Shown here: positions 1 to 64,000 of the stretch, in pieces | How the letters are laid out: each line of letters starts with the position of its first letter | Position numbering within the stretch: position 1 is the stretch's first letter | Source: Setoptus koraiensis | Taxonomy: Eukaryota > Animalia > Arthropoda | Direction of reading: 5' to 3' | NCBI GenBank assembly: GCA_048013815.1 | Contig: CM106585.1 | Coordinates: 6,820,001-6,884,000, forward strand | Length of the DNA: 64,000 bases | Made by a program: the position numbers and the translations under genes | The notes under the pieces: generated by a model | What the model saw: only the letters and a program-made list of their open reading frames with translations | What the model was told of the DNA's origin: nothing | Database searches by the model: none

Positions 1-2
1 CA

Positions 3-3000
3 GATAAGGATTCTAATCTTTACGGTGAAATAAATTATACCCTCAGTGGATTTGAAGCAAAAAAGTTCAAACTTGACACGAAAACCGGAGAAATAATGAT
101 CGCGGACTGCGGCCAACCTCAATGCCTGGATTACGAGTCCGAGTCTATGTACTTTTTGACTTACGAAGCCCGTGATGGAGGAGGAAAGTTCGCAACTGCA
201 AGCCTTATTATTCAAGTTTTGGATACCAACGATCATGCGCCTGTGTTTTCAGAAAAAATCTACAGGAGGGAACTCATTACTGACAATATCAAAAACTACA
301 TTTCTCCTCCATTAGTCGTCAAAGCAAAAGACAATGATGGTCCTAACAACGGTGGCCAAGGAAATGTGAAATACAGTCTAAATGATTCAAACCTAACTGG
401 TCTTACAGTAGATCCTATAACTGGCCAAGTGTCCTTAACTAAACAATTGGATATAAAGAAATTAGTTCCTAAAACTTTCGTAGATCGGAAAATTGTTTTT
501 CAAGCTGAGGTGGTAGCCACAGACAACGGAGAACAACCATTGAGTGGAACTGCTTCGATTGTATTGATTCTTAAGGGTGATCGCGATGGAGCACCAAGAT
601 TTATAAATGAACCTTACCGTGTTACGGTGAGAGAAGACCAAAAACCTGATTTGACCATTTTCAAAGTCGAAGCAATCGATCCGGATGGTACCGATTCTCA
701 ACTACGTTATTCGGTGGGTTATGATAAGAATAGCCTCGTGAACATCAACGCAACCACTGGTGAACTATCCATTGACGCTAATGCTGATCTAGATTATAAT
801 TGTTTCAAAGATAAACGATACAATATCACTGTTTATACAACAGACAACGGAAAACCTTATCCTCTGAGTGCACAGACGACTGTAACACTTTTGATTGAAG
901 ATGTGAACAATAAGCCCCCGAAATTCAGAACAAATGAAGTTTCCTCCATCATCAATGCAGGCAGAACGATGGTCAATGATGTTGTGGCGAAAATGGAGGC
1001 CGATGATACTGATACGACCTCCATACTGAGATATTCCATAGATGGGGAACTTACAAATATCCGAGATCGCGGAGGAGTGTTGTTCACGCTAGACGACATA
1101 GTTAATTCAACAGATAACTATCTTAACGAGATGTCATCGAGGGATAGGATTGACATGCAAACTAGAATAACTAAAATGTTCAGCATTGATACAAGCACCG
1201 GTGACGTTCGGATGTTGATTGAACCAGATTACGCTTTTATATCTTTAGTCAACCTGACGATAAGAGTAACCGATGTGAATCAATTCAACCCATATGGACA
1301 GGAACCAGAGCAAACTGATGTAGCACATTGCTTGATATATTTACAAAATACTCTAGATAGAAGTCCCGTTTTCGCTGCTCCTTGGGGAAACAACGGGAGC
1401 AATTATGAAATCTCCATAGACGAGGAAATACAAGTTGGATCAACGATACTCACACTTGTAGCTAGAGATCCCCCAACAAATCAACCAATCAAAAATATTA
1501 TGAAGGTGACCGAAAGCGATCCTAAGAACTTCTTTAACGTTGAACCTGCAGGAATAGTCAGAATTGCTAAAAGGATTGACTACGAAGATTTACCATTTCC
1601 GAAGCAGCTTAGCCTAAGTGTCAGAGCTATTGGAAATTTGGAAGATAATGAAGTCCTAACAACAACAATGCGAATAATTGTCAAAGTTAATGATCTCAAT
1701 GACAATCCTCCCATTTTCTCCAGTGATTCCTACATAGGGAATGTGAGCGAATCGGCTGTTTTCCCTCATAACATACTTACTGTGTCAGCGGAGGATAAGG
1801 ATTCTAGCAGTCATGTATTCTACGATGTCTCCGGTCATGGTAGTGAATTGTTCGATATAGATTCAGGAGGATCGATATTCATCAGACGAAACGTAAGACT
1901 CGACAGAGAGTTGGAATCAATGTATTTACTGCAAGTTACTGCCAGTGATTGCAATAAAAACCAATCTTCAAATCCCGACCAGTCCGGTTGCAGTCGATCT
2001 TCTACATTTGTAACAATCAAGGTCTTGGATGAGAACGACAACAGGCCTCAATGGGTCATGCTGAATCAGGCCGGAGATTACGATGCAACGATACCTGAAA
2101 CCGCACCATTAGATAGTTTTATAATCCAAGTCAAAGCCATAGATTTAGATGAAGGCTTAAACTCTCAAATAGAATATGAATTATCGCATGGAGATAGTCT
2201 AATATCGAGATCTTTTAAGATTGACTCGGCAGGTTTTATAACTGTTGCAGCACCTATATTGGGTTTTGGACGCCCAAACCCCTACAGATTAAGTATAAGA
2301 GCCTATGACCATGGAAAGATAAGTCAATCATCAAACATCAATCTGATACTTACAATTAGTGATGTGGCCCAGAACGATGGAGTTCCGTTCTTTATTAAGC
2401 CGAAAATAGACGAAAAGATTTCCGTCTTTGAGAATGTAGGGCAAAACCACTTTGTGTACCAGGTGCTGGCACGAGATACTGATGATGAGTCTGCCAGTAA
2501 CAGTAGAGTGCTCTATCAATTCATGCAACCATCCAGCGTATTCGAAATTAATCCTTTTAGCGGAACTATCACAACATCAAATTGGCCAAACCTCTATCTA
2601 GATAGAGAATCGACCCCCAACTATACTCTAGTGGTAGTTGCTTCAGATACTGGAGTTCCCCCCAAGAAGGCTTACAGAACACTGAACATACAAGTTGAAG
2701 ATATAAATGACAATGAGCCATATTTCGAAAGAGACATTGATGATCCGCCGTTAGTATTGAATGTTGAAGAAGAAATGGAACCCAATAGCTATATTGGTAC
2801 GATACAGGCCATAGATAGAGACATTTCGAAGAATGCTATCATTAATTACGAGATTATTGAAGGAAACATGAATAATGTCTTCTTACTTAAGTTTGACATT
2901 GATAGTGAACAAGGAAACAATAAATGCGAAATTTATACTACTAAAAAGTTAGATCGAGAAGAAAGAGAGAGCTACACACTCACAATAAAAGCCAGCGGAC

Positions 3001-4430
3001 ATACAAAGTACAGCGATTCTATAATCAATGCCCTTCAGCACCATACAAGTAGGGGTAGCGACCCATTGATTAGCAAATTAACTGGACATCCCAGGCATCC
3101 GTCATATAACTCTACCGATCTAAGCAAGATGAGAATAACTATAAAATTGAATGACATCAACGACAACAAGCCTAAATTTAACAATCCCAACGCGAAATTG
3201 ATCGTAGACTCCAGCGTTGAGATATACAGTCAACTAACTCAGTTTCAGGCCTCCGATTTAGACTCGTCAGATACCAAAATCGAGTATACTCTGATAGATG
3301 TAATATACCATAGCGATAGTAACCTTATCAGTGATCCTGTCTCGTCGGAGCAGTACAAAACTAATCAGCCTGTGAGTGTCAAGCGTGTGTTTGAAATTGA
3401 TAGATCAACAGGAGTCTTACGCAATTTAGTGCCACTGAGACAGTTTGTCGATGGCTACTTCGAGATATTTGTGAAGGCCGATAGCGGTCTTTACAAGTTA
3501 ATCAAAGATAATACCGATGACACGGTTAATATGCAATTGATTCTGACACAAGCATTATCGAAATGTTCAAGAAATAGTTCTGAGCACAGTTACAATCAAC
3601 AAGATAACAATAACCTCATGAATCTGAGCGAATTGGACAACTGTTTTGTTACAACCACTAGGGCCACGTTATTCATTACTCATCAACGGGATACTTTCAG
3701 ATTTGTGTTCAACAAGACAAAGTTGAATGAAAAAATGGACGAATTTCGTGAAAAAATACAGTCTGCTCTTGAAACACAAATGATTGACGACGCTCACCAA
3801 AGAACACAATCGAGCGAATCTCTAGCCGCAGCTAGGACTGATAAACTTCTCCTGAATGTCTTCAACACAGAATTTTATGAAAAAGAAGACGGAAGTCTGG
3901 ATTATAGTACCATTACCTCTTGTTCACAGCTTGTAAAGTTTAATGAAAACATCCCCCAGCAGCAACCTTCAAGCGAACTACCTTATGACTTTAGTGGGCA
4001 GTTCGGACCAACCAATAATGGACTTTCCCAATCTAGCCAGAATCAGATCATCAGTTTTAGTCAAGCGATGGAAATGTTTAAGAATTTAAATGAAACGTCC
4101 CAAAAGACAAAGCAGCAGCAAATATTTGCTCAATACGGTCTCTTGGCAATTGAAAGATGCCTACCATCAAAGACAATGTATAAGATGACGAAATCCGAAT
4201 TGCTCGCTCTGATTGTTGCATCTTTAATTGCAGTAATCGGGTTAATATTAGCTTGTGTCAGCTCACGGATGAGAAAGAACTTCGAAAAAGACATCAATCT
4301 GTATCAGAATGCCAAATACCAATACATGAGTCATTACGCCACACTACCCGCTCACCAATCGAGAGCCATGCAACCGGTGTTAAATGGAAATCACTTTGCA
4401 CCACCTTACGGTGCCTATGATTACGAGTAA
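3..4430 (+). CDS. Non-classical cadherin (cadherin-23/Cad87A/Cad88C-like), 5' end outside the window, intronless over the visible part
   Basis: The frame is open from nt 3 (DKDSNLYGEINYTL...) to TAA at 4430. It has repeated EC-domain motifs (LDYE/LDRE, DxNDNxPxF, AxDxD), a membrane-adjacent non-EC region, one TM helix (LLALIVASLIAVIGLILACV) and a short Tyr-rich tail. Confidence 0.95.
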   Translation, partial: DKDSNLYGEINYTLSGFEAKKFKLDTKTGEIMIADCGQPQCLDYESESMYFLTYEARDGGGKFATASLIIQVLDTNDHAPVFSEKIYRRELITDNIKNYISPPLVVKAKDNDGPNNGGQGNVKYSLNDSNLTGLTVDPITGQVSLTKQLDIKKLVPKTFVDRKIVFQAEVVATDNGEQPLSGTASIVLILKGDRDGAPRFINEPYRVTVREDQKPDLTIFKVEAIDPDGTDSQLRYSVGYDKNSLVNINATTGELSIDANADLDYNCFKDKRYNITVYTTDNGKPYPLSAQTTVTLLIEDVNNKPPKFRTNEVSSIINAGRTMVNDVVAKMEADDTDTTSILRYSIDGELTNIRDRGGVLFTLDDIVNSTDNYLNEMSSRDRIDMQTRITKMFSIDTSTGDVRMLIEPDYAFISLVNLTIRVTDVNQFNPYGQEPEQTDVAHCLIYLQNTLDRSPVFAAPWGNNGSNYEISIDEEIQVGSTILTLVARDPPTNQPIKNIMKVTESDPKNFFNVEPAGIVRIAKRIDYEDLPFPKQLSLSVRAIGNLEDNEVLTTTMRIIVKVNDLNDNPPIFSSDSYIGNVSESAVFPHNILTVSAEDKDSSSHVFYDVSGHGSELFDIDSGGSIFIRRNVRLDRELESMYLLQVTASDCNKNQSSNPDQSGCSRSSTFVTIKVLDENDNRPQWVMLNQAGDYDATIPETAPLDSFIIQVKAIDLDEGLNSQIEYELSHGDSLISRSFKIDSAGFITVAAPILGFGRPNPYRLSIRAYDHGKISQSSNINLILTISDVAQNDGVPFFIKPKIDEKISVFENVGQNHFVYQVLARDTDDESASNSRVLYQFMQPSSVFEINPFSGTITTSNWPNLYLDRESTPNYTLVVVASDTGVPPKKAYRTLNIQVEDINDNEPYFERDIDDPPLVLNVEEEMEPNSYIGTIQAIDRDISKNAIINYEIIEGNMNNVFLLKFDIDSEQGNNKCEIYTTKKLDREERESYTLTIKASGHTKYSDSIINALQHHTSRGSDPLISKLTGHPRHPSYNSTDLSKMRITIKLNDINDNKPKFNNPNAKLIVDSSVEIYSQLTQFQASDLDSSDTKIEYTLIDVIYHSDSNLISDPVSSEQYKTNQPVSVKRVFEIDRSTGVLRNLVPLRQFVDGYFEIFVKADSGLYKLIKDNTDDTVNMQLILTQALSKCSRNSSEHSYNQQDNNNLMNLSELDNCFVTTTRATLFITHQRDTFRFVFNKTKLNEKMDEFREKIQSALETQMIDDAHQRTQSSESLAAARTDKLLLNVFNTEFYEKEDGSLDYSTITSCSQLVKFNENIPQQQPSSELPYDFSGQFGPTNNGLSQSSQNQIISFSQAMEMFKNLNETSQKTKQQQIFAQYGLLAIERCLPSKTMYKMTKSELLALIVASLIAVIGLILACVSSRMRKNFEKDINLYQNAKYQYMSHYATLPAHQSRAMQPVLNGNHFAPPYGAYDYE

Positions 4431-4724
4431 GTGAACATTACTGATTACGTTGCATTTGAGATTGTATTTGTGTAATAATCTTAAGTATTTCATATCTTTG
4501 CATGATCTTTTATTATTCGCCAAACTTCAACTAATGTAATATTCGCTAAGCACGACAATTAGATCAATTTACTCAACGTTCTTCTTCTCTAATCTTAATA
4601 TGCATCTTTCTCCTCAGTTCTAGGACGTTAAATCAAGGCTTGATGTATGAAACATGGCAATTTTAAATTTTTACCACCCGACCAGCTCAAAAAAAAAATC
4701 CAACTAAGTGAAAAGTGATACATG

Positions 4725-6455
4725 CTAACTGTATATAATGGAACGGGCGGCTATGAAACCTGTCATGGCCAGTGAGCAGATGATGATAAATAGTCCGGTG
4801 TAATGTATAGTATTCACCAAACGCAATCGTCTTCTGCCTCTCTGAAAAGATGCCTCACTGTTATCTTCTTTAAGTAAAAAATGTCGCGCTCCAGTAACTG
4901 TGCGTTTAGCCTGAACATTCCAATCTAAAAGTCTTAAATCAAAGAAAAACTTCTTCTTGTCTGATGGTGTCAGTGAATCGGCCATTCTCAGGACGTTATC
5001 GCTGTTGAAATTCCAATCACTTGTTGTGAATGGTTTCATGATCTCGTACCCATGATGCATCTTTTTGGTTATTTTCACCATCAATGTTTTATATCCCAGC
5101 AATGAAATAAGCATATCTACAAAGTGGGCAAAGAATAACTCCGAGAATATTCTAGTCAAATTGTAAGTGATGAAATTTGCCCTCGTGTGCTTGGGCGGAT
5201 GTATCAGCGGCCTGACCACTTTTGTAGATGGACGCTCGACAGCTTCCTGCCGTAACAATTCAAAGAAATGTCCCCATGAAATAGGCTTAATGTTTCCTGA
5301 GGTCATGTTATAAACGGGCATCTTGTCAGATTTGATTGCGGTTGCTATGTTTTGGCCAGCAACAATAATAGCATTGGCACAATAATCGACTGGTACCATA
5401 TCCGAGATGGCCCAATAGTTCCAATCAATAGTGCGCAAGATACCTAGACTTGCTAGGGTTCCTAAACCGGCCATTCCATTGATGTTATCGACCCATCCAG
5501 GTTTTGGCTCTTCAGCGGCTGGTATTACAATTGATGGACGCAATATACCCACAGGGAATGATCCAATTTCTCTGCTAACCAACTCTTCGGCCATTGCTTT
5601 TGTATAAGTGTAGGTGTTTGGCCTACCTTCGAGCAGGTGACCAGTAATCTTGTCGAGACATTCGTCTGGCAAGCACCTGTCGTGATGATACATGTGAGCA
5701 ATCAAACAAAATAAGTTAGTTCATGCAAGTGTTAGAGTCGATGAGATGTTATGATAAGATATGCACAGCACCGATACTTACTCGACCATATTGAGAATGT
5801 CATCTGGATTGCGTTCGAGTTTGTGAAGATCTTCGTTAATGTCACGTCTATTACAATTTGAATAAGCGGTTGATACGTGCACCATTGATTTGAGGTCTCG
5901 CATCTCTTTACATAATTGAAGAACATATTTTGTTCCTACTACATTGTCTCTAACGTTATATTTCAGTGCTGCATCAAAACTAACCGAGGCCGCCACATGG
6001 AAAACAACGTTTACCTCTTCCTGCAACAGCTTTCTAGCCGTCGGGCTAAGACCTAATCCAGGTAGAGTCATGTCGCTGTCGATGGCAACGATTTGTTGGA
6101 GTAGCTCGCTACAATCATATTTATCAAATGGTTTAGCTTTGAGCATCTGTACAAGACGTTTCTCAGCTGAAACATCTCTCTTAGATCGCAATAGAACGTA
6201 GATTTTGCCGCAATGTTTGCATGACTCTATTAATTTCCAGAGCAATACCTTGCCCAAGAAGCCTGTCGCACCAGTGATAAGTATGTTTTTTCCCTGGTAA
6301 AATTTCTCAATGACAGACTCATCATTGAGTTGCTGATCAATTTGTTGATGGTTGTTATTTATGGTTGGCTTAATTAATTGTTGGGTGTTACTGCTAGTCT
6401 CATAGCCAGTATGATTGTTATTGACCATTTCGACCGATGTTTTTTCTCCGATCAT
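4725..6455 (-). CDS. FAR: Fatty acyl-CoA reductase, 2 exons: complement(join(4725..5676,5782..6455)), ~541 aa
   Basis: ITGATGFLGK Rossmann motif, FHVAASV, HVSTAY, PNTYTYTKAMAE (YxxxK), RPSIV, GWVDN, a C-terminal sterile domain and a TM helix. A GT-AG intron at 5677..5781 (GA|GTAAGT...CAG|G) joins the two ORFs in frame. Confidence 0.95.
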
Positions 6456-8862
6456 TTTTCTCTATAGAGTGTCGTTGATATGTGCGATATATATAATGTG
6501 ATTGTTATGCTGATTAAACTAGTTATCGGGATAACGTTGTCTGATGTTTTGGTATGTAATGAACTATTGTGAAAGCATGTATGTATATGGAGACTGTTAA
6601 TAAGACACAAAGAAATTTCTTGAACAATTAATAATAATAAAAATGCCAAAATTGATTGTTGTTGTTATTGATAGATGTAATGCCAGACACAACTGTAATC
6701 TTACCTTGTCGTTACATTGAATAGTGTTGTCTGACAATTGACAGTTGGCAATAATTGAAACTTTATATTTCGAGTTGTTGTCTTATGGCTATGGTGTCTG
6801 TCTACGATTATATATGATTGGTGTGCGTGTGTGAATTTTTAATATAAATGTTATATGAATCACGAGAGTAATTCACGATAGAGCGCCAAAAAAGTCCTCT
6901 CCACTATACTGGTAGTGGTTTTTTATCTGTTACAAGTGTTATTGTAATTCATAAAGTGCCTGCTAATATTATACTAAAAACTTTTTGTTATCGCATCTAT
7001 ACTCTCTTTGATCGATTTTAACCACCTGTTGAGTATCGATTGATTATTTTTGTTTTTCTAGAAATTCTCTCGCTTACTAACTGACAAATTGTGAATTGTA
7101 ATATAAGTTTGAAAAGTGCAACCTTTGGTCTACAACAAACTATAATAGCTAACTTGTTGTATTGCTTGATTAGTAACACTGAGAGGCTAATGTTAAATGG
7201 AGTTGAAACATTTCCTCACTTATTATATATATATATGTGGTAGAGAAGAAAGAGAGAAATATAGCATCAGTAGTGTATTACTTTGTTTCAGCATACAATT
7301 GATTGGCGCGCCTCTCTCAAGATTTTGTAGATTTTGATGATAGCCAACAAGATTCTAAACTTTACTAATACTACGAGTATTCGTATGTATTACTAATACT
7401 AATAGTATTAATAAAGTATGCACATAGTATAGACAATGCCGCCTTGCTGGTTATCTTTCCCCCATTTCTTTTTTCTTCCTCATCTTGAGAACTTGTTATC
7501 CGACAACTTGTTTAAGGTATCATCGGAGACTTACAAGTCGGTTACTTAGTTAGTACCGGCAAAATCCGCTGGTGTTGAATGTGGCCGCTTGCGCACACAT
7601 TATTCATCTAACAGATCACACATTATCTGACACGGTTGTATCTCTCATCAACAATCTTACCTATCTCATTGTAAGATCAGTGCTCGTCATCATTTGCTCA
7701 TCACCTAGCCACTCCTAATGAGCTCGCATCACTCATTACCATTCGTTTGGTACGTTTAGAGTGGCGTGTGTAATGAGTGTTTGTCACTAGCGGCGCTCGA
7801 TGGGAAAGTGCCCTCGACGTTTGTCCGGTAGAGCACCCTCATCTGTAGCGATCTATCAATCGGCCAACGATGGATAGAGCCCGACGAGTCATTGGTGACG
7901 AGAAGCAAGTGGATGTTCGTAATGCTGATGATGCAGATGATGCTGATCATTGTCATTGTGAGCATGTTCGCTGGTTACTTTCCGCAAACTTTGTCATTTC
8001 GTCACATTCACGAAGCTTCTACCAGCATTACCATCACAAGCTGCACTACTGCTGCTGATTGGTATCAGGCATTTGCCAGAATGTTTATCTACACACCTAT
8101 TGTGTGGCACGGTGACACTGTGTGAGTGATAGGCAAACGACATTTTGTGTTCATTTGTGGTTGTACATTGCAAAAATCAAATAATTGTCATTGAATTACA
8201 GTGTAGTAGTCGATGATGATTATAACGCCGGACTCTATCAGCTGATGAAGATGAGATAGAGGCGCGATGACGCATCATGATGAGATCGTCATCATCATCA
8301 GCATGAACAGTATACCGATAGACCAGTTTGGGCTTGCCATTGCTGATTTGAAAACCACTAATAGGCACTTGACTTTTTTCAATTTGTTCTGAGGCACGCA
8401 CTTGGCGCATGTGCACCGGCGGTCGTGGATATACATAAATCAAGATGATCACCGGCGCAAAGATTAATTAGACATGAGCGATATCATTGTACTGTTCGGT
8501 TGTGTTCTGTCTGTCTGTCTCTCTCTCTCTCTCTGGGAATTTAATCGCCAATCTGCACCGCCGTCCATCAATGCGTTGTACGCTGTGGCAGGTAGCTCGA
8601 TTGTGCTGATCAGTCAAATCAAAGGGTTCAAGTTCGTCGAACTCCCCGGATAACCCCATCCGAGGCGCAGAAGAAAAGAAGAAGATATTTCTCAGTTGAG
8701 TATATGTTTCACTAACATTCCATGCAGCTAACCAAGAAATATGCATCGCTAAAATTGTATCATCACATGCCGGCATGCAAATGCAAACTGTAGCAATCAT
8801 TAGTAGCGTTCACCTGCGCACCATCGGCCTAGCCGCAAACGTGACGCATACAACTTATGTAA

Positions 8863-8895
8863 TGTGTGTGTGTGTGTGTGTGTGTGACGTCACAA
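8863..8895. repeat. (TG)12 microsatellite fused to a TGACGTCA palindrome; inverted partner of 9747..9777
   Basis: (TG)12 at 8863..8886 is followed by ACGTCACAA, placing TGACGTCA at 8885..8892. Confidence 0.9.
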
Positions 8896-9746
8896 GTGCC
8901 AGGCCGCGGGATTGTCACATAACAATTGTTCACTGTAGTTATATTATGTAATATAGAGTCTACACAACAAAGTATATTAAATATAAAAGCGATTATCTAC
9001 GCAATACCAACTAGTAACTGATGCTGATCCCTTTTATATCCTTGAGCATACTGCGTATGTTGTGCTCATGTTATCTCGGGCCACTAGGTGAGCTAGCGAG
9101 TTACCGGTTGTTGGTTGGTGTGATGCACTTTTGGCACTATCACTGGAGAACCAGTTAACCGGTTTGCTCGCTTGCGTCGGTCAGGTGAGCCAGTGTTGGC
9201 AGTCGTGCGCTTGGCAAATCCTGTTTTCGTTAGCTGTTGCATAGTTGTGCTTGTGAATTGCAACAGTCACAATAATACACACACAATATGTTGGCTAATT
9301 ATTAATTGTGTATATTGCGTATGTACGGCGGCGTGCGAATCGTCTTGGCGCGCTAACGACTTGCAGTGTCGGCAAAATCGCCACTAGCGGCTTTTGGGGA
9401 GCGAGCCAAGAGTTGTGGCAGCTCATGATGCGAAATGCGAAAACGAAGCGATTTGTGGCAAGACCGGGCCAAGGTCACACTGAAAAGTGAACGCAGGCAT
9501 GCAAATAAAGGGTTGTCCCTCGCGGCACAGAGTTCACTGGCAGTGACGCAATCGTGATTAACATTGTTGCGACTGACAGCAGCCCGAGGAGCAGGAAACC
9601 TCCTCATGCATCTAGATATTGGTGGTATTAGTGGAACAATCGCCGCTGAAGGTCTCGGCGGTGGTTGCAACTGATGCTGATGATGACGCTGATGATGTAA
9701 TCTCAGTGTTACCTTAGCCTCACCTTAGCCTACTCGCTAATTTGTG

Positions 9747-9777
9747 TTGTGACGTCACACACACACACACACACACA
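9747..9777. repeat. TTGTGACGT(CA)11; inverted partner of 8865..8895
   Basis: Its reverse complement, (TG)11ACGTCACAA, is identical to 8865..8895. Confidence 0.9.
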
Positions 9778-11340
9778 ATCAGCCCGATTGAATCGGGACG
9801 CTACAGGTTACCTGTTGCGCAATACGCTTGCCCTCGGCTTCACCTCGACAGAGGAAGACAGTAGATACAGTTGTTGATCAGGTCGTTAGCTCGGCGCGAC
9901 TCGGCGCTCGACAACGACAGGCTCATGCCGATTGCAGCGCGTTCTGGCGCACTCACTACAGAATTATTCCGACAATTACGCAATGATCACCAACAAATGA
10001 TGCAAATCACCAGACAATGGTCGCATCCATGATGGTCGCATCACAGTGTCAATATTGGCCCACCACCATGCCGACACTGCCGACAATTATCGCGACAGTC
10101 AGGCGAGTACAATTCCGGTGTGTGCCGTCTAGAGAGGAAATGTTGCTCTCATTGTTTCACTAGTCGCCACAAAGTTGTTGTACTTGTGGCCGTGTGCGTG
10201 CATCTATTGTAAATTTACCTATGTGCCGTATTTGTATCTTTCCGAAAGTTAGTTCTCGTTTCGTCTCGTGTTACTGGCTGGTTGTTTACTTTTGCTGCTG
10301 TTTTCAAAACAATGTTTTGTTCGTCAACGCGACGAAACTTTTTCGCCCACAAACTGGTAAAAATCCGGTTATTGTGTGGCAACATAAGAATAAACAACTT
10401 TCACCGCGTCGATGTCACAGCCAGCAGATCGCAAGCTTTATTGAGTGTGATGCAGCGCATCTGTCAAACAAAGTCAGACAACAATGTTGTTGTGAATTGT
10501 GTTGAATTGTGTTGAATTGGGCAGGCGCTTTGGGTTTGTTTGACTGTTTGCCCGGCGCGACACAACGATCAATGCAGATCGAGTGCGTTCATTTCTGTCG
10601 CTTGTTTATTTCGTTTTTGCTGCCAGAAATTCCCATCTGCAGCTGCCAGAGCGATCAGATCGACGAGATTTGATCGGCTCGGCAAGATTCGATCAGCTTT
10701 GATCAACTTTGATTAGCGATGCGCCGCAACCAACGGTATCTGTCATCGATCGGGCAACGTCACAGGCCCGGCGTATCGCGATCATCACATTGCTGACAAT
10801 TGAACATTGCGAGTGCATGCCTGTTGCCGAGCTGAGGGCCTTGGGCAAGCCGAGTTGCGTTTCCTCAGATCGATTTGGCCACCTTTGATTTGAGTCGAAA
10901 GTTTTGCACACCTTGAAAAAGCGATTTGTCGAAAGGGCGCCTGCCCAAGGCCGGCCAGTCAGTTTATGGGGGCCGCCGGTGCGAACGCCAAGCTGCCATT
11001 TTCGCTGTCATTACAATTATCGCCTTGGACATGCATCACGATACTATTACAGATGTGATACATTTGTGATCGTTGGCTTGTGATGTGGAGCGACTTTTGC
11101 GCACATACCGTGGTCATACCAATGGCATAAACAGCCGAATATATCGTCATAAATATCGTCGTCGTCATGAGCAGCACGTATCGGCAAGTATCACAAGTTC
11201 ACAAAATCAGTAGCAGGCTCGCAATAAATTAATTACAAAATATCGTCGTTGAGCAGCCAGTGTGAACCAGCGGTGCGTGCGCTCGTCAATGGTGTCGCAT
11301 TTGATCATCAAATTTGCATGTAGCATTTAAGTTACATAAT

Positions 11341-11400
11341 ACCAATGACTACTACATCAGTGTACCAATGACTACTACATTAGTGTACCAATGACTACAT
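11341..11400. repeat. 23-bp tandem repeat (ACCAATGACTACTACATYAGTGT), ~2.6 copies
   Basis: Read directly from the sequence. Confidence 0.9.
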
Positions 11401-11593
11401 GGCGAGCTTAGTGTGCTTAATTAGCAGTGTGCCGGCTGGTTGCGAGTGACATAATCACGGTGATGAACTTTCGCTAGCCGACATTCTCACGTCGATGGTT
11501 GATGTTGATTGTTGGCAACTGCACACCCACATGCTTGAGTTGTTGTGGTGCATTCATTTCAATTTAAATTGTATCTTTCTGCTTGTATTGCGC

Positions 11594-11660
11594 TGATATA
11601 CTCACACATGATGATATACTCACACATGATGATATACTCACACATGATGATATACTCACC
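11594..11660. repeat. 18-bp tandem repeat (TGATATACTCACACATGA), ~3.5 copies
   Basis: Read directly from the sequence. Confidence 0.9.
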
Positions 11661-12789
11661 TATACTGATATATTTACAGTAGGTCACGTCACGTGACAGC
11701 TCGTAGAGACTGCCACTGGCGCTTGTCGCTGGTTATGCTCTCTTGCTCGACAGACTCGTTCGTCACACTAACCACACTAGCCACACTCTACTGTCGGCTC
11801 GGCTGCGACACATTGACTACTGCACCGCGTTGGAGTGCCTCAAATGCTCAAATTTGGAGCTGCCAAAAGCTGGTTTTGATTGATTGCTTTTTAATTAATT
11901 AACAAAATTTGACGCTTCGCAAATGGCTGACGCATCGGCCCAGCGATGGCGCCACGATTGCCGCTATCACCAGTTGATGGTATGCTGACTGTTGCCCGTT
12001 TACCTAGCTAGCCCATGGACACTGGCCGTCGATGGGCCGTCGATGGGCCGTCATCCGCCACACTCTGTAATGCACTCTGTATATCATATATGCAGCCGCA
12101 TAGACAGGTGAGCGAACGCGAGTGACTGCTACCATTGGTTGTAATTCGTAACAAGTGATCAGCAATTGACTAATTAACTGATTACTGATGCAACCTAACT
12201 AATGCGACTAATTGAGCCAATCGTGACAAGATTGGCCAGGCCACTCACCTGTTTGTCGGCAAGTGGCGCGGGCCGCTGGCGCCATCTCTCGTCGGCCATC
12301 GTCAACTGGACAACATTTGAACTTTTTTAACTTTACTTCTTCATCACTATGCGTGTTGTGTTGGTTTACATAAACAAAGCGACACTGTATCGACATCTGG
12401 CGCATAAAACTTTTGTTGTTGGTGTCTAGCTAAACTATGCCGATATCCCAGTATACACATATCAACATATCTACATACACATATATAAATATATTACGTC
12501 TTCACTAGTGGCACCAGTAGAGGTGCTCCACTGACATGGTCGCTTCAATGCAAACGCTATATAAACTATCTTGATACTAGTGACTAGTTTTGGCAAGCCG
12601 CTCGCAAGTCTTGAGGCCTATCGCAACGCGAGGGGCACTCACTTATCGCTTGTTATCACTATGCTAGTCTCGGTAATTATTTATTATTATTACGCCATTG
12701 ATGATGCATCTTATCTCGGTGTCGTCGTCACTGTCTAGTCGCGACTTGAATTGCTCCATATTGGCCGTCATAGTCATGATATTGGCCCG

Positions 12790-12860
12790 TATTATGCAGT
12801 ATTATTATACAGTATTATGCAGTATCATACAGTATTATGCAGTATTGTACAGTATTGCAC
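12790..12860. repeat. 10-bp degenerate tandem repeat (TATTATRCAG), ~7 copies
   Basis: tattatgcag/tattatacag/tattgtacag units. Confidence 0.85.
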
Positions 12861-15800
12861 AGGCTGCTGTACGGCAGCGGCAACAGCATTAGCTGGAGCG
12901 TTGTTGGCCGCATTAGCTGTGGTGCAACGACAGTAGGCCCAGCGTAGTGAAACCAAATGCGTCACCATTGCCACAGTCGTGTATAGATAGTCGGCGAACA
13001 GTCGTCGGTGATAGAATAGTACACTCTTATTTATGTAAGCAAATCATGTCATAATCGTGATTTGATGATTACATCAGATAGCAATGCTTGACGACACACA
13101 CGCACACACACACACACACAAAGCAGCCAGTTTGGCAGCAATCGCGCACAGGCTTACGCAACAACAACAAAATCAAAGAAAAGTCGCTGCAACTAAAAAA
13201 ATATATATTTGCCAATATATCACACAATTACATAATAATAACATTGCATTGCTTGGCATTGCGTGCCTGTGCGGCTATTATGTAATGTATGTTATGTAAG
13301 CGAGCGCGAGTGTGTGTGTGTGTTCACGTAAATGTCGTAACAGTTTATGCAAACAATGGCAACCGCTCACAAGTGCGCCTAATTGACTGTAAATCGCGCA
13401 CACCCGCGCCCAACGTAATCTGGCCACGTCGTCGAGCCAACACGTTGTTGGCCGCACACGTTGTATCCGCTGGCACGCCGCATGACATGCTGCAGTACAT
13501 GCCGTAATTGTGAAGCTGATGCTGTAATGCTGAAGCATGGCAATAATTCAATTGTGCGCCAGTGATTAACAAAATAAAAGCAAAATGGCAGCGACTTCCG
13601 GTTTCGCTAGCACGTGTGTCTGCATGCCAGGCAGGGTGTGTGTGTGTGCGTTGGCCGATTGGCGTCACGCTCGATTGTTGTTTTGCGACAAGGAGGGGAA
13701 AGAGTTTCGAGCTGATAGGGCCGCATCAATTGCACTGCGGATTGTTTGCAACTTGCAAATTGCAAGTGTGTGTGTGGCGTGGTTGAGCCAGTAAGTGTGT
13801 GTAATGGCTACCTTGAAATGGTAGCCGTTGCTGGCGTGTCACGGCCAACGACAACACTTCTGGCTGGCCCGTCGTAACAATGGACGACACAGTGAGAAGA
13901 GAGGAAAAACAGCAAAAATTTACATTGCCATTTCGGGCTGCTGTCCACTGTCGTGTGCGCGCCCCCCTGCGCGCACTGACAAGGCCACACTGGCGCACTG
14001 GCAGCACCCGGTCGGCCGGTCGGGCACAACACCCGGCCCGCGGGCCGGGTGCTGCACCGGTGGGCCCTGCCCGAAGCGCACTCCTTCTGCCTCGTGCCCG
14101 AGCGGCGCACGCGGGCACAGGGCGTAAAGACGGCCGCGTGCGCCGTGGCCGGAGCATTCGCCACCTCGCCGCACCACGCACTGCCCACTGCCGCAGTGGT
14201 ACCGCGCACGGCCGCAACAATACCGCGGCCTCATACCGCAGTGTATGCTATGGCACTGCCAATGGTAGCGTGCAGTGCGGCGACGGTGCACGGGCACAGG
14301 GCTGCGCGTGTGCCGCCTATAATCATTATAGTGTAATGCGCGCTCGGGCGCAACCGCACTGGCGCTGCCACAGCGCACAATGGCCGACCATCGGCGGCGT
14401 GCACCGTGCACAAGGGTCCGCCGAACTGGCCAAGACGGGCGAGAGAAGCGCGGCAAACAGTCTGGCCTTGCTGTCGCTGTTGGCGCTGCTGTTGCTGTTG
14501 TCGCTGTTGCTGTTGTCGCTGTTGCTGTTGTTGCGACTGGTCGGCATGTGTGCGGCCGATGCGGCGCGACGGTGGCGTCTTGCAGCGCTTGTGCGAACAC
14601 AATTTCATCATCGCCATCTGCACCACGCTTGCTCGCTCGTTCGCTCATTGGCTCGTTCGCTCGTCTCTGCCCCCTCCCCCCTCGCAGCCATAATAATGGG
14701 GTGCCCAGTTCGCCACAGTGAGCTGCACAAACAATCACGCATGCACACAATTTAAAGAGAGGAGGGGGGCACACGGGTGGGGCGACGCACTCACAGCTGC
14801 TGCTGCAACGGCGAGCTCGAGTTCGATTGGTGCAGCCAGCGACTGTGTGTGTGTGTGTGTGTGTGTGCTCGCAAGAGTGTGTGTTCGCAAGAGTGTGTGT
14901 GCGCCACAGAAAAAGGAGAGCAAACTGCATGCGAATCGCACCGTGCACCGTAGCATCGGGCTGGCCAGGCCCGAGTGGGCCAGCACGGGCCGCCGCGAGC
15001 GGCACGCAAACACAAAACGTCGCCTTGCGCCACCCGCCTGCCTTGCCTGCGTGTGTTTCGGCCGGCACACGCTGGCACGGCGGTATGCGGCGCGGCGTGT
15101 GCCCGCGCACAAACTGTGCCCGTCCGTCGCCAGCCATTGGTGTTGCCAGCAAGAGACTTTTAACTCGCAAGTTGTGTACAGTGTGTTGTCAGGGCATCGT
15201 AGTGCTGCCGAGCACGGCGCACGGCCGGCCAGCCTTGCCAGTGCTGGCCGGCCCAAGCTGATGTGAACACCCTGCATACATGTGTGTGCTGATTAATTTG
15301 CGATGCAACGACAGCACACACACACACACACACTCGCCGAACTTGAGCGACTTGCGAAGAAGAAGAAGAAAAAAGAAGAAAAAGAATGCGATTTAAATTT
15401 GGCGCTCGTTCGTGTGCCTTCCCCCGTCCCAAGTGGATTTCACTTGAGTGTATCAGTTTGTTGCAGGGTGCACGGCTCATTCGTCGCTGCCATTCGAGCA
15501 CAATGCTGGGCGCACAAGCACAGACAGTGCCCATTCGCTGTGTGTGCACCACTCTGTCGCACTAGCTCACCTGAGCAAATAGACGTGGGAAACACTGCAC
15601 CAAATGCGCTCGCAATCTCCCCCAGGCACCAACTGTGCCAGTCGAGCGGGCACAGTTCGGTTGAGCTGCCTAGAGTGCGCATAAAGCATTTTGCAAATGG
15701 TCTGGCAGGGCGGCGCTGCACGGCATTCTCTGTGTGACCGAGCCAGGAGCAGCGCCTCTGGTGGCCGCTCCAGATGGCCATTGGTTGCACAGTGAAAAAA

Positions 15801-15954
15801 TCTCACCCAACATGCAATGTTTTTGTGCACCAAATGCACTGCCAAACCCTGGCCAGCATAAACAGTTTAAATGTAAAGAGTTTACCTTTACACCCTGTAT
15901 GTTTATCTCAACTCTCTATGCACACTCTTTGCGCTAGTAAGGCACTGTGATATC

Positions 15955-16160
15955 ACTGTACTACTACTGCTGATATTGCAACTACTACTACTATATCTAT
16001 TGCACTACTACTACTATTACTTCTACTACACTATTATTATTATTATTATCATTATTATTATTATTACTATATTAACAATATTATTATTATTATCATCATC
16101 AGCATCATTACACACTCACACTTATATTATTAATATTATTACTATTATTTAATCATATAT
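15955..16160. repeat. (TAC)n/(TAT)n/(CAT)n low-complexity tract, almost devoid of G on the + strand
   Basis: Trinucleotide runs lie immediately upstream of the TMEM131 ATG. Confidence 0.9.
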
Positions 16161-16165
16161 AATTA

Positions 16166-18508
16166 ATGGACTTAACACGCTTCTTCATGGCTATCTCGCT
16201 TATTCTTATCTATGTGATACATAAGCTAGTTGGCCTAGCTCATCAGGCGTCGCCCACGAATCTCAAGCCCAAATTTGACGATATGGATATTAAACATCTC
16301 TCATTTGAAGATCAGCTACAATTTATTGATCAGGGAGACACTATTGCTCCTATATCCTTCTCAGTATTCTCATTTGAGCTCAATGAGCGCCAAGGCTGTC
16401 TCGGTACAGGTAACTACACTGTGATGCGAACATTTCTCGCCATTAATACTGGACAGATGGTTATGAGGGTCAGGGGTTTTCGTATGGGATCGTCGCCAAC
16501 AAGTCTAGCCCATGATTATACAACAACAACAACCACCACCACTACTACTACAACAACCACCAATAGTAACAGCAACAACAAAAATAACAATAATAAGGCC
16601 ACAAATAATAAAGCGGCCACCAATGCCGCTGGTAGTAGTGATGCTTCGGGTAACGATCGTGGTGGCGGCGGCGGAGGTGGCGGCGGCGGTGAAGGAGCCC
16701 AAGGCGGCCCCACCACCACCACAACAACCAGCTCCAGTAGCAGTAGTAACACCGTTGCCGCTAATTATAGCACGGCTACTGCCCAGCACACATTTGATCA
16801 ACAGCGGAATCTGTGTCACGGTTATGGCTTTACCATTTATGATTGTGAACCGTTCGATTTAAAACCCAGACATGCACACGAAATTAGGATTGCTTTCACT
16901 CCAGACTTTACCTTGACCAACACTATTGTCTCATTGACCATATTTACCAATGTTAGTGAAGGTTTTAAATATGCTCTTATGGCAACAGTACCAAGAGACT
17001 TATTAGTGGCGTGTAATCACTCATTGCCTAGGCCTGAGTGGGAAACAACAATGCATCATATACTCGCCATTGGCATGGTCTTAATGATATCATGCTCAAT
17101 ATTTATGGCCTATTTAGAAGCTAAGATTTATTTAAAACGCGAACGTCAATCATTTCAGAAAAGGCGCGACTCTTCCACTAGCTACAAGAGCCTATGCAGT
17201 ATTAACAATAATCAGAATGGTTGCTCAGAAACTAACAATAATAATATCAGTCATGTTGATAATCAATCAGATTGTAATTCTATTGATAATAATAGTCATA
17301 GTCAGCAAGTAGCAAATAGTGGTCAAGCTAACAAGAAGTCTAATAATAGAAAAGGTAGCGTTGTAAATGAAAAATCATCATCATTAAATAACCATAGTAA
17401 CCTTAGTAAATCAGGAGCATCGTCAAATGCTGAGCGCAGAACAAAATCGGACTTTTCAAATGCCCCAATCTTTAAGAACTTAACTAATGTTATTGCATCA
17501 CCGCCACCTCCACTACCATCATTTGATTGTGATTTCGATGAATTTGATTTTAAGAAATCTAAAAGTGCCAAAAAATCGACAAAAAAATCAAACTCTCTCA
17601 GCGGCAGTATAGCAGGCAACGATGACACCTCATCTAATGGCTCACAAACCAATGGATCAAACGGTAAATCGGCCAAAAACAACAAGAACAACTGCCAATC
17701 GCAAAAGACACACAATGGAGCAAGAGATGGTAAAACATCGTCTAATCGATCAGCCAATCAATCTCCCTCTTTGCAGCAACAACAAAACAGTGGCAGCGAC
17801 ATCCTGAACAAAGCTAGTGAATCTCAACAACTAACTAATAATTTCAACAACTTCAAGTCTATCAGCTCTAATAATCAAACCACATCAAAGTCATCTCGCT
17901 CATACTCTAATGGATACTCATCATCGGCTATAAATAATTTTCAAGCTCATAACAACCCATTGTCGGCTAACGGTAGTAAATATTGGAGCAATGACATGGC
18001 AAGATTCACAGGTTTAGTAGAAATAAACAATGGTTCGGTGTCCCCAGCACAAAACGTGAAATATGTACCTACAACTGTTCCTACGAGTTGCAGCTCAGTT
18101 TTGGACAATGAATTAGACCATCTACGAGCAACTTCCAGCCCTTGGAATAGTTCATTATCCGCTATAGACCAGATGAGCAGCACACCGGCGAGCGTAGATA
18201 GAGTGCCTATTGCCTCTACAAAGGCACCGCTTAGACCTTGTTTTGAGGCCTTTAGTAGGTCAGACACGGATCATACACTTGCTTCTTCTGCCAGTGCCGA
18301 TCATAGTGATCTAGCTCATGATGGGGAAGAAGTTCTCAAGCTTGCAGGTTACAACAGCGCCTTTTCTGTTCCTTCTGGTTTGGCATCTTCACCCCCAAAC
18401 ACTAGTAACGGATTCAGTGTGTCTAATGCACCGACAGACCAGTTCAACTTATTTGGGCCTGATTCTGGACCTAATTGGATTGGATGGGTCAACCGACAAA
18501 AAACTTAG
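16166..18508 (+). CDS. TMEM131: TMEM131-like type I membrane protein, short form (780 aa): signal peptide, one Ig-like lumenal domain, TM helix, Ser/Asn-rich cytoplasmic tail
   Basis: Motifs RTFLAINTGQ, LCHGYGF, IAFTPDFT, LPRPEWE and the TM ending MAYLEA match the juxtamembrane domain of TMEM131 (RTFKVENTGQ, CEGYGF, FTPDFT, LPRPNWE, TAYLEA). The N-terminus is hydrophobic and an in-frame TAA lies just upstream of the ATG. Confidence 0.85.
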   Translation: MDLTRFFMAISLILIYVIHKLVGLAHQASPTNLKPKFDDMDIKHLSFEDQLQFIDQGDTIAPISFSVFSFELNERQGCLGTGNYTVMRTFLAINTGQMVMRVRGFRMGSSPTSLAHDYTTTTTTTTTTTTTTNSNSNNKNNNNKATNNKAATNAAGSSDASGNDRGGGGGGGGGGEGAQGGPTTTTTTSSSSSSNTVAANYSTATAQHTFDQQRNLCHGYGFTIYDCEPFDLKPRHAHEIRIAFTPDFTLTNTIVSLTIFTNVSEGFKYALMATVPRDLLVACNHSLPRPEWETTMHHILAIGMVLMISCSIFMAYLEAKIYLKRERQSFQKRRDSSTSYKSLCSINNNQNGCSETNNNNISHVDNQSDCNSIDNNSHSQQVANSGQANKKSNNRKGSVVNEKSSSLNNHSNLSKSGASSNAERRTKSDFSNAPIFKNLTNVIASPPPPLPSFDCDFDEFDFKKSKSAKKSTKKSNSLSGSIAGNDDTSSNGSQTNGSNGKSAKNNKNNCQSQKTHNGARDGKTSSNRSANQSPSLQQQQNSGSDILNKASESQQLTNNFNNFKSISSNNQTTSKSSRSYSNGYSSSAINNFQAHNNPLSANGSKYWSNDMARFTGLVEINNGSVSPAQNVKYVPTTVPTSCSSVLDNELDHLRATSSPWNSSLSAIDQMSSTPASVDRVPIASTKAPLRPCFEAFSRSDTDHTLASSASADHSDLAHDGEEVLKLAGYNSAFSVPSGLASSPPNTSNGFSVSNAPTDQFNLFGPDSGPNWIGWVNRQKT

Positions 18509-18941
18509 ACAATTCGTTCAACTCCAAGCGAACTTTGCTATGTCATAATAATGGAGTTCTCGCCCTATTTATCAAAGTTAAATAGTAATTCATCAACGAT
18601 AGCTTTCTTTACGGCGTTGACTGCACCGTTGATCAAAACATGTGGAGATTGCAGTGAAAATGAACATCGTAAAATTAAAATCTTCCCAATAAAATCTTCA
18701 ATCTACTGAAGTTGATTAGAGCAAGACTACTAAGTTAATATTTTCATCTCTCATTCACTTTATAAGTTTAGCTGGTTATTTTTTTGCTTTTATTTTGTCA
18801 TCTTTCATTATAATATATATATATTGGTACTTCCTTTGATATTTATTTTAGTTTAATAAATAATCTTTACGATTGCTCTTATAGGTGCCGGCGTGTCATT
18901 GCATCGTCTAAATGCGTCTAGGATCAACCTGGAAAACTAAT

Positions 18942-19611
18942 CTAAGCCTTTCTTCCTCTTGGTTTCGCTCCATGACGAAGTCTTCTTCTGATTGCCGTTC
19001 TAGTAGGAGGCTTTCTTCTCGGATTCAATTTTGGAGGTTGACGACTAGCTCTCCTTTTTCTCCTTGGACCTATTTGAACAAATAAGTGGATCAATTATTC
19101 ATCTCCAAATGGTTTAAGATCTGACTTGGCCAGATGAAAACTTTTCTTGTACGGTGTACTTACCTGATCTTAGATCAGCAGTTTTTTGGTCTATATCTAG
19201 ATCATCTTCAAGATCCGTTGATTTTCTCTGGATGGTTGCTTCGTCGTCAAATCTATTTGCAGTGGGCTCAGCAGAAGCTCTTCCAGCACCAGTATGGTCG
19301 CTAGCGGTGCCTCTGCCGGTCATAAGGTCTGATTCTGGCGTTGAGTCGTCATTTTGCATTCTTTTGCCGTTCTTCTTGAAAGTTCCCATGAAATCATTAA
19401 ACTGCTGACCGTCTCTCATTGAAGTCATTGGCTTGTATAGTAAGCTGTTTCGCTCGTAAAGATTTGGAGCATCTTTAAAGATGTTCGTCAAAAATGAATG
19501 AATTTCCGAATTTATAATTGATGGTCCCAAAATCGATGCACCGATTGTTGGAGATATAACATAGGATATGGCATGCACAGATATTAAAAAGAGGAATATT
19601 AGCCTCGACAT
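18942..19611 (-). CDS. Orphan secreted protein, 2 exons: complement(join(18942..19069,19164..19611)), ~191 aa, with an Arg/Lys-rich C-terminus
   Basis: Signal-peptide-like start MSRLIFLFLISVHAISYV. CAG|GTAAGT donor at 19163 and TAG acceptor at 19070; exon 2 is in frame and reads GPRRKRRASRQPPKLNPRRKPPTRTAIRRRLRHGAKPRGRKA*. Confidence 0.7.
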
Positions 19612-20054
19612 GATTCGCTGAAGCAATAGTTTTGGCGCCCAATGAAACTCTCAGATTTGCGAACTGTATAGGTGATTTGTTGCTGCAAAATAATTGTCGA
19701 TTGCTGTCAGTGAAAAGTGGCTATGATTTCTAGTTCTCGACTTATAATGTTGCTATTACTGCGGAAACGAACTTTACTGTTAGACATCGTCGAATCAATC
19801 ACTTGCTCTCTATTTGTATATCTAGTCTAAAGCTAGCTAACTAATTAGAGATCTAGATTTACTTTTGTGTATTGTTTGCATTTGACACACAATAAGGAAG
19901 TGTCCTTGTTGCCTGTCTACTTTCCGTAAGGCAAACAACTGTTGTTGAACGATGAAACACTTTGCCCTCATTGATTGAATAGATCTAATGGCACTTAACT
20001 ATGACTAAGGCGATAATTTAGTCATCGTAATTGTAATAGCTTATGTCTTCTTAC

Positions 20055-23000
20055 CTTCACAATCAAAGGAATTCCACCAGACGCAAACAGACGATGTTTG
20101 GCTGAAAATAGTACCGTTGGGACACCTACGTGATAAAATGTGAGATATTTAGATCAGAATAGATTGTTTTGATGGTGATGGTTATATAGTAAACAAATAG
20201 AACATGTTAAGATAACAGTGAAAATATGTCAATTATGATTCTGGTAAACAAAAGTTACATAAGTGCACTGTTAGCCAAAAGAAGAGAGACACTGTTGATT
20301 TTGCGACTGGCATACGAATAATTGGAGGCGTTATCAATAGATCACTCTGCAAATAATCGTCTGCAAATAATCGCGAAAAAGCCAAGCACTGCATAACGGT
20401 AAGACGACAGCCCACTGGAAAGCTGCAAAAATGGAGTTGGTCAAGTGTCACTTACAAGAAACTGTCCTGCCTTCCGTCGGCCTGACAAACGTGGAAAACC
20501 TGAATAACGCGATGGTATGAGTGAACCGTTAGTAAATAAACTGTTCATTTTGCGTATTGACATGTAAAATGTATGTAAAATGTGTCGGTCACTCACCTGG
20601 CAGCGCGCCTCAACATCGGCGTAATATCCGGGATACTTTTGGTCTCTACAGTTGAATTTGGTTTTGGGCACCTGCCAAAGGATCGGATAATCAACATTTG
20701 GCTCGCCCGGAATGGCGTCTTGCAACCACTTGATTGTGTCGTGATGACTGTGATGGCCGTGATGATCGCAATGGCTGTCAGCGTCATGATGGTCGTAATT
20801 GTGCTCATCATGATGATCCTCACTATTGCCGGGCTTGTCTTTGGGCATGTGATGCCCGTCAGCGACTGGTTGGTCGTCGGCGTCATTTGGACGCTTCTTG
20901 TTGCCGAAATTGTTCAAATCTTTGCCCTGGTCCATTGGCTTGCCCTCTGGCAAGTGATCATCGTCGACTGCCTGACCACCAGTGACTCTTTTGCCGTTAC
21001 TTGTGTTGTCTACCATTCCGAAATTAGAGGAATCAACTTTGTCGCCGGCTGTCAGCGGCTTGTCAGCGCGACCGGTGTCGTGTTTGTCTTTATCATCAAC
21101 TTCATCGCCGCTATTAGATTTCTCCAGCGATCTGTCTTGGGTGTCGTTGTCGCTGTTGTTGTTGTCGGTGTCGTTGTTGTTGCTGTTGCTGTCGCTGTTG
21201 TTGTCGCTGTTGCCGTTGCTGAAATTGCCGTCTTGCTCTTGCTCATCCATTCTAGTCTTATCTGAATCGGTGCCAACTGTATCAGTTGTATCGTTGTCCT
21301 TGCCGTTGCCAAAGTCGCTCTCTGCACTTCTATCCATGCCCGCCACTGAATCATCCATGCCAGTGGCAGCTCCGATGCCGGCGCCCACGCCGGCGCTTGC
21401 ATCGCCGCCCGTCGTCTTGTCACCTTGAGCGTCTGACGTGTGACTGAGATCTGGTGACAAAGAATCGTCTTCGTTGTTGCGATCACCGTTGTTCATCGCC
21501 GTTGTTGGCGCATCGTCGTCGTTGTTGTTGCTGTTGTTGTTGTTGCCTTGAGATTGCTCGCGGTCTCGGCGTGCCGCCCGGCCTTGATCGCCATCGATCC
21601 TCTCGTCGCTGTCAGCAACATCGTCGGCAATGGCGTCCCCTTGACGGTTAGCGGTGCTTGTCGGCGTGCGCTCGTCGGCTTGGTTGGCCTCGTCAAAATT
21701 GGGCTTGGGCTCGCCCACGTCGTCTATTCTGTCTGCATTTGTGTTCTGGCCATCGTCAAAATATTCTGGATCGTCGTCGACTCCGTCATATTTTGGCTCC
21801 ACGCTAACCACTTCCGGATTGTCGCCGTCCAACGGCGGCTCGCCTGTCTTGTTGTCGCGATCTGGCAGCGCGTTGCCAGCCTGCTCGTCGGCCTGTTCGT
21901 CGTCGTCGACGGTGTTGTCTCTGTGTCGCTTCGCGCCCGAATAGAAGGGGCTCTTGCGACTGGCCCCGGCCGAGCCTCCCTTGGTGGCGCCACCTTTGGT
22001 TGCGCCCACTGCGTCGTTCGCCATCGTCATCTTGTCCTGTGGCCGGCTCGCGATCTCGTCTTCGTCCACTGACTTTTTGTTGCTGCCACTGTCGCCCTGC
22101 TGCTCTGGCTGCTGCTGCTGATATCGGCCGTATTTCAGCGCGTTCATATGATACAAACGATTGTTTCTGTTCAGCTTGCGCTTCATCAGCGACATCCTCG
22201 ACGGCTTGCCTCTCGCTCTGCTGAGCCGGCCCGATTTCCGGTGCCGTCTGGCGCTGCCAGCAAGCGAGCCGGATGTGGCTCGCTTGTTCGTCTGTTGTTG
22301 TTGCGATTTGCTTCGTCTTCTTCGTTTTTTAAGCGATCGGCTGGCCATGCTGATCATTTTTCTCTTTTGGGCCAGCGACAATTGTTGGCGCTTTCTCCGC
22401 CGGCTGCTGCTGCCGCTCGTTTGTTGTTTCTGTAGCAGCGCCTTGCCGGCCAATTGGTCGGCCTTTTTCTTCCTCTTCAGCTTGGTCTGTTTCTTGTGAT
22501 GGTGGCTCGTGGTGGACGTCGACTCCACCTGAATCTCGCTGTAGTCAACATTGGACTGTGCTGTGGCCGCCGGCCGACCCATCACCAACGAACTGGACGA
22601 GGTGGACAGATTGTCCGCGTTGGGGCCCTTGCTGGCGCGCACTATTCGCGGCCGTACCGCGTACGCGGCCAGAAAGGGCACGTTGTTTTGCATTCGGCTT
22701 ATGATGTCAGGACTGAGCTCGTCGACGTCCGACGTTGTGGACGCCGTCCACACCTGATGAATTCTCGCCGGCTCGCTCACCTGATCCGCCGTTGCGAGCT
22801 GCTGCTGCTGCTGTCTCGTCTGTTTTTCTGGCTGCTGCTGGCCGCCGCCAGTGACAGCCAGCGTCGATTGGGGCGCCGTCACAGAGGCCACATTGACGTT
22901 GGAGGACGAGTCCTCCAGATCGTTGAGGCCGTCGCCGCCGCTCGACTTGGCCTCTGTTTTGTCGTGTTCGCGCTGCGCGCGATTCAATTCGGATTTGATT

Positions 23001-23894
23001 TGGAATTGATTCGGATTTGATTGGAATTTGGAGCATGGGCAGTGAGAACATTACGTATTAGAGCTTTGCGTACCCGATAATTGCGACACTCGATTCTGAT
23101 GCCGTCATACTTACCGCCAGATCGGCCAATAGGTCCTCGTCGTCGACGTGGGCCCCTGTTTGCTTGTGGCTGGAGCTGTTGGTCAGGGAGGACACCGCAT
23201 CCACGAGGTCCGCGTCATCGGCAGACGAACTGCTGGTGCTTGCAATTGTCTGGTTCATTGAATGCGAGCTGCTGTTGTTGTTGCTGTCTGCATTGGCACT
23301 GGCGTTGCCGGAATCGCTCAGCGCCTCTTGTTGTTGTCTGATGTTGGGAGATATTGTTGTTGTGAGTATGTTGTGCGTTTCGGGCGCCCAACTGAGGTCG
23401 CCGGCATCGCGAGCTGGCGTCTCATCGCTGCTTGACGCTTCTTCGGTGCGATTGCCGCTGTCCATCACTGTGCTATTGACAGTGCTATCGGGCGACTGGG
23501 TGACACTGTCCACGGGAGGCTCCTCAGACACAGTGCTGCTGTCGGGCGCCTCGTCTTTTGTGGGCGCCTCTTGGGCAGTTGCGTCGCTTGTCGACTCGAG
23601 TGTCGACTCGGTGGCCGGCTCAAGTGTCGGCTCCAGTGTCGGCTCAGGCGGCACTGGGGCGCCGCTCGAGTTTAAAGCTACCGGATTGCTGGTGGTTGTT
23701 GCAGTGGCATTGTTGAGGTTCACGTCGACGGTTGCCGCGGTGTTGTTTGTGTCAGTGACGCTCGACGCGGCGATCGCCATATTGAGGTAGAGAACAAACA
23801 GGGCAACCAGAATTGTGTTTTTGCTGAGCACAGTTGCTTTGTTGCCGGTGGAGCCCCTCGGCAGCAAATTGCCCAAATTGACAGGCGATGTCAT
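20055..23894 (-). CDS. Large secreted chitin-binding protein (one C-terminal CBM14/ChtBD2 domain, CPAP1-like). Exons: complement(join(20055..20125,20456..20499,20597..22972,23115..23894)) plus an unresolved last exon below 20055
   Basis: The spliced sequence reads IPGEPNVDYPI..KTKFNC..YPGYYADVEARCQ|VFHVCQADGRQDSFL|CPNGTIFSQTSSVCVWWNSLDCE, a 6-Cys ChtBD2. Donors at 23114, 20596, 20455 and 20054 are canonical GT(A/G)AG and all join in frame. The N-terminal hydrophobic segment is TILVALFVLYLNMAIAA. The acceptor at 22973 is less certain. Confidence 0.85.
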
Positions 23895-25269
23895 TGCTAT
23901 TCGGCGATGGCGATGACACTTGTGGCGCGTTATCACTGATGAATGTTTGGCTTGCTTCGAATGGCGCTAGATTGTGGGCAGTCGATGTGTGCCACTCACT
24001 AATAACTTACTTAATTGTGATGAGATTATTATCGCGTCAGAGCGTTCAATGACGAGCTTGAGTTGATATGATTCGCTGACTTTCACTGGGCTGATGATGA
24101 CTTTCAATGAATTTTGTTGGTTGGTCGCTGGACCAAGTTGGCCGGTCTGATGATTGCGCGAAATAACTCGTTCGTCCATCGAGTGACATCTTAATATAAC
24201 TTGGCCGCGTGACGCTGATCGGTAAACATTGGGCCTATTCGCCAATTTAATTTGCGACACTCAATTTGAACGGTTGCACTGTTCGGCCCAATGTTGTGGG
24301 TTGCGCGCAATTGTAGGAGGCGCTCTCTCTTTCTCTCGGACAGCGGGCAGCAACAGGTGACAGTGATCGAGTTACGTCAAGCAGTTGTGTATGGGCATGT
24401 GCAGTCATGCTAATATAATATAGTGTGTCACATGTGGAAGCCACGTCTTGCAGCCACCGGCCGGCCAGCTCGTGATGCCCGAGCGGTAGCAATTTGAATA
24501 TTTTCGCCCATTTTGCAACAATTGTTCATCACTTGTTACGCAATGGTCAGCTGCTTGCGCTTGTTGTAATTACATTAATTGTCGTGCCTGATTAGCTCAC
24601 CTGTTTACCTGTTTGGCGTGTGTGGTGAGACGGCAGCCAAGAGACAGCCGATAAACAGCTGAGAGGCAGCTGAGAGTGACAGTCCAAAGTGACAGCCGAG
24701 AGTGACAGTAGCCGGCTGGTTACGCGACAGTCATGACGGTCAGTTACGGCAGCCACTTGTATCAGTGGCTCGCACCAGCCAGCCCAAACAAATGTGTGCG
24801 TCACATGGGCAACTGCAACAGGCTATCGCGGTGCAGCCGTGAGTGAATGGTCAACCTTGATGAGCAACGTGTGTGTGACATAAAACATATGAGAGTTGAC
24901 CTTACACCGTTGACGTTGGGCCGGCCGAGACGTCGGGCCAGCAGCGATGACCATCAGCCAATAACAAAACAATAACAACAAAACATAGCCAGCCATAGGT
25001 TCTGGGTGGCTCTGTAACGAGCTTTTGAGAGTAGCGAAAGTTTACAAAAACCGTTCGTTTTCCGACAAGACGACACACAGTGAGAGAGTTGCCAATTTTC
25101 ACACACACCGCCAGCCACTTGTTTATCGTTGAGCTGGCTTGGCTTGGCTCGGACAGCGCGCGGGGGAGAGCGAGCGAGATGAGCGAAAACAAACCACAGC
25201 ATCATTCATCTAATGTGCGTTGATTAAGTGGACGCAACCGGCTTGTCCGGCCAGCTCGCGTCTAGACGT

Positions 25270-25319
25270 CGTTGCGTAACTGTTTGCAGTGCCAGACAAC
25301 GTTGCGTAACTGTTTGCAG
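25270..25319. repeat. 20-bp direct repeat CGTTGCGTAACTGTTTGCAG with 30-bp period
   Basis: Copies at 25270..25289 and 25300..25319. Confidence 0.9.
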
Positions 25320-25596
25320 ACGCGGCGAGGCACTTTGCAGAGCTGCTGCTCTATTTGACCTCTGCGGTTTGCTGCTGTTTGTCCGCTGTTGTTGCCGTAA
25401 AACACACACACTGGCCGTATATTATTGCGACACATTGCGAGTCTCACAATGTGAGAGGCGCGCAGAGAAAACGCGTTTGTTCATTAACCTGTCGGGGCTA
25501 TCGTCTTCTCACTGGCCGCACTGGCTCTCGTGTGGCCACGCACACACCCGTTGTCGTTGTTGTCGTCGTCGCTGTCGTTGTTGCTGCTGCTGGCCC

Positions 25597-25692
25597 GACA
25601 CAACGACTGACACAACGACTGACACAACACTGACACAACACTGACACAACACTGACACAACACTGACGCAACGACTGACGCAACGACTGACT
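25597..25692. repeat. Minisatellite of eight 11-12-bp units (GACACAACGACT x2, GACACAACACT x4, GACGCAACGACT x2)
   Basis: Read directly from the sequence. Confidence 0.95.
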
Positions 25693-26281
25693 GGCCGCTC
25701 GGCGACACTCGTCGTTAAATTGCCAACAGCCAGACAGCCGAAATAGAAGCCGACACAATAATGATGATAATATAATTAAAAACAAACATTATCATCGTGT
25801 CGTGTCAAGGCTCAAAATGGTTGTGGCGTACGATGACCCGTCAAGCAAATTGTGGTTTATTATTGCTTGTTTTGCTTAGGTAAACACCAATTAACAATGT
25901 CTCGTCAGTTGATACTTGTTGGCACAATGAAATTAGCCAGCCATTAATTAGGCTGCCACTTGATTAAATTTTTAAATAAATTATGCGCTCGCTGTGGCGC
26001 ATATGATACAATTTACAAGTTGTCAGTTGAGCTCATGTCAGCTCGACAATGTGATAACATATGTCGCCTCGACAATGCATGCTGTCACGTCAGACTCGAT
26101 CGATCGCTGCAACAAGCGCCAACAAATTGCCTGAGATTACAACTTTCAACTTGTAATTATTATTGGGTGTTACATTGGGTGTTATTGGGTACCAAATGAT
26201 GGACAGTTTTCAGACATCGACATTCAGTTGCAAAGTGCTGCTGATTCTGACAATTGTGAGTGCACTCACAATGTTGCGCAA

Positions 26282-26352
26282 TTCGAAATTCGCAAGATTT
26301 CGCAGCTTCCGCAAATTTCGCAGCTTACGCAGATTTCGCAGCTTCCGCAGAT
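26282..26352. repeat. 18-bp (2x9) tandem repeat TTCGCAGCTTCCGCAGAT-like, ~4 copies
   Basis: Alternating cgcagcttc/cgcagattt half-units. Confidence 0.85.
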
Positions 26353-26360
26353 GTGAGGAT

Positions 26361-26406
26361 GGACGAAATGATGAGAAAAATTCAAATTTCTCTCATCGTT
26401 TTGTCC
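26361..26406 (+). other. 22-bp imperfect inverted repeat (hairpin)
   Basis: GGACGAAATGATGAGAAAAATT / AATTTCTCTCATCGTTTTGTCC; 3 differences, two of which are G.U pairs on the + strand. Confidence 0.8.
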
Positions 26407-26552
26407 CGCAGAACAAAGGGCCAAGGCGAGCGCAGTTGATTCCGGACACGACATAATCTTGTTACTGTCGCCATGGAACAGCGTGCCATCACTTCAGATG
26501 CACAACGAGCCCCGGAACCATTCGGCCACCGGCGAGGCCGCCCCTGACCCAT

Positions 26553-26605
26553 CCCCATCTAGCCCCATCTAGCCCCATCTGGCCCCATCTGGCCCCATCT
26601 TGCCC
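26553..26605. repeat. 10-bp tandem repeat CCCCATCT(A/G/T)G x5
   Basis: Read directly from the sequence. Confidence 0.95.
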
Positions 26606-27647
26606 AGTCAGGCCTGATCTAGGGCACTGTCTGTTGCTCGTAATAACGCATGATAGCGATCGCTACTATTTTAGAGAATGAAAATGGTCGCTTCGCAATG
26701 CCTGATACCTGACGATCGATTCGAGCAGGTTGCCAACCAATCAACCGACAGCAGACGACACAATGCGAATTTCGAACAGAAAAAACGGTTTTACGCCCCA
26801 GTAACGGCAATCGTAACACGCACTTTTCTGGAAACAGTGACAAGATTAAAGCGTGTATCTAATATCAGCTGTCGGCTGACCAGTAGAAAAGAAACCACAA
26901 ATCCCGCAGTGCAGATTATCGGTTACTACTAACTATTCGTGAGTATGTAATGGTTACAATGGTTGTAACGATACATGCAAGTACTTGTTGACGTTTTGAT
27001 TCTGCGGTCATGTAAAATTAAAATTGGCCACTGTTTGAGTTGATTGTTTAAAACAGATAGATGACTCACCACCAAGATACAAAAGTGCGCGAATGAGTCT
27101 GAACAACGAGGAGACAACTTTGGATAGACTGTTTTTTTTTCTAGCTCAACATTGGCGACCGTCTATCGACGGATCTCACGTATTTTTTTTTTTTCAAGGA
27201 TAATCTTGCACTGCGCGCATGATTTCTGGCGAGCCGATTATCGACGAAAAAAAAAACGGTTACCACCACAACAATCGATACAAATCAAATGTTTTCATTA
27301 TTACAGAGCGAATAATATTTCGTCCTGGGGACACTTTTTCGCCACGAATCAAGTGCAAGATTGTGACGAATGCCGATTATCTGGCTCGAATATATATAGG
27401 CATCTCTAATGATTCCGTTGCTGATTTATAAATAGCATCTGTCTGCTTGTCTGCTCTTGCAAACTGATTTTTTGGTACAATCCATACTATGGATTCCATA
27501 CTGATTTCGCTAGCGTGTGACGAAGAAGCGAAAGCGACAAAACAAGTCAGTAAAAGTGCATCCAAGTTGCGTGTAGCATTCAATTGGCTGTCAAGTTTGG
27601 TATATTCCATCATTTATCATTAATAAGAGCGATACAAAAACGAAACT

Positions 27648-28289
27648 ATGAATGGAACATCGTTGACTATGGTGGCACTGTTGCTAGCGTTGGCCTCATC
27701 CTTTCGAGGCGTACTAGCGATTCAGTTGGAAGAGACGGCGGCTCTGGAATTGAAAAATATACTGAGTGGGATTAAAGATCAATTAGCGAAAATCGATGTG
27801 AGAATCAAGCTAACATTGGACGACCTTAGATGGCGTCGAATCAATGAACGAAGTTTACCCAAGGACTTATTCGACCACTATCCAGTGTTAGAGAATATGT
27901 TACGTGCTTACATAAAGCAAGAGGCAGATGAGGCGCTTGGGGAGATGGCAAATTTCAGCAATTTGCTGGATGAAAAAATGGCAACCAAATCTTTCCCGTT
28001 TGAGGTATACACAAAAGAAGATTGGAAACGCATGGAGAAAATAGTGGATTTTGTGCTCGATTTTGAGAAAACTTTTGGATCTGTAAATCCGAATGAGAGT
28101 GGATCGAACGCAAGTAATACCGAATACGGATGGAGACAATCTTACGATGCAGCTTTGCGCCACTGCTATCTTGCATTGACCGGGCCTGCCGGCTTAAGTC
28201 CTGATACCTATAGCGAGAGTTGTCGCTTGTGTCCAATCAGCCGAATTGTTCCCCACTTAGCCGTGCCTAAACAACACCATCATTTGTAG
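27648..28289 (+). CDS. Orphan secreted protein, 213 aa, predicted helical, intronless
   Basis: ATG start with a clear signal peptide (MNGTSLTMVALLLALASSFRGVLA) and an amphipathic helical body of ordinary composition. No family motif recognised. Confidence 0.7.
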   Translation: MNGTSLTMVALLLALASSFRGVLAIQLEETAALELKNILSGIKDQLAKIDVRIKLTLDDLRWRRINERSLPKDLFDHYPVLENMLRAYIKQEADEALGEMANFSNLLDEKMATKSFPFEVYTKEDWKRMEKIVDFVLDFEKTFGSVNPNESGSNASNTEYGWRQSYDAALRHCYLALTGPAGLSPDTYSESCRLCPISRIVPHLAVPKQHHHL

Positions 28290-28404
28290 TAAATATGCTG
28301 AATAAATCTTCAGATCAGTCGTTTCTCGCCCCATTGTTGCTAGACACTTCATCAATGCGAAGGCACCCGGTTGGTGCATTCGCTCGTAGAGAATAGATGC
28401 CTTT

Positions 28405-28429
28405 AATTTATCCATATTATGGATAAATT
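28405..28429. repeat. Perfect palindrome 12+1+12 bp
   Basis: AATTTATCCATA-T-TATGGATAAATT. Confidence 0.95.
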
Positions 28430-28835
28430 TGTAACGATGCGCCCCTAAATGGACACGAGTGGATTCGACAACTCAATTTCTGATAGAAATCCTCGCCAGG
28501 AGGATCGTATTCGCTCAATTAGCGCCACGAATGGCCTAAACACATAGACGAAAAAGACGCCTAAACACACAATAGCATGAGATTTGTCCACTGCGACAGT
28601 GGACGAATCTTTGTGGTCGTTTTCCTTGTTTATCAGTATCAATCGTTGAACATGATACGAACGAAATCGGTCTGTATGAGGTCCGAGCCACGCATTTTCC
28701 GATTGTTGCCACTCGAATTCAGTGGTTCATACCATTTTAGAGCTGTGTTGGAGTTAAATCATGAAATTCAAATATTAATGAATGGACGTTCTTCGTCGAC
28801 CTATAGTTGAGTTTTCTAGATTATAGTTTTCTCCT

Positions 28836-28871
28836 AAAAAGGCCACGTTTTCATGAAAACGTGGCCTTTTT
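28836..28871. repeat. Perfect 36-bp palindrome (18+18)
   Basis: AAAAAGGCCACGTTTTCA|TGAAAACGTGGCCTTTTT, followed by a smaller TTTTCCG...CGGAAAA hairpin. Confidence 0.95.
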
Positions 28872-29633
28872 CCGGTTTTCATGACGGAAAAAGACACGAT
28901 TAGGTGTTTTCCGTAGATTCAAAGGAGTCTCAAACGACAGATTTGTGCCAAATACCAAGTTTAAGAGTTCTGTTATGACAGGAAAAATTTCGGTTCTGAT
29001 CCAGTATGACTAATGATTACAGAGCGTCACGAATCGCTCATTCGGATGTTGAGGAATCGCGGAAAAAGATGGCGGTTAATGCGCAACTGGCTCAGTATTG
29101 GCCAGTATTTTTTTTATCCTGCCAGAAAGTGTCACGTGGCGTGGCCACATACTGACAGGCCTTACAAGATTAGAGACAACAAGATTACAGTGAGCTAGTT
29201 TTGAATGCGTCATTGACGGCACCGAGGGGCATATCATATCCAAGGCCTGCCTGACACAGGAGCTAGCCGGATATTTGGAAGGTGCTAATCCCTTCAATGT
29301 CCCATATTGTGTATCGTTGAGTGGAGCCGATGAAATACTGTAACAAGCTGTAGATTCAGTGTTGTTAACATGGTAACGAATTGCGATTGCTTCGTTCGTA
29401 CGAATCGTTGGTAACGTAATGGTTGTGATATATGGATAGTGTCTGCTGCCAATAATACTGAATTGTGTGCGCCAGATGATGATATCTCTCCAGGTATTTC
29501 TCCAGCGAGCATCGCAATATAATTAAATGATTTACATTGTGTGTTCAGGGTTCAAATGTAATGATAAAAAATTGGTAATAATAAACATTTGGTTTAGCAT
29601 GACTGATAGGTGGCCGCCTCGTGACTCGCGACC

Positions 29634-29674
29634 TCATCGCTATGAGGCTCATACTATGAGCCTCATAGCGATGA
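29634..29674. repeat. Perfect palindrome 20+1+20 bp
   Basis: TCATCGCTATGAGGCTCATA-C-TATGAGCCTCATAGCGATGA. Confidence 0.95.
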
Positions 29675-29821
29675 TTTTTCTACTGACTCACAACCCTTTT
29701 ACGCACCATTGTCAGTAAATACATGTAAACATATGATCCGCACAACAACTAACAAAGCCCTGTATCCTCGCTTCTGTTTGCCAAGCCATCAATAAACAAA
29801 GCCCATTCTTACATCATGAGC

Positions 29822-29854
29822 ATAGAAATACATGAGACTCTCATGTATTTCTAT
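29822..29854. repeat. Perfect palindrome 16+1+16 bp
   Basis: ATAGAAATACATGAGA-C-TCTCATGTATTTCTAT. Confidence 0.95.
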
Positions 29855-31186
29855 CCATTACACATGGTGCACGGAGACGCGCTGCTCGCGCAACCGATTA
29901 CGTAAATTCAAGGTCGCCGAGAGCGCTCTCGCTAGGCTGATCTGTGTCAAGATTAAGGTCAAGGTGGTACCTAGTGACATTACGAGAGGCAGCGAGAACG
30001 TTCGACGCAGCAAACAATGACATGGTAGCGTGGAACGGATTTTGCCAATATTTTTCGGGAATGTTGTATTCCCAAAGTGACGAATTGATTACGAATTACA
30101 GTTAGTAATAGGAGGGGAAAAATGATGATTACTCTCAAATATCACCCATGAACACCAGCGACGAATACAGTGATGAGGCCCTAGAGAAGAAAATGTAAGT
30201 ATACGAATTGACGGCTAACGGTCGGCCACAATTTCGCTAGATCGTCCAACGACACAGCTCGCCGTGAGCGGACGACGGCGGCTTGGACAAAATCTATCGT
30301 TTGTCTAATGATGATAATCGCCCTCTGTGTAAAAAGGGTGTGAACACAATTTTTAATTAACAATACACACAAACAATTTATAGCCAGTGCACTAACAACA
30401 ACACACCATCAATGTCACTCGATTAATCCGAAACGCGCTCACCTGGTCGTCTAGACATGGTAAAAATACTACCGATGGTACTACGATTCCATCATCGTTT
30501 TGCGCACACCGTCGCGATCGTTTGAAAATCTGTGATTCACACTTTTCGTTAATCGCTCATCATTATCACACACTCATTTGTCATTCATTTGTGCGATACT
30601 GATAATTGTGGCCAATGTCAAATTGTGTGATGTCACCGAATGAGCAGCCAGTGCCAGTGTCGATATTGCATTGTGCACCATCATGAACAGTCGATTGTCA
30701 TCGTGCAGTCGTTACAGTTACTAATCGTTGGTTACATAACGTATTTGCGTTTTGTGTTTTGTTTCATTTGTTTTACAAGTTGTCAAGTTTTACTGAATAT
30801 TTTTATTTTTACTGTTGTCGCAATCGCATTGTTACTGTTATGCATGAGTATTCATGAATTGTAACCTGGCACAATCACGACAACAACAACAACAACAACA
30901 GCAGCAGCAACAACAAAATCGTCGAGCGCTGTTTGGCACCCTTATGTCAGGTGTGACATTCGCATCTGATTGTGTTAATTAGGCACCATCATTAGATACA
31001 CGTCGGCTGGTTTCATAACATGTGATTGAGGATTGTTTGTGATCAATCGGTACATGTAAATAATTAGCCGCTATTATTATAACAATTTACACCGTACACC
31101 CCGTATTCAACATACATGAATTAACTGTTTTAGCGAGTTTTAGCCACCCATCGTTACCCATCGTATCAAACGCCAGAGGCAACATT

Positions 31187-32778
31187 ATGAAGCTCAAGTC
31201 TGTGATGAAGATTGGCGATCAAACGCACACCCTAGCGGCCAGTGATAAGAAAGTGAAAGATCAAGACGGATCAGTGTATATTCTGACGGGATTTCAAGAT
31301 CGCAAAATTGACAGCGATAAAGGTGATATTAGCCTGAGCAAGGGCCTGCAATTAGTTGATATTTTGGAGCCCTCGTCATGCAACAAACAAAAGAAGGATG
31401 CGTCAAACGACAGGCAAGCCGCAAATCACGTGCCCCTGTTTCCGGGCTACGGTATTGTCGTCACTCTCATATCGTCCGCCATATTCAGCGTCAGCACGGC
31501 CTGTGTCAAGGAGGCCGTTCGCAGCCAGGAGGGCATGGACGGGGTGACTCTGGCATTTTACAGGTAAGTCGCCAGCGCCAAAACTTTTGCCAAATATGCA
31601 GCCAAATATATCATCTTGTTTGTTTTGTTTATTTGCTGGTCTGGTGTGTTGTGCGCTGGTATTATCATTGTATTATTTGATAAATAGAGGCGCCATAATG
31701 TGCGCTGTAACGGCCATTGTGCAGTTGTCCCGTGGCCAGAATATCTGGGTGCCCCGATCCGAGATAGTGGTCAATATTCTCAGGAGTATATTCGGCACCG
31801 GTGCCGTGTTCGGCTTGTACGTCTCCATGAAATACATAACAATGGGCGACGCAACAGCGATATCATTCTCGTCGCCAGTGTGGACATACATATTGTCGTA
31901 TTTTATTTTGAAAGAGAAACTCCATTGGCTCCAAATTGTCTCATTGCCGGCCAGCATATTTGGTGTGCTGCTAATCGCAAATCCGTATTTGTTTATAGAC
32001 AGTCCCGATGCCTCGATAACCACTCTTGCCACAGAAACGGAGGAGTTATTATTCGATGGTGTGGCGATTCCCGAACCCTTCAATGTAACCGCCATCATCG
32101 ACAACAACAACAACAGCAACATTTCGATGATAACGCAAAAATTAAATGTCAGCTCGTACGCGGCCAATCAAATGGAATCTCAGTCACAAGACGCAACTTT
32201 TAACAACAACGGTTACAATCCCTCGGAAAAGATCTACGGAACTGTCATGGCATTTATCAGTAGTTTATGCATGTCTGGCGCATTTATTGTGCTTAAATTT
32301 AGAAAGAAAACCCCCGTGCCAACAACAATATTCTGGTTTGGTTTCACTACATGCCTTGTAGCTTTAGTCGCAATGTCGAGCTTCAACAATTATATTATAC
32401 CCTCAAGTCTAAAGGTTTGGCTTCTCATAGCTGGAAACGGAGGCTTATCTTTTATTGCTCAGATGTTCTTTCAGGTGGCCTTCTATTACGAGGACGCCTC
32501 CATAATATCTCTAGTCAAGACAGTGGAAGTTGTTATGGCCTTCATTATTACATTTTTATTCTTCGACGACGACATTGAATGGACCAGGTAAGTTGCATAC
32601 TGATACTGGTGACAGGATGTTGCTTTCATGTTGAGAGAGCACTTTTTTCGTATTAACTATCAATCTCTATTTAATATCTATTTTCGTTTGCAGTATCACT
32701 GGAGCTGTTATTATCGTCACTAGTGTGGCCTCCTTAATGTTGCTGAAATGGTACAAGTCAATAAAGACAGCAAAATAG
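31187..32778 (+). CDS. SLC35G1: SLC35G/EamA drug-metabolite-transporter family protein, 3 exons: join(31187..31563,31688..32587,32694..32778), ~453 aa
   Basis: Two EamA halves with about 10 TMs: LAFYR|GAIM, ILRSIFG, MGDATAISFSSPVWTYILSYFILKEK, AQMFFQVAFYYEDASIISLVKTVEV. Both GTAAGT...AG introns join in frame. Confidence 0.9.
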
Positions 32779-33981
32779 TGCTCACAAGACTAACACGAAA
32801 TCATCTTAATCAACTAAAACTAAATCACCTATCATCATCACTATTATTTATCTCTGCACCCGTTGTTCCGATGTCGTTGCTCACAAGTTGCACCTAGATG
32901 CTTAGAGCATTCTGCTAAGACATCCAACAAATTGTTTCAAAATGTCTCAAATAAATTTTCTCTCAATAGAGATTCTCTCGATAGAGAGTCGTAACAGTTA
33001 GATCCTAAATTGCTTAAATCCATTACCGTCGATTCATCTGTTTGTTCTCGAAATATATCTTCTATCGATAAAAGATGACCTTTCGATGGTTACCAAAAAA
33101 ATGACCGATGTAATGGACGAGCCTACGTGATGACCATTCGAGTGGTCATCCGATCGATTCGACTCGACTGAATACCTATCATCTAGAGTTGATTTGTATA
33201 CCACTGGACAACTATAGAAACAATTCAGAAGAATGTTACTCGAAACAACTTTCCAGAAATGATGCCTCAAAACCCGTTGCACAACTCTCTGTTGGTTGTC
33301 ATCGATGGTCATTAGATAACAAAGTGTCACAATGGAGATATTCCTCGCTTGGCGTCACCTTTAGAGTTCTTGTCGGTGTTTCTTGCACCAACTTTGAACT
33401 CGATTATGCGGCCTAATTAGTAGCATTTCATGTGCATTAATGGCCCTATCCGCATTTTTCACTCATCATCGGTGATGCAATCCCGCAATAAGAGTCGCAA
33501 CACAGAACACATGGTTTGTGATTGAGTAATCTTCAAGTGCAAATCTTTGTTACTTGATCAGAGAGCTGATAAAATCATAGCTAATAAATCACGGCCATGA
33601 AGGATGCTGTTGAGTTTGAAATCATCTCAGAGAGCTCATGAGATCGTGCCTTTTTTTTGCCGTCGCGCTGTCTGATAAAAATATTAGACATCCCTGGCGA
33701 ATGCGCACAAGTTATCTTACCTAATGTGATGTCATGTTGAGAAAAAACAGAGCAGCTTCGAAAGTTACTTATTCATACTGTCAACCATTTGACAAGCCTA
33801 AACAAGTTGTATGTCACGTATTAACACTCAAGGGATGTGTGTTAACACATCACATCACGTTTATGTTTATTATTTTACAGCCATGTTGATGCTGGATTTG
33901 CCCACGATGCCGAGTCTCGGTTTTTTGGAGAGAAGCATCCCTCGCGACGGCAGCTTCTATCCAAAGAACCGCCTAGAGCCG

Positions 33982-34020
33982 TATAAAAGGTGCCATGGTC
34001 CATAGGTGAAGTCATCATTA
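33982..34020 (+). promoter_or_regulatory. Candidate TATA box (TATAAAAG) with an initiator-like TCAT(C/T) ~30 bp downstream, upstream of the DGAT2-family gene
   Basis: TATAAAAG at 33982..33989, TCATC/TCATT at 34012..34019, ATG at 34104. Confidence 0.5.
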
Positions 34021-34103
34021 TGCTAAAGACAAAGTCGGCAATCAAAACTCAGCAACAATAACGACAGCAACACCAACCAGCTAGCTACAACCAACAATCA
34101 GAT

Positions 34104-35482
34104 ATGTCGTCAATAGAGAAATTGCTCACAACATCCAAAGCAGTGATGGAAAAGTCGTTGAAGATTTTAGTTGATGAAGGGCCAGCGACAATAAGCAAGT
34201 TTCTGAAACAATTTATAAGCGGAACACAACACACTCTGACACAATTGGAGAGCCTCATTGAGGGTGCATATCATCATTTTTTAACCATATTCATACTCAA
34301 CATATTGGCGCCCATTATCCATCTGGGAATTATTTCAATATTCGTCATGATAGCCTTGTTGTGGACACCATACTATTATCTGACACTAATTTATGCCGTT
34401 TGGTGGATAATTGATTATGACACTTGTGATACGGGAAAACGGCGCATAGAGTGGCTCAGGGGCAACCTGTTCGGTCACGTCTACAAGTACTTTCAATACA
34501 GTCTAATCTACGATGGGCCCGAGCTGGACATTGAACAAAATTATGTTGCCGGCTATCATCCGCACGGCATATTTCCGGTTGGTTCTGGGCTTGCTTTTGG
34601 ATTAAATCCGCCCGAGTTGCCGTTCAGTAGAGATTTCAAACGGTGGCATATGGCACATTCTTTCTTGTTTAGAGTGCCCATACTCAGAGAAATATTATTG
34701 TCATTTGGAACAAGAGCAGCCAGCGAGCGAGCCATTGATCATATTCTGAAACACTCCGGAAAGGGAAATATCATGGCAATAGTGCCCGGCGGCTTGGCCG
34801 AAATGATGCTGTGCTCCAAAGGTAAACTCTATCTCAAACTAAAGGGACGTTACGGTTTCGTTAGAAAAGCCATTGAGACAGGGTAAGTTCAAACAACTAA
34901 AATGACATCACCAATCTAGTAATTAATTAACACTTTATGTATATTACGAGCAACTAATCTTGTTTCGCTTCAGCTCTCATTTATTGCCCTGTTTGGGCTT
35001 TGGAGAAACGGAGCTTCTCAATCACAAAGTGTTTCCAAAAGGTCATTTCGTGGACATTGTACAGACATTTTGTCGTAAAACATTCAACTTTAATCTGCCG
35101 TTCGCCTATGGTGACTGGTTTGGTTTTCCAGGGTTCCAACCGAACAAGGTTAGGCTGACAGTTTGCGGTAAGTGAGAGAGACGCCAATAGAAACGATGTT
35201 ATTATGTTATGTTGTGCAACTTGTTGTCAGATCTTCAGTGGACTGACACAAGGTCACTGCTCTCCGATCACAAGTTGACGAAATTGCAATAATCATGGTC
35301 TCTCTTTATTGTTTTTTTTTTCTTCAACAGTTGGATCACCTGTGGAGGTTGTCAAAAACGCAGACCCTACCCCAGAGGAAATAGAACGTGTTCATGGTGT
35401 TTATGTCAAAGAATTGACGAGGATATTCTACAAATATCGCGAACAATTCGCTGACCATGACTATGACTTTGAGATACGATGA
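34104..35482 (+). CDS. DGAT2/MOGAT/wax-synthase family acyltransferase, 3 exons: join(34104..34882,34974..35167,35331..35482), ~374 aa
   Basis: GYHPHG motif, FRVPILRE, VPGGLAEM, RYGFVRKA, FGETE and a final exon VGSPVEV..PTPEEI..H..Y. Canonical introns join in frame. Confidence 0.92.
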
Positions 35483-35789
35483 TTCATTCCAAATTGCAAT
35501 TTCCAATCAGATTCTCGAGATCTAGCAAGATTATGTCACTTTCACGTCGCAAATAATAAGCCGATTCAAAAACTGAAACACTTCTGATATAATCGCTTGA
35601 TGGCAGTCTCTGGCAGGCATCTGGTTTGAATATCCATTAAAATATTTGGCCAAACTAGTGCCCAGGATATTTATCACAACATTGTCATTTTTGGTCTCAA
35701 GAGAGTCTGTGTTGAAGTCATCATCGTGTCCCCACAGGATAATGTAAAGATAATAGATACGAGGCTGACGTCGGGGCTGAATTGTTGAA

Positions 35790-37157
35790 CTAACTGCATT
35801 CAAGATTGAATTCGTGACTCACAGTGTTAGTCAAAATTTGATTTTTTGGCGTTTCTTGCAACAAACAATTATCCAGCATGACACAATTTTGTTCATCTCT
35901 TTGCTGTATTTGGTTGTAAAATAAATGATTATAGCTGCCATTTCTATAGCGACCATCCTGTAGTTGAAATTCATCATCTCCTAGTGAACCAACTCGATTA
36001 TCGATTGATGGAAAAATTGTATGACTGAACTTGTTGTTTGTATCATTTAATTCATCATTCAATCTTGCAGCATGTCTTGATTGTTGAAACGGTTGCTCAA
36101 CCGGACGAGTACTTGACCCGAATTCATTGTTAATACTAATACAACTATATATGTCGTTGGGGTTGGCGATAGTCGCACATCTCATATTGACGTTAGTTTC
36201 GGCGATGCTATCATCAGTTGGGGTGAATATTGTCATAACATTGGTCGGATGGTAATAGTTTAATTGCTGATAATTGTAATCTCTACGAGCAAAATCAGTT
36301 GTTTCCGGTTCTCTATTCACTGTTACAACTTTGCTTTCTTTCTCGTCTACGCTCGGATGCGTTAATTTTGGACTTTCAATGGACGATATAGGAATAACGT
36401 ATCTAGTTGATGAGGATAACGTCGCACAATCTGTTTGTCTGATCATGTTTTTACTGATCGCATTGATGATGGGCCCTTGGTGCATCGATTGCAACAATGG
36501 CTCTCCGATAGGATCGTGTCTGTCTAGATTAGTGGTTTGCGGCTGATGGGACATTGGAAAAAAATCGCAAGAACTACAACTATTGTTGTCATTAGCGTTG
36601 ATGTAAATTAAAGTGTTTTGTTCGCCTGTTGATTGTCGACAATTACTTGTGGTGATCACTTGCAAGTCGCTTGTTTTTGTCATTCTGTCTACTCTTTTTG
36701 TTTTCATGCGTCGATTCTGAAACCAGACCTTGATCTGGCGTTCACTTAGTTCAAGTTTATTGGCAATCTCAATTCTTCTGGGCCTACATAAATATTGATT
36801 AATTGTAAATTCGCCCTCAAGAATATTCAATTGTTTTTGGGTGTAGGCTGTTCGCAATCTTCTGCCGACTGCATTTGTGATTTTGATGCGGCGATTTTTA
36901 ACAACTACAGTTGTTTTGCATTTGTCCGATGTGACGGCACTCGATGATTGTTGGTCACCATTTGATTGATAGTAATTCTGCTTATATGTAATATCTGATT
37001 CATGCCGGTTGCCATCAACTAACATTGTCTTGATTGGTTCCGATGGTCGACATGCTTCTGTATTAGTCATTTGTACTTGAACAGGTATTGCGACTGCACC
37101 ATTGTTTAACTGACTAGTTACTGAAGCGCATGATGATTCTTGTGGGGATGCAAACAT
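35790..37157 (-). CDS. ANTP-class Hox-like homeodomain protein, paralogy group 2/3 (proboscipedia/Hox3-like), intronless, 455 aa
   Basis: The homeodomain at ~36690..36863 reads [64 protein letters not shown] is diagnostic for PG2/PG3-type domains. Confidence 0.9.
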
Positions 37158-39114
37158 TTCGATGATTTTCGCTTTTAGCTGCTCATTTCTTCAGCATTGA
37201 ACAACGGTGATTTGCTGCAGTGGACGCGTTATAGTTACAAGACAGTTAGTTGGTATGCTGTGTGACAACCATTGTAGATAATTTAGTAATAATTTTCATT
37301 TTTTATCCGCATATTTTGGTAGTATTTTCGACAAACGTAGTAACCAATTTGTCCGGTGTTCGTTCGGTGAGCAATGAATCTCGTGCCGAGTTGATCCGAA
37401 GTGTGTAAACTCGAATGAACTTGTATTTTTCCATCAGCACTGTCCCTCGAATGAAACCGAACGGATAAAAGAAGTCTCGTCGATGTAGCTCGGACTACGA
37501 AATGGTGAGTAACATTATCTAGCATGTAACTTTCAGCGTGTAGCATCTAACATCTGGATTGGAATATCAATCTGGCGTGAATAAGACTAGAGAACATGAC
37601 ACGACATTCTTACATTATCAACACCTAAAACCGACAGATAAACAGATAAATTCTGTCGTCTCAAAGATTCATAACTGAGCAGACAAGATGAGAGAAAAAG
37701 AGAAATCCTGTCACTTTCTATTCGTCGCCAGCCACAAAGGTTGCTGCCTCTCTCGCGCTCTTGTTTTATCTTACGCATGATCTCCTTATCAATGAGCCAA
37801 CACATCTATACTAATATCAGCTATGTGATATATGGTTTGTGTGTCTGTCTGTGATCAATCATGCACCTCAATTCCAACTTGTACACATTGTAACAAGTGA
37901 TGAGAGTCTCGCCAAAGAAAAAAGAAGGATAGCATGCAGAAGAAAGTTTGCAGTTGGACTGGAATCGCTTCACAGCACCAAGTTGCCTTATGTTGTGTGT
38001 CTGACTTGGGTGATGGCAACTAACCCAACTGTCTCTGGTTTGCCTCCGCAAATCGACAACAGCAACAACAACAACAACAACAACGACGACAACAAGATGT
38101 AGAGCTGCCTCTAAGCATGAGATACATGATCGATGTGAGAATCAAATGTTGCCCAAAGTAGTTGTGTATCAACCTTGAATATTATCCACAACAGAAGGAT
38201 TTTCTTTTTGAGTGACTTATTGTCGCTTCGTGAGTTACTACCGGTTAGTCAGTTTAATACGAATGAATAATCTTGTCTGTGACACGGCTTGTCGGGCGCT
38301 GGCAACTATCCGTGTTGCTTGGTCGTGCCAGCAATGTTATATAATAATCACACTATAGTGTTACTATCTGTAACTATCACATAAAATGGGCCCAACAATA
38401 AGTTGCAAGTCGGATTGTTGATGACATTCTTGCATGAATAAGATTGAAGGCGAAATTTGTACAGTCGAACACAGTTAGAGAATTCGTTTAGAAATGAGCC
38501 ACAAGAGCTGATTCAGTCGGCCAAAGTACGTTGTTTGAAACTGTGAATTGTCTCAATCAACGATGTATTTTATTTATTTGCTCACTCGAACAGGTCGCAT
38601 TGAATTCAAAACTGTCTGTCCTATCGACTTTTGACGTGACAAAGAATGTGTTCGATTTTCGATGTTTTTTTTTCAACTATTTCAGAGGGGCACGAGAATA
38701 TCATAGTTCGACAAACCTCCACCAGGCGACCGGAAACCGACTACCCGACTTCCTGTGACAAGCACCCTTTTTCTCGGTAGCGAAGTTTTTCGCGAGACAT
38801 AATTTTACCCGAATCTCGAGGATCTAATTGGAATTTGTCTTGATCTCGCATCGAAAGGTGCCCTAAAGGAAAGATTGACAGCGCTCAAATGTATAGCAAG
38901 TATAGCCAATCACATCGAAGATAGTCATCTAATGCCATTGATGACCCGCATGATTTTGGGTCTGCGATTCACGGGTATTCAGCTGGATGACGATGTAGCA
39001 TGGGAAAATGGAAACATCTCCAGCAATTATATAATCTTCTGAAGCTATACAACGGTAAGATTCATAGTGTATATCTCACATTTCATGTATTTCATGCATT
39101 TCGAATTCTAGATT

Positions 39115-40761
39115 CTAATGTACCTCATCAATAACAATCTTGGCAGCGCCCTCTTGAGCGTCGGCAGTCAAAAGGAAGTTGACACGAATATCGAGCTGCC
39201 TGAATGTCGCCTCTAAAATTGACCTCATTAATGAATTCCTTCGAATGACACTGCCAATACAAACAATCTGTTCAATGTTATGTGTCCTCAATAGCTCCGA
39301 TGGCATCATCGTAAGTATATTGTTGATTATACCATGGCACAATGAACTCATGATAGTGGCTACATTTAAATTATCACCCTTTATATTCTGTATACTTCCG
39401 GTCAATGTTGGATCGTGACGTTCGCCAAATATCCTGGGATCAATGATAACACTTGGTTTGTTGGCTGGTTTGTGGCTCAACAAAATGTTCCAAATATCAT
39501 CTACTTGTAAACTACTGGACTCACTCTTTGCGAACATACACACTAATCCATGAACAGATTCAACAAATTTTTGAAGGACATTGCCTCCATTCAAACTTGC
39601 TGCAACCAACAGGAACTTGCCTCTTAAATAAGGTATCACGGTTAGGGCTGGATATTGTTCCATTAATTGTTGTGACGGTAACTCATCTAATACAATTGCC
39701 ATTTGTACAGATGTGGAAATATTCAAGATAGCTGCCTTGCTACGATAACTTAAGCAAACTCTAGCACTGCATTGCATGTCTCCATTTTCTACATACAATT
39801 CTATACCCTTGGGCAAAAGCAACCATCGGCTTCTACTCAAACCTAAATAGGTACCAGACGGCAAGATCTTTGGCAGCAAGAATTGAGACTCGCCGGTTTC
39901 GTTTGTTTCAGTGTGAATCGTTTTCACTGGGAAGCCCAATCTCTGCAAACTTTTTTCGCGCCAGGAAGAATTTTCAATGTTGTAAAAGCCCCAGCTGGCC
40001 GCTATTTGATCCGATATACAATATGATTGACACATATTGGCCTCAAAATTCATAGTCAACAATGCACTTTTTTTGTCTTTCGTTTGGTCTAATATGGCCA
40101 AGTCCTCCAAAGTGCAATTGATGCTCTTTAGCATCATTAATATAATTGTCATGGGTGTTCCGCATCTATTGAATCTGTTCAGATATTCCTTATCGTTATA
40201 GACAAACCACAAGGCAGTTGTAAAGCCAAAACCATTACTCAATTGGCCACAACAACTATCAGTCCGGGAATTACTACCCTCCAAATCTTCTCTACATTCT
40301 ATTTCGGCTATTATATTATTGTCTGTGATTAGTTTTCTTATGAAATCTTGACTGCATCTGCTGTCTTGCCAAGTAATGAATGAGCTAAATCTTTTGTGGT
40401 CTATCGTGAAGCGTTCGCTCACGGGATCATAGTTCCATGGATACCGATCAATTGAATCATTGCTAGTGTTCTCATTCCAAAAAATGATACCATGCATCTG
40501 GCCACAAATTCCAAGTTTTTTAGCTTGCATTCTATAGCTATGCTTCAACCTTTCCATACATTTCTCAATAGTCTCCAGTAACAGTATAAAGTTCATTTGA
40601 TGATAACCATGACTTTCTAGACTTTCGAAAGCGTCATTTGGGTACTTTTCACTTACTATTTCTAAAACTTGGGTCACATTATCATGTGGCCTACTTCTGT
40701 ATGCGCCCACTTTGATTGAGGTTGAGCCAATATCAATACCTATCACTATTATTTCTTCCAT
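39115..40761 (-). CDS. SHPK: Sedoheptulokinase (FGGY carbohydrate kinase family), intronless
   Basis: IGIDIGSTSIK, GICGQMHG, ITWQDSRC, GDMQCS, LNISTSVQM, VAASLNGGNVL and FGERHDP motifs. Confidence 0.9.
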   Translation of the reverse strand: MEEIIVIGIDIGSTSIKVGAYRSRPHDNVTQVLEIVSEKYPNDAFESLESHGYHQMNFILLLETIEKCMERLKHSYRMQAKKLGICGQMHGIIFWNENTSNDSIDRYPWNYDPVSERFTIDHKRFSSFITWQDSRCSQDFIRKLITDNNIIAEIECREDLEGSNSRTDSCCGQLSNGFGFTTALWFVYNDKEYLNRFNRCGTPMTIILMMLKSINCTLEDLAILDQTKDKKSALLTMNFEANMCQSYCISDQIAASWGFYNIENSSWREKSLQRLGFPVKTIHTETNETGESQFLLPKILPSGTYLGLSRSRWLLLPKGIELYVENGDMQCSARVCLSYRSKAAILNISTSVQMAIVLDELPSQQLMEQYPALTVIPYLRGKFLLVAASLNGGNVLQKFVESVHGLVCMFAKSESSSLQVDDIWNILLSHKPANKPSVIIDPRIFGERHDPTLTGSIQNIKGDNLNVATIMSSLCHGIINNILTMMPSELLRTHNIEQIVCIGSVIRRNSLMRSILEATFRQLDIRVNFLLTADAQEGAAKIVIDEVH

Positions 40762-41744
40762 CCTAGTTTGTACGACAACAAATGTTTACATGGTTCTAAT
40801 TTGTTTTTATAATTTATCCGATGAATAGATGCAGTCGGAAAAATGCTCTACAAACTCTCGATTAGGACCGAATAATCGCTAACATCATCGCAGCTACTAA
40901 AAGTAGGCATTGAAAATGTATCTACCCTCGGTAACAAAAACTGTTGAGTAATCTTTGAAAGTCTATGAGGGATGGTTTATCTGATGACGACTAACAGTGA
41001 AATTTTAGCTACTATAGCTACCAAACACTTGTGGATCATGATATTGTTATAACTACACATGTTAGAAAGATACTTGTGTTTATTCGATTACTATTGTCAA
41101 ACAAAACACATCAGATAAAATCTACAACAATGAAATGTTTTCCATAGCTACTCCAAACAGCTCTTTTTCGCTTATATCTGTAATTTAATCGAATGAGCTC
41201 ACATCACCATGTCATAAATCTACTCAATAGATGTTATTCATGGCTCTTTTTTACCATTTCGAGTTCGTAGTCATACTCGGCACAAGAGGCAAGCTCATGT
41301 ACCATGAACAACTTTTGAACCACCTTTTTTGTCATACACTTTCCCTCGATCATTGTTTACATCCCAACTAACTAGCATGCGAATCATGATTGAACTAGAG
41401 AAGAAAGAAACTGCCGGTAACGATGAGTTCCATTAGTAACCAATTAAAAATGAATATAGTAAGCTTGAAATGTTTTACTAGATAGAATTGACCTCAAGCA
41501 ATCCAATCGAGAGTTTTATTTAGCAACTAAGCGACAACTTGTAATCATGTTGACAAATTATATGATCATTGATAGTGAACATTATAAATACTAACAATTC
41601 AGTGATATACGCTCAGTTGAGAACTTCTGGCCATAAATTGACTGAATAAAAAGAGATCACCGAGTGCTAAAAGATGGACCAGCAACCAAGTCTTTCTACG
41701 TTTAGTTATATTTTAAATACACTTGGTCACACAGACCTCTACAA

Positions 41745-42873
41745 CTAATAATAAAATTTATAGCTGCATGTATAGCTAGTCATCATGATAGGTATTAAAC
41801 AAGCTCCGAAGCTCGTTATTCTAACTCTAAGTTTTAGCGAATCAATAGATGCAACTGATTGGTTATAGTTGTTGTTGACGTTCATATTACTACTATCAAC
41901 TTGTTGTTGATTTTGTGAATTTGATGGCATGCCTGAAAATGGTGCGCCAGACTGAACTACTTGATTGGAAGGTGCCACAATAGATGAACAAGCATTCGAG
42001 GATGTCGGGTTTGTTGAAGTATTTTGAAGGTTTATGATTGTCGGTTTTAATTCCAATCGCATGCACCTATCCTCATATTGTAGATGAGCAGTGATCGATG
42101 AGCTTCTGTCGATTGATTCTAGTGTAAATATTGCGTCACATATGATGATATCATCTTTTGTGTTTTTCGTATCACAGACAATAACATGGGGTATATCACC
42201 GATGAACGATTTAGGCAGCAAAGGGGAGTCTTTCATACAGTCACATTGTGTTCTCGTATTAGATACAGTTAAGTTACGATTATCTGAGCTCTTTATATGG
42301 AATGTATGACCATCAATAGAGGTCTTTTCAGAAGTCGAATTAAGGTTAAAATATTGAACTTGATGTTGGAGGTAAGGGGACCTGAGCCTGGTAATAGTAA
42401 TCAACTCATCATTTCTATTGAGTTGGTAAGAGATTGAATTAGTAGCATTTAGTGTCGATAATATTAGCTCAGATCCTCTGACATGGCTGATCCAAAATTG
42501 ATTGTAGAGCGGTTGTGCAGTTCTATCACCATGGGCCCATGTCTCATGATGATGTTGGTGTTGCGAATGATTGTCCACAATTATTTCATGACCAGATAGT
42601 GTACCTTCTCAAGTCATTGGGTAACAGAAGTAGTTGTTAAATTAGTATTGAAATAATTATTAAATTAGTAAGTATCCTAACAAATACTAGCGGATATCAT
42701 GGAGATAGATCATTGCTATACTTACAGCTTCTCAATACTGATGACATTGTGATAGTCAATCTGAGATTGTTTGTACGATTGATTAGAGTGAAATGGCGAG
42801 AATTTGAGTCTCGACAATCGACTGCCTCTTCTATGGTGATATCACCATTGTTTTGTTTGTGATCAGTCAACAT
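41745..42873 (-). CDS. Degenerate aldose 1-epimerase (galactose mutarotase)-like protein, complement(join(41745..42604,42726..42873)), ~335 aa
   Basis: Segments resemble the mutarotase fold: FTLINRTNNLRLTI, FWISHVRGSELILS, ISYQLNRNDELIT, QYFNL...SIDGHTFHIKS. A GTAAG donor at 42725 and an AG acceptor at 42605 join in frame. Similarity is weak. Confidence 0.5.
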
Positions 42874-44101
42874 TTTGAGCATTGTGTCGGTTATTCACAC
42901 CATTGGTTCTCATCAACTCAAATCAAGTAGTTACTACACCAGTGAGGAAGATTGTGGTTGCTTGTGTTGATTAGATATTGGCGTGAATTTTTTCAGAGCC
43001 AATTTGCTCGTTGAATAATTTGACAACGAAGAATCTCATCTGACTGTGAATAATTTAGGTTGGTTGCATTACATTACTCCAGGCTATCAATGCGGTTCCG
43101 TAGATGTCATTATAGGAGCTAATTTAATCGCCGATTTGTCGTAACTATTGTTGATACATTCTACCCTCGACCAGCCGGCATCTTTCATTGTTCCTAACAA
43201 ACGATATGTTCTCTATGATCGTTATATTTCCTCTTCATTCCTATTTTTAACTAATAACAAGATAAAATTGGTCGATCTTAGCCAATGTTGCTTGAATGCT
43301 GGTTAAATTTTACTTATATAATACGTATATACATAAATTGGATTAAGGATGATGAAAAAGTAGCTGTGGTCTCGGACCATAATCAGCTGTTTTGTTTATC
43401 ATTCTCCGTGGTCTCTGTTTCCTTGGAAGGTGATATTCTAGTTGCAGATTTAACGTAATATATCATTTGATTAAGCCAACCATCATAAAATATCTCATGG
43501 TTTTGTATCTAAAATGTCAGTCTTTTCTACACAGTTGTTCAGAATTCAATTTCACAATAGCAGTCTAGCACACAGTGCGCATTTGTCCCGCACGAACAGA
43601 ATACATTGATAGCTGGACGTCATGACTCACCAATCTGTAACTGACACATACCTTGTGAAACACTTTGTAACCTGTGTTACAGTTATAATGGTTGAGTTGA
43701 AGTTTAAATAAGTTTGAACTATTAGTCTAAGGGTGGCGCTTTGCGTTGATTCCAAACAGTTTTTCCTGATTAAAAATGCACTATAGATCTGTCGATTCAT
43801 AACCAATAATTATCGTCGACCATGAACGGAAGAACGAACATTTATTGTGGAAACCCAAGTGCCTTCACTAGCTTTACCAGTGCGCAACAAGCGCCCCTTT
43901 CGGATGTACACCTCACTGTACGCCACACGTCTTTTGAAGGGTCAGTTTCAGTGTTCTTGTGGGCCGGTAATATACTCTCAGCAAGTTATGTATTATCTCA
44001 ACCCAAAAATCTCAATATCGGGGAGGGAGACAACGCCAACATTCAAAAACAACTTTGCTTTATTATGAAATCAATTCAAAATAGGGGTTTATTTAGACTA
44101 T

Positions 44102-47100
44102 TTAGTATGAAGAGTTACTTCTCAATGAGCGATTTGAGGAGCGGTTATTTGTATTATTGTTCTCCGTTGTTTGCTCTTGTCGCTCTTCATGTTCCTCTTG
44201 TGCTTCCTGTTCGTCCTGATCCTCTTGCTCCTCTTGCTCTTCTTGCTCTTCTTGCTCTTCTTCCTCACCTTCCATCAGTACTGGCTTGACAGCAAGTTTG
44301 ATTTTAGCTTCAAAATCGTCCAGAAGCTGCTTGGTTTCAACTCTTATATTTGGAGTTTTTCTGAAATTCACAATGATCGACGTGATCGACTCATTGACAG
44401 ATTCTATGCATAGCTTGTCCTTGTAGAAATTGAAGTTATCAAACAATTTTCCTAAAGTCTTGTCGGAGTATTTCATCAAGCTAAGACAGAATGCCAAATC
44501 GCACCATTGTCGCTCTATTATAGTGTCAGAGAAACGTTTGCACAATTTTTCCATCAGTTTGTCGACATGACGATCCTTATCAATCAACTCAAACAAGAAT
44601 TTCATCACTATTCGGAAATTTTCCTCTGTCACTCCGAGCTTGGGGTCTGATAGACGCGAAATGATATCCGGCAGGACATTGTAAATCGCATTCAATTTCT
44701 TACTTAATTCAGCGAAGAAATATCTTGAGCATGAAGACAAATCTTCATCATCATCAACCATGAGGTTCGCAATGTTGCTTATTTGACCTTTGACTTTAAT
44801 CATATCTGACAGAATGAGTCTTGATAGGACTTTCAAAGATGCCTTACGAACTCGCACATCCGCATTTTGCAAACAGTCGAATAAGTGTGAAGTCCATGGA
44901 TCCAAAAGATTGGGAAACCTGATGCAGAGATCGCTCACTGCAATAATCAAGTTTATCTTGATCTCGCTCTCTTTTGACTTCTCCAAAATAGTGAATAGGA
45001 GTCTGAGATGTTCACTACAGAACTTTTCACTGACCATCATATACTTGGCAAGACATAGTGTTGCTGCTAACCGTAATTCTAAACTTGGATATCGACTAGG
45101 GTCTCGTGAGACTATGTTAATAACTTTACTCATCTTGCCTAAAAGATTGCCTCCGACCACCAATTCGTCATCACACATGGCCTCCAAAAATTCCATTTCT
45201 GCATCTTCAAGAGCATTCGCTCCACCTAGACCTATTTCTTCCTCAAGGTTCATTTCGGTCATTGATGCAGATAGGGAAGGTCGACCAAATCTTCTAGATC
45301 TCCTTCGACTGGATAAACTAACATTATGAAGGCTCTTGCGGTTTTCTTTCTCTTCGCGAAGGCCATTCCTCTGTTTTAGTTCGATGAAGACATTGAGCTC
45401 CAAATGTACAGTCAAATTCAAAGCGACTGAGCCTATGAAATGAAGAAATCTAGCAAGATAAATTGAATTTACTTTATCCGGCGCCTGAGCGTTTTCATTC
45501 AATGGCTCAGTTCGTTCAGTGCCAGCTGAGTTTTGAGAGATTGTGCGCGTCTCAACTCTTGCTCTTTTCTGGCGACTGCTATCATTACTATCATGTTCCG
45601 AGCTATTACTAGTGTTAGGACTTCCCCTCGAATCATTTGGTGTTTCTACAAGGTCCGGAGACTCAATCCGACCGCCAGTTCCATTAATAGTTGGCTGAGT
45701 GAAAATTCCGGAAGCGTTTTGGGCATGACTCAGCAATTCATCAACCATTCTACAGTAAATTTTCTCGCAAATTATCTCTGGATTTTCGGACATTTTGAAT
45801 ATTACTTTGATGGCCTCGTCACACATGGAATACCAATGAGTACAGTTGACGTTGTGTAGACTATCTACAAGGATATCGGATAAACGAGTAAATAATGGCT
45901 CGCTTCTCGATAGCCTTTTTAGGTACGCTGTCTTATCCTCCATACTCAGCTTTTTAGGCAAACTTTTTTGGAGTGCTATGCAAGTTTCTCTGATGAAGCG
46001 CGAGTCAAGTTCAGGTTGTGCCCATCCATTTGTAGCTAATCCATGCTTGACGCACAAGTCTGAATTGTCGTTGATGATGTTCGGTTCAGATCTGGCTAAC
46101 ATTCCTATAAGTTGAATTGAGGCAACACATTGGCTTAGCGTGGTATCTTGTTTTTTCATGGTAAACCTGGCCCATAATTCTTGTTGCATGCCCTTCGTAA
46201 AGTCGCCACTGGCCAAAAAGTTACCCATCAGAACTTCTAATGAAACCATTTCGCCGATCGATGCATGCTCAATGAAGTTGATGAAGTTTAGAACAGTCAA
46301 GTTATTTTTTTCTGCTTGATTGTGACCTTCATATCTACTTGATTCGAAAAAGATTTTCTTGTAAGCATTGGTGACGGTCTCTTTGATAGATTTTTCTGGT
46401 GAGTTTATCAAGAGTATCATTTTTTTGAATCCAACAAGGGCTTCATCTATTCCAAAATTATGACAACACACAAAGAAATCAACAGCTTCTTGAATGTCGG
46501 TAATGCTTTTGGAGTATAATAATTCACAGATGATAGGAATTGATTTATGGATGTGCTCTGTGAATAGTATTGAATCCAAGAGATATCTGACTTGTCTTCT
46601 CTTGATGACTATAGGGTCCTGTGAGGGAGTGACATTGTCTAAAGTTTGATTGAGAATGTCTTTTGTCTTATTAGCTGCCTGAGAGTTGTTTTCAGTTCTT
46701 TGCGAATCGTTTTCAACCTCAGTATCACTACCTTCACCATCTTCATCCTGATCTATCACAGTCTTGTTGGATTCACTTTCTTGAGAAGACTTAGCTCCAT
46801 CAGACATTGCTGCAGCCTGATTCTTTAGTTCCTCCTCTTCAATCAGTTTCTTGAGTACCTCTTTTTCTTCCTCGTATTTCTGTTTGAAAGTATGGAGAGG
46901 CAAACGTTGAGCAAATGGGTTGTTTTGTAACACACTTATAAGATAACGTACTGCACTTTTGCGCACAAAACATGATTTGTCCTGCAACCGTTGAACTATT
47001 CTGCCAGTAACCTTATCTAATCTACGGAGGGGGATGGCGTTTTTTTCACTCAACATACACCAAACCGAAATAGCCTTAGATCTCGTGTAACTTGTAATAT

Positions 47101-48361
47101 CTTGAACATGCATGAAAAGGCATTCTAGCAGTTCATCTCTGAGTTGTTTCTGGTTTTCATCCAAATCGTCGTGACTCAATGATATGAAGACAATATTACC
47201 AATAATTGATAAGGCTGCATTCCGCATCAAATATGAATCTTGTTCGAGAAAATCCAGAACATGTGAAAGGGATGGTGTAAATTCTTTGGGACATTTCTCA
47301 GATAGTTCTAACAAAAAAGTTGATATGGCTCTTGGGCAGGAAGAGTCCCTAGTTAATTCCCTGATATCAATCCTCTCTATCTCCCTAAGTATTTCACCTA
47401 TCAATAATCTCTGGTTATTCCTAGTAACAATATGTACCACGAGACCGGCTAGTAGAGAAGCCAGTTGTTCTTTGTGTTGCAATAGTTGTATAATCTTCAA
47501 ACAAAAACTTAAAGATTGATTGTATTTCTCAATACCACAACCCAAAATATTAAAGGCGTGATCTAGCAATTCGGCACTTTTTGTGATGTTATTTATGGCT
47601 GAATTTTCCAAGAGTTTATAGCTTGTTCGCATTATAAGGCCAACTACGTCTTGAACTCCTGTGTTTGAGTCAAATAGTCGTTGCAATGGCAGTGACATCA
47701 ATCGAAGCAAGGAACCGACGGCCCTCTCCTTGTATCTTTCATACTCCTTACTTTTGTCTTGATGTGAGGTCTTGTTTTTCTTTACTCTCTTGTTGGAGTT
47801 CTCTTGTTCGCTGAAACTTTCATTAAAAGCCCGACGATGATTCTTTGAGGTCTCTAACTCTTCGAACTGTTCTATGAAGGTGCATGTGGTGAATACCAAC
47901 ATCTTCAGCGTATTACATGTGGCTTGTTTCTCATGTGGCGACTCAAACAGAGCCTGGCGTTGTGATTGAGACATATTGATGTCTTCTTGTCGCTGGGAAT
48001 CATTCAAAGCACTATCGTCCAACAATTTCGACGTGTTCCTTTGTGAATAGGCTGCTTGCACGGATTTGAAGAGATCTTTGAGACTCTCTTGAAAGGTGAG
48101 CGTGGCCTTGTAGGCCAATGTCCATGTTCTATCTACAACTCTTGGTTCTAATGTTGTGAAATTTTTCAATACTGAAAAGAAAACTTCAAAATCCTGACAC
48201 AAAGCGGTAGGATCCTCGTTGAGGTGCGCCTCACATTCTGGTAATTTTAATGAGATTTCCCTAGCGGTTAGCTCATCGTTGACATAGTAGACATTTGGAT
48301 CATCGTTGGCGTGAAGAAGATCCTCCAATTTTTGCGGTATCACAAATCTAAGATTGTCCAT
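44102..48361 (-). CDS. NCAPD2: Condensin complex subunit 1 (CAP-D2/Cnd1), intronless, 1419 aa
   Basis: N-terminal FVIP motif, HEAT repeats (YLMRNAAL, DITSYTRSKA, LQDKSCFVRKSA) and the Cnd1 domain (LCLAKYMMVSEKFC, DLCIRFPNLLDPWT, LILSDMIKVKGQIS, IYNVLPDIISRLSD). Confidence 0.97.
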   Translation of the reverse strand: MDNLRFVIPQKLEDLLHANDDPNVYYVNDELTAREISLKLPECEAHLNEDPTALCQDFEVFFSVLKNFTTLEPRVVDRTWTLAYKATLTFQESLKDLFKSVQAAYSQRNTSKLLDDSALNDSQRQEDINMSQSQRQALFESPHEKQATCNTLKMLVFTTCTFIEQFEELETSKNHRRAFNESFSEQENSNKRVKKNKTSHQDKSKEYERYKERAVGSLLRLMSLPLQRLFDSNTGVQDVVGLIMRTSYKLLENSAINNITKSAELLDHAFNILGCGIEKYNQSLSFCLKIIQLLQHKEQLASLLAGLVVHIVTRNNQRLLIGEILREIERIDIRELTRDSSCPRAISTFLLELSEKCPKEFTPSLSHVLDFLEQDSYLMRNAALSIIGNIVFISLSHDDLDENQKQLRDELLECLFMHVQDITSYTRSKAISVWCMLSEKNAIPLRRLDKVTGRIVQRLQDKSCFVRKSAVRYLISVLQNNPFAQRLPLHTFKQKYEEEKEVLKKLIEEEELKNQAAAMSDGAKSSQESESNKTVIDQDEDGEGSDTEVENDSQRTENNSQAANKTKDILNQTLDNVTPSQDPIVIKRRQVRYLLDSILFTEHIHKSIPIICELLYSKSITDIQEAVDFFVCCHNFGIDEALVGFKKMILLINSPEKSIKETVTNAYKKIFFESSRYEGHNQAEKNNLTVLNFINFIEHASIGEMVSLEVLMGNFLASGDFTKGMQQELWARFTMKKQDTTLSQCVASIQLIGMLARSEPNIINDNSDLCVKHGLATNGWAQPELDSRFIRETCIALQKSLPKKLSMEDKTAYLKRLSRSEPLFTRLSDILVDSLHNVNCTHWYSMCDEAIKVIFKMSENPEIICEKIYCRMVDELLSHAQNASGIFTQPTINGTGGRIESPDLVETPNDSRGSPNTSNSSEHDSNDSSRQKRARVETRTISQNSAGTERTEPLNENAQAPDKVNSIYLARFLHFIGSVALNLTVHLELNVFIELKQRNGLREEKENRKSLHNVSLSSRRRSRRFGRPSLSASMTEMNLEEEIGLGGANALEDAEMEFLEAMCDDELVVGGNLLGKMSKVINIVSRDPSRYPSLELRLAATLCLAKYMMVSEKFCSEHLRLLFTILEKSKESEIKINLIIAVSDLCIRFPNLLDPWTSHLFDCLQNADVRVRKASLKVLSRLILSDMIKVKGQISNIANLMVDDDEDLSSCSRYFFAELSKKLNAIYNVLPDIISRLSDPKLGVTEENFRIVMKFLFELIDKDRHVDKLMEKLCKRFSDTIIERQWCDLAFCLSLMKYSDKTLGKLFDNFNFYKDKLCIESVNESITSIIVNFRKTPNIRVETKQLLDDFEAKIKLAVKPVLMEGEEEEQEEQEEQEEQEDQDEQEAQEEHEERQEQTTENNNTNNRSSNRSLRSNSSY

Positions 48362-48608
48362 CTTTGTTGTTTAAACGGGATCTATAGTTGGCCAATCAGT
48401 CAGTATGGAGGTGATGCTGCAATGATGATGGGAAAGGCAAAAAAATATAATGATATAATAATATATACAATGAAAAAGTCTGCTGATGTGTGGAAAATGT
48501 TCGAATATTATTATGAAAACAAATGTTCTCGCACGTTATCTAATACCCCTACCCTGCAGGGTATTGCATTGAAGCAGTTGAGAGTGCATCTGAATCGATA
48601 ACAAACGA

Positions 48609-48619
48609 GCGCCACTACA
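48609..48619 (-). promoter_or_regulatory. TGTAGTGGCGC motif in the divergent CAP-D2/anillin promoter; identical copy at 57121..57131 upstream of armadillo
   Basis: Exact 11-mer match at two AT-rich intergenic promoter regions. Function is inferred. Confidence 0.35.
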
Positions 48620-49071
48620 CAGCGTTACTCTATACTAACAACATGTAAGCGCTCTGTGCACGAGATTGTCAATAAAACGAACGAATTGTCCGTTTGGAAT
48701 TATGGCGCGCACAACGTGTTGCTACAGCACGATATTGGGCTGTTCTGCCTAAATTCGGCGTGTACCAGTAGCATTACAGTATGCATAGAGAATGTTTTCA
48801 ACCGACCGCTGAACGCAAAATGGGGGAACGAGCAGGGAAAGTAACAAGTTACATTATGATCAGCACGTACAAAGTTGAGAATCGCGATTTTTAGTTTTTT
48901 TATACGACCGTGATTGTTTAGCATTGCGCCTTATCTCTTTGTTCACTGCCATAGCCTATCTACTGACCTCAATGATAGGGATCCCAATGTTTTAAGGATA
49001 GAATATTTTATCGTCGCTGCCAATCTCTAGAAGAAAAAAAAACAGCTAACAACACAACTCCAATCAGTCAA

Positions 49072-50946
49072 ATGAACGACAGACAACACAGCGCTGCCCC
49101 AGAAGAATTTCTGGCGGAATTTCTCGTTAGAGCCCAGAAACGTCAGGCTAAATTGGAGGAAGGAGACACCTCTCTACAGCCAGCCTCTAAGATTTATCAT
49201 GCAGAGAGAATCGTAACGAGCAACGACGACGAACCTTCTTCTGATGCCGATGAGCCCGCCTCTCGTGCCGTCCATCCACCCATACTCAGAAAGATAGAGG
49301 CTTTGGAAGTGTCACGATCTCCAAAGGATTTTGTTGAACAAGCCGAGAAACTATTCGATGCGAGATCTCAAGCAAACAATTCTATTGTCGACAGTTCCCT
49401 TCGTAGACTGTCCACAATAGAAGATGAAGACGAAGGCGAAGATATAGTGGAGCGGGAGAGCCCTCCCACCGAAAATCTCTCGGCAAAACTGCCTGATGAT
49501 GAGGCTGATTACGAAGATGATCCTCTTGATCTATCAGAATACTTGGATGGTCCAATTTTGTATAGGGATGATGAACCATGCGAACGGTCTGATTCAGAGT
49601 CAGTACTCAAAGAGGCTTCCACTAACGATCTTAAATACTCCCTATCTACTTACAGAAAAGAGAAGAAGCACAAGACTCCCAGTGCACCTCCAATCGTTTA
49701 TGCAGTACCATCATCCACGGAAAATCTGAATAAGGCCGACAATGAAGAATTGATCAAATGTTACGAGGATAAAATCAGAAAAGTCACCAACTTCATCAAG
49801 GAGACAGGAAAAGCTCTAGATTTATGTTATGATGATCCCAAACTTCGCGGTACGGAACAACATTTAGAGTATGAAAAACTATTGCTTGAGTCATCATTTA
49901 AACAGCTCGTATACTCAAATGAGATGGCAAAGATACGACAATTGAAAAAACAAATTTCTCAAGACGGTACTACTGGTACTATAAGGTTGCACCCAATATC
50001 GCTTCAACTCACCAACACACTATTACAATCTACGAAGGAAGACAAAGTGCTACACTGCTTCTTGTGTCTTGCTCGTTGTGGACCCGAAGTTCAATGTACC
50101 GAATTGATTACATCGCGTAGTATTAGAAACAGGATCATCAAATTTGTAACTCCTTTGGTTTTTCAAAATATTCCCACAAATTTTCAGCTACTATTCGAGG
50201 TATATGAACTGGTGGACGAACATCCAAAAAGTAGGAAAGATCTCAATTTTTTCGCTCCTTTGACACCATCTAAGAGGTCTACGAAACATGTCACGAATCT
50301 GCTCACCCCTTCATCACTTCTGAAAACACGTAGAACTGCCTTCAAGAGTATAGGAATGTTGCATATGAAGTTAGACCAATGTCAGAATGTATCATTCAAG
50401 CTTGATCATGTTCCAGAGCCTGGATCTATCGACCCAAAAGTCACAATGGGTATCACTCTGAATGCTGTGCATACTATAGTCAAAAAAGGTATGCTCCACC
50501 TTTTGACTGAGTCAAATGAATATCCTGATTGGATACGAAGGTGGTTCGTACTAAAAGATGGAAAATTGAAATTTTGGCGTCATCCCGAAGATGAAAGTGA
50601 GGATGAGACTGCAAGCCCGCCTATGGGTCAAATAGATTTATCCAGATGCAACTGTGCTAAAGTTACCCCATGTTCTCCTCTGGACGACTTTTATCGTCAG
50701 AATTCATTTGTGTTCTACACATCAAGGCGAGTTCTGGAAGATGAAACTAATAATCTCCTAGAGCGGGTATATCATAATGAGAAAATGATCAAACATCAAA
50801 TGGCTACCAGCACGAAAGATGAACGGAACTCATGGTTAGAGGCACTTAACTTCGCAATCGATACTATTCGCCGGTGGAGGAGTACTCCGGTCAACATAAT
50901 GGACGAGGCGGTGATCAAAAAAGTCATGTCCTCAGCTAAACAATGA
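49072..50946 (+). CDS. ANLN: Anillin-like protein (RhoA-binding coiled coil, anillin homology domain, PH domain), intronless, 624 aa
   Basis: KALDLC...GTEQHLEYEKLLL, the AH-domain FELYEL-like segment and the PH domain GMLHL...WIRRWFVLKDGKLKFWRHPEDE...PMGQIDL. Confidence 0.88.
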   Translation: MNDRQHSAAPEEFLAEFLVRAQKRQAKLEEGDTSLQPASKIYHAERIVTSNDDEPSSDADEPASRAVHPPILRKIEALEVSRSPKDFVEQAEKLFDARSQANNSIVDSSLRRLSTIEDEDEGEDIVERESPPTENLSAKLPDDEADYEDDPLDLSEYLDGPILYRDDEPCERSDSESVLKEASTNDLKYSLSTYRKEKKHKTPSAPPIVYAVPSSTENLNKADNEELIKCYEDKIRKVTNFIKETGKALDLCYDDPKLRGTEQHLEYEKLLLESSFKQLVYSNEMAKIRQLKKQISQDGTTGTIRLHPISLQLTNTLLQSTKEDKVLHCFLCLARCGPEVQCTELITSRSIRNRIIKFVTPLVFQNIPTNFQLLFEVYELVDEHPKSRKDLNFFAPLTPSKRSTKHVTNLLTPSSLLKTRRTAFKSIGMLHMKLDQCQNVSFKLDHVPEPGSIDPKVTMGITLNAVHTIVKKGMLHLLTESNEYPDWIRRWFVLKDGKLKFWRHPEDESEDETASPPMGQIDLSRCNCAKVTPCSPLDDFYRQNSFVFYTSRRVLEDETNNLLERVYHNEKMIKHQMATSTKDERNSWLEALNFAIDTIRRWRSTPVNIMDEAVIKKVMSSAKQ

Positions 50947-51202
50947 CCTCAGATATCTCAAGAAACTCGCGAACACTTAACGAGGAAAATCTCTGTACTT
51001 AACAAATGATATTTTTATCTACAATTTGCTATACATTGATATGAATACTCATTTTAATCTCATTAATAATATCGGAAGTAAACAGATTCGATGACATCCA
51101 CACTCAATCTATTACTCTCGTGATCTGTAAAGTTGATTCATGCATTAAATTATATTTTTAGATAGGCAAACAGTATGATGGATGGATTTTTTGATATTTC
51201 GT

Positions 51203-52606
51203 TCATATTTCCTCTTTGGCGCTCTCTTCCACCAAGCTGTCCTCTGTCAAAAGACTGCGTGAGAGAGATAGACAATATCGCCTGAATATGACAAAATAAA
51301 CTAACCCAATAATAAGTAGCAGTTCAAAACCGAAGAGAAAGTAGGTACTGTTTCGGTATCCAACATTCTCAATAAGAAAACCTCCCAGTGACGGCCCCAG
51401 GAATGCTCCTATAGATGTGGATGTGTGATAAATAGATGAGCAAACTCCAAATGTTGATTTATTATCAGGCATTCCTAGATCGAAGATAGCATGTCGGAAA
51501 GATCCCACGAGGGCCGACACTAATTTGATTGCAGTTCCGATACCTATAAATAATAGAGCTATAATGATCCACACTAGATTAGGATCGGCTCGTACAACGG
51601 GCAGAGGCCCGATAATGATAAACCCACCCAGGCACAACGAGCATCCGAAAATAGATAGAATCTTGGTGTCGAAATGTTTGCTGACTTTACCCCAGATAGG
51701 TGTTGTAATGGCGTAAATAGTTCCAGTAATTATAAAAATAAATCCTACAGTCATGACACTCAAATTGAACTGTCTAAGATGGGGCTCCAAAGTTGCAGCA
51801 TTGTAACCAATGAATGTCAATGAAGTTATCACACATAACGCGTCCAATAAAATACCAGGCGCTAGTAATATCTTGAGATACTGGGCTCGAGGTTGTCGTG
51901 GATCTATGGGAATAGGATTTTGACCAGTCGTCACAACGAAATTCAGCAAGGCGCCCAAAATTAGAAGCACACCTAGCACCAAAAATGGTAAAATATAACC
52001 TCCGATGTTGTAGAGCCACCCGCCTAGTGTGGGTCCACATATGAGTCCTAAACCGAACGAAGTTTCGAGCAACGATAAAATTGAGGCCTGATCTTGAGGA
52101 AATTCTTCAGCGGTTGCTGTGTAACAAGGTGTGGTAAACGATGCAGCTCCCACACCCTCCATAATGCGTATCGCAAAAGCTAGCGCTATAAAAACGGTTC
52201 CATAGGGCGCTTTGTCAAGAAAACCAAAAGCAACAGTCATTACCCCAGTGAGGATTAAACCAGACTGGATCCATATCTTCGGCGATGATGATCCAATCAA
52301 TTTTCCCACTAAGGGTGACACGACTATGATGGCTATCTCATACACTCCAAATACTAAACCATATTCTGTAGCGGAAGCGCCCTTATCTTCTGCTTCCTTG
52401 GGAAAAAATGGAGCCTGAAGAGAGACACAAGCGGCAAGAAAGAAGTTTCCATATATGTAAGAAAATATCAGTAGTAGCTGACGGGTGGAGTACTTTTGAC
52501 GCTGTAATACACTATCATGAAAGGTTGATTGTTGTTGATGATCAAGGGAAGTAGTGTGTCTGATTAGTGAAGAATGGTCGAATGATGTTGTCGGCGCTGC
52601 CATCAT
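51203..52606 (-). CDS. SLC18B1: MFS-type transporter SLC18B1-like, intronless
   Basis: SLQAPFFPKEAEDKG, YGLVFGVYE, ETSFGLGLICGPTLGGWLY and LEPHL motifs; 12-TM pattern. Confidence 0.92.
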   Translation of the reverse strand: MMAAPTTSFDHSSLIRHTTSLDHQQQSTFHDSVLQRQKYSTRQLLLIFSYIYGNFFLAACVSLQAPFFPKEAEDKGASATEYGLVFGVYEIAIIVVSPLVGKLIGSSSPKIWIQSGLILTGVMTVAFGFLDKAPYGTVFIALAFAIRIMEGVGAASFTTPCYTATAEEFPQDQASILSLLETSFGLGLICGPTLGGWLYNIGGYILPFLVLGVLLILGALLNFVVTTGQNPIPIDPRQPRAQYLKILLAPGILLDALCVITSLTFIGYNAATLEPHLRQFNLSVMTVGFIFIITGTIYAITTPIWGKVSKHFDTKILSIFGCSLCLGGFIIIGPLPVVRADPNLVWIIIALLFIGIGTAIKLVSALVGSFRHAIFDLGMPDNKSTFGVCSSIYHTSTSIGAFLGPSLGGFLIENVGYRNSTYFLFGFELLLIIGLVYFVIFRRYCLSLSRSLLTEDSLVEESAKEEI

Positions 52607-52864
52607 AGACCAATAGGTGTAACAGATATAATAAAGATATTGACCAGATCCTATTCGAAGTCACTGTGTGATTATTAGTTAAGTTTCGGATAATATATTG
52701 TGTCTGAGTTCCGATTGAATAAAAAACATGAGTAGGCACAACAATTCTTGAGATATACTTCAATTAGGTATGGTCGTAAACATTTTTTCAAGGAATTGAC
52801 CGTCTTGAGCCAAACATGGTTCACCTTATTAATCAGCAATAACAACAAGGTGTTATTCAATGTT

Positions 52865-53700
52865 CAGTCCATAGCGATCGATCCATACAAGTTGTCTACA
52901 TGAGGTGTAATAGATGAAAAAGATGAAGAAAAAAACACAAGTGGGTGTATAGAATGCAGATGCACTTGGTGATTTAAATCGGAGTGAGTGTTCAATCGAT
53001 AATCAAGTATCGAAAGCGCGCGTAAAATCTTGCTTCAGAACAGCTTATTTCTCATCTACGCTTGTTCCAAATCTTGGCAAGACGACCATCATACGTGATC
53101 AAGATAGTCTTAGGAGCTATATAATTTATACATTCAAGCAAGCGGCTAATGTATAAATTCTGGTGACATGCAGATATACGGCGACATTAGGTCGAGACTT
53201 GTCATCTCATCTTCGGAAAATCATTACAGGATCCTGTGACTGCGCGGTCAGTAAAGTTTGCAAGCCGCCTTGGTGTCGAGATAATCTCTATCATTCTGTG
53301 GAACGAATTTCGAAGAAGGAATAAATTATTTAAACCAATTATTTAACCAATTCACTAGCGATCAATTCTGTCCAGCGATCCTTTATCACTGGGTTTGCTT
53401 ATGCTTACTTTATTTGGCTGGCCGGAATTTCGAACAAAAAATCGCACTCAATTTGTTTAGGCGAAATAATTCATCGATTGTAACAATTTTTATTTCACTA
53501 GATTAACTATTAGCCTTTGCCGAAAAACTAGAGGGTAAAAAATCTTCGGCTACTGTTGTTTACAATGGCGCCCTATTTCCGTCACTGAATAGAACATTGC
53601 GAATATTATCACATTATATTCATTAGTAATGAATTGCGACGAAGAAGATCTTCGAGAGCATGAAAACGATAGAGATGACAAGAAAAAATAATTTCTCGGA
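52865..53700 (+). pseudogene. Internally deleted tandem duplicate of the GR-like locus
   Basis: 52865..53056 matches 53719..53908; 53064..53316 matches 54318..54572; 53343..53462 matches 54753..54872; 53516..53700 matches 55842..56020. The start-codon region and ~970 bp of coding body are missing. Confidence 0.8.
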
Positions 53701-54590
53701 AATCGAAATATCCGCCGCCAGTCCGTAGTGATCGATCCATACAAGTTGTCTACATGAGATGTAGTAGATGAAAAAGATGAAGAAAAAACACAAGGGGGTA
53801 TATAGAATGTAGATGCACTAGGTGATTTAAATCGCAATGAGTGTCAATCGATAATCAAGTATCGAAAGAGTGGGTAGAATCTTTCTACAGAACAGCTCAT
53901 TTCTCATCGCCTCTCCAGAGATGACTAATTTTGGTTATACTGATTCCGCGTCGTAGATCTAGCTTTGCCAGAAAATCATCCTGAGAGACAAGAGAGCCAA
54001 CCAATAACCAATAGAACCGATGGTACAAGTGAAAATGTAGATATTCGTTTGAGATTGATCTTATATCAGGCACAAATCTATTCAAAAAATAATCACCGAT
54101 CGCAAAGAGAGAGTTTAATCATGCGTTATCGCCCTCAAAAAAATGTCGTGCGGTTCTCGTAAACTGTACAAGTGATGTTCGCTTGTCCCCGTATAGGCCT
54201 TCCTCTCATTACCGTATGCTGGCAGTTGAGTGCCTCTCGTTACCCGATATTTATCGTAGCTGTCATGCAATGTTTCAACATAAAAGACAAACTATCAGCA
54301 AACTCATATCTAAGCTAGTTCCAAATCTTTGCAAGACGATCATCATACGTGATTAGGATTGTCTTAGGGGATATATAATTTATACTTTCCAGCACGCGGC
54401 TGGTGTATAAATTACCGACGACGTGAAGATCTACGGCGATAGTAGGATTGTCATTTAGTCCTCGAAAAATCTCCAGAGGATGGTGTGACTGCGCGGTCAG
54501 TGAAGATTGCAAGCCGCCTTGGTGTTGGGATCAGCCATAATCTCTGTCATTCTGTGGAACGAATTTCGAAGATAGAATAGTTTATTCAAA

Positions 54591-55928
54591 ATGACGATTA
54601 TAGAAGAAGAAGATTGTGAAAATCCAAAGAGAGCAACAAAAGTTTCTATTGCTGGTGATTCAAAGCGAAGTAAAAATCGAGATGGAAAAAGAACATTGAA
54701 AGATCGCATCTATTGGATTGAGTGGATGTTTAGACTAACGGGTTCAATCAAATTAACCAATTCGCTGGCGATCAATACTATTCAGCGATTACTTATCACT
54801 GGGTTTACTTATGCTTACTATATTTGGGTAGCCAGAATTTCAAACAAAAATTCGCACCCTATTTATTTAGGCTCATTGAAGAACTTACATGTAATTGGCA
54901 TGATTCGGTATTTTGGGCTAATTTTCCTTGCAGAGTTTACTTCCGTCATGGCCAATGTGGCAGCATTCGTGCCAGGAGTATTGAATTATCACTACATTGA
55001 TTTGATTTTAAAAAAGAGCGACTGCGACGATATATCAGATCTGCTTCACAGTGACAAAATAAAGGGCAAGATAAATAGGAGCGTTCCTAGAAACTTTATT
55101 TGTGGCTTGAAAGAATTCATGAGAAATTATGGTTATTATGGTTATTTTTGGTTTGCTTCAATGTTTGCATTAATCTGTGTCATTTATTTAGTTGAAGAAG
55201 AGCCCTTTCTTCAAGTATTGAATCTAGCGCCTATAAACCATATATTAATTTGTAATATCACTTCAATATATTACATATTATATAGAATAACATTGTCTAC
55301 CTCAGATCGAATAGCTCTATTGGTAGCCAGAAGAAATGTGTTACCAATGACAGTTATTTTGGATACACTTGCGCAAATCCGTGATGTAATGCTACTAATC
55401 AGACAACAGATCAGTCTACCTCTCTATGTATTATATTCGCATGTATTATTTTATTTCGCGAGACGCCTCTTTACTATCATCGATTCAATTAAGACAAAAC
55501 AACAGACCGTTTTCATGTGTCTGCTGTTGAACTATTCCTCTAAAATAGCTCTCTTGTTATTGATAATCGATGGATATCGAAGAATTTATGAGAACTCTCG
55601 ACTGTTGTTGCATCTATTAGAGGCCACTAATTATCTGGGATCAACAGATTCTCCCTTGAAGCCAATGCTCAATGAATTGAACGAGCTCACGAGAAAGAAT
55701 GACATTCGTCTACTGAGACGTCTAGTCAAGGATATCTGCTGTATTGGACCATCGAATTGGTTCAATCCAAGTATGAGAGATTTAATTGTTCTTAATTTAG
55801 TGATTATAACAACTGTTATCTCGGTCAATGAACTATCAGACTTTGCCGAAAAACTGGAGGGTAAAAAATTGTCGGCTACTGTTGTTTCAAATGGCAACCC
55901 ATTTCCGTCACTGAACAGAACCTTGTAA
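54591..55928 (+). CDS. Divergent 7-TM gustatory-receptor-like (7tm_7 / GR superfamily) protein, intronless, 445 aa
   Basis: About 7 hydrophobic segments with GR-like spacing: TM5 QQISLPLYVLYSHV, TM6 KIALLLLIIDGYRRIYEN, and a TM7 region IGPSNWFNP...LVIITTVISV. The canonical TY...QF motif is not conserved. Confidence 0.6.
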   Translation: MTIIEEEDCENPKRATKVSIAGDSKRSKNRDGKRTLKDRIYWIEWMFRLTGSIKLTNSLAINTIQRLLITGFTYAYYIWVARISNKNSHPIYLGSLKNLHVIGMIRYFGLIFLAEFTSVMANVAAFVPGVLNYHYIDLILKKSDCDDISDLLHSDKIKGKINRSVPRNFICGLKEFMRNYGYYGYFWFASMFALICVIYLVEEEPFLQVLNLAPINHILICNITSIYYILYRITLSTSDRIALLVARRNVLPMTVILDTLAQIRDVMLLIRQQISLPLYVLYSHVLFYFARRLFTIIDSIKTKQQTVFMCLLLNYSSKIALLLLIIDGYRRIYENSRLLLHLLEATNYLGSTDSPLKPMLNELNELTRKNDIRLLRRLVKDICCIGPSNWFNPSMRDLIVLNLVIITTVISVNELSDFAEKLEGKKLSATVVSNGNPFPSLNRTL

Positions 55929-57412
55929 ATAGTATCACATCATTTTCATAAGTGATGAATCGCGACGAAGAAGATCTTCGAGAACACAATAACGATAGAG
56001 ATGATGAGAAAAAATAATTTCGGAATATTCAGCTCATTTTTGAGTTGTTACAGGTACAGCGATGGCCTAGTCATATTGAAGGATAAGAAAAACTTGATGA
56101 CATTATTGCAAAAACTACAAAAACGTGGATTTTTAATAGACCATTTATTGAACAGTTTAATCCAGAGAATCGATATTGGCCAATGTTTGTTCTATTCGAG
56201 TATACCTGAAATGTAGATTTACCTTGTCAGTGTGACTTGGCTGAATGTAAGTTACCTGGACAACATAGAAAGAATATTGAGCTGTGGCTCGGAAATTTTG
56301 TCGGACGGAGGCTTGTACGGCGGAGAGTAGACGCTAATAGTGAATATCAAAGTATTAGGTTATACAATTAGAGTTCAAGGATCTTGAGATCGTCGATTTC
56401 AATCTTTGTGTCCAGCGTATCTTTAGGCAATGCTACGAATCATAGAACAACACTTAGATTTGAACATCCCTGAGGAGAGTTTAGAATACACTAGTATTAC
56501 CATTTTGAATATTTCCGTTAGGAATGCATTTACGTTTTTAGCCGGACTAACAAATGGATATTCATTTATACCATTAGAGGTATTGCTCTCGAAACGTGAA
56601 TGCCCGAAAGATACCTCCGTCCCATGATATCATCAGCCACACAAGTGCCAACAAAACGGTTCGAATTGACGAAATGGCACTGACGATAATGCAAAGACTG
56701 TTTAGCGAAGAGTCTTTGCTAGAAACTGGATAGCCAGTCTGACATTTACTATTGTTAAAGCCACGACTAGTTCTGCAGTGCATTTCCAAAACGAACAGAC
56801 CATTTAAGCACAGTGGTTGCAAAAGCTCACGCACCTCTGAAGAAACTCAACTAATGTATGGAGCAGACATCACACAGGATTGTATGGGCACAAGTGGCAC
56901 ACAAGAAATTAGTGGACAGTCTGTGCTTGAATGCGTTGCGCAGTTATGATTGTGTTTCAATTTCATCGTCCCAGTATTCGGCCATCATTAAACTGATGCA
57001 AGAATTTATTATTATTACGTTAGTCTAAAACAATAGATATAACCACAGTTGGAATCTATTCCAAAGGATGCACAATAACACGCCAAAAACAAAATTAGAT
57101 CCGAGCTGCAGATAATCTGTTGTAGTGGCGCCACTGGAAATGAGTCAAGCGTGATTCGTGGTTTTTACATTTTTTCACAATTCTCGTAATACAATACCGC
57201 ACATCAAGCCAATAGAAAGAAAAAAACTGATTCAGAGGAGACTAATACACCCTGTGAATACACTACACCCTTGAATGCATTTAGTGAAGTAGAAATTATT
57301 CTCATTTGGATTTAGATACATTTTTGTTGCATAATTACTACTATATTTATAAAGCAATAATCAACTATCACTACAAATAATCGACAAAGAAATATAAATT
57401 TGTACATTCAAA

Positions 57413-59821
57413 ATGTGGCAGCAACAGCAGCTACAACAACAACAACAAAATTCCTACATGGAATCGTCTAATAATCTTTACAATTCTGCAGGTGATGCGG
57501 AACAACCAATTGAATCCGGTGATTTGATGAACGACGAAAATCAAATTCCAAATGATTGGTCTCATGGACTAGATACAAACCACCAACAACAATACCAACC
57601 AATGAATGGAATGAACAAATTCCATCAAGGTTCCATTAATGGCATCAATCATCAATCTAGCTCTGTAGCCTATGGAGTTGTCAACAAAAACCCCAACCAA
57701 AACCAGCAACAACAGCACTATCCAATGCATCAATCCTCTTTTACTGGAGATCAAGTTGATGCTATGAGCCAACAATTGTCCCAAACGACCACGCAGAGGG
57801 TCACTGCCGCCATGTATCCGGAAACTATGAACGAAGGCGTTGAGATTCCATCAACACAATATGACAGCCAGCCTACAGCAGTTCAACGACTTAGCGAACC
57901 ATCTCAGATGCTTAAGCATGCTGTCATCAATCTCATCAACTATCAAGATGACGCAGATCTTGCCACAAGGGCAATACCAGAATTAATAAAATTGTTGAAT
58001 GACGAAGATCGTGTAGTTGCAAGTCAGGCTGCTATGATAGTTCATCAACTATCCAAGAAAGAAGCCTCCAGACATGCTCTGTCTGCATCTCCACAGATTG
58101 TCAAAGCCCTTCTGCAAGTGTTGGAATACTCAGATGACCGCGAAACATCAAAATCTGCAGCCGGGGTCTTACACAACTTATCATTAAACCAGCACGGTCT
58201 TCTTGCCATTTTCAAAACAGGAGGCATCCGAGCTCTCATTCAAGCACTTAATTCACCGATAGACGCAGTAGTTTATCATGCAATAACCACCTTGCATAAT
58301 CTGTTGCTACATCAAGATGGAGCGAAAATGAATGTCAGACTCAATGGAGGATTACAAAAAATGGTTAGTCTGCTTCAGCGCAACAATCACAAGTTTTTAG
58401 CGATTCTAGCAGATTGTTTACAAATTCTAGCATATGGAAATCAAGAGGGAAAATTGATTATATTAGCAAGTGGAGGACCTGCCGAGCTCGTTAAAATATT
58501 ACATTCGTTCACTTATGAGAAATTACTTTTCACGACAGCTAGAGTGTTGAAGGTTTTATCAGTTTGCCCTAGTAATAAACCTGCAATCATTCAAGCTGAT
58601 GGCATGCAGGCCCTGTCGGTCTGTCTCAATAATCAAAGCAGACGCCTCGTACAAGAATGTCTGTGGGCTTTGAGAAATCTAAGTGTAGGTGCAACAAAAG
58701 AAGTCAACATGGAACCTCTGCTTCAGAAACTTATACAATTACTGAATGATCCAGACATTAATATTGTGACTTGCGCCGTTGGAATTCTATCAAATCTAAC
58801 TTGCAATAATCAGACAAACAAACGTTTTGTTTTCAACATAGGAGGTGTTCAAGCTTTGATTCAGACAATTCGATCGGCAAGCGATAGGGAAGAAATCACA
58901 GAACCAGCCGCATGCGCTCTTCGCCATATAACCAATAGACATCCAGATGCCGAGGCTGCTCAAAATGCAGTTAGGTTGCAAGGAGGTCTTCCAGATGTAT
59001 CAAAACTGCTCGACCCACCTGGTAGATGGCCACTGTCCACGGCGGCTGCAGGCCTCATTCGGAATCTATCTCTCAGTCCAACTAACTTGCCGATGTTACG
59101 TGATCTCGGAGTTCTACAAAAACTTTCACTTCTTTTGAGCAAAGCTTTCCAAGCTCTCCAAGAATCTCCCGAGCAATCTGCCCATTTGGCTGGCATCAAA
59201 ATGGAGCGAGTGATAGAAAGCGTTCTAAGTGCGCTCCATGCCATGGCTACTGATTTCCAGAATCGAAGCATAATTTATAGTATGAACATGATTCCAACGC
59301 TCATGTCACTTCTTTATAGCGAGCACGAGAGTATTATATTGGTAGCCTTAGATTTGATGGCAGAATTGGCTACAGATGGTGAAATAGCCTCAACACTGGA
59401 GGCTCAAGGTGCATCTCAGCCTCTTTCCAATTTGTTGAGCTCCCCTAGCGAAGCATTAAGGCAAAGAGCAGCCTTGCTTTACTCTCAACTTTCGGACGAT
59501 AAAGCACCAGAATACACTAATCGGTTGTCTAATGAGATTAATACTTTATTTCAGAGTGAAAATCCTGATGTGTCAGGAGGGCATTGGGTTCCTCAGAATC
59601 TAGATATGCCCTCTATGTTCGCTACCGAAGATCAAGGAACTTTACCCGTGCACCCCGAAGGTAGCCGACAGAATATATACTCCGCTTATGCTCCTCAAGA
59701 TCAGATGGAAGTAGCCGGTTACGGGAGAACAATTCAAAACGTTGCCCCCAAACCATTAGTCGACAACAATCAACAGCAGCCGAAGCAACCCCATGAGCCA
59801 TGGTTCGACACGGATTTGTAA
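57413..59821 (+). CDS. arm: Beta-catenin/armadillo, intronless, 802 aa, divergent
   Basis: [42 protein letters not shown], 12 Arm repeats ([28 protein letters not shown]) and C-terminal WFDTDL. Confidence 0.97.
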
Positions 59822-60123
59822 AGGAAACGTTGATAGATTTAAATGATAAATTGAATCAATTGAATATAATAAATCCAACACTTAAAAGCGAACGTTCGCA
59901 AAGAATATACTGAAAACAATGATTGTAACCCATTCTAGCTCCAATCTGCTATCCTGGATTTCGAAAGGAAGTCTCTCGACCAATGTTAATGATGCATTGT
60001 AGGTTACAAGGTGTTTTTACAAGTATGTTCGAGGTGCTCGACACACATTTTTGTTTGGTTTAAGTCATTATAGGCAAAAATGAAAAGATATTATGAATAT
60101 GATGCGGATAAAACTGAAAATCT

Positions 60124-60870
60124 TCAACGATCCGAGCGTTTTCTCTTTTTTCCTGCGGCTCCCTTGGAGTACTTAGCCTCTAAGTTAGCTATCATGGAAT
60201 CGAATCCGGCTTGTGATCTACCTTGTATGAGGGCTTTAAGATCACCAATGTTTTCTTCATCTTTTGTTTCGCTAGCTTTTTTGAGTTGTCTGGCCTCTTT
60301 CTTCGCCTTACGAATTCGCTTATCACGCTTCGATTGAGGTTCGTCAACAAACTTATCAAAGGCTTCAACTTCACCGGATGCAATCATTTTCTCTATCATT
60401 TCTCGCGAAGCTTCCTCATCGAATCCGATGTGGCACTGAGAGATTTTATCCATATCGCCTTTGTATCTTATATATATAGCTTTGAGATCTTCTTGCTCCT
60501 CTTTAGAATTCTTGTAATCATTTAAAAATTTTGTGATATCATCACTTGAAACTTTTGGAAACAATAGGCGCCAATATTGTTGCCAATCTGCTTCTGAGTT
60601 GAGGCCATCCTCATTCATTATGATGCCATGATCATCGTACATCTTTCGACGTTCCTCATCAGATAGAATGAAATGTACCTGAGCAAGAATTTGAAATTTT
60701 TTAGTAAACTCTTCTTTTTTCTCGTTAGATACACGATCTGGATGTATCTTCAAAGAAAGTTTCCTGTATCCTTTCTTGATTTGCTCATTGCTAGCATCCT
60801 TTTTTACGCCTAAAACCTGATACAAATCTGACGTTCCGAAGGCTTCCTCTATATCTTGAAGAAGTGTCAT
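60124..60870 (-). CDS. DNAJC9: DnaJ homolog subfamily C member 9, 248 aa (true ATG at 60870)
   Basis: The J domain (DLYQVLGV...YRKLSLKIHPD) is followed by DNAJC9-type WQQYWRLLF, YKNSKEEQEDL and FDSMIANLEAKY. Confidence 0.93.
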   Translation of the reverse strand: MTLLQDIEEAFGTSDLYQVLGVKKDASNEQIKKGYRKLSLKIHPDRVSNEKKEEFTKKFQILAQVHFILSDEERRKMYDDHGIIMNEDGLNSEADWQQYWRLLFPKVSSDDITKFLNDYKNSKEEQEDLKAIYIRYKGDMDKISQCHIGFDEEASREMIEKMIASGEVEAFDKFVDEPQSKRDKRIRKAKKEARQLKKASETKDEENIGDLKALIQGRSQAGFDSMIANLEAKYSKGAAGKKRKRSDR

Positions 60871-61177
60871 TATGGTATAGAGATGAGTGGATTTACTCGT
60901 TGAATTTAGACGATAGTAATAGTTTGTAAGAACCAACAGATAGTTTTGATAATACAGATATTGATATATATGACCAGTCGGTAGGTTTGTAGCGGTATGG
61001 ATTTGTATTGTTTCACGAGTTGAGTTCTTTGCATGTGTGAAAGAGAATTGTGGACCGTGTGTGTCTGTTTGTTGTGACGATGGTGCCAACCTCAGCACAA
61101 TGACGCATGAGGGCGCTTTTGGTACCGAATTGAGTGTAACAGAGACAGTCAACAAATCCTTGTTGTTCACCGAATAA

Positions 61178-61185
61178 TATCGATA
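61178..61185. promoter_or_regulatory. DRE-like palindrome TATCGATA in the divergent DNAJC9/ALG14 promoter
   Basis: Exact DRE consensus between two head-to-head housekeeping genes; a second copy is at 33063..33070. Confidence 0.5.
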
Positions 61186-61342
61186 ACTCAAAAGTTTTCA
61201 CAATTATTACGTTATTACATCAGTCAAATACAATCTACATTAGTTGTGGATAAAATTTCAGAACTGAATCTCATTGTCTCGGCCAATCATCTTTAATTGT
61301 TTCAATAGTTTGTTCAGGGAATTGTGCTCAAGCAAATAAAAC

Positions 61343-61891
61343 ATGTCAAAAATAATGATTACTTTCGGTTCGGGAGGACACTCAAAGGAAATGCTTTTGT
61401 TGTTCAATTCTGTCATGTTGAGACTAGAAAAGATCCGCGACGCTGTTTGTGTTATAACTGAAGATGACACTTTGACAGAGAACAGGCTGAGAGAAACTCG
61501 AAAAATGAACGACCAAGAGGTGAAGCTCAAGATACTTCGGCATAAAAGAAGTCGTCGAGTAGGCCAATCTATGGTAGCTGCCTTTCCAGCATTCATAATT
61601 TCAATAATGCAAGCATTAGTTATTGTACTATTACACAGACCCAACATACTCTTAACCAACGGTCCAGCAATAAGTGTCGTCTTCAGCCTAGCCATTCGCC
61701 TACTACAAATAGTTACATTCGGCAATTATGGTTGCCATATTATTTATGTGGAGAGCTTTTGCCGCACCAAAACATTATCGTTAACAGGTAAAATACTTTA
61801 TCATTTGAGGTTGACTAACAGATTCCTAGTGCAATGGCCGAATTTATTAAAAGAGTACCCTCGTGCCAGTCACGAAGGTCTACTTGTGTAG
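61343..61891 (+). CDS. ALG14: UDP-N-acetylglucosamine transferase subunit ALG14
   Basis: GSGGHSKEM, RSRRVGQS, LLTNGPAISV, IIYVESFCRTKTLSLTGKIL and FLVQWPNL motifs. Confidence 0.96.
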   Translation: MSKIMITFGSGGHSKEMLLLFNSVMLRLEKIRDAVCVITEDDTLTENRLRETRKMNDQEVKLKILRHKRSRRVGQSMVAAFPAFIISIMQALVIVLLHRPNILLTNGPAISVVFSLAIRLLQIVTFGNYGCHIIYVESFCRTKTLSLTGKILYHLRLTNRFLVQWPNLLKEYPRASHEGLLV

Positions 61892-61976
61892 AGGCGGCGC
61901 ACCCAAATGCCAGCTCTAAAATAAAATGATTGATTTTAATTTTTGATGAATTTATTTGCAATTATTTCTCTAGAAT

Positions 61977-62585
61977 CTATACACTGACACCAATCAATGG
62001 GGTATCTTTTAATTCTTGTAGTTCCTCCTTGAGTTTCTCTAAAACAGAATCCTTATAATACAGCTTATCCTCGTTCTCCTTTGCGTGCCTGTTAATGTGA
62101 AATGATACACCAGGTGGTATAGTTGTGTTGATAACTTCTATCAGGATAGGTAACTTTGTGACGGTGGCCTCTTTCATTTGTAGATTCCTCCCATACATCT
62201 TGATTGTGTATGTTGAATCCTTTGCAGTGCTTCTTTCTTTGAACGTTTCTATTATCAAATCCTGGTGTGGGGTCGACCAAGCTCTGGTGACTATAAAACC
62301 CATGTTGACCATTTTCTTGTGAAGGTAGCTTTGATACCTCTCAAGAGCTACGTAGTCGTAGCCTTTGATCTCTAGGTCGAGCAGGTCGTAGAAACCAACC
62401 TGGGGTTTTAATTGTTTCAGGTAACCGGGTTCATGGAGGTCAGGTATATATCCCGAATCTTTTTTAGACTCAGAACACATGGCTCTGATTATGGTGCATG
62501 ATTTATGAATCCTCGGCTGGCTGTTGAATGTGCTCACTTTTGTGAACAAAGTGTTGGATAGTATTTTTCTAATTGTTTGAGCCAT
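61977..62585 (-). CDS. MRPL48: Mitochondrial ribosomal protein L48 (S10-like domain)
   Basis: Transit-peptide-like N-terminus, HEPGYL..LKP, KGYDYVALERYQSYLH and PPGV. Confidence 0.85.
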   Translation of the reverse strand: MAQTIRKILSNTLFTKVSTFNSQPRIHKSCTIIRAMCSESKKDSGYIPDLHEPGYLKQLKPQVGFYDLLDLEIKGYDYVALERYQSYLHKKMVNMGFIVTRAWSTPHQDLIIETFKERSTAKDSTYTIKMYGRNLQMKEATVTKLPILIEVINTTIPPGVSFHINRHAKENEDKLYYKDSVLEKLKEELQELKDTPLIGVSV

Positions 62586-63083
62586 TGACTTAGATCACAG
62601 TTATTATGTTGATAAATATAAATATGGCTTGATGTTACAATTCCTCTAATGTTTGGTAAAGATCCAATCGAAAAGAAACTCGGTGCAATATACCTGTCAA
62701 CATGTGACAAACCGCATGCACTAAATCTAATGTGATACGCGCGTGTTTTGAAGGGGCGCTCAGTTACGGACGTTCAATTACCATGTGAGAAGAAAAAAAA
62801 AGAAGAAACGTAACACCGAGACATCTTAAGCATTTTGATGCATTTTTGGGTTGCTGCAAGCGCCCTCGCGTCTTTTTCTTAAACTGCATCCAGAAGTACT
62901 GGCAAATCTACACACGGTACGAGGCTAAGACTTATAAGATTCGTCGAATAAATATTGATTTAAACTTTATGCTGTTTGTGTGGAATTGATAACGATACAA
63001 AGAAGTTACTGTTATTATCTATTCATTCTGTTTTATTGAGCTTAGCGACCCTCTCACAATTTGTTACTACCCGGTTGCTAGAA

Positions 63084-63836
63084 TCAATCTTCTTCCATAT
63101 CTTCTTCAGACTCTTCCTCGAAATCATCTTCAGACATTTCTTCCATATTGTCTCCAGACTCTTCTTCTGAGTCCTCTCCACTTCCATCCACTGTCGCCTC
63201 TTTGATCGGCTTTTTTGGCGTTTTATTCTTAAACGCCCAAATAACTTTCCCGTGAAAACTCGAGGACAGCATGAGCAGAGGCTGGAGTACCATTCTTGGG
63301 CCGATCTCTTCCAATTTTGATAGATCTGATTGATCTAAGATTTGATAATTCCTAAACCAAATGTGTTCATCCATGTAGCTGAAAGTGACAACTCTATCCA
63401 CGAAGGGCTGACTCTTAGGATGCTTGTATGGTACGTTAAATATCTGGAGAAACAGTTCTTTCACAAGTTTTAGATGGGGAACTTTATCGAAACTCTCGTC
63501 AAAGGTTAGAATTGGCCGAGATCCTTTGAGACTATTACCAGCGAATTTAATATCGGACATTGTATGCACTCCTTGAACAAGAAATTTGATAGATGGCCCA
63601 CCGTTCACATTTGAGGCCCACATGTACAATATTTTGCCTTTTCTGTTTTCAAAGTAGACACATTTGTCGCATTTATCCATAACACATATTTCGTTTAGAG
63701 CAGTAAGGGAGTCCTTCTTGTCGAACTTGCATTCTTTTTTGGAATGAGGTATTATCTGTCTAATATCCTGAGTTAGATGTCTATCTTGATGATTGACTCC
63801 GCGAGAGCACAGAACCAGTACGCGTGTTTTAGGCAT
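63084..63836 (-). CDS. BRIX1: Ribosome biogenesis protein BRX1 (Brix domain); may have an upstream exon
   Basis: RVLVLCSRG, RHL..DI..IIPHSKKECK, YFENRK, GPSIKFLV, KGSRPILTF, HIWFRNYQI and EIGPR. An AG acceptor-like site lies 4 nt before the ATG. Confidence 0.96.
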   Translation of the reverse strand: MPKTRVLVLCSRGVNHQDRHLTQDIRQIIPHSKKECKFDKKDSLTALNEICVMDKCDKCVYFENRKGKILYMWASNVNGGPSIKFLVQGVHTMSDIKFAGNSLKGSRPILTFDESFDKVPHLKLVKELFLQIFNVPYKHPKSQPFVDRVVTFSYMDEHIWFRNYQILDQSDLSKLEEIGPRMVLQPLLMLSSSFHGKVIWAFKNKTPKKPIKEATVDGSGEDSEEESGDNMEEMSEDDFEEESEEDMEED

Positions 63837-64000
63837 TGTTCTATATAGAAATATGTTGACATCTGATGTGTATAATCAATTAAAAATTTTGGTAGGAATT
63901 TGAGATATTCAGCATCATACAATGGCTTGTAGAGAAAATTTCTAACTATTCGACTAGCATTACTACGAGTACTAGCCCACGTGCTCATGTTTGGATATAA

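Follow-up and report, generated by a model that had tools for sequence, protein, structure and literature searches.

The N-terminal phosphodegron of beta-catenin, which is mutated in many human cancers, converts Wnt signals into beta-catenin levels and to our knowledge is conserved from sponges to humans. In its canonical form the degron combines CK1 and GSK3 sites with a DSGxxS beta-TrCP/Slimb motif, an arrangement that makes Wnt signaling switchable. Drosophila Arm-S10, an N-terminal deletion, and the oncogenic human CTNNB1 forms altered in exon 3 or at S33 to S45 are stabilized, constitutively signaling mutants. Other beta-catenins have diverged in different ways. For example, planarian beta-catenin-2 has lost the surface for Wnt components and binds neither TCF nor beta-TrCP, and planarian beta-catenin-3/4 and Drosophila Neural Arm are C-terminally truncated, inhibitory forms (PMC5643146). 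Our literature search found no paper on Armadillo, beta-catenin, or the composition of the Wnt pathway in eriophyoid mites. The armadillo gene (arm) of the eriophyoid mite Setoptus koraiensis, described here, lacks the N-terminal degron in a protein that otherwise has the layout of a beta-catenin.

The Setoptus arm gene and its N terminus

The arm gene was found in the window, the 64-kb stretch of S. koraiensis DNA analyzed here, as one unbroken, intron-less open reading frame (ORF) at 57413 to 59821 of the forward strand (ORF listing), with an in-frame stop five codons 5' of its ATG. Judged from its sequence, the ORF is a clear beta-catenin, with 12 armadillo (ARM) repeats, helix C, the alpha-catenin motif, and a DTDL end. 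The beta-catenin structure PDB 2z6g aligns to amino acids (aa) 106 to 716 of the mite protein (E value, 5e-228), the Arm repeats of Pfam are recognized (E value, 4e-34), and the AlphaFold2 model has the expected helices and a pLDDT of >90 over approximately aa 180 to 700. Human residue numbers were taken from the offsets of the 2z6g alignment; P0002, a sturgeon "contaminant" model, was dropped as a numbering reference because it is internally duplicated. The features of the gene are as follows.

57413 to 59821, forward strand: Armadillo/beta-catenin coding sequence, complete, single exon, 802 codons plus stop
57413 to 57559, forward strand: N1 segment (MWQQ ... NDW), aa 1 to 49, at the position of the canonical WQQ-degron-FDW stretch
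57425 to 57448, forward strand: Q-rich insertion QQLQQQQQ, eight residues, between MWQQ and NSYM, absent from relatives
57461 to 57511, forward strand: aa 17 to 33, 17 residues, the site of DSGIHSGATTxAPSLSG if aligned in place, on the basis of alignments and spacing
57512 to 57529, forward strand: ESGDLM, aa 34 to 39, with no second Ser, not conserved in P0003 to P0006
57623 to 57688, forward strand: N2 motif, aa 71 to 92, clade specific, conserved in long and medium clade forms
57869 to 57955, forward strand: alpha-catenin-binding region (equivalent of human residues 118 to 146), from the PDB alignment, including Y142, which is Y177 in the window
57938 to 59497, forward strand: twelve armadillo repeats (equivalent of human residues 141 to 664), from the PDB alignment and AlphaFold2 model
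59507 to 59554, forward strand: helix C, aa 699 to 714, a predicted helix in which the S675 equivalent is kept
59555 to 59818, forward strand: disordered C-terminal tail, with the PDZ-binding motif WFDTDL at its end

A retrogene origin for the lack of introns was rejected because the neighboring genes and every ortholog likewise consist of a single ORF and because synteny is conserved in the crown species (compare PMC7738191). A cadherin at window positions 96 to 4430 was considered as a co-evolving partner and was also rejected; its tail of approximately 55 aa has no catenin-binding domain, and thus it is not a classical cadherin.

The N terminus begins with MWQQ, followed by the Q-rich run, NSYM, and a degron-free stretch, with ESGDLM at aa 34 to 39. 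The DSGxxS degron is absent from the 802-codon ORF, and aa 17 to 33 contain no Ser/Thr ladder resembling S33/S37/T41/S45. In a six-frame scan of the whole 64 kb, DSGxx[ST] never occurred in surroundings resembling those of a beta-catenin, and tblastn with six canonical N termini matched the window only from position 57722 onward. Upstream of arm, 57 kb of sequence contained no degron-like coding sequence in any reading frame, and the nearest upstream gene ends only 1.5 kb before it. The upstream in-frame stop, the six-frame scan, and the tblastn result indicate that the absence of the degron is not an artefact of the reading or of a missed exon, and the ORF reading and both searches thus bear out the claim of an initial sequence-only reading that the N-terminal degron is missing.

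That reading had further proposed that the degron was substituted in place, with its flank MWQQ..NSY retained, and this proposal holds only in part. The spacing from the first W to the DW is 47 residues in the window protein (W2 to W49) and 40 in relatives P0003 to P0005, compared with 36 to 51 (median, 43) in canonical proteins, which fits substitution in place, short of proof. However, the flank is whole in the window protein alone. Three relatives retain just MWQQ or MWHQ, a fourth long form (P0006) begins with MFRQ and has no Trp, and most relatives begin further downstream. Furthermore, when the canonical WQQ-to-FDW segment was used as a profile, its matches to both candidate segments, N1 and N2, were insignificant, and among these matches the profile preferred N2 over N1 in crown species. 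The suggestion that ESGDLM is a remnant of the degron is weakened by comparison with the relatives. None of them, P0003 to P0006 included, conserves ESGDLM and its second Ser is missing, and therefore the resemblance is probably due to chance.

Distribution of the degron loss

Homologs were the best 120 of 1498 matches, and the clade of 22 discussed here comprises the window sequence and the 21 closest relatives listed among them. Phylogeny with chelicerate sequences, which had been suggested as a check, placed the window sequence in an eriophyoid clade with the Armadillo of Aceria. The 22-sequence clade, which includes Aceria tosichella Armadillo, had an SH-aLRT support of 100, and the window sequence was sister to the other 21 members with a support of 97. 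The stem of the clade measured approximately 1 substitution per site versus approximately 0.1 on other arthropod branches, as it also did in a second tree. Because this stem is long, the tree does not resolve the position of the clade within the Acariformes.

Among the best 120 of 1498 matches, none of the 22 clade proteins had a degron-like motif. Within the same set DSGxx[ST] was present in 94 of the 99 matches outside the clade, the other five having ESGYQS or short or alternative N termini. Cluster representatives with as little as approximately 30% identity retain DSGxx[ST]. N-terminal truncation is graded across the clade, and in some crown members the protein begins immediately ahead of the alpha-catenin region. 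The relatives, too, are encoded by single ORFs preceded by in-frame stops, and neither a six-frame motif scan nor tblastn of five related contigs found a hidden degron exon or a WQQ or DSG sequence. The gene order CBS - L7Ae - arm - EF1G - UTP25 is conserved in five crown contigs.

The loss of the degron looks lineage-wide rather than a quirk of one gene copy. Because the degron is missing from the window protein and from all 21 of the closest relatives found, its loss can be dated to the eriophyoid stem. This clade-wide absence is an addition of the present analysis: on the sequences compared, the loss is shared by a long-stemmed eriophyoid clade of 22.

Degron-less beta-catenins that end in DTDL recur among database representatives.

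Partner-binding surfaces and selection

The motifs that had been listed as retained, NYQDDA, LNDED, EGKLI (human K312), TNKRF (K435), LWALRN (W383/R386), and WFDTDL, are all present in the ORF. The alpha-catenin-binding motif is present over 29 residues, with Y142 invariant in 22 sequences. The protein ends in WFDTDL, and T800, D801, and L802 are invariant in 44 aligned sequences. Contacts for BCL9/Legless (L156, L159, D162, D164, and L178), Axin (H260 and K292), and TCF (N426, K435, R469, and H470) are invariant in the clade, as are K312, K435, K345, W383, and R386 of the cadherin/TCF/APC groove. The exceptions among the tested partner-contact residues are F253, which may be F, Y, A, or S, and the changes on the stem described below. 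Many of the conserved contacts are shared with cadherin or are structural, and therefore their conservation is no proof of signaling. The five BCL9/Legless contacts are specific to that partner.

Repeats 10 to 12 proved as divergent as had been claimed, with 28 to 49% identity to spider Armadillo versus 59 to 90% for repeats 1 to 9, and the Y654 equivalent, described as lost, is Arg in the mite protein. The clade-wide changes on the stem are K508T, R582T/I/V, R612I/L, Y654R, and loss of the S552 loop; the window protein has R582T and R612L. The K508 position is Thr throughout the clade, save for two sequences with Ala. Repeats 10 to 12 were thus remodeled on the stem (K508T and Y654R) and have been conserved since, and this remodeling may reflect changed partners. 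Helix C is nearly invariant within the clade yet only 40% identical to that of spider Armadillo. The clade has no counterpart of DLNFD, the acidic block in the C-terminal transactivation region of canonical proteins, and the islands GSRQNIY, GYGR, and EPWFDTDL are still conserved in the C-terminal tail.

In the closest species pair, dN/dS was 0.37 for the N1 segment, at the position of the degron, versus 0.02 for repeats 1 to 9, 0.04 for repeats 10 to 12, 0.06 for the N2 region, and 0.07 for the C terminus. Thus, the degron-position segment evolves approximately 10 times faster than the rest of the protein (0.02 to 0.07), and purifying selection on the C-terminal domain is strong. The N2 motif, with the crown form HQRQASFGQxNNSSVAYGFVGR, is predicted to be disordered and is missing from the shortest clade forms, including that of Aceria.

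Possible beta-catenin control without the degron

We consider it probable that this is the ortholog of Armadillo/beta-catenin in an early-branching eriophyoid, that the degron was lost on the eriophyoid stem, and that the protein is a destruction-insensitive one with a dual function. The clade-wide form of the protein and its retained contact residues point to the eriophyoid ortholog rather than to an adhesion paralog of one species. Most likely, the mite protein is not subject to GSK3/beta-TrCP-dependent destruction. The insensitivity to the destruction complex that the sequence-only reading had proposed stands as far as can be read from the proteins themselves, with no CK1/GSK3/beta-TrCP degron in the window protein or its 21 closest relatives.

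The stem eriophyoid lost both the CK1/GSK3 ladder and the DSGxxS beta-TrCP/Slimb motif, after which the N terminus decayed further until crown species started at a downstream Met, with the remaining protein staying intact and strongly constrained. Such a protein could still serve both adhesion and nuclear signaling, and its level would no longer be set by phosphorylation-dependent SCF-beta-TrCP destruction. Wnt control, if kept, would then have to act without the degron, most plausibly by Axin-mediated cytoplasmic anchoring and release and by titration with cadherin. A rewired Wnt pathway of this kind, the second option of the sequence-only reading, would fit better than an adhesion paralog. 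As a tentative and rather doubtful extension, gall mites may have dismantled beta-TrCP/Slimb-dependent proteolytic switching in developmental signaling, their sole full-length beta-catenin being degron-less, with Wnt (and Hedgehog) output set independently of degradation, for example, by Axin anchoring and release.

One alternative is a cryptic replacement degron, with an Axin/GSK3-based complex continuing to turn over the protein through a noncanonical site or another E3 ligase; HQRQASFGQxNNSSVAYGFVG in the N2 motif is a candidate site. The strong constraint on this motif (dN/dS of 0.06), its conservation from the window protein to the crown, and its placement by MAFFT beneath the columns of the canonical degron would be consistent with such a role. 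However, the motif contains neither D/E-S-G nor an S-x-x-x-S ladder, the window form does not have the Arg of RQxS, and the shortest forms, including Aceria, have no N2 motif at all. Furthermore, a profile of the canonical degron segment shows no significant match to it, and the motif is predicted to be disordered, with no docking. We regard a replacement degron as unlikely.

It is also quite unlikely that the gene is a sole copy from which signaling has been lost, leaving a junctional-only protein while Wnt ligands act through beta-catenin-independent routes. This would be compatible with the missing degron and eroding N terminus, with the missing acidic C-terminal block and S552 loop, and with Y654R and K508T, which alter repeats 9 to 12, and many developmental regulators are gone in eriophyoids (PMC7738191; bioRxiv 10.64898/2026.08.24.746826). 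However, the BCL9/Legless-specific residues D162, D164, L156, L159, and L178 are invariant, and purifying selection acts strongly on helix C and the C-terminal islands.

The sequence-only reading had favored an adhesion-specialized paralog of the HMP-2 or planarian beta-catenin-2 type, which would leave a degron-bearing signaling beta-catenin elsewhere in eriophyoid genomes. The clade-wide form, the conserved synteny in the crown, and the retention of the signaling surfaces and C terminus speak against this proposal, which we regard as decidedly improbable. The BCL9, Axin, and TCF contacts are invariant in the clade and helix C is nearly so, although it is remodeled relative to canonical Armadillo, whereas the planarian adhesion copy lost its Wnt-component surface (PMC5643146). 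The long stem branch is what would be expected of a released paralog, the protein retains its alpha-catenin site and PDZ tail, and the recurrence of degron-less, DTDL-ended beta-catenins among database representatives is in keeping with such specialization. A canonical eriophyoid copy could hide beyond the best 120 of 1498 matches. However, within those 120 no canonical-type match lies on a multi-kilobase intron-less Logan contig like those of eriophyoids, and all of the "lgn" canonical matches are on transcript-sized contigs of approximately 3 kb. Moreover, eriophyoid genomes are very gene-poor, with 5,954 genes in Setoptus (PMC11920263).

An annotation artefact, with the degron on an unrecognized upstream exon or alternative 5' transcript, is very improbable: there is a good acceptor-like site (ttctgcag|G, approximately 57484 to 57492) inside the ORF and a minority of introns is retained in eriophyoid genomes (PMC7738191), but the 57 kb upstream, where the nearest gene ends 1.5 kb off, contains no degron-like coding sequence, contigs of five other species show the same absence, and N-terminal erosion is graded across the clade.

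If the favored reading of a degron-less, dual-function ortholog is correct, then a whole animal lineage lives with a beta-catenin that lacks its degron and is otherwise complete. This would be a natural experiment on Wnt/beta-catenin regulation without the destruction step, or on development lacking that regulation, and it might be linked to the extreme reduction of body plan and genome in eriophyoid mites. Repeats 10 to 12 and the N2 motif are co-varying parts that could be studied jointly.

The mite protein shares with canonical beta-catenins (human CTNNB1, Drosophila Arm, tick P0025, and spider P0031) the 12 ARM repeats and helix C, Y142, the K312/K435 buttons, the Axin, BCL9, TCF, and APC contacts, the S675 equivalent, and the W(F/Y)DTDL end, with an overall identity to canonical Armadillo of 54 to 57%. 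Unlike them, it has no DSGxxS/T41/S45 ladder and nothing upstream of MWQQ, it has the N2 motif, its repeats 10 to 12 carry K508T, R582T, R612L, and Y654R, and the S552 loop and acidic C-terminal block are gone. Like C. elegans HMP-2 and Smed-beta-catenin-2, it has no functional GSK3/beta-TrCP degron and keeps the alpha-catenin site and a PDZ-type end. However, those two proteins coexist with signaling paralogs, whereas the mite gene appears to be the only full-length ortholog of its lineage. In contrast to Smed-beta-catenin-2, the mite protein keeps TCF, Axin, and BCL9 contact residues and has a dN/dS of ≤0.07 in helix C and the C terminus. It also differs from planarian beta-catenin-3/4, which keep GSK3 sites, in that it is full-length and not truncated. 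In architecture the mite protein resembles Arm-S10 and the exon-3 mutants, in which the degron is likewise lost and the ARM domain and C terminus are intact, and its behavior is most likely that of these stabilized N-terminal mutants. Those mutants are laboratory or somatic products, whereas the mite state is fixed and has been maintained across an animal lineage.

The armadillo gene and its N terminus

The armadillo (arm) gene is a single ORF of 802 codons without interruption. Its neighbors are also single ORFs, and the absence of introns therefore reflects the genome as a whole rather than a peculiarity of arm. The following genes in the window are each a single ORF:

20441-22987, minus strand: 847-aa ORF with no Pfam match
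35790-37157, minus strand: homeodomain protein, 455 aa
44102-48361, minus strand: condensin subunit Cnd1
49072-50946, plus strand: anillin-like protein (anillin and PH domains)
54591-55928, plus strand: 445-aa multi-pass ORF with no Pfam match, the upstream neighbor of arm
57413-59821, plus strand: arm
60124-61191, minus strand: DNAJC9, the downstream neighbor of arm

Two more single-ORF genes downstream of arm encode a small protein of mitochondrial type and a Brix-like protein. The window also encodes, at 96-4430 on the plus strand, a cadherin of 1444 aa; it has one transmembrane segment and no fewer than seven cadherin repeats, and its ORF may run past the window start. Its cytoplasmic tail of only ~55 aa has no catenin-binding domain, making it a non-classical cadherin.

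The arm product matches full-length zebrafish beta-catenin (PDB 2z6g) over residues 106 to 716 (E 5e-228) and human ARM-domain structures (E ~1e-198), and armadillo repeats were found with Pfam. An AlphaFold2 model with 44 sequences as alignment input had pLDDT values of >90 for approximately residues 180 to 700, with predicted helices for twelve repeats and helix C at 699 to 714. Residues 14 to 111 and 721 to 802 are predicted to be disordered, and the protein ends in WFDTDL.

The sequence-only reading of this locus described an N terminus from which the DSGxxS phosphodegron had been lost. The N terminus does consist of MWQQ, a Q-rich run of eight residues, and NSYM, with ESGDLM at residues 34 to 39, and the loss was confirmed: translation of the entire 64 kb in six frames contained DSGxx[ST] in no beta-catenin-like context. 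A stop codon lies in frame five codons 5' of the ATG. When six canonical chelicerate and myriapod N termini were searched against the window with tblastn, matches started only at 57722, from the FTxxQVDxMxQQL...RVxAAM(F/Y)PE region onward. Because the upstream gene ends at 55928, only 1.5 kb is left for the arm promoter and 5' UTR.

The sequence ESGDLM, suggested to be a degron remnant, is kept in none of the relatives and is probably a chance match. The suggestion that the degron was replaced in place agrees with spacing but not with profile alignment. The first Trp and the Trp of the D-W motif are 47 residues apart in the window protein, Q insertion included, and 40 residues apart in relatives P0003 to P0005 (the first Trp is absent from P0006); in canonical beta-catenins, the spacing is 36 to 51 residues (median, 43). 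A profile of the canonical degron segment provides no statistical demonstration of replacement. It gives a negative alignment score against the degron-position segment (N1, residues 1 to 49), and in species of the crown (the relatives other than the early-branching window protein) it favors a downstream segment, N2, over N1. MAFFT likewise sets N2 under the degron columns.

Absence of the degron across the eriophyoid clade

The top group in the database search comprised 21 proteins (P0003 to P0021, P0023, and P0034) with 59 to 68% identity to the window protein. One of these, P0019, is annotated as Armadillo of Aceria tosichella, an eriophyoid mite; the others come from Logan or ENA assemblies. 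In a maximum-likelihood tree from a quick IQ-TREE search, the window protein and these relatives formed one clade (SH-aLRT, 100), with the window protein as sister to the remaining 21 (support, 97), and a second taxon sample recovered the same clade and placement. The stem joining the clade to other beta-catenins is ~1 substitution per site, compared with ~0.1 for other arthropod branches. These results demonstrate that the window gene is the eriophyoid form of Armadillo.

None of the 21 relatives has DSGxxS, and a full-length motif scan of all 22 clade proteins found no degron-like sequence. The sole match in that scan, SSGIES, is inside the ARM domain of one protein and was dismissed as chance. 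DSGxxS is present in the sequences inspected from ticks, spiders, scorpions, horseshoe crab, oribatid and trombidiform mites, myriapods, crustaceans, and insects. Among the best 120 matches, 94 of the 99 hits outside the clade have DSGxx[ST], and the N termini of the other five contain ESGYQS or are short or alternative. In an exhaustive search of cluster representatives, DSG(I/V/F)x(S/T) was still held down to ~30% identity, and therefore the motif is normally strongly held. The phosphodegron is thus absent throughout the clade, and its loss is real and spans a whole mite superfamily.

Further degron-less representatives exist elsewhere in the tree. P0130 (667 aa; L009:5001-7004, from GCA_014898815.1, contig JAAABK010000140.1) is an intron-less, degron-less beta-catenin that starts just before an RIRAALF motif, ends in WYDTDL, and has F-box genes on its flanks. 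It lies outside the eriophyoid clade, grouping weakly with acariform mites, and may be a retro-paralog or a case of independent degron loss in another mite.

On the contigs of six clade proteins, each arm is a single uninterrupted ORF. Stops in the reading frame precede the start by 7 to 21 codons in the three relatives tested, and no hidden coding sequence for WQQ or DSG was found on the relatives' contigs. The same order of genes, with CBS-domain gene, L7Ae (minus), arm (plus), EF1-gamma (minus), and UTP25 (plus), recurs on five crown contigs (L001 and L005 to L008) and supports orthology of the crown arm genes. The neighbors of the window arm differ from this order, consistent with its deep position in the clade. 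Two genes upstream of arm on one crown contig (L005:2639-4798) is a tankyrase-like gene (ankyrin repeats and PARP), the N terminus of which, LSNYEDDDDLTNRVIPELVR, resembles a stretch of Armadillo (tblastn E 6e-4).

Contact residues and N-terminal erosion

Human residue numbers were assigned through the alignment of the window protein with 2z6g. P0002, a 1048-aa sturgeon beta-catenin model labeled "UNVERIFIED_CONTAM," was unsuitable as a numbering reference because it is internally duplicated or chimeric after approximately residue 440. The window protein keeps Y142, L156, L159, D162, D164, L178, H260, K292, K312, K335, R342, K345, W383, R386, N387, N426, K435, R469, H470, and S675. As the sequence-only reading had also proposed, Y654 is lost (Arg) and repeats 10 to 12 are divergent, with 28 to 49% identity to spider Armadillo versus 59 to 90% for repeats 1 to 9. 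In addition, K508 is Thr, R582 is Thr, R612 is Leu, and the S552-bearing loop is shortened.

The tested alpha-catenin, BCL9/Legless, Axin, TCF, cadherin, and APC contacts are invariant in all 22 sequences except F253, which varies (F, Y, A, or S). Four substitutions in repeats 9 to 12 are clade-wide (K508T, R582T/I/V, R612I/L, and Y654R), as are deletion of the S552 loop and disappearance of the acidic DLNFD block that canonical proteins carry in the C-terminal tail. Repeats 10 to 12 of the window protein are 61 to 78% identical to those of typical crown proteins (P0003 and P0005) versus 28 to 49% for canonical Armadillo, a pattern that indicates a burst of change along the stem, with purifying selection thereafter. 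Within the clade, there is almost no variation in helix C or in the tail islands GSRQNIY, GYGR, and EPWFDTDL.

Three N-terminal states were distinguished in the clade. The N terminus is long in the window protein and P0003 to P0006, which start with MWQQ or MWHQ (MFRQ in P0006); this start corresponds to a Met ~35 to 45 residues inside the protein in other arthropods. In about eleven clade sequences, the initial Met is one located farther downstream (MQQQQYY...). Only ~40 residues precede QRVAAAMYPE in the Aceria group (P0008, P0016, and P0019). P0010 begins immediately ahead of that motif and P0018 and P0034 begin at its MYP, so that the regulatory N terminus is wholly missing in these last three proteins. 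For the closest species pair (P0004 versus P0005), dN/dS was 0.37 for N1, 0.06 for N2, 0.02 for the alpha-catenin region and repeats 1 to 9, 0.04 for repeats 10 to 12, and 0.07 for the C terminus. Constraint is therefore lowest in the segment at the degron position, and all else is tightly held. The clade N terminus keeps eroding while the remaining protein is maintained. N2 carries a clade-specific motif (crown, HQRQASFGQxNNSSVAYGFVGR; window residues 71 to 92, 57623-57688) that has equivalents among P0003 to P0021, is strongly conserved across the long and medium forms, is predicted to be disordered, and is without counterpart in canonical beta-catenins.

Function of a degron-less Armadillo

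The sequence-only reading regarded the gene as probably an adhesion-specialized paralog or, if it is the only copy, as part of a rewired Wnt pathway. The model for an adhesion paralog, planarian beta-catenin-2, has lost the surface that contacts Wnt components and fails to bind TCF or beta-TrCP (PMC5643146). Unlike that protein, the window protein has kept these surface residues. A canonical copy could sit below the best 120 matches of the database search; however, no canonical-type match among those 120 was on a multi-kb intron-less contig of the kind that eriophyoid genes give. An adhesion paralog is unlikely. The best-supported reading, which we consider somewhat probable with its mechanistic part included, is that a degron-less but otherwise complete beta-catenin is the main or only copy in this lineage. 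Because the BCL9/Legless knob, Axin groove, helix C, and C-terminal islands are kept alongside the adhesion sites, we favor a protein that still has both functions over a junction-only one.

No publication dealing with Armadillo or with the makeup of the Wnt pathway in eriophyoids came up in a literature search. Judging from its residues, canonical recognition of the window protein by SCF-beta-TrCP/Slimb would be impossible. It might be speculated that signaling is gated without degradation, with Axin as a cytoplasmic anchor; degradation-independent control of this kind has been described in Drosophila. Arm-S10 and exon-3 mutants are stabilized forms of beta-catenin, and the window protein would be expected to resemble them.
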